A model generated the notes under the pieces. That model worked only from the letters and a program-made list of their open reading frames with translations. It had not been told where the DNA came from and searched no databases. The translations under genes and the position numbers were made by a program. From a virus, in the UHGV virus genome UHGV-0206207: 39,489 bases of DNA, one strand, 5' to 3'. This document shows positions 1-39,489 of this stretch, in pieces (positions within the stretch are counted from its first letter, which is position 1; the number at the start of each line of letters is the position of its first letter).

Positions 1-498
1 ATGAAAAAGAAAATTATAGCTATGTTATTAACTGGAGCTATTGTATTGTCCATTACAGCATGTGATGGAAATACGGACTCCGAAAAAGATAACAAGGCAA
101 ATGCAGAAACCACAACAAAGCAAGAAGAACCAGAGGTTGCGGTTACATATCAAAGCATTCTTGATGATTATACGAAGAAGATCGCTGATGCGACTCCGGG
201 ACTTGTGGAAGAATATAATAACGAAGCAGCTCCGATTGCTGGAGACTTAAATGCGCTTGCTGAATTATCAAATAGCAAGGTTGAAAAACTAGCCGAGATT
301 TCTAATCAGGGAGTTTCTGAAATGGCTACGCTAATGCAGAAAAACGGGGATGAGTACAGTGTTTATGAAGAATGGTCATTGAAATTAACTGACGTATACA
401 CCCAATACGCCAAGCAGATCACTGACGCATACACTTCTTCCGCTGCCGGTATGAGTACGGAAGACTTAATGAACTCTCTCGATTCTTTAGGACAATAA
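1..498 (+). CDS. putative lipoprotein, either host or a phage Ltp-like conversion gene
   Basis: The N-terminus MKKKIIAMLLTGAIVLSITAC is a signal peptide with lipobox ITAC followed by Cys. It is a 165-aa hydrophilic protein. It sits upstream of the serine recombinase on the same strand, and the window begins at its ATG. Confidence 0.6.
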   Translation: MKKKIIAMLLTGAIVLSITACDGNTDSEKDNKANAETTTKQEEPEVAVTYQSILDDYTKKIADATPGLVEEYNNEAAPIAGDLNALAELSNSKVEKLAEISNQGVSEMATLMQKNGDEYSVYEEWSLKLTDVYTQYAKQITDAYTSSAAGMSTEDLMNSLDSLGQ

Positions 499-502
499 AA
501 TA

Positions 503-531
503 CCGCCCCAGTGTTGGTAGCACTGGGGCGG
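503..531. other. 11-bp GC-rich stem-loop (CCGCCCCAGTG-7nt-CACTGGGGCGG) just after the lipoprotein stop
   Basis: Perfect 11-bp stem seen in the sequence. An A-tract lies 5' on the plus strand, so the U-tract is on the minus strand, and there is no T-run on the plus side. It is therefore not a canonical plus-strand intrinsic terminator. It could be a minus-orientation terminator or part of an att or regulatory site. Confidence 0.35.
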
Positions 532-540
532 CAATACACA

Positions 541-588
541 TCCGAAGATATGCACTTATAAACCAAGAATATTGTATCATCTTCGGAA
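541..588. repeat. imperfect inverted repeat CCGAAGAT-N29-ATCTTCGG upstream of the recombinase; candidate att half-site or recombinase-binding site
   Basis: 8-bp perfect inverted repeat arms read directly. The size and symmetry resemble serine-integrase att sites. This is inference only. Confidence 0.2.
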
Positions 589-664
589 ACAGCTTGCAAG
601 CGGAACATATGTTTTGCGCTGGCTGTTATTTTTGTACCCAAATTTAAATACAATTACATAGGAG

Positions 665-2101
665 ATGATATTTATGGATGTAATGGGCGTAAGATATGCC
701 TTTGGATATGTTCGCGTGTCTACCGACAAGCAGGATGAGCTATCCCCTGCTTCCCAAGAAAAGCTGCTGCGTGAGTATGCGGCTAAAAACAATATTATCA
801 TTTTGAAAATTTTCTACGAGATTGGCGTTTCTGGAAGAAATGCTGGCAAGCGCCCGGAGTTCCAGAAAATGATCGGTCTCGCAAAGTCTCCAGAGCATCC
901 AGTAGACTTAATCCTCGTGTGGAAGTTTAGTCGTTTTGCCAGAAACCAAGAGGAATCCATTGTTTATAAATCACTTCTGCGCAGACAGAGCAACGTAGAT
1001 GTTATAAGCGTGTCGGAGCCTCTGATTGATGGACCATTTGGAACCCTAATTGAGCGAATAATTGAATGGATGGATGAATATTACTCCATTCGCCTTTCGG
1101 ATGAAGTTTTGCGCGGCATGAAAGAAAAGGCTACTAAAAACGGATACCAACTCTCTCCGACTCTTGGATACCGAGCTGTCGGAAATGGAAAACCGTTTGT
1201 GGTGGATGAGGAAGAGATGAAAATCGTAGACTTTATCTGTAATGAATTCGATTACGAAAATTCAGATGTTACCAAGATCACCAGAAAATTAAACGACATG
1301 GGATTCCGTACACGGCGGGGCAATCTGTTTGAATCACGTAGCGTGGAACGTATATTAAAGAACCCATTTTACTACGGACTCGTTGTGTGGAATGGGATCT
1401 CTTTTATGGGAACCCATGATGTCCGTTACACGCAAGAGCGTTTTGAAGAACGCATGAAGAAAATGCAGGCATTGTATAAGCCGATAAAACGTAGAGATGT
1501 ATCCTCATGCAAACATTGGCTGTCCGGTCTTTTAAAGTGCGGATATTGCGGCGCTTCTTTATCTTACAATGGAGCGAACAGGCACTCACCCGGATTCCAG
1601 TGCTATCGATATAGCAAGGGAATACATTCTGAATCCTGTTCTATATCAGAAAAGAAAGTGATTGCTGCGATTGAAGAATACTTTGAAAAACTGCTTTCCG
1701 GTATGAATTTTGAATATTCGTACCGTGCGCCAGAAACCGGAGAAAAAATCCCAAAACGTAAATCGCTTGAAGCTGAACTTGACAGAATAGCTACCAGAGA
1801 GGAACGGATTCGCCTTGCTTTCGAAAATGAAGTAGATACCTTGGAAGAATACAAACAGAACAAAGAACGACTCAGAAAAGTAAGAGATGATATTCTGAAT
1901 CAAATCAACAATCTGGATGAAGATGATGAAAATGTGACATCAAAAGAAGATGTGCTGAAAAATGTAAAAACTGTATATGATGTGATTAAAAATGACGAGA
2001 TTGACTACGATACAAAAGGCTCTTTCATGAGAAGTTTGGTTGAAGATATCGTTTACGACAAGAAAAGCGGTAAACTGATCTTTCACCTTTACACCTCGTG
2101 A
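665..2101 (+). CDS. large serine recombinase (phage integrase); start more likely at the ATG at 674, which sits 9 nt after GGAG
   Basis: N-terminal YAFGYVRVSTDKQ is the resolvase/invertase catalytic-serine motif. The 478-aa length, a C-terminal Cys cluster (CGYCGASLSYN...C) and a coiled-coil tail are typical of large serine integrases. Confidence 0.9.
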   Translation: MIFMDVMGVRYAFGYVRVSTDKQDELSPASQEKLLREYAAKNNIIILKIFYEIGVSGRNAGKRPEFQKMIGLAKSPEHPVDLILVWKFSRFARNQEESIVYKSLLRRQSNVDVISVSEPLIDGPFGTLIERIIEWMDEYYSIRLSDEVLRGMKEKATKNGYQLSPTLGYRAVGNGKPFVVDEEEMKIVDFICNEFDYENSDVTKITRKLNDMGFRTRRGNLFESRSVERILKNPFYYGLVVWNGISFMGTHDVRYTQERFEERMKKMQALYKPIKRRDVSSCKHWLSGLLKCGYCGASLSYNGANRHSPGFQCYRYSKGIHSESCSISEKKVIAAIEEYFEKLLSGMNFEYSYRAPETGEKIPKRKSLEAELDRIATREERIRLAFENEVDTLEEYKQNKERLRKVRDDILNQINNLDEDDENVTSKEDVLKNVKTVYDVIKNDEIDYDTKGSFMRSLVEDIVYDKKSGKLIFHLYTS

Positions 2102-2223
2102 GACCGCTAATGGAGAGGGTTTGCGGATATGTTATAGGTTACTGCAATCCGGGCCACCAAATAACAATAACCTATAATATTTCTACATATTATAAATATA
2201 CACGAAAATGATACAATATTCAC

Positions 2224-2258
2224 CCCCTCAGAGAGCAGCTCTCTGAGGGGATTTTATT
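2224..2258. terminator. bidirectional rho-independent terminator between the convergent integrase and endolysin genes
   Basis: CCCCTCAGAGA-gcagc-TCTCTGAGGGG is a perfect 11-bp stem. It is followed by ATTTTATT on the plus strand and by a T-rich stretch on the minus side. Confidence 0.75.
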
Positions 2259-3234
2259 AGAACAACTGGAATCTATCGATTGCCTGTCCGAACGCTCCAG
2301 CATATCCGTCCTGTCCGTTTCCGGTCTCGTTATCATACTGCCATGACCAGTAAGCTCCATTTACAGGGCTGACACGGTACTGCGCTTTCTGGTAGCCATA
2401 TTTTGCCGCATAATCCGCTGGAGTATTGTAGTACACCTCGATTGCGTCAATCGGCTGTCCGGTACCTGCATAACCATTGTTGTGATCATTCCAGTTGCAT
2501 CCGGTCACATAAGGCAGCCATCCTCTGCCAATCACGTGGACTCTGTATTTTACGGAGCCTTTGTCTGCCTTAATAGCCACGTCTGTGATTTTCTTCCCTT
2601 GGATTCCGGCAAAATCTGTGAGATTCCGTACAAACGGCAAGATGCGTCCGTCCTCCAGCTTGACGGCATAGGTAAATACTACTTCCGGCTGCTGTGACGC
2701 CGATACCTGTCCGGATCCCTGTCCACCAGATACGTAAGTTGGTGGCGTGACATTGCCGGCCATATACTCCTTAATCCGCTTGATAAAGTAGGATTTCGTA
2801 GCTTCTCTGCCACCGTGGATTTCTACAGATCTGTGAGGGCATGATGTGGCATACACTTCCTGATGGAGTCTGATTGTGCTTGTGCTTGGTGTGATTCCGT
2901 ACTGCTTACACTTCTGTGCCGCCAACTGCAATGCTTTTTCCTCGTTTGCTTTAAATACATCCAGATCACCCATGCTCTGGCATGTTTCGATTCCAAGATA
3001 ATTTAAGTTCCCGTTTGTGTCTCCGCAGTGCCAAGCACAATTCCAGTCATCCTCTGCCTGCAAGATTCCATCCTGCGCTACATAATAGTGCGCAAATCCG
3101 TTTTCCAGAGGATGTGTCTGTAACCAATTTCTGTAAAATTCTGCATTGGCGTTCTTGCTTCCAGCGCCATTGTGAAAAAAGATTCCTACCGGATTTCTTC
3201 CTCTGTTTCCTGCTACTCCACGACAAATACTCAT
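2257..3234 (-). CDS. endolysin: N-acetylmuramoyl-L-alanine amidase (amidase_2/PGRP-type) with a C-terminal cell-wall-binding region
   Basis: It is the last gene of the late operon, after XhlA and holin. The N-terminal domain carries amidase_2-like H/Y/W/C residues (FFHNGAGS...AHYYV...WHCGD...GIETCQ...CPHR). The C-terminal ~150 aa is aromatic- and Gly-rich. Confidence 0.75.
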   Translation of the reverse strand: MSICRGVAGNRGRNPVGIFFHNGAGSKNANAEFYRNWLQTHPLENGFAHYYVAQDGILQAEDDWNCAWHCGDTNGNLNYLGIETCQSMGDLDVFKANEEKALQLAAQKCKQYGITPSTSTIRLHQEVYATSCPHRSVEIHGGREATKSYFIKRIKEYMAGNVTPPTYVSGGQGSGQVSASQQPEVVFTYAVKLEDGRILPFVRNLTDFAGIQGKKITDVAIKADKGSVKYRVHVIGRGWLPYVTGCNWNDHNNGYAGTGQPIDAIEVYYNTPADYAAKYGYQKAQYRVSPVNGAYWSWQYDNETGNGQDGYAGAFGQAIDRFQLF

Positions 3235-3301
3235 ATTTCTTCTCCTTTCTGTGCGATGTCGACAATAAAAGAGAGCCTGTTTCCAAGCTCCCTGAAATTA
3301 T

Positions 3302-3550
3302 CTACTTATATGTAAGTGCCCTCTCTGAATCTCCTGTGCCAGGTGTTGTTGGGTCTACCACTACACCAAGGATTGCCAGTACTGCAAAAAGTGCATTGAT
3401 TACGGTTAATAGCTTATCCCCAAGGTCTCCAAGGTCGATGGTAAGACCAAACACTGCCGCAATCGCCTGTATCAATAGTAAGATTGCTGGGATCAGCGCT
3501 ACCCAGAAAGCCTTGTTTTTAATTCTTACAATCCAGTTAATCTTCTTCAT
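3302..3550 (-). CDS. holin, 82 aa with two transmembrane segments
   Basis: Small protein with a charged N-terminus, two hydrophobic helices (WVALIPAILLLIQAIAAVF and LLTVINALFAVLAILGVVV) and a charged C-terminus. It lies between XhlA and the endolysin. Confidence 0.7.
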   Translation of the reverse strand: MKKINWIVRIKNKAFWVALIPAILLLIQAIAAVFGLTIDLGDLGDKLLTVINALFAVLAILGVVVDPTTPGTGDSERALTYK

Positions 3551-3565
3551 TTTTTAATCTCCTTT

Positions 3566-3847
3566 TTACAAATACATTGCTACCACAGCCCCGATCACGG
3601 CTCCAATCAGTGCTGTCACTACTCCATCCCATCGTCTGGCTGGAGTCTGCTCCAGATGCGTCACTTTTGCGGTTAACTGTACCAATGTCTGGTTCATAAA
3701 GCCGACCTCCTTGGTCAGTCCTACCATTTCCTGCGCCAGCTGGTGTACCACACTCACAACGTCCTCTGCTTCTTTCATTCGGTGCTTTAGAGAGCCGATC
3801 TCCTTGCCGTGCTCTGCAAGTTTCACTTCTACTTCATTTTCTGTCAT
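3566..3847 (-). CDS. XhlA-family protein (hemolysin XhlA-like lysis accessory); probable start at MTENEV, with GGAGG 6 nt upstream
   Basis: Coiled-coil N-terminal region plus one C-terminal transmembrane helix (VVTALIGAVIGAVVAMYL). Its position before the holin is typical of PBSX/SPP1-like lysis cassettes. Confidence 0.65.
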   Translation of the reverse strand: MTENEVEVKLAEHGKEIGSLKHRMKEAEDVVSVVHQLAQEMVGLTKEVGFMNQTLVQLTAKVTHLEQTPARRWDGVVTALIGAVIGAVVAMYL

Positions 3848-3919
3848 GTCTTTCCTCCGGTTTTTAAAATATAAAAATAAGACCATCACGGTCTTGCTCT
3901 GATCTCCATATTCACTCCT

Positions 3920-6900
3920 TTAGTCATCCGTAATCCATGTGATAGACAAGTGCCTCTCTGTCCAATTTGGGTTATTGACATAGATTGCAATTCCACCGTC
4001 TTTGCTGATTAGATATCGACCAGTTCCAAGGAGCCGGGAGCCGGACACCTCGTTGTAAGGTGTTCTGATGTCGAGCACTGGGCGATACCCAACAGGGATT
4101 CGCACCTCGTTAAACGCTCCGAAGCTTCCGCTATTCGGGAACTGCGCAAGCATTGTGATATTACATGTTACCATACACCCTCTCCTTTTTAACTCTACAC
4201 GGATGTTATTTGCGGAGTTTGTGCTTGTATATGGACCTTTCACGGTGCCGGAATCGTAATTGCGATACGCATATATGCTTATACGTGGGGATACAGAATT
4301 TCTTGCATATATCATTTCATCCTCAAACTGGATTGTCGTTGCTTTTCTTGTATTTTCATTTGTAAACATGATGTTTTGCAAGTTCACGCTCATAGTAGCT
4401 CGATCTGTTGTCGGAGCCTTACCGGAGAAAGCCAAATACGCATTACTCAATGACGCAACATTTTCCACTGCTCCTTGCACGATTTTCTTGCTAATAATCT
4501 TTCCGGATGTAACATCGATAAGCATTGTTCCATTCTTATCCTTAATAAGTCCGGCAGTTACAGTTCCAAGATCTGCCGCTATCGCACTTAAAGTCTGTGC
4601 GTTTAAGTTATCAACAGAAATATAATGGATCACCCATTTACTTCCATCCCACCGCTTGATCGGCTGACCGGATGCCGTTTGCCATAACTGGCCAACTTTA
4701 GGATTTGACGGAGCCGTAGAAGATACAATTATGCCACTTGGTCCTGTAGCACCGGTCGCCCCCTTATCACCGTATACTCCGATGATACATGGTGCTGATT
4801 GATACGTGCTACCATTTGTATAGGTAACAACTTCATAATTCCACAGATATTTTTTTGACACTGTTATTGCTTGTACAGTTGTAGTCCATCCTGATGTGGA
4901 CGCTGACACACCACTTCCGCTTGCCGTTGCAAGATAATAATTCGTGATAGACTTTATTCCGTTTCCAGTTGCTCCTTGCGGCCCCGTTGCGCCAGTTGCC
5001 CCTTGCGGTCCTTTCGGGCCTGTCGCTCCTTGTGGCCCCTGGGGACCTGTTGCACCTGCATTTCCTTGAGGTCCTTGCGGACCAGTAGCTCCTGTTGTTC
5101 CTTTGTCTCCGTATATCCCGATTATTTTTGGCGTAGTGGTCGCTGTGGTATTATCTGTAAACGTAAATTTTTCATAGTTCCACAAGTATTTATTTGTTGC
5201 TGTCATCGTCGGAACTGATGTACTCCAACCGCTTGACGCTGTTGTAATTCCTGTTTTTGCGGAAGAAATCAAATAATATTCTGTAATGGTTTTTATCCCT
5301 CTTCCTGATGTCCCCGCCGGCCCTTGTGGTCCCGTTGCTCCTTGTGGTCCTGTAGCACCTTGTTCTCCTTTAATCTTCGCCCACTTATAAGATCCAACAC
5401 TTGCAGGATCGGACTGATTGTAATCCACACAAGTACCGATATACGTTCCCACATCTTCTCCGCTGTTTCCGGTAAACGTTTTTCCTCCATCATTGGAATA
5501 TTTAATGTGCAGATAACTTGTCTTGCCGTTTGTGCCGTTTGTTCCCGGAATTCCCTGCGTTCCCTGGGGACCCTGGGCTCCTTGGAAACGTGACCAGGTA
5601 TATTTCTTTGGATCCGTGCTATCTTCCTGTGTGAAGTCTACGTAAGTACCAATATATGTGTTAGGTATCTCTGTCATCTGGTTAGAGGTGGTTGGATTCG
5701 ATACTGCGGAATACTTGATGTGAAAATAGGTGCTCTTCCCTTTAATATTGGTTCCGCTTGGTACAGGTCTGCTATCTAAGACAGGTGCTGTCTGCTTATA
5801 ATTTCCATTCTGCCATGTATATCCTGTTGGCTTAGGTGTCCAGTTGACCACAAAATCAGTCTTTACAAAATATTTACCGCCACCTCTTAAATATAATACA
5901 GGGATTGATCCATAAGTCAGTTGTGTATAGCTGGCAGGCGACACTGAACAGAATGAATACGTGTCTGCATAAATAATACATTCGCCAGAAGTAGTTCCCC
6001 ACCCAGATCCAATGGAAGCCAGATCTAAATTCACCGAGAATCCGCTAACATGTGTACTCCAGGATGGTTTTGTTCCACTATTTAAAGACACATTAACCAA
6101 AATACGATTATAAACACTCGTTGGAAGCTGACTCCCCACAACGGGATACCATTTATTTACATCGTAAGTTTTGGTATCAGATAAGTCTATCGTTGCTGAT
6201 GATCTCCAGTAGTTTACACCTGCAGCTCCAGTATCTCCTTTGGGACCCTGTATCCCTTGTTCACCTTTGGGACCTTGCACTCCTTGCAGACCGGGAACTC
6301 CCTGCGGACCTTGTTCCCCCTGTTCGCCTTTGATCTTTGTCCATGCGTATTTCGTCGGGTCTGTAGAATCCTCTTGCGTAAAATCTGTATACTGTCCAAT
6401 ATAAAACTTCCCAGCGCTGTTCGAAACATCAAACCCTGTCTTTCCATCAGCACTGTTTGCATAGGCGATATGTAAATAACTTGTTTTCCCATCTGCACCA
6501 TTCTTACCAGCAATTCCCTGATCTCCTTTTACGCCTTGCGATCCTTTAAACTGCGACCAGGTATATCTTGCAGGATCTGTAGAATCTTCCTGTACAAAGT
6601 CCACATAAGTTCCAATATAAGCAGACGGCGTCTCTGTCATCTGACTGAACGTTGTCGGCTTTGCCACAGAAGAATACTTGATGTGGAAATAACTGGTCTT
6701 TCCATTCGCACCAGCTGTTCCAGGAATCCCCTGTTCTCCTTTTTCTCCTTGCAATCCTTGTAGCCCACGTTCCCCCTGTTCGCCTTTGATCTTTGTCCAT
6801 GTATACTTCGCAGCATCTGTACTATCTGCCTGTGTATAATCTGTATACTGCCCGATATAGAGCTTATTTGTACCATCCGTGGTGGAAAATCCCGTCTTTC

Positions 6901-8728
6901 CATCTGCGCTGTTTGCATAGGCGATATGTAGATATGGGGTCTTTCCATCAGCTCCCGGCTTTCCGGGTGTTCCGTTTGCTCCGTCCGCACCTTTGATCTT
7001 TGTCCATGCGTATTTTTTCGGGTCTGTGCTGTCATTTTGCGTAAAATCAACGTACATTCCGACATAATCCCGATTGCTGTCGGATACAGAAAAATCTTTA
7101 GACCCGTCTGCACTGTTTGCATAAGCAATGTGAGTGTACTGTGTTTTTCCGTCAACTCCGTCTTTTCCCGGGATTCCTTGATCCCCCTTTGGACCCTGTA
7201 TACCATCCAATCCCGGAGCGCCTTGTGGACCCGGAGGCCCCTGTTCGCCTTGCTCTCCTTTCTCACCTTGCGGACCCTGTTCCCCGTCTTTTCCATCGGA
7301 TACATCCGTAACCGTTACTTCTTCAAATCCCCTTAGGACTCCCTCTGTATCCCTTGCTTCAAATTTGTAGACCGCCTTGCTCTCCACATCCAAAGCTTGA
7401 ACTTTTATGGTCCGGCCGTCATAAATATGATTTCCACCCTTAAACCAACGAATGGTAAAGCTCTCTGTCCGGTCGATTCCATTATCCATCACATTTGCGG
7501 TCAGATTCGTAACTCCCTCGTTATTCTTGAAGATAATTCCGTTATCCGTAGAAATACTGCTGGTGTAAATTTTTGTTTTGTTAATCAGATCCTCTACTTT
7601 CTGCAGCAAATCTTCAGAGATTTCCGGCTGCAGCTCTTTAAAATTGGTAAAGACTGTCTTGTTTGCTTGCGGATTCGTGAAACTGCGAACCTGCTCCGAT
7701 ACTCTTACACTCAAGTATAAGGTAGGAACGTACTCCTCATCTTCGATCTCCACGGTATCTCCGATAGCGGTATCAAAGTATCCCGTCACATCATAAGTCA
7801 CAGCCGGTTCAGATGCGGTTTTAAGATCTGACAGCGCCATACTGTACAGTTTGTCTTTGTTATCCGTATCGTAGGATTTTGGCATAAAGATGTATCCGTC
7901 TTCCTTGTTTATCAGGTTTGATGGAAATCTGTCCCTTGCCTGTGGTGCCCGGATATCTGGACCTTGTGTATAAAACTCTACTACACCGTTCTCATCCAGC
8001 TCTTCTTTCTCAATTCCCTGTATAGTCAGTCCATCCTTTCCTGTTGGACGGATACCGGTGTACAGGTTTTCGATACTGGATTCCTTCCGGATGCCGGTAA
8101 CATTTTTCCCGTACCGCAGTTTGATATCTCCCCGGAACTCCCCAACTCCCGTGTTATTGTCTGAGTGTTCCCGATACACGTTCATTACAATTTCTTTCAG
8201 TGAATAATCATCATTTAACACAGTCTGGAACTCAATCTCCGCATCGAATACATTCGCCACGGAAAATAAACGGGACAGTACCGTTGCCTCACCTGTCCAT
8301 TCGTTTGAAATCCGCTTATCTGACACTTCATTGATCCCGATCCGCACGGTACGTTCCGGATCAAAGGCAGTTACATATTCCTCAAAGCTCATTGCGCTTT
8401 CAGATTTGTATGCCCCAACATTCTCGTTGATCAATTCGAAGCTTAAAGACCATGCTGTCGCAGTAACTGTAAATTCATCCTTTTCCACATGTACGATATT
8501 CAGATAGTAGTCTTTTCCGTTATATACAAAGGCTACTTTATTCCCTTCCACGATATACGCCGCATCCTCGTGTTTGGAACTTACCGTAAATGCGTATGTA
8601 TTCGCTGTCCCCTGCAGATATTCATGGAGCTCATCGTTCCAATAATGCATAGAGTTTCGATGGGTGTTATCCAAAAATGCAAGCACCCTGTCATGTGGAT
8701 TCAGTACGGCAATTCTGATTTCATTCAT
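3920..8728 (-). CDS. tail-associated protein / host-specificity (Tal-RBP fusion) with collagen-like Gly-X-Y tracts and at least 7 repeated ~70-aa modules
   Basis: 1602 aa, immediately downstream of Dit. The N-terminal ~400 aa look like the Tal/prophage-tail-endopeptidase N-domain. The centre holds many GxxGxxG collagen stretches that alternate with repeated modules ([19 protein letters not shown]...[32 protein letters not shown]). The C-terminal ~450 aa is a distinct domain. Confidence 0.75.
5300..7320 (-). repeat. in-frame tandem DNA repeats (period ~285 bp, at least 4-5 diverged copies) inside the tail-fibre gene
   Basis: Near-identical stretches are visible by eye, for example 6290-6510, 6775-6965 and 6975-7150 (TGTTCGCCTTTGATCTTTGTCCATG...GCTGTTTGCATAGGCGATATGTA). 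They encode the repeated protein modules. Confidence 0.6.
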
Positions 8729-10260
8729 TATAAATACGCCTCCCTTATTTTGGCTTTAATCGTTGGTGGAGGACTGCTAAATGCCGAGTAGGAGAACTGG
8801 ATCTCCGTCTCTCCCGGCGGTACCAGAAAATGCTTACTTCCTCGGATTTCATCTTCCATCCGCTTCATCCCGTTTACATAAACCGCTGTATCATTTCCAT
8901 CAATATAGACCACATCTCCGGACTTATACCGGTTCGGCACATCTCTGTATTTTTCCACGTTATCCTTGCGGAACCAGATACTTTTTAAATAATTGTGCGT
9001 AACCAGCTGATTTCCAAGATCTCTACTTCCCCACTGCCCGATCCAGACCTGTATCTTCTCACACGCCATGTCTTTAATCTCCGGGATAGTAAAATAATAA
9101 TACTGACCGTACCAAAAAATCCGAAGCCGGTCACCCTCTTTTAAGAAATCATTATGCCCGCCACCCATCTTTAAATTAAATGGGTTTCCCTCATAAGCTG
9201 TCGGCTGGAAATCCAGTGTCTTGATCTTCTTGTTTTGTGGCGCGAACCAGTCCACATGCGCCGTATTACCAACCGTATCACTCTTGTTAATAGACATAGA
9301 GCAGATCACTTCATTTTCCCCTGTAAGAAACGCAATAGTCTGTGCTCCCGTCTGTCCCATCAAACCTGTCTCGAACCAGTGCTGCGTGTAACAGTAAAAG
9401 TTCTTCGCTCCACGTCTGCCCTCACTGTCCACCGGGATAGTAAGTGTTTTCATTCCACCATTCCAGTATCCGGATGTTGCTTGTCCACCTTTTAGCGCCA
9501 TCACATTGTATCCAGCAACATTCCGCACTTCCAACGCTCCCTGTGTGGTGTTTTCTGGATTCTGATAAGAGGTACCATGATCGTCTTGAAACAGGCTATA
9601 CCCCTCTGACAGTATCTCTGACGCCTTATAGTCTTCGCCGTCTGCTTCTTCGGTCTTGCCGAGTTGTATTGCACCGTATTTACTGGCAATCCCGATAAAT
9701 CCATTTTCATGGTTGTGAGTGATATCGTAGCTTACCGGAACGGATTCTGTACCACCGTTTACAATAGTAAGCGTCTGATATCCGCTTTCCTGATGAGCGG
9801 TAAACGATTTTTCCGCTGCAGAATATTTCCGTGGATCACAACAATAAAAAGTAAATTCGCTTTTTACGTTCAATCTGCCTGGCTCCACATCTCCGACACT
9901 TGATTTCGTCCCGATAAAATATTTATCCGGTTCATCTGCAAAAATCAGCTTTGCTTGTTCCTTATTTAAGATTCCAGAGAGTTTGTTGAATTTTTCCTGA
10001 AACTCTCTAGGGGATGTGCAAAGCAACTGGTATCCAACTGTAATACTTCTGGTTGTATCTCGCTTTCCCGTATACTCGGACCCATCCACAAGGTCAATTT
10101 CTCTCTCCGAAATTTCCGATCCCAAAAGCTCACGACCGGTCACGTACAGAGTCCGATATCCATCAATTAGATTTTCAATATATGCCCCATCAATCTGCAG
10201 AGCCTCACTCGGCAGGGAGTTTTCACTCCCAACCTCGCCCGTGTCTACAAAATCATACAT
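8728..10260 (-). CDS. distal tail protein (Dit), long form
   Basis: 510 aa, lying between the tape measure and Tal, which is the canonical siphovirus order. Its start overlaps the TMP stop. Confidence 0.65.
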
Positions 10261-13018
10261 GACTTCGTTCTCCTTTCAGTCTCATCTTCATGCTCTCTCG
10301 GCTTTCCAGCTCTTTCTGCGTAAATTCTGCAGTAACGCGTGCTGCTTCTCTGCCGTTATATTCAACCGGCACAACGATTGTGTATGTCGCATTTCTCTTA
10401 TAAGTATAATCATCAGATAATTCTTTCTTCGCACCTACTCTGCTTGTATATGCCGTCATGACTGGGTCAGCACTGGAAATAACCGGAATATCAATTCTGT
10501 CATTTATTTCATCGACCATTCCATAAGCTGAGATCATCGGAGTATTTTCTATTTCACCCGCTATAACACTTCTTGTTTTTGGCAGGCTCGCCCGGGATGC
10601 TGCTGCAGAATTTGCCGCGGCCGTCATCTGTGCCGCAATCGCCTGTATTCTTCCAAGGCTTGCAGCTAATCCATTTGCAAAGCTAATTCCAATATTCAGA
10701 CCACTGCTATAGGCGCTGCCCGCCCCTGACGCAAGAGATGCAAGCACGGCAGAAACCATGCTGATTGCGATTGCCTGTGTTGGCTGGAGTCCGCTTTGTA
10801 CCCCATCTTTCGCGCTGTCTCCGAGTTTCTTTCCGGAACTCTTAGCTTTTCCCGCGCCGTTGTCAAATGCACTCACTATAGATTTCACGGCACTTTTAGC
10901 CTTGTTTCCAAGAGCATCCAACCCGTCATTCACAATACTCACAGAATCCTTCATACTTGTAATGGATTTCTGCGCTGTTTTTGCGTTTTTTGCAATGGAC
11001 TTCATGCTGGAATTTACTGCCAGTAACGCGACTGCCATCGCCAGCACTCCAACACACGCTGCTACCATTGCGACACCGAATGCAACTACTCCAACTGTGA
11101 CTCCAAGCACCGCAACGCCTACTGCAAGCAATCCAACAGCAAGGACAGCGCAGCCCGCACCGGCCACGATCACACCGGCTCCAAATACCGTCATTGCAAC
11201 GCCCAATGCTCCGATTGCTACAGATGCCTGTAAGCCATACTCGGCGACAATCAGAAGTACACTTGCCACGATCGCAAGGCCTGCGCTCGCAAGCAATACT
11301 GCCGCTCCAACAAGTGCCGCAGCCACACCGAATGCAATCAGTCCAACAGCTCCTGCAGTTAAAACGGGTGCGACTGCTGCCGCTACGACCATCAATCCAC
11401 CAATTGCTACGATCAGACCAAACATCACTGCAATTGCAAGAGGTCCGGCATTTGCCAGAGAAATTGCGGACATAGTTAATACGGCGATTCCGGCCGCTGC
11501 CAAAACAACAGCTGCGCCGAATGCAACAAATCCTGCTGCACCTGCCGATAATGTCGGAGCCACCATTTTTGCCACGATCAGAAGTCCTGCGATTGCAGCT
11601 ACCATTCCAACTAAAACAGCAACAGCCAATGGTCCCGATTCCGCCACAGCTTTCGCTCCTTGAGCAAGCAAAAAGAAACCACCGCTAATCAGAGCAACTC
11701 CTGCACCAAGCATCATAAATGCTTTGGCAGATTCCATAGTGCTTTTCATGCTTTCCCTACTCGACACTCCAACTTCTCTCTGTCCCTTGGAAATTCCAAA
11801 CAATTTTCCGGCAATCGCACTAATCCCTGCGCCGGCAAGACCTGCAATCGCACTGGTGAATGCGCCTACAAACGGGGCAACACTTTTTGCAATCTTAAAG
11901 CCTTTATATGCAACGACAAGCTTAGGAATCTGAGGAATCACTTTCGCGATAGTTTCAGAATGATCCTCTAAAAATCCGGCAAATGTTTGCAGAGCCCCGC
12001 TCGCGGAATCCATTACACCGGCGAAAGAACTAATGCTTTCCGTGGATCCAAACGCACCGGTGATCTTTCCGAGATCTTCGCCGATTGCTGAAAACGCATC
12101 CCCGAAAGCTGTTTTTACCTCAGAGGCCTCTGTTTTTAAAACATTCCAGTACCCACTTGCTTTATCGAAAAATCCAGTTAATTTCCCTGCGATTGCATCC
12201 CCATCAAGATCTCCTATTTTATTTATTATCCCATCTAGGGACTTGATCGCTCGACCGGATAGAACATCAAATGACGGTGCCAGCTTATTGCTTACTGTTT
12301 CGGTCAGACCATCCATTGCCTGATCTACAGTCTTATACTCTGTAGCAAGCTTCGTAAATGCGTCATTTGTGCCGACTTTTGCGATAGCATCAAAGAAATC
12401 TTCTGTCGCGATTTTTCCGTCCTGCACATTCTGCACCAGATCCGTGGTAGTCATGCCCATTTCTTTTGCGACTGCCGATATACCAGCCGGAGTCTGTTCG
12501 ATCATAAGTTTAAAGTCTGCCCAAGCAACTGTTGGTTTCGCTGCCATCTGTGTAGCTTGCTGGCTTAAAGTTTTCATTGCCTGTTTTGGATTCTCAGCTG
12601 CCGCCGCAAGCCCTCCGAATCCCTTTACAAGCTTGTTCGTGCTTTTAATACCTACTGCACTCAGCTGAGCGTAAGTACTCGCCATATCAGATGCGCTGTA
12701 AATTGTATCTTCTGCAAACTCTTGCAATTCCTTTTTTACAGATGCAATCTCGTCAGCGCCTTTGCCAACCATCGACATGTTTCCGTTAAATGTTTTCCAT
12801 GCAGCACTGGAAGAATTTAATTCCGACACCATACCGCCAATACTGGATGTGACAGCACCAAATGCCTTTTGTCCAATTCCGGCCATGATTCCAAATCCGA
12901 TTCCACTTGTGAGCGTGCTTTTTAAATTGCTTACGGTACCCATTGCAGATTTGAAAGCAGACGTAAATCCTCTATCCTGCGCAGATAATATTGCCTTTAC
13001 GGAAAAACTTTCTGCCAT
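10253..13018 (-). CDS. tail tape measure protein
   Basis: 921 aa. It has a long Ala/Gly/Val-rich hydrophobic central segment flanked by helical Lys/Glu/Ser-rich regions, and it sits after the G/T chaperone pair. Confidence 0.85.
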   Translation of the reverse strand: MAESFSVKAILSAQDRGFTSAFKSAMGTVSNLKSTLTSGIGFGIMAGIGQKAFGAVTSSIGGMVSELNSSSAAWKTFNGNMSMVGKGADEIASVKKELQEFAEDTIYSASDMASTYAQLSAVGIKSTNKLVKGFGGLAAAAENPKQAMKTLSQQATQMAAKPTVAWADFKLMIEQTPAGISAVAKEMGMTTTDLVQNVQDGKIATEDFFDAIAKVGTNDAFTKLATEYKTVDQAMDGLTETVSNKLAPSFDVLSGRAIKSLDGIINKIGDLDGDAIAGKLTGFFDKASGYWNVLKTEASEVKTAFGDAFSAIGEDLGKITGAFGSTESISSFAGVMDSASGALQTFAGFLEDHSETIAKVIPQIPKLVVAYKGFKIAKSVAPFVGAFTSAIAGLAGAGISAIAGKLFGISKGQREVGVSSRESMKSTMESAKAFMMLGAGVALISGGFFLLAQGAKAVAESGPLAVAVLVGMVAAIAGLLIVAKMVAPTLSAGAAGFVAFGAAVVLAAAGIAVLTMSAISLANAGPLAIAVMFGLIVAIGGLMVVAAAVAPVLTAGAVGLIAFGVAAALVGAAVLLASAGLAIVASVLLIVAEYGLQASVAIGALGVAMTVFGAGVIVAGAGCAVLAVGLLAVGVAVLGVTVGVVAFGVAMVAACVGVLAMAVALLAVNSSMKSIAKNAKTAQKSITSMKDSVSIVNDGLDALGNKAKSAVKSIVSAFDNGAGKAKSSGKKLGDSAKDGVQSGLQPTQAIAISMVSAVLASLASGAGSAYSSGLNIGISFANGLAASLGRIQAIAAQMTAAANSAAASRASLPKTRSVIAGEIENTPMISAYGMVDEINDRIDIPVISSADPVMTAYTSRVGAKKELSDDYTYKRNATYTIVVPVEYNGREAARVTAEFTQKELESRESMKMRLKGERSHV

Positions 13019-13022
13019 GCCA

Positions 13023-13337
13023 TCACTCTCCTTTCATCATTCTGCCGATTATGTCTAATCTTTCGTTTTTCTTCTTGCGATTCTTCACGCGATCTACTTC
13101 TTTTTCGTAATCAAAAAACTTTCTGAATCTCTGATAAACTGGTTTAGTCTTATTCTTTCCGACCTTTTTCTCTGCTTTCACAGCAAAATTCAGGAATGCT
13201 TGTAGATGATTTCGATAGTCCCTGTCTACTTCTCTTAGCTGCAAAGCCTCCATGAGCAGGGTGTATTCTGGAATTGTCAACCTATCCACTTCTTCAAAGC
13301 TTTTAAAGCCAAGATATCGGAAACAATTCAACGCCAC
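13023..13337 (-). CDS. tail assembly chaperone T-like segment, probably expressed as a G-T fusion by a -1 frameshift
   Basis: 104-aa basic ORF that begins 24 nt after the stop of the preceding ORF. It is in the -1 frame, and that frame stays open back into the 3' end of the upstream gene. The listed start is GTG. Confidence 0.45.
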   Translation of the reverse strand: MALNCFRYLGFKSFEEVDRLTIPEYTLLMEALQLREVDRDYRNHLQAFLNFAVKAEKKVGKNKTKPVYQRFRKFFDYEKEVDRVKNRKKKNERLDIIGRMMKGE

Positions 13338-13360
13338 CTCTCTGTAGGATTCTTCAAAAT

Positions 13361-13786
13361 CTACATCATCAACTCTCTCTTCTTCACTTCTTCCTCTTCC
13401 ATTCTCTGTTTCTCTTTCTCCACAGCGTCCACAATCTCTTTTGTAGCTTTTTTCGTAGCATTGGTACTCTTCAAGAAACCCATTACTGTTTCTGTAAGCT
13501 CATCAATATCTGTGTCCTCATCGTCGATATACTCATCTAAAAGGCCTCTTGTCACTCTCGGATTCTGCCCTTTATTCGCAACATCAAGAATGTTTACCAG
13601 CGCATCCGGATCACCATTCACTAAGTTCATAAGCGCATATCGGAATCCTACGTCTTTTTTTACTCCCGGCAATCCATCCACAGGCATATTCGTCTGCTTG
13701 TTGATCTCTCTTAAAAATCCCATTCCGAATTTAAACTGGTACACCTGTCCGTTAATTGTTAATTCCATCATATTTTTTACCTCCAT
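13361..13786 (-). CDS. tail assembly chaperone (gpG-like)
   Basis: 141-aa acidic protein between the major tail protein and the tape measure. My hand translation of its last ~25 codons disagrees with the ORF track by compensating 1-nt shifts, so the C-terminus should be treated with caution. Confidence 0.55.
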   Translation of the reverse strand: MEVKNMMELTINGQVYQFKFGMGFLREINKQTNMPVDGLPGVKKDVGFRYALMNLVNGDPDALVNILDVANKGQNPRVTRGLLDEYIDDEDTDIDELTETVMGFLKSTNATKKATKEIVDAVEKEKQRMEEEEVKKRELMM

Positions 13787-13799
13787 TAAAAGAGAGCGG

Positions 13800-13892
13800 T
13801 CTCGCCGCCCTCTATGTACATGATCTATTCTTTTCCTACTTTTGCTTTTCCTACTTTACCTCTGCCGATTAAGGCTACATCGTCAGAGGGCA
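13800..13892 (-). ncRNA. conserved structured 3'-UTR/intergenic element, copy B, after the major tail protein gene
   Basis: A hairpin CCTCTG-19nt-CAGAGG starts 3 nt after the stop codon. It is followed by A-rich GCAAAAGTAGGAAAAG. It is homologous to copy A at 16176-16257, and the stem carries compensatory changes. Confidence 0.5.
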
Positions 13893-14420
13893 TTATTCCC
13901 CCTCTTTCACGCTGTCCTTAAACACATAAGCTGCTACTTCCTGCTGCTGTGCAGTTACAGTAACATCCCCTCGTTTTCCAGAGCCGTTAACACCAAAAGT
14001 AAGAGACACCTCTACATTTTCATCTGCCGAGGATGTGATCTCAAATTCCGTGAGATATCCCTGGAAATACATGCCCTTAAACTTATTCGGACCAGGTTCT
14101 GCCGGATCCTCAAGGTTTGCTTCCCAGATTTCAAGCAACTCATCCGAATCCATTGCGTCCTCTAACTCAGAGATTAACTTATCTTTCTTCGCAAGGATAG
14201 CAGTAGCTGTGATTTCTGTTTCCGCAGCCCCGGGTGTGCGAATTGTTCCGTCCTTCGTTGCCGTAGAATCCGCATCCTTGCTTTTTGTTCTTCCATTTTC
14301 TGTCGTGAATGCAAGATTTTTCGCAGCCTCTTCTTTGGCTTTTCCTGCAAGTCGATACAAATAGACGATTTTCTTGCCAGATACCGCCTCTGCAAATAAC
14401 TGTAGTCCTGTCTTAAACAT
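13893..14420 (-). CDS. major tail protein
   Basis: 175 aa in the usual position, with GAGGAG 7 nt upstream. The N-terminus MFKTGLQLFAE carries the same LQLFA motif as the capsid and scaffold proteins. Confidence 0.65.
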   Translation of the reverse strand: MFKTGLQLFAEAVSGKKIVYLYRLAGKAKEEAAKNLAFTTENGRTKSKDADSTATKDGTIRTPGAAETEITATAILAKKDKLISELEDAMDSDELLEIWEANLEDPAEPGPNKFKGMYFQGYLTEFEITSSADENVEVSLTFGVNGSGKRGDVTVTAQQQEVAAYVFKDSVKEGE

Positions 14421-14434
14421 GCTTTTTCTCCTCT

Positions 14435-14818
14435 CTAACTAAAACTAAATTCTATTTCCAGCAACCCGTGTAAAAGAGGGTGCTTTGTTGTTGTATCCGG
14501 AAGAATCCTCTGATTTACATTCCGGACATCCCATGCAAAATTTTCGGTATGATCCAGTTTTCTGCATGTGGTTTTGATCGCCAACAGCATTTTTGATACC
14601 GTCCCGCGCCGTTTTGGATTGTCGTGCCAAATATGGATTGTCTGATGGACACTGCCAAACACAGCGGTCTTATTCGCATCATCGATCAATTGGCTGTCTG
14701 CGAGATAAACAAAAGGATACGGCGTACCATCCGGCGGTAAGAAGCCGTCATATACGTCATATCCTAATGCTTTGATCTCTGTAAGTAATTTTGTAAATAA
14801 TTCTTGCTGTGGATCCAT
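14435..14818 (-). CDS. tail completion / tail terminator protein
   Basis: 127 aa, lying between the HK97-gp10-like gene and the major tail gene. The call rests on gene order only. Confidence 0.45.
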   Translation of the reverse strand: MDPQQELFTKLLTEIKALGYDVYDGFLPPDGTPYPFVYLADSQLIDDANKTAVFGSVHQTIHIWHDNPKRRGTVSKMLLAIKTTCRKLDHTENFAWDVRNVNQRILPDTTTKHPLLHGLLEIEFSFS

Positions 14819-14821
14819 ATC

Positions 14822-15160
14822 TCACCTCACAAGCTTTTGCAAATCTTTTTCAAACTGTTTCTTTTGCTCCTCAAATGCGGGTTTTAAATAGGGTTGGGCT
14901 TCCATGAATCGGGTTCCGAGTTCTACATAAGGCGCATACTCAGCTGTTGGTTCGACAGTGGCGGTCATCCCACCATCAGAGATGTCAATACCGATACTTC
15001 TTTTCAGTGTTCCAGTATCGACTGGAGCATTCCTCTGCGCTTTCTTTTGCATATCTGCCCCGTTTTTCCGTACAACTGTCTGCACAGCACTCATATCCAT
15101 CCGCTTCTTCAAACCTTTATTCAGCTTTGCGATTCCTTCGATTTTTAACGTAGCCATCAC
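14822..15160 (-). CDS. HK97 gp10-family tail component
   Basis: 112 aa containing DTGTLKRSI, a motif characteristic of the gp10 family. Confidence 0.6.
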   Translation of the reverse strand: MMATLKIEGIAKLNKGLKKRMDMSAVQTVVRKNGADMQKKAQRNAPVDTGTLKRSIGIDISDGGMTATVEPTAEYAPYVELGTRFMEAQPYLKPAFEEQKKQFEKDLQKLVR

Positions 15161-15459
15161 TGCACCTCCGATACTACAAACACATGCTTTGTTCGCAGTT
15201 TCCGCTCAAAATCCACTCTGTATAAGGCGTTGCCTATTCGGATACGGTCAAACGGCTTTTTGTAATGCATCTGTAACCGCACCGTCTTGCTTCCCTGCTT
15301 TATGGATCCATATACAAGGTTCATTATCTCTGTTCCGGTATCTGTCACACTTGCGTGTCTTTTCGCTTCTGATACTGTATCATCTCTATAATCCCCAGTA
15401 GCTTTGTCATACTCCCCAGGTGTGATCAACTGGAAGAAAACTTCTGTATCACATCTCAA
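15157..15459 (-). CDS. head closure / head-tail adaptor protein
   Basis: 100 aa. The call rests on position and size, and its stop overlaps the next gene. Confidence 0.45.
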   Translation of the reverse strand: MRCDTEVFFQLITPGEYDKATGDYRDDTVSEAKRHASVTDTGTEIMNLVYGSIKQGSKTVRLQMHYKKPFDRIRIGNALYRVDFERKLRTKHVFVVSEVQ

Positions 15460-15776
15460 ATAAATCTCACCCTTCCTCGTTTTGATTCTTTTTGTGAGTC
15501 AAGAAAAGCCTGTATCTCATTCATAAATCCATCAAAATCATTGTCGTTGTAAGACATGCTTTCGCCCTCAACATTGTGTGATGACATTCCCTCTGATCCC
15601 AAACGATTAAACCGGATCACTGCCACTTCCACGACAATGTGATTCATTTCTTGCGGTACTTCGATTCCTCTAAGCAGGAGCTTTAACCGCCCCTGCACAG
15701 ATCTAAGAATCAGTTCCAGTTTCTGATCAAGAGAATCATCCTCGATTCCAAGAAATTTTTTTAAATCATCCAGCAT
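15456..15776 (-). CDS. head-tail connector (gp6-like DNA packaging / connector protein)
   Basis: 106 aa, immediately after the collagen-like gene. The call rests on position only. Confidence 0.45.
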   Translation of the reverse strand: MLDDLKKFLGIEDDSLDQKLELILRSVQGRLKLLLRGIEVPQEMNHIVVEVAVIRFNRLGSEGMSSHNVEGESMSYNDNDFDGFMNEIQAFLDSQKESKRGRVRFI

Positions 15777-15790
15777 TCAATTTCAACTCC

Positions 15791-16174
15791 TTACGAATTC
15801 GCCATGATACCCTGTTTTTTCATTTCAGCAAGAATTGCATTGATTTTATTTTTCAGGTCAGTTGCTGTTTCTGTGGACAAATCTTCGATCAAAGCCATCT
15901 GTTTCACGCCGCCGAGCGTTGTCTTGTTTGCTGCTGGAAGAGTGTAGCTTGGTCCCGCAGGTCCCTGTGCGCCTGGATCTCCCTTGTCTCCTTTCGGTCC
16001 TGCTACTCCTGGATCGCCTTTTTCGCCTTTTGCCCCTGCTGGTCCTGCCGGTCCTACTGCTCCTGCTGGTCCTGCTGGTCCAACCTGCTCATTCTTCACG
16101 CCTTGCTCTAACTTATTCAGTTTCTCTGCTGTAATAACGTCATCATTATTCCATTTAGTTGGTTCATATACCAT
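15791..16174 (-). CDS. collagen-like repeat protein, probably a head decoration or fibre protein
   Basis: 127 aa. The centre is an uninterrupted ~60-aa Gly-X-Y region ([44 protein letters not shown]). It sits right after the MCP gene. Confidence 0.6.
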
Positions 16175-16175
16175 A

Positions 16176-16257
16176 ACTCATACCTCCTATTTTGCTTTAC
16201 CTACTTTTGCCTTTCCAACTTTCCCCCTGCCTACCAAGGCGAGGTCTTCAGGGGGTG
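16176..16257 (-). ncRNA. conserved structured 3'-UTR/intergenic element, copy A, after the major capsid gene
   Basis: A hairpin CCCCCTG-19nt-CAGGGGG starts 3 nt after the MCP stop. It is followed by AAAGTTGGAAAGGCAAAAGTAGGTAAAG and the RBS of the next gene. There is no U-tract. Confidence 0.5.
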
Positions 16258-17184
16258 CTATTCCCCCACCGACACTTTAACTACAGCTTTCTTGTTGTCA
16301 TTCGGAATAAATTCTCCAGCCTTACCAGCTCCCTGCAAAGCTACACCGTCGAAATCCTCGGATTCGATTGTTCTCGCTGTGTTAATTCCGGTAAATGCTT
16401 TTGCAACTCCGGCAATATATGCATAGGCGCATTCTTTAGACTGGAATAATTCATCCGGAATCTCCTCTACAAGGAATCCCTTGAACTTCACAACTTCATT
16501 GCCATCAATGTTTACAGTAGAATTTTTAGCAGTTGTATTCAAAGGATGATCCGAAACGGCATTGTACAGATCAGAGCAAACCTTAATTTTTTTCGTTCCA
16601 ACTGCTTCGATGTTGTTAAAATACTTAGACAGCTCATTAAACAGCTTTAATACATTGTCTTCTGTATAATCAGTAACACTTAAAGTTTTTCCGGCAGATG
16701 TGGAAATAAATTTTCCGTGCTGCTTGTTAAACTGCTTTGTCTTAGCCCTCGCCTGCAGTTCCAAGCGATCTGCTACCGCAACGTCAAAATCATTGTTTAC
16801 CGTGTGTCGGTCAATTCCCTCGTGGTAATTCCATCCCCAAGAGTAATTAACCGGCGTGTTCGCGTAGATAATCTCTTTTCTCTCCCCGAAACGGCTAGAG
16901 TTCCCTGTTCCCGTTCCAAACGCTTTCGTAGCTGTTTTATCGTACCCAGTTCCAACCACAACCGGAATGTCTGATGTTTTTACATAAAAGGCTGTTTCAT
17001 TTTCTCTGACTCCATCCAGTACCTCAAGTTCGCCGACGAAAAAATCCGCGAAATAAGACATCTTTTTAAATACTACCTCCAAAAGGCTTTTAAACTCAAG
17101 TTGGTAGCTTCTTACCGGCATATCATTGTTGTCTCCTGCCGCAAATAACTGTAACATCATAAATTCTTTATTCTTCATCTTCAC
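16258..17184 (-). CDS. major capsid protein
   Basis: 308 aa lying after the scaffold gene. The N-terminal leader [17 protein letters not shown] carries the Prp-type cleavage motif. AGGAGAA is the RBS. Confidence 0.75.
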
Positions 17185-17192
17185 ATTCTCCT

Positions 17193-17768
17193 TTATTTAT
17201 ACTTTGCAAGCCTCTTTTCGAATTCAGACAACTGGCTTCCTGAGTTCGTCATGGTTTTTGGTGTAGTTCCGGTTGCTCTGGCGATCTCGGCTTTCTTAAG
17301 CTGGGATTCCACGATTTTTACAAGCTTATCAATTTTTGCATTCGTATCATCAGCGTCATTCCCTACAACAAAATCAAGAACATCCTGCGTTGCTTCAATT
17401 CCTTTTTCTGCAAGAATGCCTGTGGCGCTTCTGCTAAGCTCAACCTTTGCAGCCTCCTGCTTCAGTTTTTCATTCTCTTTTTGCAACTTCTCGATCTCGT
17501 AATTCTGTTTCTGCTCAGCATTCATTTTTGCCAGCTTTTCTGCCTCTTCCTTAGCACTCTTTACCGCCTGTTCCTGCTCAGTTTTCCATTTTGCGAATCT
17601 TTTGTTTACAATCGCATCCACATCCTTGTCTGTGTACTTCTTTTCTTCCCCGCTATCACCAGATGTGTTTTCCGGATTAACACTATCTTTCACCGCATCA
17701 GGTTCTGCTGTGTGATCTACGGTTTCTTCTGCAAATAACTGCAGCATTCTAAACATCCTGCTCTTCAT
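17193..17768 (-). CDS. scaffolding protein
   Basis: 191-aa, strongly helical protein rich in Glu and Lys, placed before the MCP gene. The N-terminus MKSRMFRMLQLFAEE carries the same motif. AGGAGG is the RBS. Confidence 0.65.
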   Translation of the reverse strand: MKSRMFRMLQLFAEETVDHTAEPDAVKDSVNPENTSGDSGEEKKYTDKDVDAIVNKRFAKWKTEQEQAVKSAKEEAEKLAKMNAEQKQNYEIEKLQKENEKLKQEAAKVELSRSATGILAEKGIEATQDVLDFVVGNDADDTNAKIDKLVKIVESQLKKAEIARATGTTPKTMTNSGSQLSEFEKRLAKYK

Positions 17769-17850
17769 TTTCTTTACCTCCTAAAAGTTTAATGACATTC
17801 TTCATGGTCCTTTCCCCTAGCTTTTTACACCTTCAAGACTTGGGCGCGAA

Positions 17851-18138
17851 TTACATAATTGCTACATAATCCGGAAACTCATCGGCAATCAAGCGAATGC
17901 CAACGAAAAAGGAATCCACCAGAGTTTTTGATTTCTCTGACAGATTCCTGTATTCTATCTCAGCCTTTCCGGGAGATATTCTGTATTCTATTTCATCATC
18001 CGTTAAGTCATCAATCGACTGAATCAGCGTCTGTGTAAGTGCTGTCACAGCTGCACACACAATATCTTTTCCCGGCTCCGCATACCCGGCGTGTCCAGAG
18101 ATTTTAATTCGCTCTGGTCGAATTCTCACCTCAATCAA
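17851..18138 (-). CDS. Prp-family cysteine protease (ribosomal-processing-protease homologue used for phage head maturation)
   Basis: 95 aa with SGHAGYAEPGKDIVCAAVTAL, which matches the conserved His...Cys dyad region of Prp/YsxB (DUF464). It is located between MuF and the scaffold gene, as in staphylococcal 80alpha-type phages. Confidence 0.8.
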   Translation of the reverse strand: MIEVRIRPERIKISGHAGYAEPGKDIVCAAVTALTQTLIQSIDDLTDDEIEYRISPGKAEIEYRNLSEKSKTLVDSFFVGIRLIADEFPDYVAIM

Positions 18139-18159
18139 ATCGCATCACCTCCAAAATGC

Positions 18160-18196
18160 GCATAAAAATACCATCAGCCCGCTCGACCGATGGTAT
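18160..18196 (-). terminator. rho-independent terminator between the MuF/79-aa unit and the head genes
   Basis: ATACCATC-13nt-GATGGTAT hairpin that overlaps the stop of the 79-aa gene. On the minus strand it is followed by TTTTTATGC. Confidence 0.55.
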
Positions 18197-18435
18197 TACA
18201 TTGCTTCAATTTCTACTTCTTTTACTAGATCGTTTAACGACTTTCCACTATAAAATTTATCATTCATAACTTTATCCACATTATCATACTCTTTCACGTC
18301 ATCGCCATGCCACGCTTGATATGTCGGAACATAATTATGAACTTCAACTGTCACTCCAGATGACAATCCTCTGTAAGAGAAAGAAATATCATTGCAACAC
18401 TCAGATAAAATTTGTCTTAATTCATCTTTATTCAT
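18196..18435 (-). CDS. hypothetical 79-aa protein; candidate immunity protein for the MuF C-terminal domain
   Basis: AT-rich relative to its neighbours, judged by eye. Its start overlaps the MuF stop (ATGA-type coupling). It lies between MuF and a terminator. Confidence 0.5.
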   Translation of the reverse strand: MNKDELRQILSECCNDISFSYRGLSSGVTVEVHNYVPTYQAWHGDDVKEYDNVDKVMNDKFYSGKSLNDLVKEVEIEAM

Positions 18436-19712
18436 AATATATCCCCATTCTCCTTTCTTTCCTCTTCGCTTAATTCGCGAGTTGTCTTATCCTTCAGTCT
18501 GCCGTCTTCTCCCCATGTATAGTCATGCGCGTGTTCCCCATGATTTCCATAAGGATGCTGCTTAGGATTCCCGTGTGCGGTTGTATGGATATCTTTAAAT
18601 TTTAATTTCGACTCTCCATAAAAAGCTCTTACATCTACTTTCCCGTCTTTTCCGATATGGTCTATTACCGCTCCTGCCTCTGCCATTTTAGGCGTTCCAG
18701 AATGTCCGCTGACGGTTTTATCTGCTTTTATTATACCAAACGTAGATTTCTTTTCAACCCTCTTCTTCCAAGTTTCAAAATCCATTCCATGCTTATGGTA
18801 TCCATCCAGCCACTCTCGATACTCTTTATCGTCCATATATGCTGCTGTACTGCACCGGCAACGTGGATGCATTGGATGTGCATTTTCTCCCGGCATCATT
18901 TTTGATACTTTAAAATGTTTTCCGTCCAACGATCTACAGATCGGACAGGCGGTAGGTTCTGCGATAAACTCATACTCTTCAAATCCATTGTGGATATAAG
19001 ACTGTTTCTGCGCTTCTGCCTGCACTCTCGACAGCTCCGTTATCATCAGTCGCTCTGCATTTTCCCGGCTTACTCCAAACAGTTTGGTAAGGTGTCTTGC
19101 CAGTGTTCTCGGATTCTTACCCTGTATCAAACCAGTCTGTAATAGCTTCGACAATTCAGCTTTCAGCATATCTTGATACATCCAAATACGGTCTGAGTAT
19201 CTCGCATTGTGGAAAGAAGCGTTCACGATCGAATGTGCCATCTTCGCATTGTTCTGGATGGATTTTCCAAGGATTCCTGCCTGCCGTTCAAATTCTTCGA
19301 GTGTTTTGTCTGTCAGGATCTGCTCAAAATACTTCTGTAGCTCATCAAAACCACCGACAAGATGCATTCCAATATTAGCTTTCAGCATTTCCAGCCTATT
19401 AATCTTCATTGCCGCATTATATAGCCGCATTTCCTCATTGGCTTCTTTTGAAAAATCCTTATTCTTTACATACTGCTCTGCCTTTCGACTGTACGCATCA
19501 ATGTCCATTTTAGATACCCGCTTTTTTGCCTCTGCGATTGTGATCCCTTCTGATTTTGCATATCGTGTATAGAATCCATTGATCTCTTTCTGGATTTCAT
19601 CCATCATGTTCACATAGATCTTCTCGATTTCTTTCGCGTATTCGGCTTCATCCCTGATATTCTTCTTTCGTTGTTCTTCTTCTCTATTCTTCCAATACTC
19701 CTGACTGCTCAT
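18432..19712 (-). CDS. minor head protein, SPP1 gp7 / Mu F family, with a C-terminal ~120-aa extension domain
   Basis: ACPICRSLDGKHF is the conserved Cys motif of the MuF domain. The protein lies after the portal gene. The C-terminal region (HSGTPK...HTTAHGNPKQHPYGNHGEHAHDY) is His-rich and unlike MuF. Confidence 0.8.
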   Translation of the reverse strand: MSSQEYWKNREEEQRKKNIRDEAEYAKEIEKIYVNMMDEIQKEINGFYTRYAKSEGITIAEAKKRVSKMDIDAYSRKAEQYVKNKDFSKEANEEMRLYNAAMKINRLEMLKANIGMHLVGGFDELQKYFEQILTDKTLEEFERQAGILGKSIQNNAKMAHSIVNASFHNARYSDRIWMYQDMLKAELSKLLQTGLIQGKNPRTLARHLTKLFGVSRENAERLMITELSRVQAEAQKQSYIHNGFEEYEFIAEPTACPICRSLDGKHFKVSKMMPGENAHPMHPRCRCSTAAYMDDKEYREWLDGYHKHGMDFETWKKRVEKKSTFGIIKADKTVSGHSGTPKMAEAGAVIDHIGKDGKVDVRAFYGESKLKFKDIHTTAHGNPKQHPYGNHGEHAHDYTWGEDGRLKDKTTRELSEEERKENGDIL

Positions 19713-21042
19713 CTTTCGCGCCTCCGAACATCCGCTTCTCTACGATTGTTTCCTGCTTCTTTTTGTCCTCTTTCTCCATTCGATCAATCTCCTCTGAAAC
19801 ATCCTTGACGATCGAGAGAACCTGCAGCTGTGTTTCCTTGGACACGATACTTTCAAGTGCCTGTGCTGTCTGTGCTTCTTCAAGTAAATTCTTTGGGATA
19901 TTCCTACTCATCGTAAAATCAATATCTTTCCATGCATCCCGATCTGACACATTCGTTGCAAGAGAGCAAAACAGCTTATACCGCTTTCTCATGGACTTTT
20001 CAACTTTACGGTCAAATGTTAGTGCGAGATTGCTCATGGACTGCAGTTTATACGCAAGGGATGTTCCAGAAGCATTTCCGAAAGATTCGTCAGAGATGTT
20101 CGCTACCATACTTGTCTGATAAATCAAATTTTCCAACCGGTTTAAGAGATTCTCCTGCGTTCCATCTGCTGTGGGCTTGCCGAGAAACTGTACGATAATA
20201 TCTTTTGCATTATCTGTGCCGTACAAGTTTATAATCCGGTTGTCCCTAATCTTGTAAACACCCTCTTCGTCCAGTTCGGCGCCCAGCACTGCGAGATATG
20301 CTTCTGCGAAAGAATCTACATCGTTCGCCTTTTCTCCGATCACTCGATTGTATGTTTCTACCATGCCGGCGACTTCCTCATACAGACCGATTCTCTCATC
20401 GTTCAGTACATATTCAACACAGTTGATGCGACCATATGGGTTCGGCATTCCCTCCTGCATCTTTTCTCCGTCAAATGGGATAATTTCTGTCCTTGTAAGT
20501 ATCTCGCCATACCTTGTGACATTATCGTCTTTTTTCCCATATCTGACAGCAAATAGAGCGCGGCTCTTTACGGTATCATCGTAGACAACAAACAGTTCTT
20601 TTGGATTGCAGACAACTGTCTTTGTTTTTGCTTCTTCGTCCTGGTAAAAATATTCAAATGCATGTCCGTAGATGCAGCACTTCTTCGCCAGCTCGTATTC
20701 TTGATCTGAGATATCATTATCCCGGTCAAATTCAAGGATCGCGTCTTTTATTTTTTCGTCCGGATGCGATTTTTTAACTGGAATCCCATAAGCGTATCCC
20801 AAAAAGGTCTCTGTGATATACCGTGGGAAATTCACTGCCAGTCGGTTATCCGGCTTCCATTTATCCTTTTCCGGTAAGCGGAAGACATCGTGGAATCCTT
20901 TGTACAAATTTTCAAGGTAGTTATATCTCGGCATCCGCTCTTCATGTTTTCGAATGTATTCATCCACCATTGTCATGTTAATTTCTTCGTCAGCGGAACA
21001 TAAAAGCGGTTCCGGCAACTTATATGGTCTTTTCCCATTCAT
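19684..21042 (-). CDS. portal protein
   Basis: 452 aa, directly downstream of TerL. The size and position match SPP1-type portals. Confidence 0.75.
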   Translation of the reverse strand: MNGKRPYKLPEPLLCSADEEINMTMVDEYIRKHEERMPRYNYLENLYKGFHDVFRLPEKDKWKPDNRLAVNFPRYITETFLGYAYGIPVKKSHPDEKIKDAILEFDRDNDISDQEYELAKKCCIYGHAFEYFYQDEEAKTKTVVCNPKELFVVYDDTVKSRALFAVRYGKKDDNVTRYGEILTRTEIIPFDGEKMQEGMPNPYGRINCVEYVLNDERIGLYEEVAGMVETYNRVIGEKANDVDSFAEAYLAVLGAELDEEGVYKIRDNRIINLYGTDNAKDIIVQFLGKPTADGTQENLLNRLENLIYQTSMVANISDESFGNASGTSLAYKLQSMSNLALTFDRKVEKSMRKRYKLFCSLATNVSDRDAWKDIDFTMSRNIPKNLLEEAQTAQALESIVSKETQLQVLSIVKDVSEEIDRMEKEDKKKQETIVEKRMFGGAKDEQSGVLEE

Positions 21043-21043
21043 T

Positions 21044-22306
21044 TTATATTCCTCCTCTAAAGGTCTTTAACTTCACTTTTCCTTTTCTCTCCTGCTCAAT
21101 TGAGTACCTGAGCATCGCCATCGCATCATCAAAGAAATTCACTGGCTCATCCGTGAAAGTGTTCGTTTTCTCATCCTTTTTCCATTTCCACTGCTGAATC
21201 TCCTTAGTCGTGTTTACGCAGGACGGATGAATGTGAATCGTGTGCTGCTTCAGATAATCAATCTGCGCTTTTACACTGTTCGGCTCTTTCTTGACCGGAC
21301 ATGCTCTGTATCCTGCTTTCTGCCACATCTTAATCCTGTCCGGCTCAGCAGAATCGCAATACATGGTGATTCGTTTTTGGAATTTTCCCTCAGCCAACTG
21401 TATGATCTCTGATGTATCTTTTTCAAATACATACAATTCCCGACATAAGTAGATATCTCCATCCTTGAATCCAACCTCACCGATACAGTTCGCATGGTTA
21501 AATCCAAAGTCCTGTGAATTTACCATGTAATCGAATCTTTCTGGGGATGTATCGAATTCCTCAACCACATAATTTGTAAGGATAAGACCGCCAGTTTCTC
21601 CCCATTCACCGAGTCCATAAATCCGATACCCATCCGGATCCCGCTCTTTACGCATCATCATGCGCCGATGGTACGCCTCATCAATAAAGCGGTTTTGTAA
21701 GTATGTTGACTGGTGTGTGTATACATCATCACTTTTTATGTCGAAATACTTTGCCTTCAGCCAGTGCGTTGCTGACACTGGATTAAAACTGAATGTGATC
21801 TGATAATACAAAAATGGATTGAATGACAAGTCACCTCTGAGTCGGTCATCGAGAATATCGACATCCGCTTCGTAAAGCTCCGTTGCTTCTTCAATCCATA
21901 TCCATGTTAATTTTCCGACATCAAATGTGATAGACTTTACTTTTTCTCGCTGTCCATCGTCTTTCATCCCTCGGAAAATTATTTTATTTCCAGTTACTTT
22001 AGATATCAGCTCCATTGGATTGCTTCTGATCTGCCAGAACAATCCTGCTTTATCCCCGTATATTTTATATATCGCACTCTTCAATTCTGCATAGGTACTA
22101 TCCTTGTTTGTTGTGTCTACTTTCCGGACGCACAAGAGATTTGCGCCTTTATATTTTGGGTCACCCAGTTTGATGATAAAATTCTGTGCAATGTTTACCG
22201 ACTTCCCGGATCCGGCAGAACCTTTTGCCAGTCGATACCGTTTCTTGCACTCATTAAACTCTTTGAAATTTCTGTTAAATCCAACATTAACTTGTTTCAT
22301 CACCAT
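21044..22306 (-). CDS. terminase large subunit
   Basis: Walker A motif AKGSAGSGKS near the N-terminus, ~420 aa, overlapping the end of TerS. PBSX/XtmB-like. Confidence 0.85.
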   Translation of the reverse strand: MVMKQVNVGFNRNFKEFNECKKRYRLAKGSAGSGKSVNIAQNFIIKLGDPKYKGANLLCVRKVDTTNKDSTYAELKSAIYKIYGDKAGLFWQIRSNPMELISKVTGNKIIFRGMKDDGQREKVKSITFDVGKLTWIWIEEATELYEADVDILDDRLRGDLSFNPFLYYQITFSFNPVSATHWLKAKYFDIKSDDVYTHQSTYLQNRFIDEAYHRRMMMRKERDPDGYRIYGLGEWGETGGLILTNYVVEEFDTSPERFDYMVNSQDFGFNHANCIGEVGFKDGDIYLCRELYVFEKDTSEIIQLAEGKFQKRITMYCDSAEPDRIKMWQKAGYRACPVKKEPNSVKAQIDYLKQHTIHIHPSCVNTTKEIQQWKWKKDEKTNTFTDEPVNFFDDAMAMLRYSIEQERKGKVKLKTFRGGI

Positions 22307-22856
22307 CACCGTAATCTACCACAATCTTCATGTCCATATCTCCTGCCACATCTAGCTTGTCATTCCACATACCTAAATGTCTGCCGAGAAGTTCCAGAGC
22401 CTTCACCTTGTCGCAGGGCTTCTGTTCCAATCCATCGCGCCCCTTTTTAATCGTTCCGAGGGCTCGCTGCTGTTCCTCAGTAAGGTTATCTGTAAGCTCC
22501 AATTCTACGGTCCGATACAGAATCGGTTCTCCGTCTTCTCCTACGAGCGGAATAATATTTCCATCTACTTCTGCTGTAGCCTGTTTCTCAACTACTTTCG
22601 CGTAGTCTGAAGCCTTGGAAAAAGCAATGGCAGCCAGTTCATTTAAAACTCGATCCTGCGTGATCTCCGTCCGCTTCTGCCGCTCTTCCATTCTTTCGGC
22701 AATATATTCTGCAACCTTAGCATTTCTTAGCAACTTACTTCCATTTACTGCTGCTGACTCTTCTTTCTTTACGCTTGGATATGCGACGCGGTAAGCCCGT
22801 GTGGCATTTAGATCAATCAAGTACTCATCTGCAAATATTTTCTGTTTTTCTGTCAT
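22287..22856 (-). CDS. terminase small subunit; probable start at MTEKQKIF, with AGGTGGTGA as RBS
   Basis: KIFADEYLIDLNATRAYRVAYPS is the classic N-terminal HTH region of a Terminase_2-type small subunit. Confidence 0.8.
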   Translation of the reverse strand: MTEKQKIFADEYLIDLNATRAYRVAYPSVKKEESAAVNGSKLLRNAKVAEYIAERMEERQKRTEITQDRVLNELAAIAFSKASDYAKVVEKQATAEVDGNIIPLVGEDGEPILYRTVELELTDNLTEEQQRALGTIKKGRDGLEQKPCDKVKALELLGRHLGMWNDKLDVAGDMDMKIVVDYGDGDETS

Positions 22857-22888
22857 AGGACTCACCACCTTCCATTCTGTTCTATTCT

Positions 22889-22932
22889 GCATAAAAATAA
22901 CTATACACCTTAATCTATAGGCATATAGTTAT
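22889..22932 (-). terminator. weak AT-rich hairpin terminator after the 161-aa cassette gene
   Basis: ATAACTATA-18nt-TATAGTTAT stem followed by TTTTTATGC on the minus strand. The stem is AT-rich, so termination is probably partial. Confidence 0.4.
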
Positions 22933-22947
22933 CGTCAATTCATGTCG

Positions 22948-23433
22948 TTATAATGTTATCTTCATCATTCCGCAATAATCCTCAAATGGGAATTTTATAT
23001 TATACTCCTTGGCAATTTTCATTGCTCTTCGAATAATATTTTCCTTCTCCTTATTCGAATATCCATTTAGTTTAACCACTTCATTTAGATATATTGCCGT
23101 CATAAGTACGGCAAATGCGTCTGCGTCTATCTCAGATATCTGCGACCTATATTCTTCTAGGCTCACTATTCCAACTTCTTTATACTTTGAATAATAAAAA
23201 TCAGAATCCGTTACCCATTGCCATTTATGTCTGACTTCATGAGCAATGTCATAATACGCATCTCTAGTTCTTGCTTCCACGCCTATATAAACAGTGTCAG
23301 TTTCAGGATCGTACCATGAACTCCCATAGCCTCCGTGTTCTTTGTACCTTATACTTGGGGTAGTAATGTGTAAAAATTTCGAAACTTCTCTTGCGAATTC
23401 CACCAATTTCTCAACTTGTTCTTTCTCTTCCAT
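22948..23433 (-). CDS. small HExxH putative zinc metallopeptidase (moron)
   Basis: 161 aa containing IAHEVRHKWQ (HExxH). It is an AT-rich gene with its own sigma-70-like promoter and a downstream hairpin. GGAGGAAAAACGC is the RBS. Confidence 0.55.
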   Translation of the reverse strand: MEEKEQVEKLVEFAREVSKFLHITTPSIRYKEHGGYGSSWYDPETDTVYIGVEARTRDAYYDIAHEVRHKWQWVTDSDFYYSKYKEVGIVSLEEYRSQISEIDADAFAVLMTAIYLNEVVKLNGYSNKEKENIIRRAMKIAKEYNIKFPFEDYCGMMKITL

Positions 23434-23477
23434 GCGTTTTTCCTCCTCATCCTGCGCCTAACAATTACCACGCATAT

Positions 23478-23506
23478 ATTTTACAATGCCCCCTATTCTC
23501 TTTCAA
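23478..23506 (-). promoter_or_regulatory. sigma-70-like promoter (TTGAAA-17-TAAAAT) for the 161-aa gene
   Basis: The hexamers and the 17-nt spacer were read directly on the minus strand. The promoter lies about 45 nt upstream of the start codon. Confidence 0.5.
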
Positions 23507-23635
23507 GCAAAAGCACCCATCTCTGGATGCTAAGAATTTAGGACTACTGCTATGAAAATTACAAACGCCAACAAAAACCAAAATAACCAAGTACACAAAC
23601 AATTTATAAGAAAAGGAGCTTGCAGTAGTCCACAA

Positions 23636-23708
23636 CGGGTATAGTAGGACTCGAACCTACGACACATCGGTTAACAGCCGATTGCTCTACCAACTGAGCT
23701 ATACACCC
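23636..23708 (-). tRNA. tRNA-Asn (anticodon GTT)
   Basis: Minus-strand sequence GGGTGTATAGCTCAGTTGGTAGAGCAATCGGCTGTTAACCGATGTGTCGTAGGTTCGAGTCCTACTATACCCG folds as a 73-nt cloverleaf. It has a 7-bp acceptor stem, GCTC/GAGC D-stem, ATCGG/CCGAT anticodon stem with loop CTGTTAA, GTAGG/CCTAC T-stem with TTCGAGT loop, and discriminator G. CCA is not encoded. Confidence 0.85.
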
Positions 23709-23906
23709 ACAGGATGCCGTCTGACATCCTTTACCCTATCCGCGCTCGGGTGCGCTGATTACACTAAATATAGACATATTGTCTACTTGTTTGTTCTGGC
23801 AGATCTGCGGATATCTGCGTTTTGGTACCATTTGCGATGTAAAGCCGGTGTGCACTCCCTACAGCACCCCCCCCCAGCTGGTAAGCCGCAAACCTTACAT
23901 CACAAA

Positions 23907-23950
23907 ACCGTGTGTAGGAATCGAACCTGCTTGTCCCAACTGACCACGGT
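23907..23950 (-). pseudogene. tRNA-like fragment with acceptor, D-like and T arms but no anticodon arm
   Basis: Minus strand ACCGTGG-TCAGTTGGGACAAGC-AGG-TTCGATT-CCTAC-ACACGGT. It has a GGTTCGATTCC T-loop and a 6-bp acceptor-like stem but is only 44 nt long. Confidence 0.4.
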
Positions 23951-23976
23951 ATAAGAAAAAGCACCCCGAAAGGTGC
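23951..23976 (-). terminator. rho-independent terminator of the 202-aa cassette gene
   Basis: GCACC-TTTCGG-GGTGC hairpin followed by TTTTTCTTAT on the minus strand, ~20 nt after the stop codon. Confidence 0.7.
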
Positions 23977-23994
23977 CTTCTCTCTATTTTAAAT

Positions 23995-24603
23995 CTATAC
24001 TAGAATTCCCATGTTTCCATTTTCTCTTGTACGTAAAGCGAAGTCACCACCAATTCTTGTCGTAACTTCCCATCCTTTCATTTTAAACAATCTCGATTTT
24101 ATTTCTGGCTCATTTATCGTGTTCCCCTCACACACTTTTTTACACAAAAATCTATTTAACATATATAGTCCTGCAAGCGCATTAAAAACATTTTCTAAAT
24201 TTGCCTTCTTTTGATTATCGCTATCTAATCTATCGTGTTTAACGCTATTATAGGCTCTCCACCATCTTGGACTATCATTACTTGTCCATCCTCTAAACGG
24301 TTCGGATTCTTCTCCAGTATATTCATATATCACTTTTTCACTTGTAAAATTTTCATAATTGCAAAGCACCTCTGCATAAGTTGAAATGTTATTTCTAGGT
24401 TGATTCGGTGCGATATTCTTACATAGCTCTTTACATACAATATCTACTTCAGAACCAATCGCCAATAATTGTTTTGCATATTCTTTTGAATATGTGGAAA
24501 AATTATCTTCACTAAATTCAACAAAGCCTAATGTGTTATAAAAATCATTTTCTAATTGTAAATAAAACATCCAAATATTTGTATTATACTCCTGTATTGT
24601 CAT
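23995..24603 (-). CDS. hypothetical protein (moron); probable start at MTIQEYNT, giving 202 aa; speculative HEPN-like motif
   Basis: AT-rich ORF with its own TATAAT promoter, a GGGGGGAA RBS and its own terminator. RAYNSVKH near the C-terminal third fits Rx4-6H only loosely. Confidence 0.6.
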   Translation of the reverse strand: MTIQEYNTNIWMFYLQLENDFYNTLGFVEFSEDNFSTYSKEYAKQLLAIGSEVDIVCKELCKNIAPNQPRNNISTYAEVLCNYENFTSEKVIYEYTGEESEPFRGWTSNDSPRWWRAYNSVKHDRLDSDNQKKANLENVFNALAGLYMLNRFLCKKVCEGNTINEPEIKSRLFKMKGWEVTTRIGGDFALRTRENGNMGILV

Positions 24604-24605
24604 AA

Positions 24606-24640
24606 CTAAATTCCCCCCAATGTGTTTTTCTTTTATTATA
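24606..24640 (-). promoter_or_regulatory. promoter and RBS of the moron gene (-10 TATAAT at 24635-24640)
   Basis: A consensus -10 hexamer lies ~30 nt upstream of the ATG. The -35 is not convincing, and the region is AT-rich. Confidence 0.4.
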
Positions 24641-24664
24641 CACCATTTTCGCAATATATTCTAT

Positions 24665-24696
24665 ACCAAAAACGCCCTCAAACCGGGGGCGCTTTT
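24665..24696. terminator. terminator after the ArpU-like gene, bidirectional
   Basis: CGCCC-9nt-GGGCG stem followed by TTTTTGG on the minus strand and CTTTTAC on the plus strand. Confidence 0.65.
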
Positions 24697-24780
24697 ACAA
24701 CATATAGATTCCTGGGGGAAACAATCAGAACATTATCCTAATAATTCTAGAATAATTATATCATAAGTAAAATATAAATG

Positions 24781-25203
24781 CTATAAATCTTTAAGCTGTC
24801 CGCTTATAATCTGCGATACTCGCGCCTGGGTATATCCAATTTCATCTGCGACTTTTTGTTGGGTTTTCCCCTCAAGATAGTGCAACTCGAATATCTCCTT
24901 AATCTCCGGATCGCCAATCCCATTTATGTAGTCTTCGACTTCTTCTTGCTCTTTCAGGATCCGCAGCCTGTCCGCTTCTTTTCGCCTAATCTGCTGTCTT
25001 ACATTCTCGTCTTCGTAAGGATCATACATCTGGACTGATGTTCGCACTTCCGTGTATGGGAAATCTGCACTGGATCCTGTTACTTTCCCCATAACAACAG
25101 TTGGTTCCCGTTCGCAAAGTTCTTGTGTCCTCTCCTCTATTCGGATTAACCTGTCTTTGTTCGGCTTATACTTTTTTAAAGTTTTCTTGTCCACTGGAAA
25201 CAC
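24781..25203 (-). CDS. ArpU-family / sigma-70 region-4-like late transcriptional regulator
   Basis: 140 aa. The C-terminus ELHYLEGKTQQKVADEIGYTQARVSQIISGQLKDL is a sigma-factor region-4 HTH. Its size and its position upstream of the packaging genes are typical of ArpU-like late activators. Confidence 0.7.
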   Translation of the reverse strand: MFPVDKKTLKKYKPNKDRLIRIEERTQELCEREPTVVMGKVTGSSADFPYTEVRTSVQMYDPYEDENVRQQIRRKEADRLRILKEQEEVEDYINGIGDPEIKEIFELHYLEGKTQQKVADEIGYTQARVSQIISGQLKDL

Positions 25204-25378
25204 TCCCTTTCGTATCTACTCCCCATTTTCTTAAGCAGTCCTCTACTGAGTACGCACCTCTTTGCATCCACTTTTTGGCATTCTCTGTTGGTTCATGTTC
25301 GGCCAGATCTGCAAAGTGATCATCACGGTCTTGCTTCATCTCTTTCTTTCCGCGCCGGTGCTTTAAGGTTCCTCTCAT
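25166..25378 (-). CDS. hypothetical small basic protein
   Basis: 70-aa ORF in the early operon that overlaps its neighbours. Confidence 0.4.
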   Translation of the reverse strand: MRGTLKHRRGKKEMKQDRDDHFADLAEHEPTENAKKWMQRGAYSVEDCLRKWGVDTKGSVSSGQENFKKV

Positions 25379-25563
25379 ACCTGTATCACCTCCATAATCT
25401 CCGCACTATCCAAAAACACCACAAGCGGAAAAAATACTGCCATTAAATAATCTGACTTTTCCAACTCGACTTCTTCCAATCCGGTCTCCTTAAATGCTAT
25501 GACCGCTCCAAGCCCCAATATGTAGTAAAGGGTCAAGAATGCGATTGTGATTAAAATGTCCAT
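25375..25563 (-). CDS. small membrane protein
   Basis: 62 aa with two hydrophobic helices. Confidence 0.45.
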   Translation of the reverse strand: MDILITIAFLTLYYILGLGAVIAFKETGLEEVELEKSDYLMAVFFPLVVFLDSAEIMEVIQV

Positions 25564-25564
25564 G

Positions 25565-25780
25565 TTATTTCTCCTTGTTAGCTTTAAATAATCCGCAGCT
25601 GCTTACATTGTGGTGAATGTATCCTCTTCCACTTACTCTTTCTTCTTTCCACGGCTCCAGATATACGATGTTTCCACCCATGCCACAGATTCCCCATCTG
25701 ACTCCATTTCTCAACGTCTCCTTTGGCTTACACTTCGGGCAATCTGGGCAATCAAGGTATTCTTTATCCCATATTCTCAT
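25565..25780 (-). CDS. small Cys-rich (zinc-binding?) protein
   Basis: 71 aa carrying CPDCPKCKP...C...HH...C. Confidence 0.45.
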   Translation of the reverse strand: MRIWDKEYLDCPDCPKCKPKETLRNGVRWGICGMGGNIVYLEPWKEERVSGRGYIHHNVSSCGLFKANKEK

Positions 25781-26267
25781 TGACTTCCTCCTTGTATGGT
25801 TCTGGCTGTTCTATCGGCAGCCATGCTGTTACGACATCATATATCATCTCTTTGTCTGTTTCAAATTCTTTTACACAGGTGTTTTCCGAATGTTGCTCGT
25901 CATAGAATTTCCATTCTCCTGTTCTGCTCAGATATCCATCATACACATTGTATTCTTCCGGATGGTATGTCTTTTCTTCTTCTGGAACCCAGTCTGAATC
26001 GTAGTCTTCAATCCATTCGGATGAGTGTACGGTAACTTTTACCATCTTCCCGACTTCCGGCAATTTCTCACTCACCGGAATCCAACCGTCATTATTATCC
26101 TGAACATCGTCCATGTGGGAACGGATGATTTCTTCGATTTCGGTTACCATTCCCGTAGCACCTAATGCAAATAATACTTCATGTCCAACTACAAACTTTT
26201 TCTCGACTTCTTTCATCTCTTCCAAAATCTTTTCTAATACCTGCATATTCCTACTCTCCTGTTCCAT
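25764..26267 (-). CDS. acidic phage protein, DUF551-like
   Basis: 167 aa. DGWIPVSEKLPEVGKMVKV resembles the conserved WI.V...LPE core of DUF551 phage proteins. The protein is strongly acidic. Confidence 0.45.
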   Translation of the reverse strand: MEQESRNMQVLEKILEEMKEVEKKFVVGHEVLFALGATGMVTEIEEIIRSHMDDVQDNNDGWIPVSEKLPEVGKMVKVTVHSSEWIEDYDSDWVPEEEKTYHPEEYNVYDGYLSRTGEWKFYDEQHSENTCVKEFETDKEMIYDVVTAWLPIEQPEPYKEEVNENMG

Positions 26268-26434
26268 ATTTTCCTAAAACATTCAGTGTGAAAAAAAACA
26301 TCCGTTGCCCTCTTTGTCCTCACATACTGGATACGACTCATATCATCCGATTCCCTGATGGCCTGTCCGCATCCCGGGCATAACACCTCACTGAAATGTT
26401 TATTTAATGCCTTTTTCTTTGCCTGATCTGTCAA
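26234..26434 (-). CDS. small C2HC zinc-finger protein
   Basis: 66 aa carrying CPGCGQ...HTEC. Confidence 0.45.
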   Translation of the reverse strand: MTDQAKKKALNKHFSEVLCPGCGQAIRESDDMSRIQYVRTKRATDVFFHTECFRKIWNRRVGICRY

Positions 26435-27872
26435 TACCCTTGTTCTCCTTTATCGCTTTAATCCTTGCCTTCAGACTGGCCATTACCCAGCCTTGCACAT
26501 CATCCTTTTTACTAAGCGCTTTCATCACATCTTCATCTCTGGTCTCCGTACAGACCAGGTGATGTATGATCACTTTCTCTGTCTGCCCCTGTCGGTGTAG
26601 TCTTTTATTTGCCTGCGTGTACAGTTCATAATTCCATGTCAAGCCGAACCAGATCACGTGATTTCCCCCCTGCTGCAGATTCAATCCGTAAGCGCTGCTG
26701 GCTGGATGGGTAAGCAGTAGGTCAATCTTTCCTGCATTCCAGTCATCCTCGTCCTGCGTTGTCTTAAGCTCACGGATCCGCAATTTTGATTTTTCCAGTG
26801 CTTTCAGAATCCTGATCTTATCATGCTGAAAATTATAAAACACCAGTGCCGGTTTCCCCTGAAGGGACTCGATCAGTTCCAGGAATGCTTCAATCTTACA
26901 GTTATGTATTTCATGATAGTTCCGGTCTTCATCATAAATTGCCCCGTTTCCAAGCTGTAACAGCTTATTACTCAATGCTGCTGCACTTGTGACACTGATT
27001 TCTTCTTCATCCTCCGGCAACTCCAGCACCATCTTGTACTCTAATTCCGTATAGGCCTTCCTTGACTTGCTGTCAAGCTCCACTGGTATTTCATGATATG
27101 TGATATCCGGAAGTTGCAGGTAATCCTCTGCTTTCATGCTAATACAGATATCTGAGATCTTCTGTAGGATACTTTCTTCGGTTCCCGGTTTCGCCTTATA
27201 GTTGTAAACCACATTCTGTCCCCGGTCTCCCGGATCAAAATAGCGTTCCCGGAATCCGGTGTACCGCTTTCCAAGCCGATCACCCTCATCCAAAAGATAG
27301 ACCTGCGCCCAAAGATCCTCTAAACCATTCGGAGAAGGAGTTCCTGTCAGTTCCACCATCCTGCCAATCCTGGAACTGACACTTGCCAGGGCTTTGAACC
27401 GTTTCGCCTTGTGGCTTTTAAAACTGCTGGACTCATCAATCACCACCATGTCAAACGGCCAGGCATTACGGTAATAATCCACCAGCCACACCACATTCTC
27501 CCGATTGATGATGTATAGGTCAGCCGGCGTATTGAGGGCACGTATCCTTTTTGCTTCGCTTCCAAGTATCTGGGATACCCGCATCATCCGCGTATGCTCC
27601 CATTTATCCTTTTCCTTCGTCCAGGTTCCCTCTGCGACTTTTTTCGGTGCGATCACCAAAATTTTTTGTACTTCAAACCGGTTGTATTTTAATTCCTTTA
27701 CCGCTGTCAATGTTGTGATTGTTTTCCCTAAACCCATATCCAAAAAAAGCCCGATTTTTTTAATCTCCAGTATCTTATCGATACAGTACCTCTGGTATTC
27801 GTGGGGGATGAATTTCTTTACATCACAGCCCATATCTCTGCACCAGCTTTCTGCTTGCTTCCTCAAATCCAT
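26400..27872 (-). CDS. SNF2-family DNA helicase
   Basis: Motif I LDMGLGKT, motif II VVIDESSSFKS (DExx box) and C-terminal helicase motifs (QGQTEKV). Confidence 0.85.
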   Translation of the reverse strand: MDLRKQAESWCRDMGCDVKKFIPHEYQRYCIDKILEIKKIGLFLDMGLGKTITTLTAVKELKYNRFEVQKILVIAPKKVAEGTWTKEKDKWEHTRMMRVSQILGSEAKRIRALNTPADLYIINRENVVWLVDYYRNAWPFDMVVIDESSSFKSHKAKRFKALASVSSRIGRMVELTGTPSPNGLEDLWAQVYLLDEGDRLGKRYTGFRERYFDPGDRGQNVVYNYKAKPGTEESILQKISDICISMKAEDYLQLPDITYHEIPVELDSKSRKAYTELEYKMVLELPEDEEEISVTSAAALSNKLLQLGNGAIYDEDRNYHEIHNCKIEAFLELIESLQGKPALVFYNFQHDKIRILKALEKSKLRIRELKTTQDEDDWNAGKIDLLLTHPASSAYGLNLQQGGNHVIWFGLTWNYELYTQANKRLHRQGQTEKVIIHHLVCTETRDEDVMKALSKKDDVQGWVMASLKARIKAIKENKGIDRSGKEKGIK

Positions 27873-28164
27873 GATCCCGAAAGAACTGGCAGACTCCTGA
27901 GATGCCGTATATCACATGTACCCGTTGACCTAAGTCTGACAGCCTCTTTAACTGGACTCTCTGGACGGATGACACTTTTCCAGAATCCGTTTTCAACTCT
28001 GTGAAGATCGGCATCTGTCCCGGAAAGATGATGATCCGGTCGGGTACTCCGTTATTTCCCGGGCTTACCCACTTATAAGCCCTGCCTCCCAGTTTTTTTA
28101 CCTCTTGTACTAGGATTTTTTCAATTTCTTTTTCTAACATTCTCTTACCTCCTGACAACAACAA
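27823..28164 (-). CDS. VRR-NUC domain nuclease
   Basis: 113 aa. GVPDRIIIF...ELKTDSGKVSSVQ is a PD-(D/E)xK core of the VRR-NUC type. The gene overlaps the SNF2 gene, which is the usual pairing. Confidence 0.7.
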   Translation of the reverse strand: MLLSGGKRMLEKEIEKILVQEVKKLGGRAYKWVSPGNNGVPDRIIIFPGQMPIFTELKTDSGKVSSVQRVQLKRLSDLGQRVHVIYGISGVCQFFRDHGFEEASRKLVQRYGL

Positions 28165-28440
28165 GCCCTATACGCGTATATGTATACGCGCGTATGCCGT
28201 TTATGGCGTATTATGGTGTATATATATATATCTTTAATTATATTTTTTTATTTTTTATAAAAAGTTTGTTGACACTGTTGACATATATCTACAAACAACG
28301 TAATTTCGCTATTTTTTATGTCAACAAATGTGTGACATTAGTGTCAACACGTAAACAAGCCCTAATTTTTACATTTTTTCTACTTTGTTGACAGTTTCTA
28401 CCTTTGATGACACCCTTTTCACTGCTTTGTTGACACCCTT
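28165..28440. repeat. putative replication origin or regulatory region: two 12-bp palindromes, a (TA)6/AT-rich unwinding element and ~8 TTGTTGACAC iterons in both orientations
   Basis: TATACGCGTATA (28169-80) and ATACGCGCGTAT (28184-95) are perfect palindromes. TTATGGCGTA/TTATGGTGTA is a direct repeat. TATATATATATA is followed by a T/A-rich run. Iteron copies lie at approximately 28267, 28277, 28318 (inverted), 28331, 28341 (inverted), 28384, 28404 and 28427. The last copy is inside the primase 3' end. Confidence 0.5.
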
Positions 28441-30830
28441 TCAAATCCTCTCTGTGTACCGTAAAACCCGTACCTCAAAGACGATTTATTTCTTTTCCAA
28501 CCGCTTATACAAGATAGGATGTTGTTGATTTCCATGCTATCCCTCTTCCCCATGTATTTGATATCGGAACCAAAGCACTCCTGCCATATTTCTGCCGCAC
28601 ACACTTTTTCTCTGTCCATCAGATCAACGTTCTCTGTTAAATGCGCTCCCCCTTGCAGGAACTGCCGCCTTTGCATCAGGTTCATGCTGTCCCAGCCCAC
28701 AGGGATTTTCCGTTCTAAGAATTCCCGGATCACACCTTCTTTAGCAAAAGACTCCCTGTGTTTCTCCTGCTGTTCTTCTGCCAGTTTTTCAATCTCTTTT
28801 GGCAGAAATAAGGACTCTCCCAGTACCCAGTACATGTACGTTTCCGCCCAGATCTGATCCACTTCTTCCGGAAGATCCACCCATACAGATTTCTTTGCCT
28901 TATACTCCCCCACATCCACCGGCCAGAATCTTCTGTTGCCTGTGGCGTCTTTTAGGAATTCGCTGTCATTTGAAGTACCAAAAAATACACATCTCCTGGG
29001 ATACTTATCTGTTGTACGCCCATACGCTGCCCGGTAGATATCGTGTGTCTTGCTTAAAAACTGTTTGACCGCACTGGTTTCCTGCTTTGTCATTGCTGTC
29101 AGTTCTCCCACTTCATTGATCCAGGTACCCTGTATCAGTTCCGCTGCTTCTTTTCCTTCAAAGCTTGTCAAAGAATCCGAAAACCACTGTTTTCCTAAAA
29201 TTGCAAGGAATGTACTTTTCCCGATTCCCTGCGGTCCGGTAAAGATCGGCATATAATCATATTTCACTCCTCCGGTTACAGCTCTTGCTACTGCAGCACA
29301 TAAAGACTTCCTGATCACCGCCCTTGTATAGGCATTGTCCTCTGCACCCAGATAATCCGACAGCAGCGTATCCACACGCTTTTTACCATCCCATTTCAAG
29401 CTCTCCAGATAGTCCTCCACCTCGTTAATCTGATTCTGGCTGCTCACGATCAGCAGACCGTTATCTAGCTTTTCTTTTCCCGTAAGTCCGTAAAATGTCT
29501 CCATATATCGGTAATACCCTGCGTAGTCAACATCTTTCCAACGCCGTTTTTCCTCTCTCTGTTCCCACGGCAATGCGCCCAGTACCATTCCACAGCTTGC
29601 AAATTGGTCGATAACGATCTTCCCTTTTAAGAGCGGATCATTTTCCAGTACCAGTGTTACATTTGCAATTGTTTTTTCGATTTTCCCATTTCCATCTTTT
29701 GTCAGATTCAGTACCCAATCTACATTCTCGCCCTCTTCCGGTGTCGGACTTTCCAGACCAGATACTTTTTTTGCCTGTTCAAACTTCTCTTTAATAAGAA
29801 GAGTAGACACCTCTTTGTCCGCTCGTGCCATTTTTGCCATTGCTTGAAAAGACGGAAGCTTTACGGATGGAGTGCCCTCTTTTGCTTCTTTATCCAGATC
29901 GCCATACATATGCAGACGGATCAGGTCAAACGCATTCACCAACTGCCCGGAGCATGGATCCGTAGCATGGTGGGAATAGAGGAACAGATCACCGTCATAT
30001 AGAATCGCACCTCCCGTTGTAGTTCCTCCCGTATAAGTGTATCTGTTTGGAATATCCGTCTGTTCGTACATTCCCGGGATAAACTGTTCCATTGCCTGCG
30101 TAATGGAATACGTACGGCAGAATGCTCCTATGATTCCTTTTTTCTCTGTCGGATTTTCCTGTTTTGCCAGACGCCTTTTTTCGATGGTTTCACTTCCGGG
30201 TACTTGCGGCCATTCGGCTACATTCTTCCAGTTCTTATACATTCCTAACAGCCCGTCCAGACTGCAGAACGGATGATCATATACCTGATAAACATACTCC
30301 CCGTCCTTACAACAGCTTGGCCAGTACATTAGCCGGCTTGCATCAAATGTGGTCGGGTCACAGAACTCGATCCCAATCAATGCCGCCGCCTTTCTTGCTG
30401 CGGGTTCATATTCGTCCGGAGTAGCCGTTCTATCCACAGGAATAATGACCCGGAGTCTCGGGGCATATCCGGAATGTTTCCGTGTACTATAAACAACTGC
30501 TGCGCATCCCAGTCCAGATACTCTCTTCAATATTTCTTCTGTCTGCCCTGCCGGTACATTGTCCATATCCAATGTCAGCAGATCTCTCCCCTGCACGTAA
30601 GCCCCTTTTCTTCTATCATTGAAAAAGGTACCGCCGACAAACCCTCCAACATCTTTCAATTCAGCTTGTTGGCTCTTTGACAATGCCAAATAATTTTCTA
30701 ATGTTTCCAGACTTCTGGCCGGAGTTTTCAACCGGTCAACAAATTCCGACCACATGATCTCACTTTTCGGCCAGTATGTAGCCTTTCTTGATCCGGCCAT
30801 GCTGACCAAAAGTTTTCTGTTATATTCCAC
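28419..30830 (-). CDS. primase-helicase (phage/plasmid P4-type primase, VirE/D5-like NTPase C-domain); GTG start with AGGAGGAG as RBS
   Basis: 803 aa. Walker A GPQGIGKST sits in the C-terminal half. It is positioned between PolA and the origin-like repeats. Confidence 0.7.
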   Translation of the reverse strand: MEYNRKLLVSMAGSRKATYWPKSEIMWSEFVDRLKTPARSLETLENYLALSKSQQAELKDVGGFVGGTFFNDRRKGAYVQGRDLLTLDMDNVPAGQTEEILKRVSGLGCAAVVYSTRKHSGYAPRLRVIIPVDRTATPDEYEPAARKAAALIGIEFCDPTTFDASRLMYWPSCCKDGEYVYQVYDHPFCSLDGLLGMYKNWKNVAEWPQVPGSETIEKRRLAKQENPTEKKGIIGAFCRTYSITQAMEQFIPGMYEQTDIPNRYTYTGGTTTGGAILYDGDLFLYSHHATDPCSGQLVNAFDLIRLHMYGDLDKEAKEGTPSVKLPSFQAMAKMARADKEVSTLLIKEKFEQAKKVSGLESPTPEEGENVDWVLNLTKDGNGKIEKTIANVTLVLENDPLLKGKIVIDQFASCGMVLGALPWEQREEKRRWKDVDYAGYYRYMETFYGLTGKEKLDNGLLIVSSQNQINEVEDYLESLKWDGKKRVDTLLSDYLGAEDNAYTRAVIRKSLCAAVARAVTGGVKYDYMPIFTGPQGIGKSTFLAILGKQWFSDSLTSFEGKEAAELIQGTWINEVGELTAMTKQETSAVKQFLSKTHDIYRAAYGRTTDKYPRRCVFFGTSNDSEFLKDATGNRRFWPVDVGEYKAKKSVWVDLPEEVDQIWAETYMYWVLGESLFLPKEIEKLAEEQQEKHRESFAKEGVIREFLERKIPVGWDSMNLMQRRQFLQGGAHLTENVDLMDREKVCAAEIWQECFGSDIKYMGKRDSMEINNILSCISGWKRNKSSLRYGFYGTQRGFERVSTKQ

Positions 30831-30841
30831 TTCAACTCCTC

Positions 30842-32818
30842 CTAGTCTTTCATGTAATAGTCACTCTCAAATCCAGCACCTTTTAAGATCAGTCCCGGTG
30901 CCCAAGGTATCGGCTCTGCCATCAGATCACAGATTTCATCCACCGTAATTGATACAGGGGCATCGATGATCACCTCATCATGTACATGAAACACGACCTG
31001 CAGCCCCATCCTGTCAATTCTTTTTAGAGTCTCTGCAAGACAGTCACGTGCGATTGCCTGTACGATATTCTCTGTCATCTTTCCACCATAAGTGGATGCC
31101 ACTTCCCATTTTCTTGTCTGTTGCCCGACCGTGTAATAGTGGATTGCCATCTTCCCAAACTGATTCTCCTGCAGAAATGGTTTCGGGTAGAACAGCTTTC
31201 TCCCGCTTGGAAGCTGCACTGTCAAAAATGACTGTCCGTATACCAGATCCCCCTCGTACCGGAAAATCAAACCGTAGATACCCTGTGGCTGTGCCGTCTG
31301 CATCGTAGTAAGGGCCGCCTGCTCCACTGCATACCACAAGTCTCTGATCCGTGGATTTGCGCTCCGCCATCTCTGTACGATATCGGGAAGTTCCTCTTCC
31401 GCCAGTCCCATATTCAATGCTCCCATGGCAATTAAGGCTGCTGTTCCACCCTGATACCCTAACGCAAGCGTGGCAACTTTTCCTTTCTGCCGCAGGCTGT
31501 ATTCCGGATTTCCTTTTGCAATCTTTTCAATCGGAACATGGAACATCTGAGATGCTGTTGCTTCATAGATCTTTCCATGTGTAGCAAATACTTCATTTAC
31601 CCACTGCTCTCCCGCCAGCCACGCAATCACACGAGCTTCAATGGCAGAAAAGTCAGCCACAACGAATTTATTCCCATCTGAGGGGATGAATGCTGTTCTG
31701 ATCAGCTGCGACAGAGTATCCGGAACATTCCCGTATAGCAGCTTAATCCCGTCATAGTTTTTATCTTTTACAAGGTTTCTGGCATAATCCAGGGTCTTTA
31801 AATAATTCCTCGGAAGATTCTGCAACTGTACAAGCCTTCCTGCCCAACGTCCGGTCCGATTCGCACCATAAAACTGTGTCAGTCCGCGTACACGATCATC
31901 CGCTCCTTTTGCGGTATCCATGGCAACATATTTCTTAATAGATGTTTTCCCTAACTGCTGACGAATTTCCAAAATCTTTCTCGCATCATCCGGAAGATCT
32001 TCCCGCTGTAAGTATTCTTCTACTGTTGCTTTTTGCAGGTTTGGAACATCCACATCTTTTCCGGACAACCACTGTTGCAACTGTGTTGCGCTATTCGGGT
32101 TTGCAAGACCAGTAATCCTGAATGCTTCTGCTGTCAGGCACTCCGTGCTGTGAGAATCAATTGCCAAAGCTCCTGCGATCAGATTTGTATCTACTCGAAC
32201 TCCATACGCATTCATCAAGATATCCATCCTCCACAATCTCTGTTCTTCTTTCGGAACTGGAAACGCCTGCAACCTTTTTAGGATTTCATTCTCAGTGACA
32301 ACGTCTTGTTTACAATATTCCCTGAACAGCTCCCACTTTTCTGGAGCGTGCTTCGGAAGATTCCAGCTCCTGCCACCGTTACTTTTTGTCGGCTTGCAAG
32401 GAGTACAAAAATATCGGATCAGAGCCTTTCCTGTGGAAAGCTTCTGCTTATCCTGCGGAAGTCCTATCGCCTTTCCTGTTGCATCCAACCCTGCGGTGTA
32501 CCCGCAATACAGTCCATGGATCATCGTACAGTTCCACTGTTCCAAAGGAGTACGATACCCTGCAGTATTCAAACAGTACCACTCAAATGCCGCATTATAT
32601 GCGTGCTTGACCACATTAGGATTCATAAGAGCGGTCAAGATCCGTTCTGGAATACTTTCTTCTGCGGTAAGATCTACAAGCTGTACGTCCTCTTCATCAT
32701 ATTTATAGGCAAACAAAAGAATTTCAAAATCTTCGGACTGTGCATATCTGTAAGCTCCCGCTTTTGTGATGTCCACACTGCTTTTTGTCTCAATATCTAT
32801 AGATAAATGGTGTTGCAT
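30842..32818 (-). CDS. family A DNA polymerase with 3'-5' exonuclease domain (Pol I Klenow-like; no 5' nuclease domain)
   Basis: Exo I motif LSIDIETKS at the N-terminus. Motif B RQKGKVATLALGYQGG. Motif C VVFHVHDEVIID. Confidence 0.85.
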   Translation of the reverse strand: MQHHLSIDIETKSSVDITKAGAYRYAQSEDFEILLFAYKYDEEDVQLVDLTAEESIPERILTALMNPNVVKHAYNAAFEWYCLNTAGYRTPLEQWNCTMIHGLYCGYTAGLDATGKAIGLPQDKQKLSTGKALIRYFCTPCKPTKSNGGRSWNLPKHAPEKWELFREYCKQDVVTENEILKRLQAFPVPKEEQRLWRMDILMNAYGVRVDTNLIAGALAIDSHSTECLTAEAFRITGLANPNSATQLQQWLSGKDVDVPNLQKATVEEYLQREDLPDDARKILEIRQQLGKTSIKKYVAMDTAKGADDRVRGLTQFYGANRTGRWAGRLVQLQNLPRNYLKTLDYARNLVKDKNYDGIKLLYGNVPDTLSQLIRTAFIPSDGNKFVVADFSAIEARVIAWLAGEQWVNEVFATHGKIYEATASQMFHVPIEKIAKGNPEYSLRQKGKVATLALGYQGGTAALIAMGALNMGLAEEELPDIVQRWRSANPRIRDLWYAVEQAALTTMQTAQPQGIYGLIFRYEGDLVYGQSFLTVQLPSGRKLFYPKPFLQENQFGKMAIHYYTVGQQTRKWEVASTYGGKMTENIVQAIARDCLAETLKRIDRMGLQVVFHVHDEVIIDAPVSITVDEICDLMAEPIPWAPGLILKGAGFESDYYMKD

Positions 32819-32861
32819 AATTACGTCTCCTGTTAAAAGGAGGGGCTAAAGCCCCTCTTGA

Positions 32862-33491
32862 TTACATCGGCATCCCTGTGATCGGATTGATCGCCTGCAC
32901 ATTCTGCGGTGTGTTCCTGTACTGCGGTGTTGGATTCACTGGCTGAGGCATTGCGCCAAAAGCCTGTGCTGCTGTCGGCGCACTTCCTCCCAGGGATTCT
33001 CCATCTTCCAGTTTCATGACCGGACCCAAACCACATCCAATTCCTTTCTTTCCCCCGAAAGAATATGGGAAGAAGTTCACATTTACTCTCGCATAAATCC
33101 CACTGTAAATCTCAGACTGGTTAATAATCGGATTCATGTTTGCGTCTACCACCTCCGGTGGATAATCTGCTTTTGCACTTGCCGTGAACACCCAGTGTCC
33201 TTTACATTCTGCCCCAAATGGCATCCCATCTGACGGACGCACACCGTCCCCGTCATGAACTGGTGTTGACACCACAGGTGGGCATACACCGTTCCATTTT
33301 TCCGCTGTTCCCCTCTGCTTCGCGGCTTCAATAGCTGCATTGATCCGGTTCATAGTATCCACATCGGATTTCGGCACTAACACGGTAACGCTGAATTTTT
33401 CTTCCTGCCCCGGTGTAGCCGCATAAGGTTTAAATAAGTGTACATAAGATAATCTTGCTTTTCCTGTTGTTACGTTTGTTAATTCGTTCAT
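32862..33491 (-). CDS. DUF2815-family ssDNA-binding protein
   Basis: 209 aa. The N-terminus TTGKARLSYVHLFKPYA matches the conserved start of DUF2815 proteins, which are found between the DUF2800 and PolA genes. Confidence 0.6.
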   Translation of the reverse strand: MNELTNVTTGKARLSYVHLFKPYAATPGQEEKFSVTVLVPKSDVDTMNRINAAIEAAKQRGTAEKWNGVCPPVVSTPVHDGDGVRPSDGMPFGAECKGHWVFTASAKADYPPEVVDANMNPIINQSEIYSGIYARVNVNFFPYSFGGKKGIGCGLGPVMKLEDGESLGGSAPTAAQAFGAMPQPVNPTPQYRNTPQNVQAINPITGMPM

Positions 33492-33492
33492 A

Positions 33493-34671
33493 TTAGTTTT
33501 CCTCCTTGAATGCCTCTTCGGCTGTCACTTTGTTTGTAATTGTTTCTCTTTTATCTGACTCTTTTGCAAGTGTCGGTTTCCCTGGCTTCTTTACCACAAA
33601 CTCTCCGACTGCGTCCTGAAAATCTTTCTTCCCTATCAGCTTTTCTACCTGCGCCAAAGTCAGTGGTTTCTTTTCCCACAACATCGGCTCTTCTGTAATC
33701 CCACTCTTTAAAAGTTTTTCAAATGCTGTATCCATATCTGTCCAGTCTCTGGATCCTCGGCCCTCTACCGCTTTCCATCCAGGAATCTTCTTTCCGGCAA
33801 GGCATTCTGACAATGCAAACTCCTGCAGATCTTTGAGCCATCTTGCAACATCTTCTCCCTGTTCCAGGTATCTTCCAACTTCCTCATTTGTAATCAATGG
33901 CGGTTTCTTGTCTGTTGCAAAAGCCAGCTTCACATTTTCTTCTGCCCTTGCCCTGCACTGGGATTTCGCACGGCAGAACCTGCACTGTTTTTCCCCTGGA
34001 ACAAACTCTCCGTCTCCTTTAAATGCAACTGCAGCCTTTTCCTTCACATAATCTCCAAATTTCAAAAGCTGTTCCAGACTACAGCCCCATTCAGAGATTC
34101 CGTCTGGCAGCCTCGGCTGCACGATAGCAAGCCGGATCTGTTTAATCGGATAAAATAACTTACATGCGTCATATGCACCGAGTGCATACAGCATCATCTG
34201 TGGATTTTCCTCTGCGGAAACAAGAACACCCTTGCCGTATTTAAAGTCGATCACAAACAGGGTTTCTCCCTGAATCATGATGCAGTCTGCAGTACCGAAC
34301 CCCTCTGGTACATAGGAGTCAAACCGGACTTGTTTTTCTACTTCCACATACGGATCTGTTGGGAGCTTAATGGACACATCCCGAATATAGTCAATGTATG
34401 TGTCCGTATGCTCCAACATTTCGTCATCCCATAACGGGTTCTCTTTCATTTTTTTGATTGCAAAAGTCAGCTTTCTTTTAGACACATCATGTGGCTTAAA
34501 ATAGTTCCTCACCTTCAGCTCTGCAAGTTCATGCGCCAGCGTCCCCTCTTTTGCAGCATCAGAAGTAGTATCCGGAAATTGTTCCTCCAACCGTGCACTT
34601 GGGGTACACGCCAGCCATCTGTGAGCCGAAGATGCACTTAACAGAGCATGGTTTCTCTCTTCATGTGCCAT
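33493..34671 (-). CDS. DUF2800-family PD-(D/E)XK nuclease with C-terminal Cys cluster (Cas4/RecB-like)
   Basis: CRFCRAKSQCRARAE is a Cys cluster, and there are DxK-type nuclease motifs. The start was chosen at the ATG at 34671 (MAHEERNH), which abuts the upstream stop. The alternative start is 34743. Confidence 0.65.
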   Translation of the reverse strand: MAHEERNHALLSASSAHRWLACTPSARLEEQFPDTTSDAAKEGTLAHELAELKVRNYFKPHDVSKRKLTFAIKKMKENPLWDDEMLEHTDTYIDYIRDVSIKLPTDPYVEVEKQVRFDSYVPEGFGTADCIMIQGETLFVIDFKYGKGVLVSAEENPQMMLYALGAYDACKLFYPIKQIRLAIVQPRLPDGISEWGCSLEQLLKFGDYVKEKAAVAFKGDGEFVPGEKQCRFCRAKSQCRARAEENVKLAFATDKKPPLITNEEVGRYLEQGEDVARWLKDLQEFALSECLAGKKIPGWKAVEGRGSRDWTDMDTAFEKLLKSGITEEPMLWEKKPLTLAQVEKLIGKKDFQDAVGEFVVKKPGKPTLAKESDKRETITNKVTAEEAFKEEN

Positions 34672-34672
34672 A

Positions 34673-35110
34673 TTAGATCTGAGCCCCCATTTCCCGAATC
34701 GCCGTTGCAAAGCTTCCATACTGTTCTGCTGGTAGTTCCACAAGAGAGGATACCCCGAAACTCTGGATCAGCTGCTGCAGCTGTGCCTGCATCCCTTTGT
34801 CCATTAAAGACATGGCAGCTTTTGACAGATCTTCCCTTGTATACGTCGGCGCAGCTATAGGAATCGACGGGGCCGGCGCGGTATTCTGAATTACTTGATT
34901 CTGCTCTGGCTGTTTTGGCTGTACCGATGTGTTCGCCTCTGGAAAATGCGGTGCAATCTGCTGTCCATAGGAAACTGCTTGTTGAGGCTCAACGTCCGGA
35001 ACGGTTTTGCTGACTACAGGGGTTTCCATACCTCCCTCTTTGGATAACAGTTTCTCTGAAAAAGAAACCAGTTCCTCATAACTATCAAATGTAAGTGTAA
35101 TCTGTGCCAT
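34673..35110 (-). CDS. hypothetical protein with a P/Q-rich linker
   Basis: 145 aa made of two short domains separated by the low-complexity stretch PQQAVSYGQQIAPHFPEANTSVQPKQPEQNQVIQNTAPAPSIPIAAP. Confidence 0.5.
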   Translation of the reverse strand: MAQITLTFDSYEELVSFSEKLLSKEGGMETPVVSKTVPDVEPQQAVSYGQQIAPHFPEANTSVQPKQPEQNQVIQNTAPAPSIPIAAPTYTREDLSKAAMSLMDKGMQAQLQQLIQSFGVSSLVELPAEQYGSFATAIREMGAQI

Positions 35111-35111
35111 T

Positions 35112-35345
35112 TTAAATACCTCCTGTTTTTTCTAAGCCTGCACGGGCTATTTTTATGAATTCATCCTCTGTGAGGCTGATTCCTTTTGTCATTTTTGAAT
35201 GGTCTTCTGACCATCCGCGGATATCCAACTTGTCCTCTTTCCCAAACCAGCTGATGCGGTTTAGCTCTATGTGGTAAATATCCGTTTCGCTCTTTTGGGG
35301 AAGAGCAAGCATCGTTTCTTTTATCTCAAAATTTCTCGCTGTCAT
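35112..35345 (-). CDS. PC4/YdbC-like ssDNA-binding protein
   Basis: 77 aa with FGKEDKLDIRGWSED...TKGISLTEDEF, which matches the PC4-family core (GK..DIR.W....TKGISL...E.). Confidence 0.5.
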   Translation of the reverse strand: MTARNFEIKETMLALPQKSETDIYHIELNRISWFGKEDKLDIRGWSEDHSKMTKGISLTEDEFIKIARAGLEKTGGI

Positions 35346-35498
35346 TTATCTGTTCCTCCAACAATCTCCGTTACACCAAAGATAGTCATCTGTGGGTAAA
35401 TACTCTTCCAATACCAATACTCCTGGTTTTTCTTCGCATATGTGGTCTCCCTCTCCTATCGGACAGAGATTTGCACAATTATCACAAGATCTTTCCAT
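35346..35498 (-). CDS. unannotated 50-aa Cys-rich small protein (MERSCDNCANLCPIGEGDHICEEKPGVLVLEEYLPTDDYLWCNGDCWRNR)
   Basis: Not in the ORF track because it is under 60 aa. AGGAGA lies 8 nt upstream of the ATG. Its stop TAA directly abuts the ATG of the next gene. It contains six Cys arranged in CxxC-like pairs. Confidence 0.45.
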   Translation of the reverse strand: MERSCDNCANLCPIGEGDHICEEKPGVLVLEEYLPTDDYLWCNGDCWRNR

Positions 35499-35593
35499 TT
35501 GCACTTTCTCCTAAAATCTGTTAATATAAAGTTATAGTTGCATGAGCACCTGAAGAGAACCAATCCCCCCGGTCCCTCTCTGGGTGTTCTTTT

Positions 35594-35782
35594 TTAATAC
35601 CCAAACACCAGCCACCAGCCGATCGCCACCAGCCCGCCCCCGATCACAGATGCTGCGACTTTGTTCCAGTAGTGCTTGTCTTTTGTTTCCGGAAGCTCAA
35701 CCGATACAGACCGGATATCCCAACCGTTTAATGCGTTCGGCTGCTGGGTGGTCTGGCAGTGATAAGTTCCTTTAATCTCCAT
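35594..35782 (-). CDS. small protein with a C-terminal transmembrane helix
   Basis: 62 aa. GGGAGG lies 6 nt upstream of the ATG. The C-terminus is VAASVIGGGLVAIGWWLVFGY. It was preferred over the overlapping plus-strand ORF 35584..35775. Confidence 0.5.
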   Translation of the reverse strand: MEIKGTYHCQTTQQPNALNGWDIRSVSVELPETKDKHYWNKVAASVIGGGLVAIGWWLVFGY

Positions 35783-36116
35783 GCTTGTCCTCCCTTCTAC
35801 CGCCTAAGCGGTTTTTCTTCTTTCGAATCCTATATTTTTCATTGTCTCGTCTAATTTTTTCTCCAAAATCTGAGAAAATTCTTCTTTACTTAAGTCCTCT
35901 TGGTTTACCCAGGATCCATTAATCTTGATCATGCTTACTACTTCGATTCCTTTCATTTCACCACCTCTCTACTATGTATGAATTATTGGTTGTCTGTGTT
36001 ACAATCCATATGTGCTGCCATCGCAACCTCCATGGCGGGATTGCTTTCTTTTGGTTTATCTCCTATACTGTAATTACCGAGTGCCAGTCGGAATATTACG
36101 AAAGGAGAACAACAAA

Positions 36117-36593
36117 ATGGGAATATATAAAACTGCTCAAATATGCTTAAACGGTCATGTGATTACAACAAATATAGAAAACCATAAACAACCTTACTGC
36201 TCAAAATGCGGAGCTGAGACAATAACCCATTGTCAAAATTGCGGAGAGCATATTCAAGGCAGATATTTGATCGACGGCGTTCTATCTCTTAATAAGTCGC
36301 AATACATTACACCTTCATACTGTCACTCATGCGGTAATCCGTATCCGTGGACTGAAAAGATCTTGAACAACGCTACCGAACTTCTATCTCTTGACGAAGA
36401 ACTTGACTCTAGTACAAAAGAATTGATTAAAAATGCAATTCCGAATCTATTAGTTGATACGCCAGAAACTCCTATATCCGTTGCGAATTACCGTAATGGA
36501 ATGAGCAAGGCTGGTCAAATTGTTAAGGATTCTATGTTTCAGTTACTTTCAAATGTTTTGAGCGAAACTATCAAAAACGTTCTTTTTCATTAG
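36117..36593 (+). CDS. zinc-ribbon protein (DUF2321-like), oriented opposite to the early operon
   Basis: Start MGIYKT with AAAGGAGAA as RBS. It has three CxxCG pairs (CSKCGAE, CQNCGEH, CHSCGNP). The gene is AT-rich. Confidence 0.55.
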   Translation: MGIYKTAQICLNGHVITTNIENHKQPYCSKCGAETITHCQNCGEHIQGRYLIDGVLSLNKSQYITPSYCHSCGNPYPWTEKILNNATELLSLDEELDSSTKELIKNAIPNLLVDTPETPISVANYRNGMSKAGQIVKDSMFQLLSNVLSETIKNVLFH

Positions 36594-36761
36594 GACATCC
36601 ACAATATTGACAATATTTGTTTGAACTGTGTATTAAATTTTTGCACCGAGCGCAATGAATGAAGTTTTCGTATTTTAATAAGTATTCGTTGCGCTCTTCT
36701 TGCATCATTGTTGTGCTATCATTTCCTTCATGCTTTATGTGTCCTATTCTCTCTCACCTTC

Positions 36762-36947
36762 CTACTCCAAAAAATACTCAACACTTACGCCGAAGTAATC
36801 GGCTAAGACTTTTAGTTTTTCTACTTTCGGCTTGCTTCTACCTGTTTTCCAGTCTGTAAAAGTAGACTTCGTAATTCCTGTATCAGAAGCAACTCTGTAA
36901 TCCGTAATTTCTTTCGAATCACGCAACTCTGCATATTTTTCGTACAT
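36762..36947 (-). CDS. Cro-like XRE-family HTH regulator that heads the early lytic operon
   Basis: 61 aa with HTH TGITKSTFTDWKTGRSKP. GAGGTG is the RBS. It is a truncated paralogue of the repressor N-domain (~60% identity on eye alignment). Confidence 0.75.
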   Translation of the reverse strand: MYEKYAELRDSKEITDYRVASDTGITKSTFTDWKTGRSKPKVEKLKVLADYFGVSVEYFLE

Positions 36948-37132
36948 TTTTTCACCTCTTTTCCGAACTTTCTATTGATTTTAGTTCGGAAATCAGTTAC
37001 AATATATTTACCAGATACATTGACAAAGAATTGCGCTACAATTCTGTTTTGATTTCCGAACTTTGTAGCTTTATTATAGTGCGGATTTCAGAACTTGTCA
37101 ATACTTTTTTGTACTGATTTCAGAATTTTTTT
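36948..37132. promoter_or_regulatory. divergent promoter/operator region of the lysis-lysogeny switch
   Basis: Operator O1 is TTTCCGAACT-13-AGTTCGGAAA (36959-36993). Operator O2 is TTTCCGAACT-13-AGTgCGGAtt (37053-37087). There are extra half-sites TTTCAGAACT (37086) and TTTCAGAAT (37118). The candidate repressor promoter is TTGATT(37049)-17-TATTAT(37072). The candidate cro promoter on the minus strand is TTGTCA(37026-21)-16-TATTGT. Confidence 0.55.
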
Positions 37133-37144
37133 ATGAGGTGTATT

Positions 37145-37561
37145 ATGTATGAAATTTATTGCAAGTTAAGAGATGAAAAAGGATGTAAAGATGCGGATGT
37201 TGCGAAAGCTACTGGTATAACTAAGTCTACTTTTTCTGATTGGAAGAATGGGCGAAGTAAACCAAAAGATGAGAAGCTTACTAAGATAGCTGATTACTTC
37301 GATGTACCATTAACATATTTCTATGAGGAACATAGGGATAATGCAGCATCATTGACAACGAGAGATGAGCGTGACATTTCCAAGACAGTAAATGACTTAA
37401 TGGAAAAATTGGAAGCAAAAGATGGGGCACCACTGTTTTTCGACGGTACTGAAATGAGCCCAGAAACAAAAATTTTATTCGAACAGCAATTAAAGTCATT
37501 AGTAACTACTGTTAAGGAAATCAACAAGGTCAAGTTTAATCCGAACAAAAATAAAAAGTAG
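37145..37561 (+). CDS. XRE-family phage repressor (CI/ImmR-like); start at MYEIYCKL
   Basis: N-terminal HTH TGITKSTFSDWKNGRSKP plus a ~75-aa C-terminal extension. AGGTG is the RBS. It is translationally coupled to the downstream ImmA-like gene. Confidence 0.75.
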   Translation: MYEIYCKLRDEKGCKDADVAKATGITKSTFSDWKNGRSKPKDEKLTKIADYFDVPLTYFYEEHRDNAASLTTRDERDISKTVNDLMEKLEAKDGAPLFFDGTEMSPETKILFEQQLKSLVTTVKEINKVKFNPNKNKK

Positions 37562-38002
37562 GTGATTACCTTGAAGCAAGATGTAAAAACAATAGTGAAC
37601 AATTTAATAAGTAAATACGGCACAAGAAACCCTTATGAATTATGTGATTACACAAATACAATTTATCAAATATGCGATATCGGTGATGTATTAGGTTGCT
37701 ACTTACTTATTAAAAGACAAAAATGCATTATGCTAAACAAAAAAATAATAGGAACTCCAATGGAGAAATTTATTTTGAGTCACGAATTGGGACATTCTCA
37801 ATTACACAGAAAAAATGATTGCTATTTCTACGGAAGCACATTGTTTTCTAAGCTCAAAGAAGAAAACGAAGCCAACACATTCGCCGCAGAACTTCTGATA
37901 CCAGATTCTCTCATCTATGAGAATCCGGGCATGACAAAAAGCCAGATTGCAAGACTAGCTGGATATGATGCAAAGATTATGGAGTTTAAAAGCGTATTGT
38001 AA
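37562..38002 (+). CDS. ImmA/IrrE-family HExxH metallopeptidase (anti-repressor protease)
   Basis: SHELGHSQLH is the HExxH motif. ~146 aa, immediately downstream of the XRE repressor, which is the ImmR/ImmA arrangement. GTG or TTG start. Confidence 0.8.
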   Translation: MITLKQDVKTIVNNLISKYGTRNPYELCDYTNTIYQICDIGDVLGCYLLIKRQKCIMLNKKIIGTPMEKFILSHELGHSQLHRKNDCYFYGSTLFSKLKEENEANTFAAELLIPDSLIYENPGMTKSQIARLAGYDAKIMEFKSVL

Positions 38003-38059
38003 TTCCTATATAAAAAAACACCTTTTATCGAACTGGTGTTTTTATAGGAGATGTTTTTT

Positions 38060-38938
38060 ATGACTGTACATAAGATGATAAAATTTTATGTTTTAGAACC
38101 AGAACCTTGTTGGTCTGTAAATGGCTTAAATTCAGATAATCTTAATTTAGCAACCTATACCATTTTTAAATCCGCTTTTCCGCAAATAGATTTTTATGAT
38201 ATGGAATTTGAAAAAAAGAAATTATTTTTTGACATAAAAGAGTATGACGATAAAAAAATGTTTGGAACTTGCTCTACCGATGAAACTATAAGAGCAACAA
38301 GTTTTGTACAGAAAAGAAATAAGCTGACTAAAGAAGCTGTTCCATACACTACTGTCGAAAGCGGGGAGCAATTAGAAGCATATACCTTTTTTTATATAGA
38401 TTTCGTCCATAATCGAATGGCAGTAATTGCGAACAAAAAAATATCAAAAATTCATGAGGCCTTACGTCAATTCATTTGGGAAAAATCTGGAAATATGTCC
38501 GAAATACACATTTTTCCAGAAATGATAGAAGATATCAGACAAGAAGCCAGTTCTATACTAAATCCATCTTGGATTGAAATGGAATTTGCTAAGCCGAACT
38601 GCATGGATGACATTCCAACTGTAAAAGAATCCCTAGGTTCTGATTTTCAAGCAAGAAAATTTAAAATAAAAATCAAGTTAGAAGAAAAACATAATCCAAA
38701 TCTGATAGAGAGGATGATAGCAATAAAAAATAATTCCACGCGGGAAGATATTCCATTATTAAAATTATATGGAAAAAATGAGTTGGGAGTTGATGAAACT
38801 CTAAATTTTATTGAATCTGTGTACACAAAAACAGTACCACTGGAATTAACCGATAGTACTGTTACGAATATAGAATATATTAAAAAAGAGTTAGAAAGAT
38901 TTTTAGGCTATCATTTAGGAAAAATTGCTAAGCACTAA
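38060..38938 (+). CDS. hypothetical AT-rich protein at the lysogeny end; candidate lysogenic-conversion or defence gene
   Basis: ~293 aa starting from MTVHKMIKF, with GGAG 9 nt upstream. It is AT-rich compared with the phage core and shows no recognisable motif. Confidence 0.5.
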   Translation: MTVHKMIKFYVLEPEPCWSVNGLNSDNLNLATYTIFKSAFPQIDFYDMEFEKKKLFFDIKEYDDKKMFGTCSTDETIRATSFVQKRNKLTKEAVPYTTVESGEQLEAYTFFYIDFVHNRMAVIANKKISKIHEALRQFIWEKSGNMSEIHIFPEMIEDIRQEASSILNPSWIEMEFAKPNCMDDIPTVKESLGSDFQARKFKIKIKLEEKHNPNLIERMIAIKNNSTREDIPLLKLYGKNELGVDETLNFIESVYTKTVPLELTDSTVTNIEYIKKELERFLGYHLGKIAKH

Positions 38939-39328
38939 AATATAGTAACCCGTAATAAGCATATTCGCTAAGCCTGCGCAAAACAGGCAAATAACAATGG
39001 AATAACAATTTGTAAACAACCAAATCAACAAAGCAACACTTAAAAGTATAATTCCTGCGCAGATATTGCTTAACAAAATATGATTATGCCCTGTCTTTTT
39101 CATTCTTTGTTTTACAGTATCGTTTTTAGGAAATGATAAATAAATCGTAAGTACCGTTAAGAATATTCCTACTATAGATATTATAATCCCTATCAACGCA
39201 TCCATTTTCTTTTCTGGTACTTTCGAAAGTAACCCATACTTGTTATCTATCACTGACAACAACATAAAGGAAAGTATTGGAAAAATTATAGCTGAATGAT
39301 ATTTTATTTTACTTTTTAATTTTTTCAT
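38915..39328 (-). CDS. polytopic membrane protein (about 4 TM segments); candidate superinfection-exclusion protein
   Basis: Start MKKLKSKIK with AGGTGGTG as RBS. It has four hydrophobic helices, is AT-rich and converges on the previous gene. Confidence 0.5.
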   Translation of the reverse strand: MKKLKSKIKYHSAIIFPILSFMLLSVIDNKYGLLSKVPEKKMDALIGIIISIVGIFLTVLTIYLSFPKNDTVKQRMKKTGHNHILLSNICAGIILLSVALLIWLFTNCYSIVICLFCAGLANMLITGYYILVLSNFS

Positions 39329-39489
39329 AACTACACCACCTTGTATTTTCATTATATAGATATTTTATTATTTTGCAATGACTCGAACATATATTTTGCA
39401 AATTTCAAGATGGTTTTAAAATGATATAACCGCTTCGGCGTTTATATAGAGTAAAGTGGTGTTAAGGTACAGGAGGAAAGAGGAAAAAC

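Follow-up and report, generated by a model that had tools for sequence, protein, structure and literature searches.

In SaPIs, the C-terminal domain of Rep binds iterons located directly 3' of rep, around an AT-rich region, and the initiators and their iterons form matched specificity pairs (PMC9371898, PMC7581432). In SCCmec, the Cch2 helicase also binds repeats just 3' of its own gene, and the Cch2 origin region is a preferred start site of priming as well (PMC7581432). In P4 alpha and pRN1 ORF904, one polypeptide unites a primase with an SF3 helicase and, at its C-terminus, a winged-helix domain for origin binding, the primase of P4 alpha being of the DnaG type (PMC2777425). At ori-lambda, the O iterons lie beside a 38-bp AT-rich tract, and initiator-origin specificity types are found among related phages (PMC3349717). 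As for priming, a helix-bundle segment after the AEP catalytic domain sets template recognition in RSF1010 RepB' (ssiA/ssiB in oriV) and in the pRN1 primase (PMC8567376, PMC2965215). An origin with a PriRep5-like helicase and seven 10-bp iterons around an AT-rich region was predicted for Enterococcus phage Abitsa (Efquatrovirus) (PMC13517437).

Here, a repeat-rich intergenic region of the virus genome UHGV-0206207 was analyzed; the whole stretch of 39,489 nucleotides is referred to below as the window. An earlier note, made from the sequence alone, had proposed that this region is a phage origin of replication. That proposal is upheld by the combination of iterons, an AT-rich element, and an adjacent initiator gene, which is kept in approximately 130 loci, and by the homology of the initiator to SaPI1 Rep. 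On evidence that is computational throughout, we estimate a probability of about 0.8 that positions 28153-28436 are the replication origin of this prophage, an origin of the type used by the self-loading initiator-helicases of SaPIs with an added primase-linked signal. No description of the origin of this replication module was found in the literature searched.

Results

Gene context and the primase-helicase

The features of the region are listed in Table 1. As the earlier note had stated, the region is intergenic between a primase-helicase gene and the VRR-NUC and SNF2 genes; the replication module as a whole contains genes for DUF2800, an Enc34-type SSB, PolA, the VapE primase-helicase, VRR-NUC, and SNF2. 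All genes from approximately 2.2 to 35 kb, including those around the site, are on one strand, and the GC skew is therefore monotonic across the site, without a switch, and uninformative. The Rfam scan of 27900-28700 returned no match and thus gave no support for a structured RNA, and the promoter/terminator scan found no terminator in the gap. A pac or cos site, attP, and a partition site were considered and dropped on the basis of position, as the genes of terminase size, the integrase gene, and any par genes lie elsewhere or are missing, and the repeats follow the primase.

Two PHROG families matched the product of the primase-helicase gene: PHROG 256 along the entire protein, and PHROG 9765 ('DNA primase'; E 7e-109) along residues 1-433. 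The protein consists, in order, of an N-terminal primase-like half, a VapE/SF3 helicase core (residues 475-692), and a putative C-terminal DNA-binding domain. Residues 371-722 were similar to SaPI1 Rep (PDB 7PDS; phmmer E 6e-75). The AF2 model of residues 660-803 (pLDDT 82) contains a helix-turn-helix and a beta-hairpin, and its best Foldseek matches were 7PDS chains (E 3e-5). The AF2 model of the N-terminal 370 residues had a pLDDT of 52, and its top Foldseek matches were AEP prim-pol domains, none of them significant (best E 0.019). The primase half matched the Pfam family BT4734-like_N weakly (E 0.23), the NCBIfam scan of the N-terminal half returned no match, and no sequence similarity of this primase-helicase to the DnaG-type primase of P4 alpha was found.

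Table 1. Features of the candidate origin and its surroundings (positions in the window)
Feature	Position	Strand	Remarks
SNF2 gene	26400-27872	-	Gene context
VRR-NUC gene	27823-28140	-	Gene context
Distal reverse iteron TGTTGTCA, 1 mismatch	28153-28160	-	Far side of AT tract, just upstream of VRR-NUC ribosome-binding site
Alternating purine-pyrimidine tract, 29 nt, conserved structural element	28169-28197	.	Holds both 12-nt palindromes; Z-DNA- or cruciform-prone
Second repeat family, 9-10-nt period, core C-A-T	28191-28220	-	Gene sense TACACCATAA, TACGCCATAA, degenerate AACGGCATAC
Candidate DNA unwinding element, AT-rich, with (TA)6T	28219-28265	.	Composition and duplex stability; kept in relatives
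Iterons 6 and 7, forward tandem pair, 9-nt spacing	28267-28283	+	Abuts AT tract directly
Inter-iteron spacer with motif kept across iteron types	28284-28318	-	Consensus GAAAACCGCAnAAATACA, here AAAAAATAGCGAAATTACG; alignment, 57 unique loci
Iteron 5, TGTTGACA	28319-28326	-	Reverse
Reverse tandem pair	28342-28357	-	Exact TGTTGACA at 28342-28349 (iteron 4) abutting degenerate TGTTTACG at 28350-28357
Iteron 3, TGTTGACA	28386-28393	+	Forward
Iteron 2, TGATGACA, 1 mismatch	28405-28412	+	Forward
VapE-type primase-helicase-initiator gene, 803 aa	28419-30830	-	Pfam VapE-like_dom, E 2.4e-80
Iteron 1, TGTTGACA	28428-28435	+	Gene sense TGTCAACA ('forward'); inside codons 797-799 (Val-Ser-Thr)
Codons 773-795, end of predicted recognition helix and beta-hairpin 'wing', proposed iteron-specificity determinant	28446-28514	-	Covariation and model
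Codons 318-328, conserved motif E-G-T-P-x-x-K-L-P-S-F, here EGTPSVKLPSF	29847-29879	-	Residue 323 is Val here

AT-rich tract and iteron array

The (TA)6 unwinding element pointed out in the earlier note corresponds to (TA)6T at 28219-28231, which continues as an A/T tract to 28265. This tract is the extreme of the window in both AT content and instability. The most AT-rich 40-mer of the whole window is 28223-28262 (97%), and the least stable 40-mer duplex is 28219-28258, with a dG of -34.2 against a mean of -53.3 (sd 4.1), that is, approximately 4.7 sd above the mean.

Seven exact copies of TGTTGACA are present in the window, six of them within 28267-28435. With these six copies, TGTTGACA forms the densest 8-mer cluster of the 39.5-kb window (region 28153-28436), whereas in 100 shuffles that kept the dinucleotide composition, the maximum for any 8-mer was 3 copies per 200 bp. 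When the one-mismatch copy (iteron 2) is included, there are seven good iterons with at most one mismatch in 28267-28435, five on the plus strand and two on the minus strand, with start-to-start distances of 9, 43, 23, 44, 19, and 23 nt. The array of approximately eight iterons in both orientations described earlier is present; besides the seven good copies, there are a degenerate copy at 28350-28357 and a distal copy at 28153-28160. The terminal copy is located in the 3' coding end of the primase gene, also as described; the array begins within the last codons, and the stop codon is at 28419-28421. The main array occupies one flank of the AT tract, and the far flank carries a single copy with one mismatch. 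No second cluster of three or more copies was found elsewhere in the window, and the lone exact extra copy at 33264 corresponds to chance expectation.

Conservation in related phages

A megablast search of the replication module against GenBank phages gave no match, and relatives were therefore sought by protein search. Approximately 130 related loci from IMG/VR, prophages in bacterial genomes, and cultured phages were compared. All 77 IMG/VR relatives with enough downstream sequence had the layout downstream of the VapE gene, as did no fewer than 41 of the 49 bacterial-genome prophages and, among cultured phages, Paenibacillus Pd_22F, Enterococcus phiFL4A, Staphylococcus vB_SauS_690, and Clostridium phiCT453A. 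In 77/77 usable IMG/VR relatives and in most of the genome prophages, a tandem iteron pair preceded a 40-mer with an AT content of 78% or more. The primase stop codon is overlapped by an iteron in most relatives, and in the G- and A-type relatives this iteron provides the TGA or TAA stop codon itself. The reverse tandem pair was also found in relatives. Across the AT tract, at a distance of 96-111 nt from the tandem pair, 12 of 52 loci had their own iteron in reverse orientation (at most one mismatch), compared with 2.2% for foreign motifs, and phiFL4A and phiCT453A have clear distal iteron pairs.

The module is widespread in Firmicutes phages, with examples in Staphylococcus Triavirus, Enterococcus phiFL4A-like phages, phages of clostridia, and numerous prophages from the human gut. 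Close relatives of the prophage studied here include prophages of Faecalimonas or Mediterraneibacter. In one Lacrimispora genome, two prophages of the family were present that differ in iteron type. A related arrangement was seen in a PICI-like Lacticaseibacillus episome, in which at least 14 TGTCCCA/TGGGACA iterons lie directly 3' of the VapE gene without an AT-rich tract. The plasmid search for a minimal replicon based on this gene found none; the matches were phage-like or PICI-like episomes and large replicons.

The repeats are kept in related phages as a layout, conserved in the approximately 130 loci, and their sequence is lineage-specific. Twenty-six types of tandem-pair iterons, differing by lineage, were distinguished, and the iteron/protein types include the TGTCAACA-type, the TGTGAACA-type, and a ...CC-type. 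This variation bears on the alternative given in the earlier note, in which the TTGACA repeats serve a middle promoter, either as stacked -35 boxes or as operator sites. Such a promoter would drive VRR-NUC, SNF2, and the downstream genes. The repeats do contain the sigma-70 -35 consensus, and the region is upstream of a gene block without a terminator. However, 27800-28800 contained no promoter-like hexamer pair (-35/-10, 16-18 nt), compared with 2.5 in shuffles; no TTGACA copy has a -10 partner, and most copies are oriented antisense to all genes. Relatives keep the positions of the repeats, but in most of them the TTGACA core is replaced by TTCACA, TTTACA, TAGTCA, TTGCCA, TACCCA, and others, and the repeat sequence follows the primase C-terminus, not any sigma factor or regulator. 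Since the repeat sequence varies by lineage, the repeats do not behave as stacked -35 boxes, and a promoter or operator array is scarcely credible as their explanation. A weak promoter may lie in the AT-rich or CATAAT-like region.

Covariation of the iterons with the C-terminal domain

When raw mutual information was computed column by column, clade structure in the hypervariable linker (residues 310-375) dominated the result, and this measure was replaced by partial Mantel tests and tree-based co-switch counts. In the partial Mantel tests, the iteron distance was compared with 20-amino-acid windows of the primase while controlling for the global distance; the C-terminal tail from residue 797 was left out of the covariation analysis as a whole because iteron 1 itself encodes these residues. 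The correlation peaked at residues 766-795 (0.53-0.63, p 0.001), compared with -0.05 at the neighboring residues 746-765, and was replicated in an independent genome set (0.45, p 0.001). On the neighbor-joining tree, Lys784 and CC at iteron positions 6-7 each changed seven times, in all seven cases on the same branch, and the 14 changes of Lys794 and the 12 changes of C at iteron position 8 had nine branches in common. The controls showed 0 to 1 shared branches. Furthermore, a natural swap was found between two loci (L012 and L015) that are approximately 97% identical over 8.6 kb: they drop to 70-77% identity solely in the stretch from primase codon 773 to the end of the gene plus the iteron array, and in most iterons, among them the tandem pair and the copy that overlaps the stop codon, C is replaced by G in register. 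These two loci differ beyond SNF2 as well.

The model places the variable residues where helix 762-774 ends and in the hairpin that comes next; in the phage studied here, the specificity segment has Ser783, Ser784, and Arg794, and the L015 type has Ala783 and Thr784. On this comparative evidence, the iterons co-evolve with the putative initiator's C-terminal domain, and the iteron reader is likely this winged-helix-like domain. The primase N-domain, which the earlier note had suggested as the iteron binder, is displaced from that role, because the covariation and the homology to SaPI1 Rep point to the C-terminal domain instead.

Covariation near the 3' end of the gene could partly be physical linkage, since VRR-NUC residues 1-20 also gave a weak partial correlation of 0.28. 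If linkage were the whole cause, another protein, encoded outside the compared 8-10 kb, would bind the iterons, and the match with the primase C-terminus would have hitch-hiked in recombination patches. Besides the VRR-NUC value, the short distance between the specificity segment and iteron 1 (only 30-90 nt) and the differences between L012 and L015 beyond SNF2 fit such a history. Hitch-hiking is nevertheless very improbable in our view: the signal disappears just 30 residues upstream, the residue-base pairings recur on separate branches, and the fold of the domain has a homologue in a known iteron-binding domain.

Covariation is in itself a sign of a protein-DNA partnership, not of origin firing, and plasmid iterons also serve copy control. 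The C-terminal domain might accordingly bind the iterons at a regulatory site, for initiator titration or handcuffing or for the control of read-through, with the true origin elsewhere. However, the array adjoins the least stable duplex of the window, the window contains no second iteron cluster, and the position agrees with those of the experimentally defined origins of SaPIs and SCCmec (PMC9371898, PMC7581432). We consider a solely regulatory site to be quite improbable and retain the interpretation of the region as an origin.

Alternating tract and second repeat family

Both palindromes described in the earlier note, TATACGCGTATA (28169-28180) and ATACGCGCGTAT (28184-28195), are present, but they are not two elements; they belong to one alternating purine-pyrimidine tract. 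This 29-nt run is the longest of the window, compared with a maximum of 21 in 200 shuffles, and the alternating run at this place is the longest of the locus in 51 of 59 unique IMG/VR loci and in 41 of 49 genome loci. When the palindrome region was folded as single-stranded DNA, the hairpin z-scores were only -1.1 to -2.0, and stable hairpins are therefore unsupported beyond composition. The conserved property of the palindrome region is the alternating purine-pyrimidine pattern.

The two copies of TTATGG(C/T)GTA that had been described as a direct repeat were likewise found (TTATGGCGTA at 28201-28210 and TTATGGTGTA at 28211-28220); what requires correction is their role, as they appear to be a recognition element in their own right, linked to the primase half of the protein. 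Among relatives, Asn at residue 323 was accompanied by CCT in 27 of 27 unique combinations, and a residue other than Asn by CAT in 15 of 16 (Fisher 1e-10). All eight DNA switches between CCT and CAT were on branches where residue 323 also switches. In the near-isogenic comparison of L013 with L006/L007, S323N is among the 7-10 amino-acid differences, and both repeat copies change. The CCT form was also found together with Asn in Pd_22F, vB_SauS_690, and phiCT453A. Changes of residue 323 share no branch with changes of iteron position 8. Our comparison of relatives shows that the two repeat sets covary with two distinct portions of the predicted primase-helicase, one set with each.

The C(C/A)T repeats might be -10-like promoter elements (CATAAT/CCTAAT) or host-factor sites rather than a signal of the primase module, since the units resemble weak -10 hexamers and are located approximately 60-80 nt upstream of the VRR-NUC start codon. 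No -35 partner was found for them, however, and this explanation is unlikely, though it deserves some weight, given that one repeat base switches with a residue encoded 1.4 kb away, on the same branches in every case, and that these branches are separate from those of iteron position 8. The C(C/A)T repeats are proposed to be a candidate recognition or priming signal of the primase module.

Discussion

Comparison with described origins

The closest resemblance is to the Rep/ori systems of SaPIs (SaPI1 Rep, PDB 7PDS; SaPI5 PriRep5), with shared homology of the helicase core and fold homology of the C-terminal domain. In both cases, the origin is immediately 3' of the initiator gene and combines short iterons in both orientations with an AT-rich region. 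In SaPI origins, however, the AT-rich region has at least two oppositely oriented iterons on each side, whereas here it is flanked by a forward pair and one reverse copy with one mismatch. The iterons are 8-9 nt here compared with 5-6 nt, almost all of them are on one side of the AT tract, and the first is within coding sequence. The protein shares the fusion of primase and Rep with PriRep5, but its helicase is of the Rep1 kind. The element is part of a complete Lachnospiraceae-type prophage, not of a satellite, and has a second repeat family linked to the primase half and an alternating tract, both unmentioned in the literature consulted.

Cch2 of SCCmec resembles the present system in binding repeats adjacent to its own gene, but there are only three 5-nt iterons and the primase is a separate A-family polymerase complex, CCPol-MP. 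We know of no residue-base covariation in SCCmec. The preferred priming at the Cch2 origin region parallels the idea of a priming signal embedded in the origin. P4 alpha and pRN1 ORF904 share the three-part single polypeptide. P4 requires a second cis site, crr, whereas no crr-like second iteron cluster is present in this window; an origin of the P4 ori/crr type was rejected because the single extra copy at 33264 is not accompanied by a further cluster. The likeness to ori-lambda is the iteron array on one side of an AT-rich unwinding region. Ori-lambda, however, is wholly inside the O gene, and O is not a helicase but recruits the host DnaB via P. A lambda-type O/P origin was also rejected, as only the first iteron overlaps coding sequence here and no O or P homologues were detected among the scanned replication-module genes. 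The proposed role of the motif at residues 318-328 and of the C(C/A)T repeats is like that of the origin-embedded sites of RSF1010 and pRN1, although the sites here are short direct repeats and not 40-nt hairpins. The Abitsa origin belongs to another phage group and helicase subfamily, and it is known at the annotation level only, without covariation evidence. The best reading is an origin of the known SaPI type, to which a second, primase-linked repeat has been added here.

Proposed mechanism

The C-terminal winged-helix-like domain of the 803-amino-acid protein would bind the TGTCAACA iterons, as suggested by the covariation and the homology to SaPI1 Rep, along an array that starts in the last codons of the gene and ends in the tandem pair with 9-nt spacing. 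By analogy with described systems, binding would melt the adjacent 45-nt AT tract, beyond which the weak reverse iteron lies, and hexamers would be loaded there. The primase half would then engage the 9-10-nt C(C/A)T repeats beside the melted region, a step for which the covariation with residue 323 is observed and the mechanism is presumed. Judging from the gene content, the neighboring family-A polymerase and the Enc34-type SSB would extend the primer. The alternating purine-pyrimidine tract is probably a conserved part of the origin element. Close relatives have many iteron specificities, which would make co-resident replicons orthogonal, and this orthogonality may explain why close relatives have different iterons.

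We tentatively extend this scheme, with the odds somewhat against it, to the proposal that one polypeptide recognizes its origin twice through two independent and simple residue-to-base codes, together with a structural tract. The winged helix would read the double-stranded iterons, with residue 784 tracking positions 4-7 and residue 794 (Arg/Lys) tracking position 8 (A/C). The E-G-T-P-x-N/S-K-L-P-S-F motif after the primase catalytic domain would read a priming or loading signal beside the unwinding element, Asn pairing with C, and Ser, Val, or Ala with A. The alternating tract, prone to form Z-DNA or cruciforms, would be the conserved structural part of the origin.

The analysis assigns the origin a position and yields single-residue predictions for recognition: the likely residues are 783, 784, and 794 in the case of the iterons and 323 in that of the second repeat. 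If the second pairing is the start signal of the primase, it would open a route to understanding the coupling of origin melting with the first primer in self-loading primase-helicases. If the two codes are real, they would offer a first handle, at the level of sequence, on the choice of the first priming site by fused primase-helicases, and the gut Lachnospiraceae prophages would constitute a natural library of mutually orthogonal replicons, a possible source of parts for compatible replicons in Clostridia.

Layout of the gap between the primase-helicase and VRR-NUC genes

The window is a prophage and carries a serine integrase gene. The genes around the gap are all encoded on the minus strand, whose direction is referred to as gene sense.

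Features of the gap, in gene-sense order, and of the surrounding genes
Feature	Position	Strand	Remark
DUF2800 nuclease	33493-34743	-	
Enc34-type SSB	32862-33491	-	
Family-A DNA polymerase	30842-32818	-	
VapE-type primase-helicase	28419-30830	-	803 aa
Gap, primase-helicase/VRR-NUC			278 nt
Forward iteron TGTCAACA	28428-28435		within codons 797-799 of primase-helicase
Forward iteron TGTCATCA	28405-28412		
Forward iteron TGTCAACA	28386-28393		
Reverse tandem iteron pair	28342-28357		
Reverse iteron copy	28319-28326		
Spacer	28284-28318		35 nt, between reverse copy and forward tandem pair
Forward tandem iteron pair	28267-28283		9-nt spacing
AT tract	28219-28265		45 nt
Direct repeats	28191-28220		two to three units of 9-10 nt
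Alternating purine-pyrimidine tract	28169-28197		29 nt
Reverse iteron	28153-28160		1 mismatch; directly ahead of VRR-NUC ribosome-binding site
VRR-NUC	27823-28140	-	
SNF2 helicase	26400-27872	-	
Serine integrase	665-2101		

An earlier note had proposed an origin here from repeats (iterons), AT-rich DNA and twin palindromes, and these sequence features were borne out. The 8-mer TGTTGACA/TGTCAACA formed the strongest cluster in the window, with 6 exact copies per 200 bp, whereas no 8-mer exceeded 3 copies per 200 bp in 100 dinucleotide-preserving shuffles. Of all 40-mers in the 39.5 kb, the most AT-rich (97%) and the one with the least stable duplex (dG -34.2 compared with -53.3 +/- 4.1) both fell in the AT tract. 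The palindromes were present, but both are part of the single purine-pyrimidine tract, for which single-strand hairpin z-scores were weak. This tract is the longest such run in the window (shuffle maximum, 21), and the second longest (16 nt) likewise lies in the gap. An iteron beyond the AT tract, with at most one mismatch, was found in 12 of 52 relatives, compared with 2.2% for foreign motifs. In addition, the spacer and the equivalent position in relatives carry a motif (consensus GAAAACCGCAnAAATACA) that is kept across iteron types and to which a conserved factor of host or phage could bind.

The TTGACA cores had alternatively been read as stacked -35 boxes or operators. A scan gave 0 promoter sites against 2.5 expected, no copy having a -10 partner; most copies are antisense to the genes, and the -35-like core is not kept in relatives. 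The promoter reading was therefore rejected. No Rfam family matched at the gap.

Three other stretches of the window were noted. The stretch at 24739-24788, second in both AT-richness and low stability, takes in the beginning of a sigma-70 region-4-like regulator gene (24781-25203, minus strand) together with DNA immediately upstream, and may be a regulatory region. The intergenic stretch at 36950-37145, flanked by a minus-strand gene starting near 36947 and a plus-strand gene starting at 37146, resembles a lysis-lysogeny operator set: TTTCCGAACT/AGTTCGGAAA occurs there three times, in both orientations (36960, 36985 and 37052), and GATTTCAGAA(C/T)T twice. An 8-mer cluster at 15996-16074 in a structural-gene region, with three copies each of the GCTGGTCC and GCAGGACC types, is probably a short coding repeat.

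Conservation of the layout

Primase-helicases with 69-99% identity to that of the window were found in 80 IMG/VR contigs; where the downstream VRR-NUC gene was also present, a gap of about 245-615 nt always preceded it. In 77 of the 77 contigs with enough downstream sequence, the gap started with a repeat array having copies in both orientations and ending in a tandem pair spaced by 8-9 nt, after which came a 40-mer with an AT content of at least 78%; the first copy overlapped the primase stop codon in most of them. The repeat sequence was lineage-dependent (TGTCAACA, TGTGAACA, TGTAAACA, TGTAAACC, TGTTGCCA, TGTACCCA, TGACTACA and AAACTACA, for example), with 26 tandem-pair types in total. In 51 of 59 unique loci, the longest purine-pyrimidine run of the entire locus (~10 kb) lay 175-260 nt past the primase stop. 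Furthermore, at least 41 loci in an independent set of 49 prophages from bacterial genomes, mostly of Lachnospiraceae (the closest, in a Faecalimonas, at 85% identity), had the same layout. It recurred at 42-51% identity in the cultured phages Pd_22F (Paenibacillus), phiFL4A (Enterococcus), vB_SauS_690 (Staphylococcus) and phiCT453A (Clostridium), all four having an iteron of their own.

Some related loci (L024, L026, L032-L034, L027/L028, L051/L052 and others) have gaps of 500-650 nt rather than the usual ~280 nt, with extra DNA inserted after the origin elements. Two prophages of the family (L096 and L100) share one chromosome, that of Lacrimispora sinapis JR3 (NZ_CP141832.1), and differ in iterons (TGTCAACT/TGTAAACC versus TAACTACA), which fits a possible role of diversified iterons in keeping co-resident replicons orthogonal. 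The Lacticaseibacillus rhamnosus 'plasmid' pAF20 (L135; 14,130 bp) is PICI-like, encoding an integrase, prim-pol, VapE, terminase, portal and capsid. Its VapE gene is immediately followed by at least 14 TGTCCCA/TGGGACA iterons (6903-7181), but an AT-rich tract is absent.

Covariation of the iterons with the primase-helicase C-terminus

Two related loci, L012 and L015, share about 97% identity over 8.6 kb. Only the segment running from primase codon 773 through the iteron array falls to 70-77%, with identity back at 93-100% in the AT tract. Within this patch, most iterons carry a C-to-G change in register, among them the copy that overlaps the stop codon and the tandem pair, and the proteins differ at residues 773, 774, 776 and 782-784. 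Partial Mantel tests of iteron distance against 20-residue primase windows (66 unique proteins, overall divergence controlled) peaked at residues 766-795 (0.53-0.63, p 0.001), compared with -0.05 for residues 746-765 and 0.28 for VRR-NUC residues 1-20 on the opposite flank. The genome loci, an independent set, reproduced the peak (0.45, p 0.001). A second, weaker peak was seen in both data sets at residues 571-605 of the helicase core (window about 29016-29120; partial r 0.33-0.45 in IMG/VR and 0.18-0.19 in genome loci).

Lys784 coincided exactly with CC at iteron positions 6-7 (12/12 vs 0/61), and Pro784 with CTAC cores (17/22 vs 0/51). Residue 794 was Arg with A and Lys with C at position 8 (40/6/0/22, Fisher 9e-13), a pairing valid in all six cores with more than one position-8 variant. 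On a neighbour-joining tree built without the tested segment, the seven residue changes and seven DNA changes for Lys784/CC shared branches in 7 of 7 cases; for Lys794/position 8, 9 were shared among 14 residue and 12 DNA changes. Control residues shared 0 to 1. Residues from 797 onward were excluded because they are encoded by iteron 1. This iteron (28419-28436 region) encodes the initiator's C-terminal tail: with TGTCAACA the protein ends in ...VSTKQ, whereas TGTGAACA or TGTAAACA (G-type/A-type relatives; L015, L023) supplies a TGA or TAA stop and the end is ...GFERV.

Residues 371-722 matched SaPI1 Rep (PDB 7PDS, E 6e-75), a structure of the Rep1-DNA complex (PMC9371898). In the AF2 model of residues 660-803 (pLDDT 82), helices 745-753 and 762-774 are followed by a beta-hairpin (778-786), and the sole significant structural matches were 7PDS chains (E 3e-5). 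This places the co-varying residues in the wing and where the putative recognition helix ends.

A second repeat family paired with residue 323

The direct repeats lying between the AT and purine-pyrimidine tracts (TTATGG(C/T)GTA in the earlier note; gene-sense TACACCATAA and TACGCCATAA in the window) are also lineage-variable, independently of the iterons, with CCT (such as TACCTAA or CGCCTAA) or CAT (such as TACATAA or GCCATAA) forms. The C or A tracks primase-helicase residue 323, part of a conserved motif (E-G-T-P-x-x-K-L-P-S-F) situated between the helicase and the primase-like half. All 27 unique combinations with Asn323 had CCT, and 15 of the 16 with Ser, Val, Ala, Ile or Gly had CAT (Fisher 1e-10 for the whole pairing). 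The tree had nine residue changes and eight DNA changes, all eight of the latter on branches with a residue change. L013 (Asn, CCTAA) differs from L006/L007 (Ser, CATAA) at just 7-10 of 803 residues, including S323N, and in both repeat copies. Asn and CCT also occur together in Pd_22F, vB_SauS_690 and phiCT453A. Because changes at residue 323 and iteron position 8 shared 0 branches, the two pairings are independent.

By analogy with the template-reading helix-bundle domains that follow AEP primase domains in pRN1 (PMC2965215) and RSF1010 RepB', which acts with ssiA/ssiB (PMC8567376), the C(C/A)T repeat may be a primase recognition or priming signal. The N-terminal AF2 model was poor (pLDDT 52), and its Foldseek matches were AEP prim-pol domains, none significant (best E 0.019).

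Relationship to SaPI-type replicons

The conserved layout, the iteron/C-terminus covariation and the homology to SaPI1 Rep, all computational evidence, support the interpretation of the gap as a replication origin. In SaPIs, Rep is established to load itself and, through its C-terminal domain, to recognise iterons that surround an AT-rich region directly downstream of rep (PMC9371898; PMC7581432, citing Ubeda 2007). A comparable published inference concerns Enterococcus phage Abitsa (PMC13517437). Unlike in SaPI-type Rep/ori systems, the iteron array here lies almost wholly on one side of the AT tract, the first iteron is within coding sequence, a second repeat family is linked to the protein's primase half, and a purine-pyrimidine tract is conserved. 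Functionally, the element belongs with the SaPI-type Rep/ori replicons.

Follow-up and report, generated by a model that had tools for sequence, protein, structure and literature searches.

The region at positions 36762-38002 of the window, the window being the whole stretch of 39,489 nucleotides of viral DNA analysed here, contains two divergent genes for helix-turn-helix (HTH) proteins, cro and the repressor gene, with 197 bp between them, and a metalloprotease gene that follows the repressor gene. The genes and the predicted control elements of this region are as follows.

36762-36947, minus strand: Cro-like gene, 61 aa, HTH_3 domain only, first gene of the minus-strand early operon (open reading frame and Pfam).
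36960-36995, no strand assigned: operator O1, TTTCCGAACT-N13-AGTTCGGAAA(TCA) (inverted-repeat search and exact matches).
36975-37003, plus strand: P1, predicted lysogenic promoter, TTGATT-17-TACAAT, directed toward the repressor gene (promoter scan, 9/12).
37051-37062, plus strand: half-site O2, GATTTCCGAACT (exact match), spanning roughly +4 to +15 of the lytic mRNA as predicted.
37073-37101, minus strand: PL, predicted early-lytic promoter, TTGACA-17-TATAAT, directed toward cro (consensus, 12/12).
37084-37095, plus strand: half-site O3, GATTTCAGAACT, within the 17 bp that separate the -35 and -10 elements of PL (promoter strand: AGTTCTGAAATCCGCAC).
37116-37127, plus strand: half-site O4, GATTTCAGAATT (direct-repeat search), upstream of the PL -35 element.
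37145-37561, plus strand: immunity repressor, 138 aa if counted from the conserved start MYEIY, although the longest open reading frame begins at 37133.
37562-38002, plus strand: ImmA/IrrE-family metalloprotease gene, 146 aa, or 143 aa from the probable start TTG at 37571.

Relatives of this phage, which also encodes a serine integrase (665-2101, Pfam), are phages of Ruminococcus gnavus and Anaerostipes. No identical phage was found among deposited sequences, where the top match reaches 89% identity over 32% of a 25-kb query; this top nucleotide match is an unannotated faecal contig, and R. gnavus phages match in patches only. The repressor belongs to a family of more than 1000 homologous protein clusters that spans many Lachnospiraceae genera. 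Just downstream of the protease gene, on the same strand, lies an orphan open reading frame of 295 aa; neither this frame nor a 145-aa membrane open reading frame has a match in Pfam, PHROG, NCBIfam or PADLOC.

The two HTH proteins are paralogues. Both match Pfam HTH_3 (E 8.7e-09 for the Cro-like protein, 4.5e-12 for the repressor), and the Cro-like protein aligns without gaps to residues 1-61 of the repressor, with 39 of 61 residues identical (64%, E 2e-25), bearing out an earlier note on this DNA that had described an almost position-for-position alignment. The same note called the Cro-like protein a truncated paralogue; it is indeed a paralogue consisting of the DNA-binding domain only, but the recent event implied by that wording did not hold up, the duplication being older than the diversification of the family. 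At the nucleotide level, the two DNA-binding domains are 62% identical, with 25 of 61 third codon positions in common (41%), and 20 of the 39 conserved residues are specified by different codons. Across 36 unique locus pairs, the nearest neighbour has the same role for 71 of 72 domains. Divergent from the repressor gene, an orthologous short HTH gene recurs at this position in 74 related viral loci, as it does in 16 of 17 genome loci. A recent duplication or gene conversion of the repressor DNA-binding domain is excluded by the third-position identity, the codon differences and the clustering by role rather than by locus. By these sequence comparisons, the Cro/repressor paralogy is ancient, and the duplication predates the diversification of the family.

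The recognition helices of the two proteins differ at one of eight residues (KSTFTDWK in one, KSTFSDWK in the other). In a set of 36 related loci, a change in the helix of one protein goes with a change in that of its partner at the locus, and with a change in the half-site sequence: SQ, AQ, SP and HP helices occur at loci whose half-sites differ accordingly (CTACGGAAAT, TTAAGGAAAT, TTGGGAAAT). Over residues 23-33, the identity within a locus is 0.881 vs 0.819 for permuted pairs (36 loci); 0.881 is reached in 0 of 10000 permutations of a test that ignores relatedness among the loci. This pattern suggests that the Cro-like protein very probably reads the same half-sites as the repressor, and the claim of common half-sites in the earlier note thus fared well. 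The lineages also differ consistently in helix 2, with R18 and D22 in the Cro-like proteins, and D18 and A22 in the repressors. These differences could give the two proteins different site preferences and count against the switch model developed below.

The recognition helix of the Cro-like protein is as conserved as that of the repressor and co-varies with the half-site, as expected of a DNA binder. This bears directly on a different role for the protein, namely, that it acts mainly as an antirepressor which forms a complex with the repressor through the latter's N-terminal domain, as MOR does with CI in TP901-1 and phi13, instead of competing for DNA. Small HTH proteins that bind the N-terminal domain of a repressor are documented (PMC11149083), and an HTH-HTH interface is conceivable here because the two domains are homologous; we nevertheless regard this role as improbable given that the perfect palindrome O1 suits a small protein dimerising on DNA and that the Cro-like protein lacks the helical C-terminal region which, to judge from the model of the repressor and its solved relatives, is the part responsible for oligomerisation. 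Heterodimer poisoning, which had been proposed as one way for the switch to work, finds no support here; the Cro-like protein is devoid of the helical part that the model and the solved relatives implicate in oligomerisation.

We infer that both proteins, then, read the same 12-14-bp half-site, (C/T)(G/T)GATTTC(C/A)GAAYT. Its five copies comprise an inverted pair, O1, and three direct repeats, O2, O3 and O4, which follow one another at intervals of about three helical turns. The core TTTCCGAACT has exactly three copies in the 39.5-kb window, all within 103 bp (36960-69 on the plus strand, 36983-92 on the minus strand and 37053-62 on the plus strand), with a 1-mismatch copy at 37086-95; the longer half-site GATTTCNGAAYT has exactly four copies in the window, all in the 145-bp stretch 36983-37127. 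A search for distal operators elsewhere in the genome returned none, only 1-mismatch matches at chance frequency, and the intergenic region yielded no second family of repeats.

O1 is a perfect 10+13+10 inverted repeat (36960-36992) that abuts the cro Shine-Dalgarno sequence (36952-36958) and covers the -35 element and the spacer of P1. Of the 29 unique loci that could be scored, 28 retain it, with N13 or N14 between its arms, and the exact palindrome is present in genomes of 17 species. O2 forms a conserved block in the alignment of 17 intergenic regions and lies 33 bp from O3, in the window as well as in 22 of 29 loci; O3 and O4 are 32 bp apart in the window and 31-33 bp apart in 28 of 29 loci, O4 being the most degenerate site in the relatives. 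The half-sites are thus 23 bp apart where inverted and 32-33 bp apart where direct, and that an HTH protein would have to read both arrangements counts against the model. Two 33-bp palindromic operators, some 93 bp or about nine helical turns apart, had been described at this locus. One of these, O1, stands as a perfect palindrome, but O2 is a single half-site in direct repeats with O3 and O4: the partner of 37053-62 matches at 3 of 10 positions with N13 and at 7 of 10 with N15, which excludes a second 33-bp palindrome, and the N15 partner at 37078-87, AGTGCGGATT, is the conserved 5' extension (CGGAT) of O3, that is, of the next direct-repeat half-site. The distance of 93 bp between O1L and O2 is correct for the window but varies from 78 to 95 bp in all relatives except the distant locus L081 (120 bp), with no helical phasing, so that a phasing or looping role of this distance is unsupported.

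The promoter-like sites are conserved together with the operators. PL recurs with its 17-bp spacer in 35 of the 36 unique loci, mostly with a 12/12 match; transcription from it is predicted to begin near 37066, so that a leader of about 119 nt would run through P1 and O1. P1, which has O1R in its spacer and a predicted start near 37010, has a counterpart (8-11/12) in all 36 unique loci, with a 17-bp spacer in 35, the automated match in L072 being a different 18-bp site; the P1-like site holds even in distant loci that have a different half-site sequence. Across loci, nearly every 17-bp spacer of P1 and PL contains a half-site, and in the alignment of intergenic regions the conserved blocks fall exactly at promoters and operators, with a variable stretch between them. 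The predicted starts of P1 and PL are separated by 55 bp in the window and by 38-83 bp over 35 loci, with a mode of 55-56. The promoters for lytic and for lysogenic transcription are predicted to face each other about 55 bp apart, in an arrangement conserved in the family, and each would have to transcribe through the other. A scan found no intrinsic terminator or attenuator between the convergent promoters; some loci only have, between P1 and O2, a weak hairpin of 6-8 bp followed by TTTTG.

Another plus-strand promoter-like site, P2 (37049-37077, TTGATT-17-TATTAT), matches at 9/12 in the window, is present in 28 of 36 loci and overlaps the PL -10 element. P2 could be the real promoter of the repressor, a point that, together with the 9/12 score of P1, counts against the model. 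The promoters would then overlap and diverge, with binding of RNA polymerase mutually exclusive because the two -10 elements overlap, and P1 would be inactive or would yield a short antisense RNA to the cro leader, a transcript that the hairpin with TTTTG, where present, could stop. Yet the hairpin is unconserved (mean z -0.16, 25 loci), and P2 is absent from the more divergent loci L001, L002, L024, L027, L075, L026 and L072, whereas the P1-like site is universal, almost always with its 17-bp spacer. Furthermore, P2 may be a by-product of other signals because its -35 element is part of O2 and its -10 element is the complement of the PL -10. Transcription of the repressor from P2 hence appears unlikely, and we retain the facing pair P1 and PL. 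A leaderless or ATG-proximal repressor promoter (TTGTAC-17-TATGAG, 37109-37137) was also considered and dropped, as it lacks the invariant T and is unconserved.

The repressor consists of the HTH_3 domain (residues 1-60), a flexible linker (61-71), two C-terminal helices (72-91 and 106-130) that the conserved loop GAPLFFDGTEM connects, and a basic tail; the C-terminal motifs are conserved among homologues. In the AlphaFold2 model (mean pLDDT 81), this architecture resembles those of ImmR, SinR and AimC, and the best solved relatives are the phi106 AimC repressor, DdrO and SinR. No S24 domain was found by Pfam in the 138-aa protein; the repressor of the distant relative L081 has a LexA-like Peptidase_S24 domain instead of the window-type C-terminus.

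The product of the gene that follows matches Pfam Peptidase_M78 (PF06114, COG2856) at 42.6 bits vs a cut-off of 22, the PHROG metallo-protease (E 6e-22) and PADLOC CapP (E 1e-13), and its translation contains HELGH as well as the motif EENEANxFAxxLLxP, with EENEANTFAAELLIP downstream of HELGH, which confirms the ImmA-type HExxH protease that the earlier note had placed after the repressor; no NCBIfam model matched the repressor/protease pair at its cut-off. The Shine-Dalgarno sequence of the protease gene (AGGTG, 37560-64) overlaps the repressor stop codon (37559-61). Among loci with the window-type repressor C-terminus and enough downstream sequence, an ImmA gene adjoins the repressor gene in 26 of 27, vs 0 of 50 loci with other C-termini. 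The ImmA-type protease is likely to be the inducer of the switch because of its M78 domain, the position of its gene directly 3' of the repressor gene, the absence of S24 and this strict co-occurrence with the C-terminus, in line with the earlier proposal that de-repression proceeds through an ImmA-like protease.

The match to CapP, together with the unannotatable 295-aa frame next on the same strand, also fits a function outside induction, whereby the HTH and M78 pair would exert CapH/CapP-like stress control over the 295-aa gene or would form a toxin-antitoxin-like pair, with induction taking a different route. We consider this highly improbable. At the divergent cro junction there is no repressor candidate other than the HTH protein, whose operators lie on a consensus early promoter; synteny of the pair with cro extends to dozens of phage genomes, but what lies downstream is variable, phiRgPS_6 having a beta-sandwich protein followed by an integrase; and relatives swap the ImmA-linked C-terminus for an S24 autoprotease, the classical induction sensor.

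Taken as a whole, the region 36762-38002 is best read as the immunity (lysis-lysogeny) switch of a temperate siphophage of Lachnospiraceae with a genome of about 39 kb, and we assign the complete model a probability of roughly 0.68. The sequence analysis establishes the homologies, the domains present, where the motifs lie, and how they are conserved and co-vary among relatives, whereas every binding event, the activity of every promoter, the cleavage and the sequence of steps are what we infer. The lysogenic operon on the plus strand would comprise the ImmR-like repressor and the ImmA/IrrE-type zinc protease, and the early-lytic operon on the minus strand would start with the Cro-like gene. 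PL would be controlled by O3 in its spacer, O2 just past its start and O4 upstream, whereas the weaker P1 would be embedded in O1. In the lysogen, an oligomeric repressor would occupy O2, O3 and O4 on one face of the helix and shut PL; it could also bind O1, so that P1 would be autoregulated and any leaky transcript from PL blocked. Upon DNA damage or another signal, ImmA would cut the C-terminal region of the repressor, probably in the loop between the two helices, whereupon cooperative binding would be lost and PL would fire. The Cro-like protein would bind best to O1, the sole true palindrome, and repress P1, and strong convergent transcription from PL would add interference that, along with the repression of P1, would lead to lytic commitment.

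Cro/CI paralogy with shared operators and induction of the ImmA type are both established and are not new biology; with the paralogue design and the helper protease already known, the less usual part of this switch is the facing pair of predicted promoters. If the predicted geometry is real, the switch offers a natural test of transcriptional interference combined with competition at shared operators, as well as compact parts (a 200-bp control region, two small proteins and one protease) with which to engineer or induce prophages of gut commensals. It provides an entry point to the switch of a very large family of prophages in gut Lachnospiraceae that experiments have left untouched, and whose hosts include relatives of Mediterraneibacter gnavus that are linked to IBD. 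Since the operators are identical in different genera, phages with different hosts are predicted to be cross-immune, a point relevant to attempts at manipulating the microbiome with phages. More tentatively, and at somewhat less than even odds, temperate phages across many Lachnospiraceae genera could share one uncharacterised switch design that combines an ancient CI/Cro pair of shared specificity, as in lambdoid phages, a plug-in sensor and an operator that recurs unchanged in prophages from 17 or more host species and implies a cross-genus immunity group. If so, the sensor plugged into the repressor C-terminus would be a helical region cut by ImmA, or else an S24 autoprotease or some other module.

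Among known systems, the closest solved structure to the repressor is 9sf2, the phi106 repressor (sequence E 3.5e-05, top Foldseek match). This AimC repressor, of the Bacillus phi105/phi106 type, shares with it a short HTH layout, a helical oligomerisation region and a divergent cro-like gene (bioRxiv 10.1101/2025.11.23.689978), and the direct-repeat half-sites are paralleled by the multiple asymmetric operators that the phi105 repressor binds (PMC1934351). AimC is inactivated by the small antirepressor AimX rather than by a protease, the present locus lacks an arbitrium module, and the repressors are only about 24% identical. TP901-1 and phi13, also temperate phages of Gram-positive bacteria, likewise have a small HTH gene divergent from that of an HTH repressor with an oligomerising C-terminus. 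MOR acts through a CI:MOR complex (PMC11149083, PMC7250872), whereas the conservation pattern seen here points to DNA binding.

The pair of a short Xre-type repressor with a helical C-terminus and a subsequent COG2856/M78 HExxH protease is common to ImmR/ImmA of ICEBs1, Listeria MpaR, Deinococcus DdrO/IrrE and CapH/CapP, and the order of repressor then protease on the lysogenic strand is that of ImmR/ImmA. Similarity to the solved or curated members is limited to domains, and the cleavage site is not recognisable by sequence here. In ICEBs1, the gene divergent from immR is xis and not a Cro paralogue. ImmR is cut between its two C-terminal helices (PMC8960796), and a protease antirepressor encoded just downstream of the repressor has been called typical for temperate phages (PMC6872733).

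In lambdoid phages, the repressor and Cro have common operators and are regarded as paralogues (PMC6649833; PMC7498355), so competition at shared operators is a textbook mechanism and not, as had been proposed, an alternative to distinct Cro specificity. As in these phages and 434, adjacent, divergent genes encode a Cro-like protein and a repressor whose N-terminal domain is homologous to it, both being helical HTH domains (64% identity here). In 434, Cro is a displaced duplicate of the cI DNA-binding domain (PMC6649833), in contrast to the old duplication with two role-specific lineages found here. The lambdoid repressor has a RecA-stimulated S24 autocleavage domain, PR and PRM lie back to back, and the operators between them are three tandem palindromes of 14-17 bp, as opposed to a repressor with no S24 match, conserved predicted promoters that converge, and one wide palindrome with three direct repeats.

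The predicted facing arrangement instead resembles that of P2-like phages, in which 40-60 bp separate the convergent promoters for lysis and lysogeny (PMC7498355), a range that includes the predicted modal gap of the present family. In P2 and 186, the immunity repressor also binds direct repeats over the lytic promoter, as predicted here. However, lytic control in P2-like phages falls to Cox or Apl, a regulator with no relationship to the repressor that acts at separate operators and also serves as the excisionase (PMC7498355), whereas the lytic regulator here is a paralogue of the repressor DNA-binding domain with a near-identical recognition helix; the hosts and the protein families are unrelated as well. 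On the sequence evidence, the switch thus resembles the geometry of P2 and 186 combined with the shared operators of lambdoid phages.

The switch region is a real feature, correctly located by the earlier note, of what is an essentially complete temperate phage. The genes of concern here are:

665-2101: serine recombinase (Pfam domain match)
36762-36947, minus strand: Cro-like gene (cro), 61 aa (ORF call; Pfam HTH_3)
37145-37561, plus strand: repressor gene, 138 aa, with the conserved start MYEIY (ORF call; Pfam HTH_3)
37562-38002, plus strand: M78 protease (ImmA) gene abutting the repressor gene (ORF call; Pfam Peptidase_M78)

The structural and replication genes form a long minus-strand block extending downwards from cro. 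As the earlier note observed, the Cro-like protein matches residues 1-61 of the repressor without gaps (39/61 identities, BLASTP E 2e-25), and the third protein, with the motifs HELGH and EENEANTFAAELLIP, belongs to the IrrE/ImmA family (Peptidase_M78, 42.6 bits with a cut-off of 22). The ImmA gene probably starts at TTG 37571, because AGGTG at 37560-64 overlaps the repressor stop codon.

A recent duplication is ruled out by the 62% DNA identity of the two HTH domains, the agreement of only 25/61 third codon positions, and the different codons used for 20 of the 39 conserved residues. Scanning IMG/VR with the repressor as the query yielded 80 loci; in 74 of them a short HTH gene is encoded divergently from the repressor gene. 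These represent 36 unique Cro-like/repressor pairs, that is, 72 domains, with within-pair identities of 36-66%. The nearest neighbor has the same role for 71/72 domains and is the domain's own partner for none (0/72), and the mean identities are 0.66 (Cro-Cro), 0.69 (repressor-repressor) and 0.54 (Cro-repressor). By these sequence comparisons, the Cro-like and repressor domains are two old, role-specific lineages, with diagnostic differences that include helix-2 positions 18 (R vs D) and 22 (D vs A). The repressor belongs to a very large family of 1018 clusters (E <= 1e-5), in which the named clusters are from Anaerobutyricum, Alitiscatomonas and Clostridium.

The space between cro and the repressor gene holds the putative operators. 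The sequence TTTCCGAACT occurs exactly 3 times in the 39.5 kb, always inside 103 bp, and the 12-mer GATTTCNGAAYT exactly 4 times, all inside 145 bp:

36960-36992, extending to 36995: O1, putative operator, perfect inverted repeat (half-sites O1L and O1R) with a 13-bp center
37051-62: O2 half-site, direct repeat
37084-95: O3 half-site, direct repeat
37116-27: O4 half-site, direct repeat

Thus, of the two palindromic operators proposed previously, O1 stands, being kept in relatives with N13 or N14, whereas O2 is a direct repeat with O3 and O4. A second palindrome at O2 is ruled out: its seeming inverted partner is the CGGAT extension of O3. Relatives keep the spacings of 33 bp (O2-O3) and 32 bp (O3-O4), each close to three helical turns. 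The proposed nine turns between O1 and O2 carry no weight because this distance varies from 78 to 95 bp in relatives. The predicted cro leader RNA (36940-37066, minus-strand transcript) has a folding z of -3.7; in it, the 13-nt O2 half-site is perfectly complementary to O1R (inverted repeat I2, 54 nt apart), which could alternatively pair with O1L in a stem of 10 bp just 5' of the cro Shine-Dalgarno sequence. Such pairing may reflect a leader structure or may simply follow from how the operators are arranged.

The recognition helix (residues 27-34 in the AlphaFold2 model) has the sequence KSTFTDWK in the Cro-like protein, where the repressor has KSTFSDWK. Identity in the helix region (residues 23-33) is 0.881 within a locus vs 0.819 between loci, and 0/10000 permutations reach the observed value in a test that ignores kinship among the loci. 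More tellingly, helix and half-site change together: loci in which the helices of both proteins start with SQS, AQS, SP/SN or SP/HP have, at the same positions, the changed half-sites CTACGGAAAT, CTTCGGAAAT, TTAAGGAAAT and TTGGGAAAT, respectively, compared with GTTCGGAAAT in the window. The pattern is the same as in lambdoid Cro/CI, where the specificity of a protein is nearer to that of its own partner than to that of its orthologs (PMC6649833). Helix similarity, co-variation and the lambdoid pattern make a shared specificity well supported, if by sequence evidence. The reading of the Cro-like protein as a paralog of the repressor DNA-binding domain that probably shares its operators is supported.

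Two promoters are predicted in the same interval by a promoter scan:

37101-37073, minus strand: PL, early-lytic, perfect TTGACA-17-TATAAT
36975-37003, plus strand: P1, lysogenic, TTGATT-17-TACAAT

A P1-like site is found in 36/36 unique loci and PL in 35/36, with 17-bp spacers in nearly all; each spacer holds a half-site that has the same orientation with respect to its promoter. When 17 diverse intergenic regions are aligned, conservation falls precisely on the predicted promoter and operator elements, separated by a freely varying stretch. PL adjoins the repressor gene and is directed at cro, and P1 adjoins cro and is directed at the repressor gene; the predicted arrangement is therefore face-to-face, with 55 bp between the start sites (relatives, 38-83 bp). 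The repressor could instead be transcribed from P2 (37049-77, plus strand), an alternative predicted promoter that overlaps the PL -10 and is present in 28/36 loci; this is the weaker candidate, being missing from divergent loci, with both hexamers apparently arising as by-products of O2 and the PL -10. Between the convergent promoters P1 and PL (37027-37050), the P1 strand has a 7-bp hairpin, AGAATTG...CAATTCT, and then GTTTTGATTT. Similar hairpins of different sequence occur in some relatives (L015, L016, L028, L041); most relatives have none there, and the overall signal is not significant.

The AlphaFold2 model of the repressor comprises an HTH bundle (1-60), a low-confidence linker (61-71), two long helices (72-91 and 106-130) connected by a conserved loop, and a basic tail; Pfam detects no S24 domain. 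Among solved structures, the closest are the phi106 AimC repressor (9sf2), the IrrE substrate DdrO, and SinR. ImmR shares this two-helix C-terminus and is cleaved by ImmA between the helices (PMC8960796). An ImmA homolog follows the window-type C-terminus in 26/27 related viral loci with enough downstream sequence vs 0/50 loci with other repressor C-termini, which share the DNA-binding domain, Cro-like gene and promoter/operator layout. Variant repressors include one with a LexA-like Peptidase_S24 domain (L081, 2501-3178), a 251-aa form (L029, 2501-3256) and a 125-aa form (L045, 2501-3257) overlapping an unrelated 135-aa gene that contains YEHAMSH and has no Pfam match. Conversely, some database homologs (P0026, P0032, P0037, P0068) join a different N-terminal HTH type, e.g., with SQSTL helices, to a C-terminus near-identical to that of the window repressor, which indicates recombination at the inter-domain linker. 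Given the co-occurrence and the varied C-termini, the induction sensor looks like an exchangeable module, with ImmA coupled to the window-type C-terminus. Temperate phages are described as typically having a protease antirepressor gene just 3' of the repressor gene (PMC6872733). The proposal of ImmA as the inducer appears well supported by comparative evidence.

In 17 species (L083-L099), the representative genome contains the O1 palindrome in exact form, TTTCCGAACT-N12-15-AGTTCGGAAATCAG; these species come from at least 7 named Lachnospiraceae genera, including Mediterraneibacter, Lachnoclostridium, Alitiscatomonas, Anaerosporobacter, Bariatricus, Faecalicatena and Hungatella, as well as unnamed Lachnospiraceae. 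The Cro-like/repressor pair flanks the palindrome in 16/17. Such identity across genera predicts cross-genus homoimmunity.

Matches to deposited phage DNA are patchy only, to Ruminococcus (Mediterraneibacter) gnavus and Anaerostipes phages. Directly 3' of the ImmA gene lies a 295-aa ORF (38051-38938, plus strand), its end overlapped by a convergent 145-aa ORF (38915-39352, minus strand) that looks hydrophobic by eye in translation. Neither matches Pfam, PHROG, NCBIfam or PADLOC; they occupy the spot where prophages often have lysogenic-conversion or exclusion genes. A DUF2321 zinc-ribbon gene (36012-36593, plus strand, E 1e-50) interrupts the otherwise minus-strand early operon, and its end overlaps a 45-aa zinc-ribbon ORF (36571-36708, minus strand) by 23 bp. 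R. gnavus phages share 86% identity with this region, and the gene adjoining it there is annotated as antirepressor. The phage also carries a tRNA-Asn (GTT) gene (23635-23709, minus strand), matched by annotated tRNA-Asn genes of phiRM10 and Bacillus phage Mater.

The layout recurs in phiRgPS_6, which lysogenizes its host (PMC10072058): a 61-aa HTH gene diverges from a 142-aa HTH gene that is followed by an M78-like gene, one more gene and the integrase. The earlier note set the switch against distinct Cro specificity, a mistaken contrast: DNA-binding-domain paralogy with shared operators is already the accepted picture for lambdoid Cro/CI, 434 Cro being literally a duplicated cI domain (PMC6649833). 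Heterodimer poisoning, which has a precedent in TP901-1 CI:MOR (PMC11149083), is unsupported here: the recognition helix of the Cro lineage is conserved and co-varies, and the perfect O1 palindrome suits a small dimer. The components are those of an ordinary phage immunity region, 434-like Cro/CI paralogy plus an ImmR/ImmA-like sensor. What may be distinctive, and appears conserved family-wide, is the pair of predicted convergent promoters each embedding a shared operator half-site. In P2-like phages the promoters likewise face each other, at a distance of 40-60 bp, and the repressor and Cox/Apl each have their own operators, whereas lambdoid phages have shared operators and back-to-back promoters (PMC7498355); the window appears to combine P2-like promoter geometry with lambdoid shared-operator logic.
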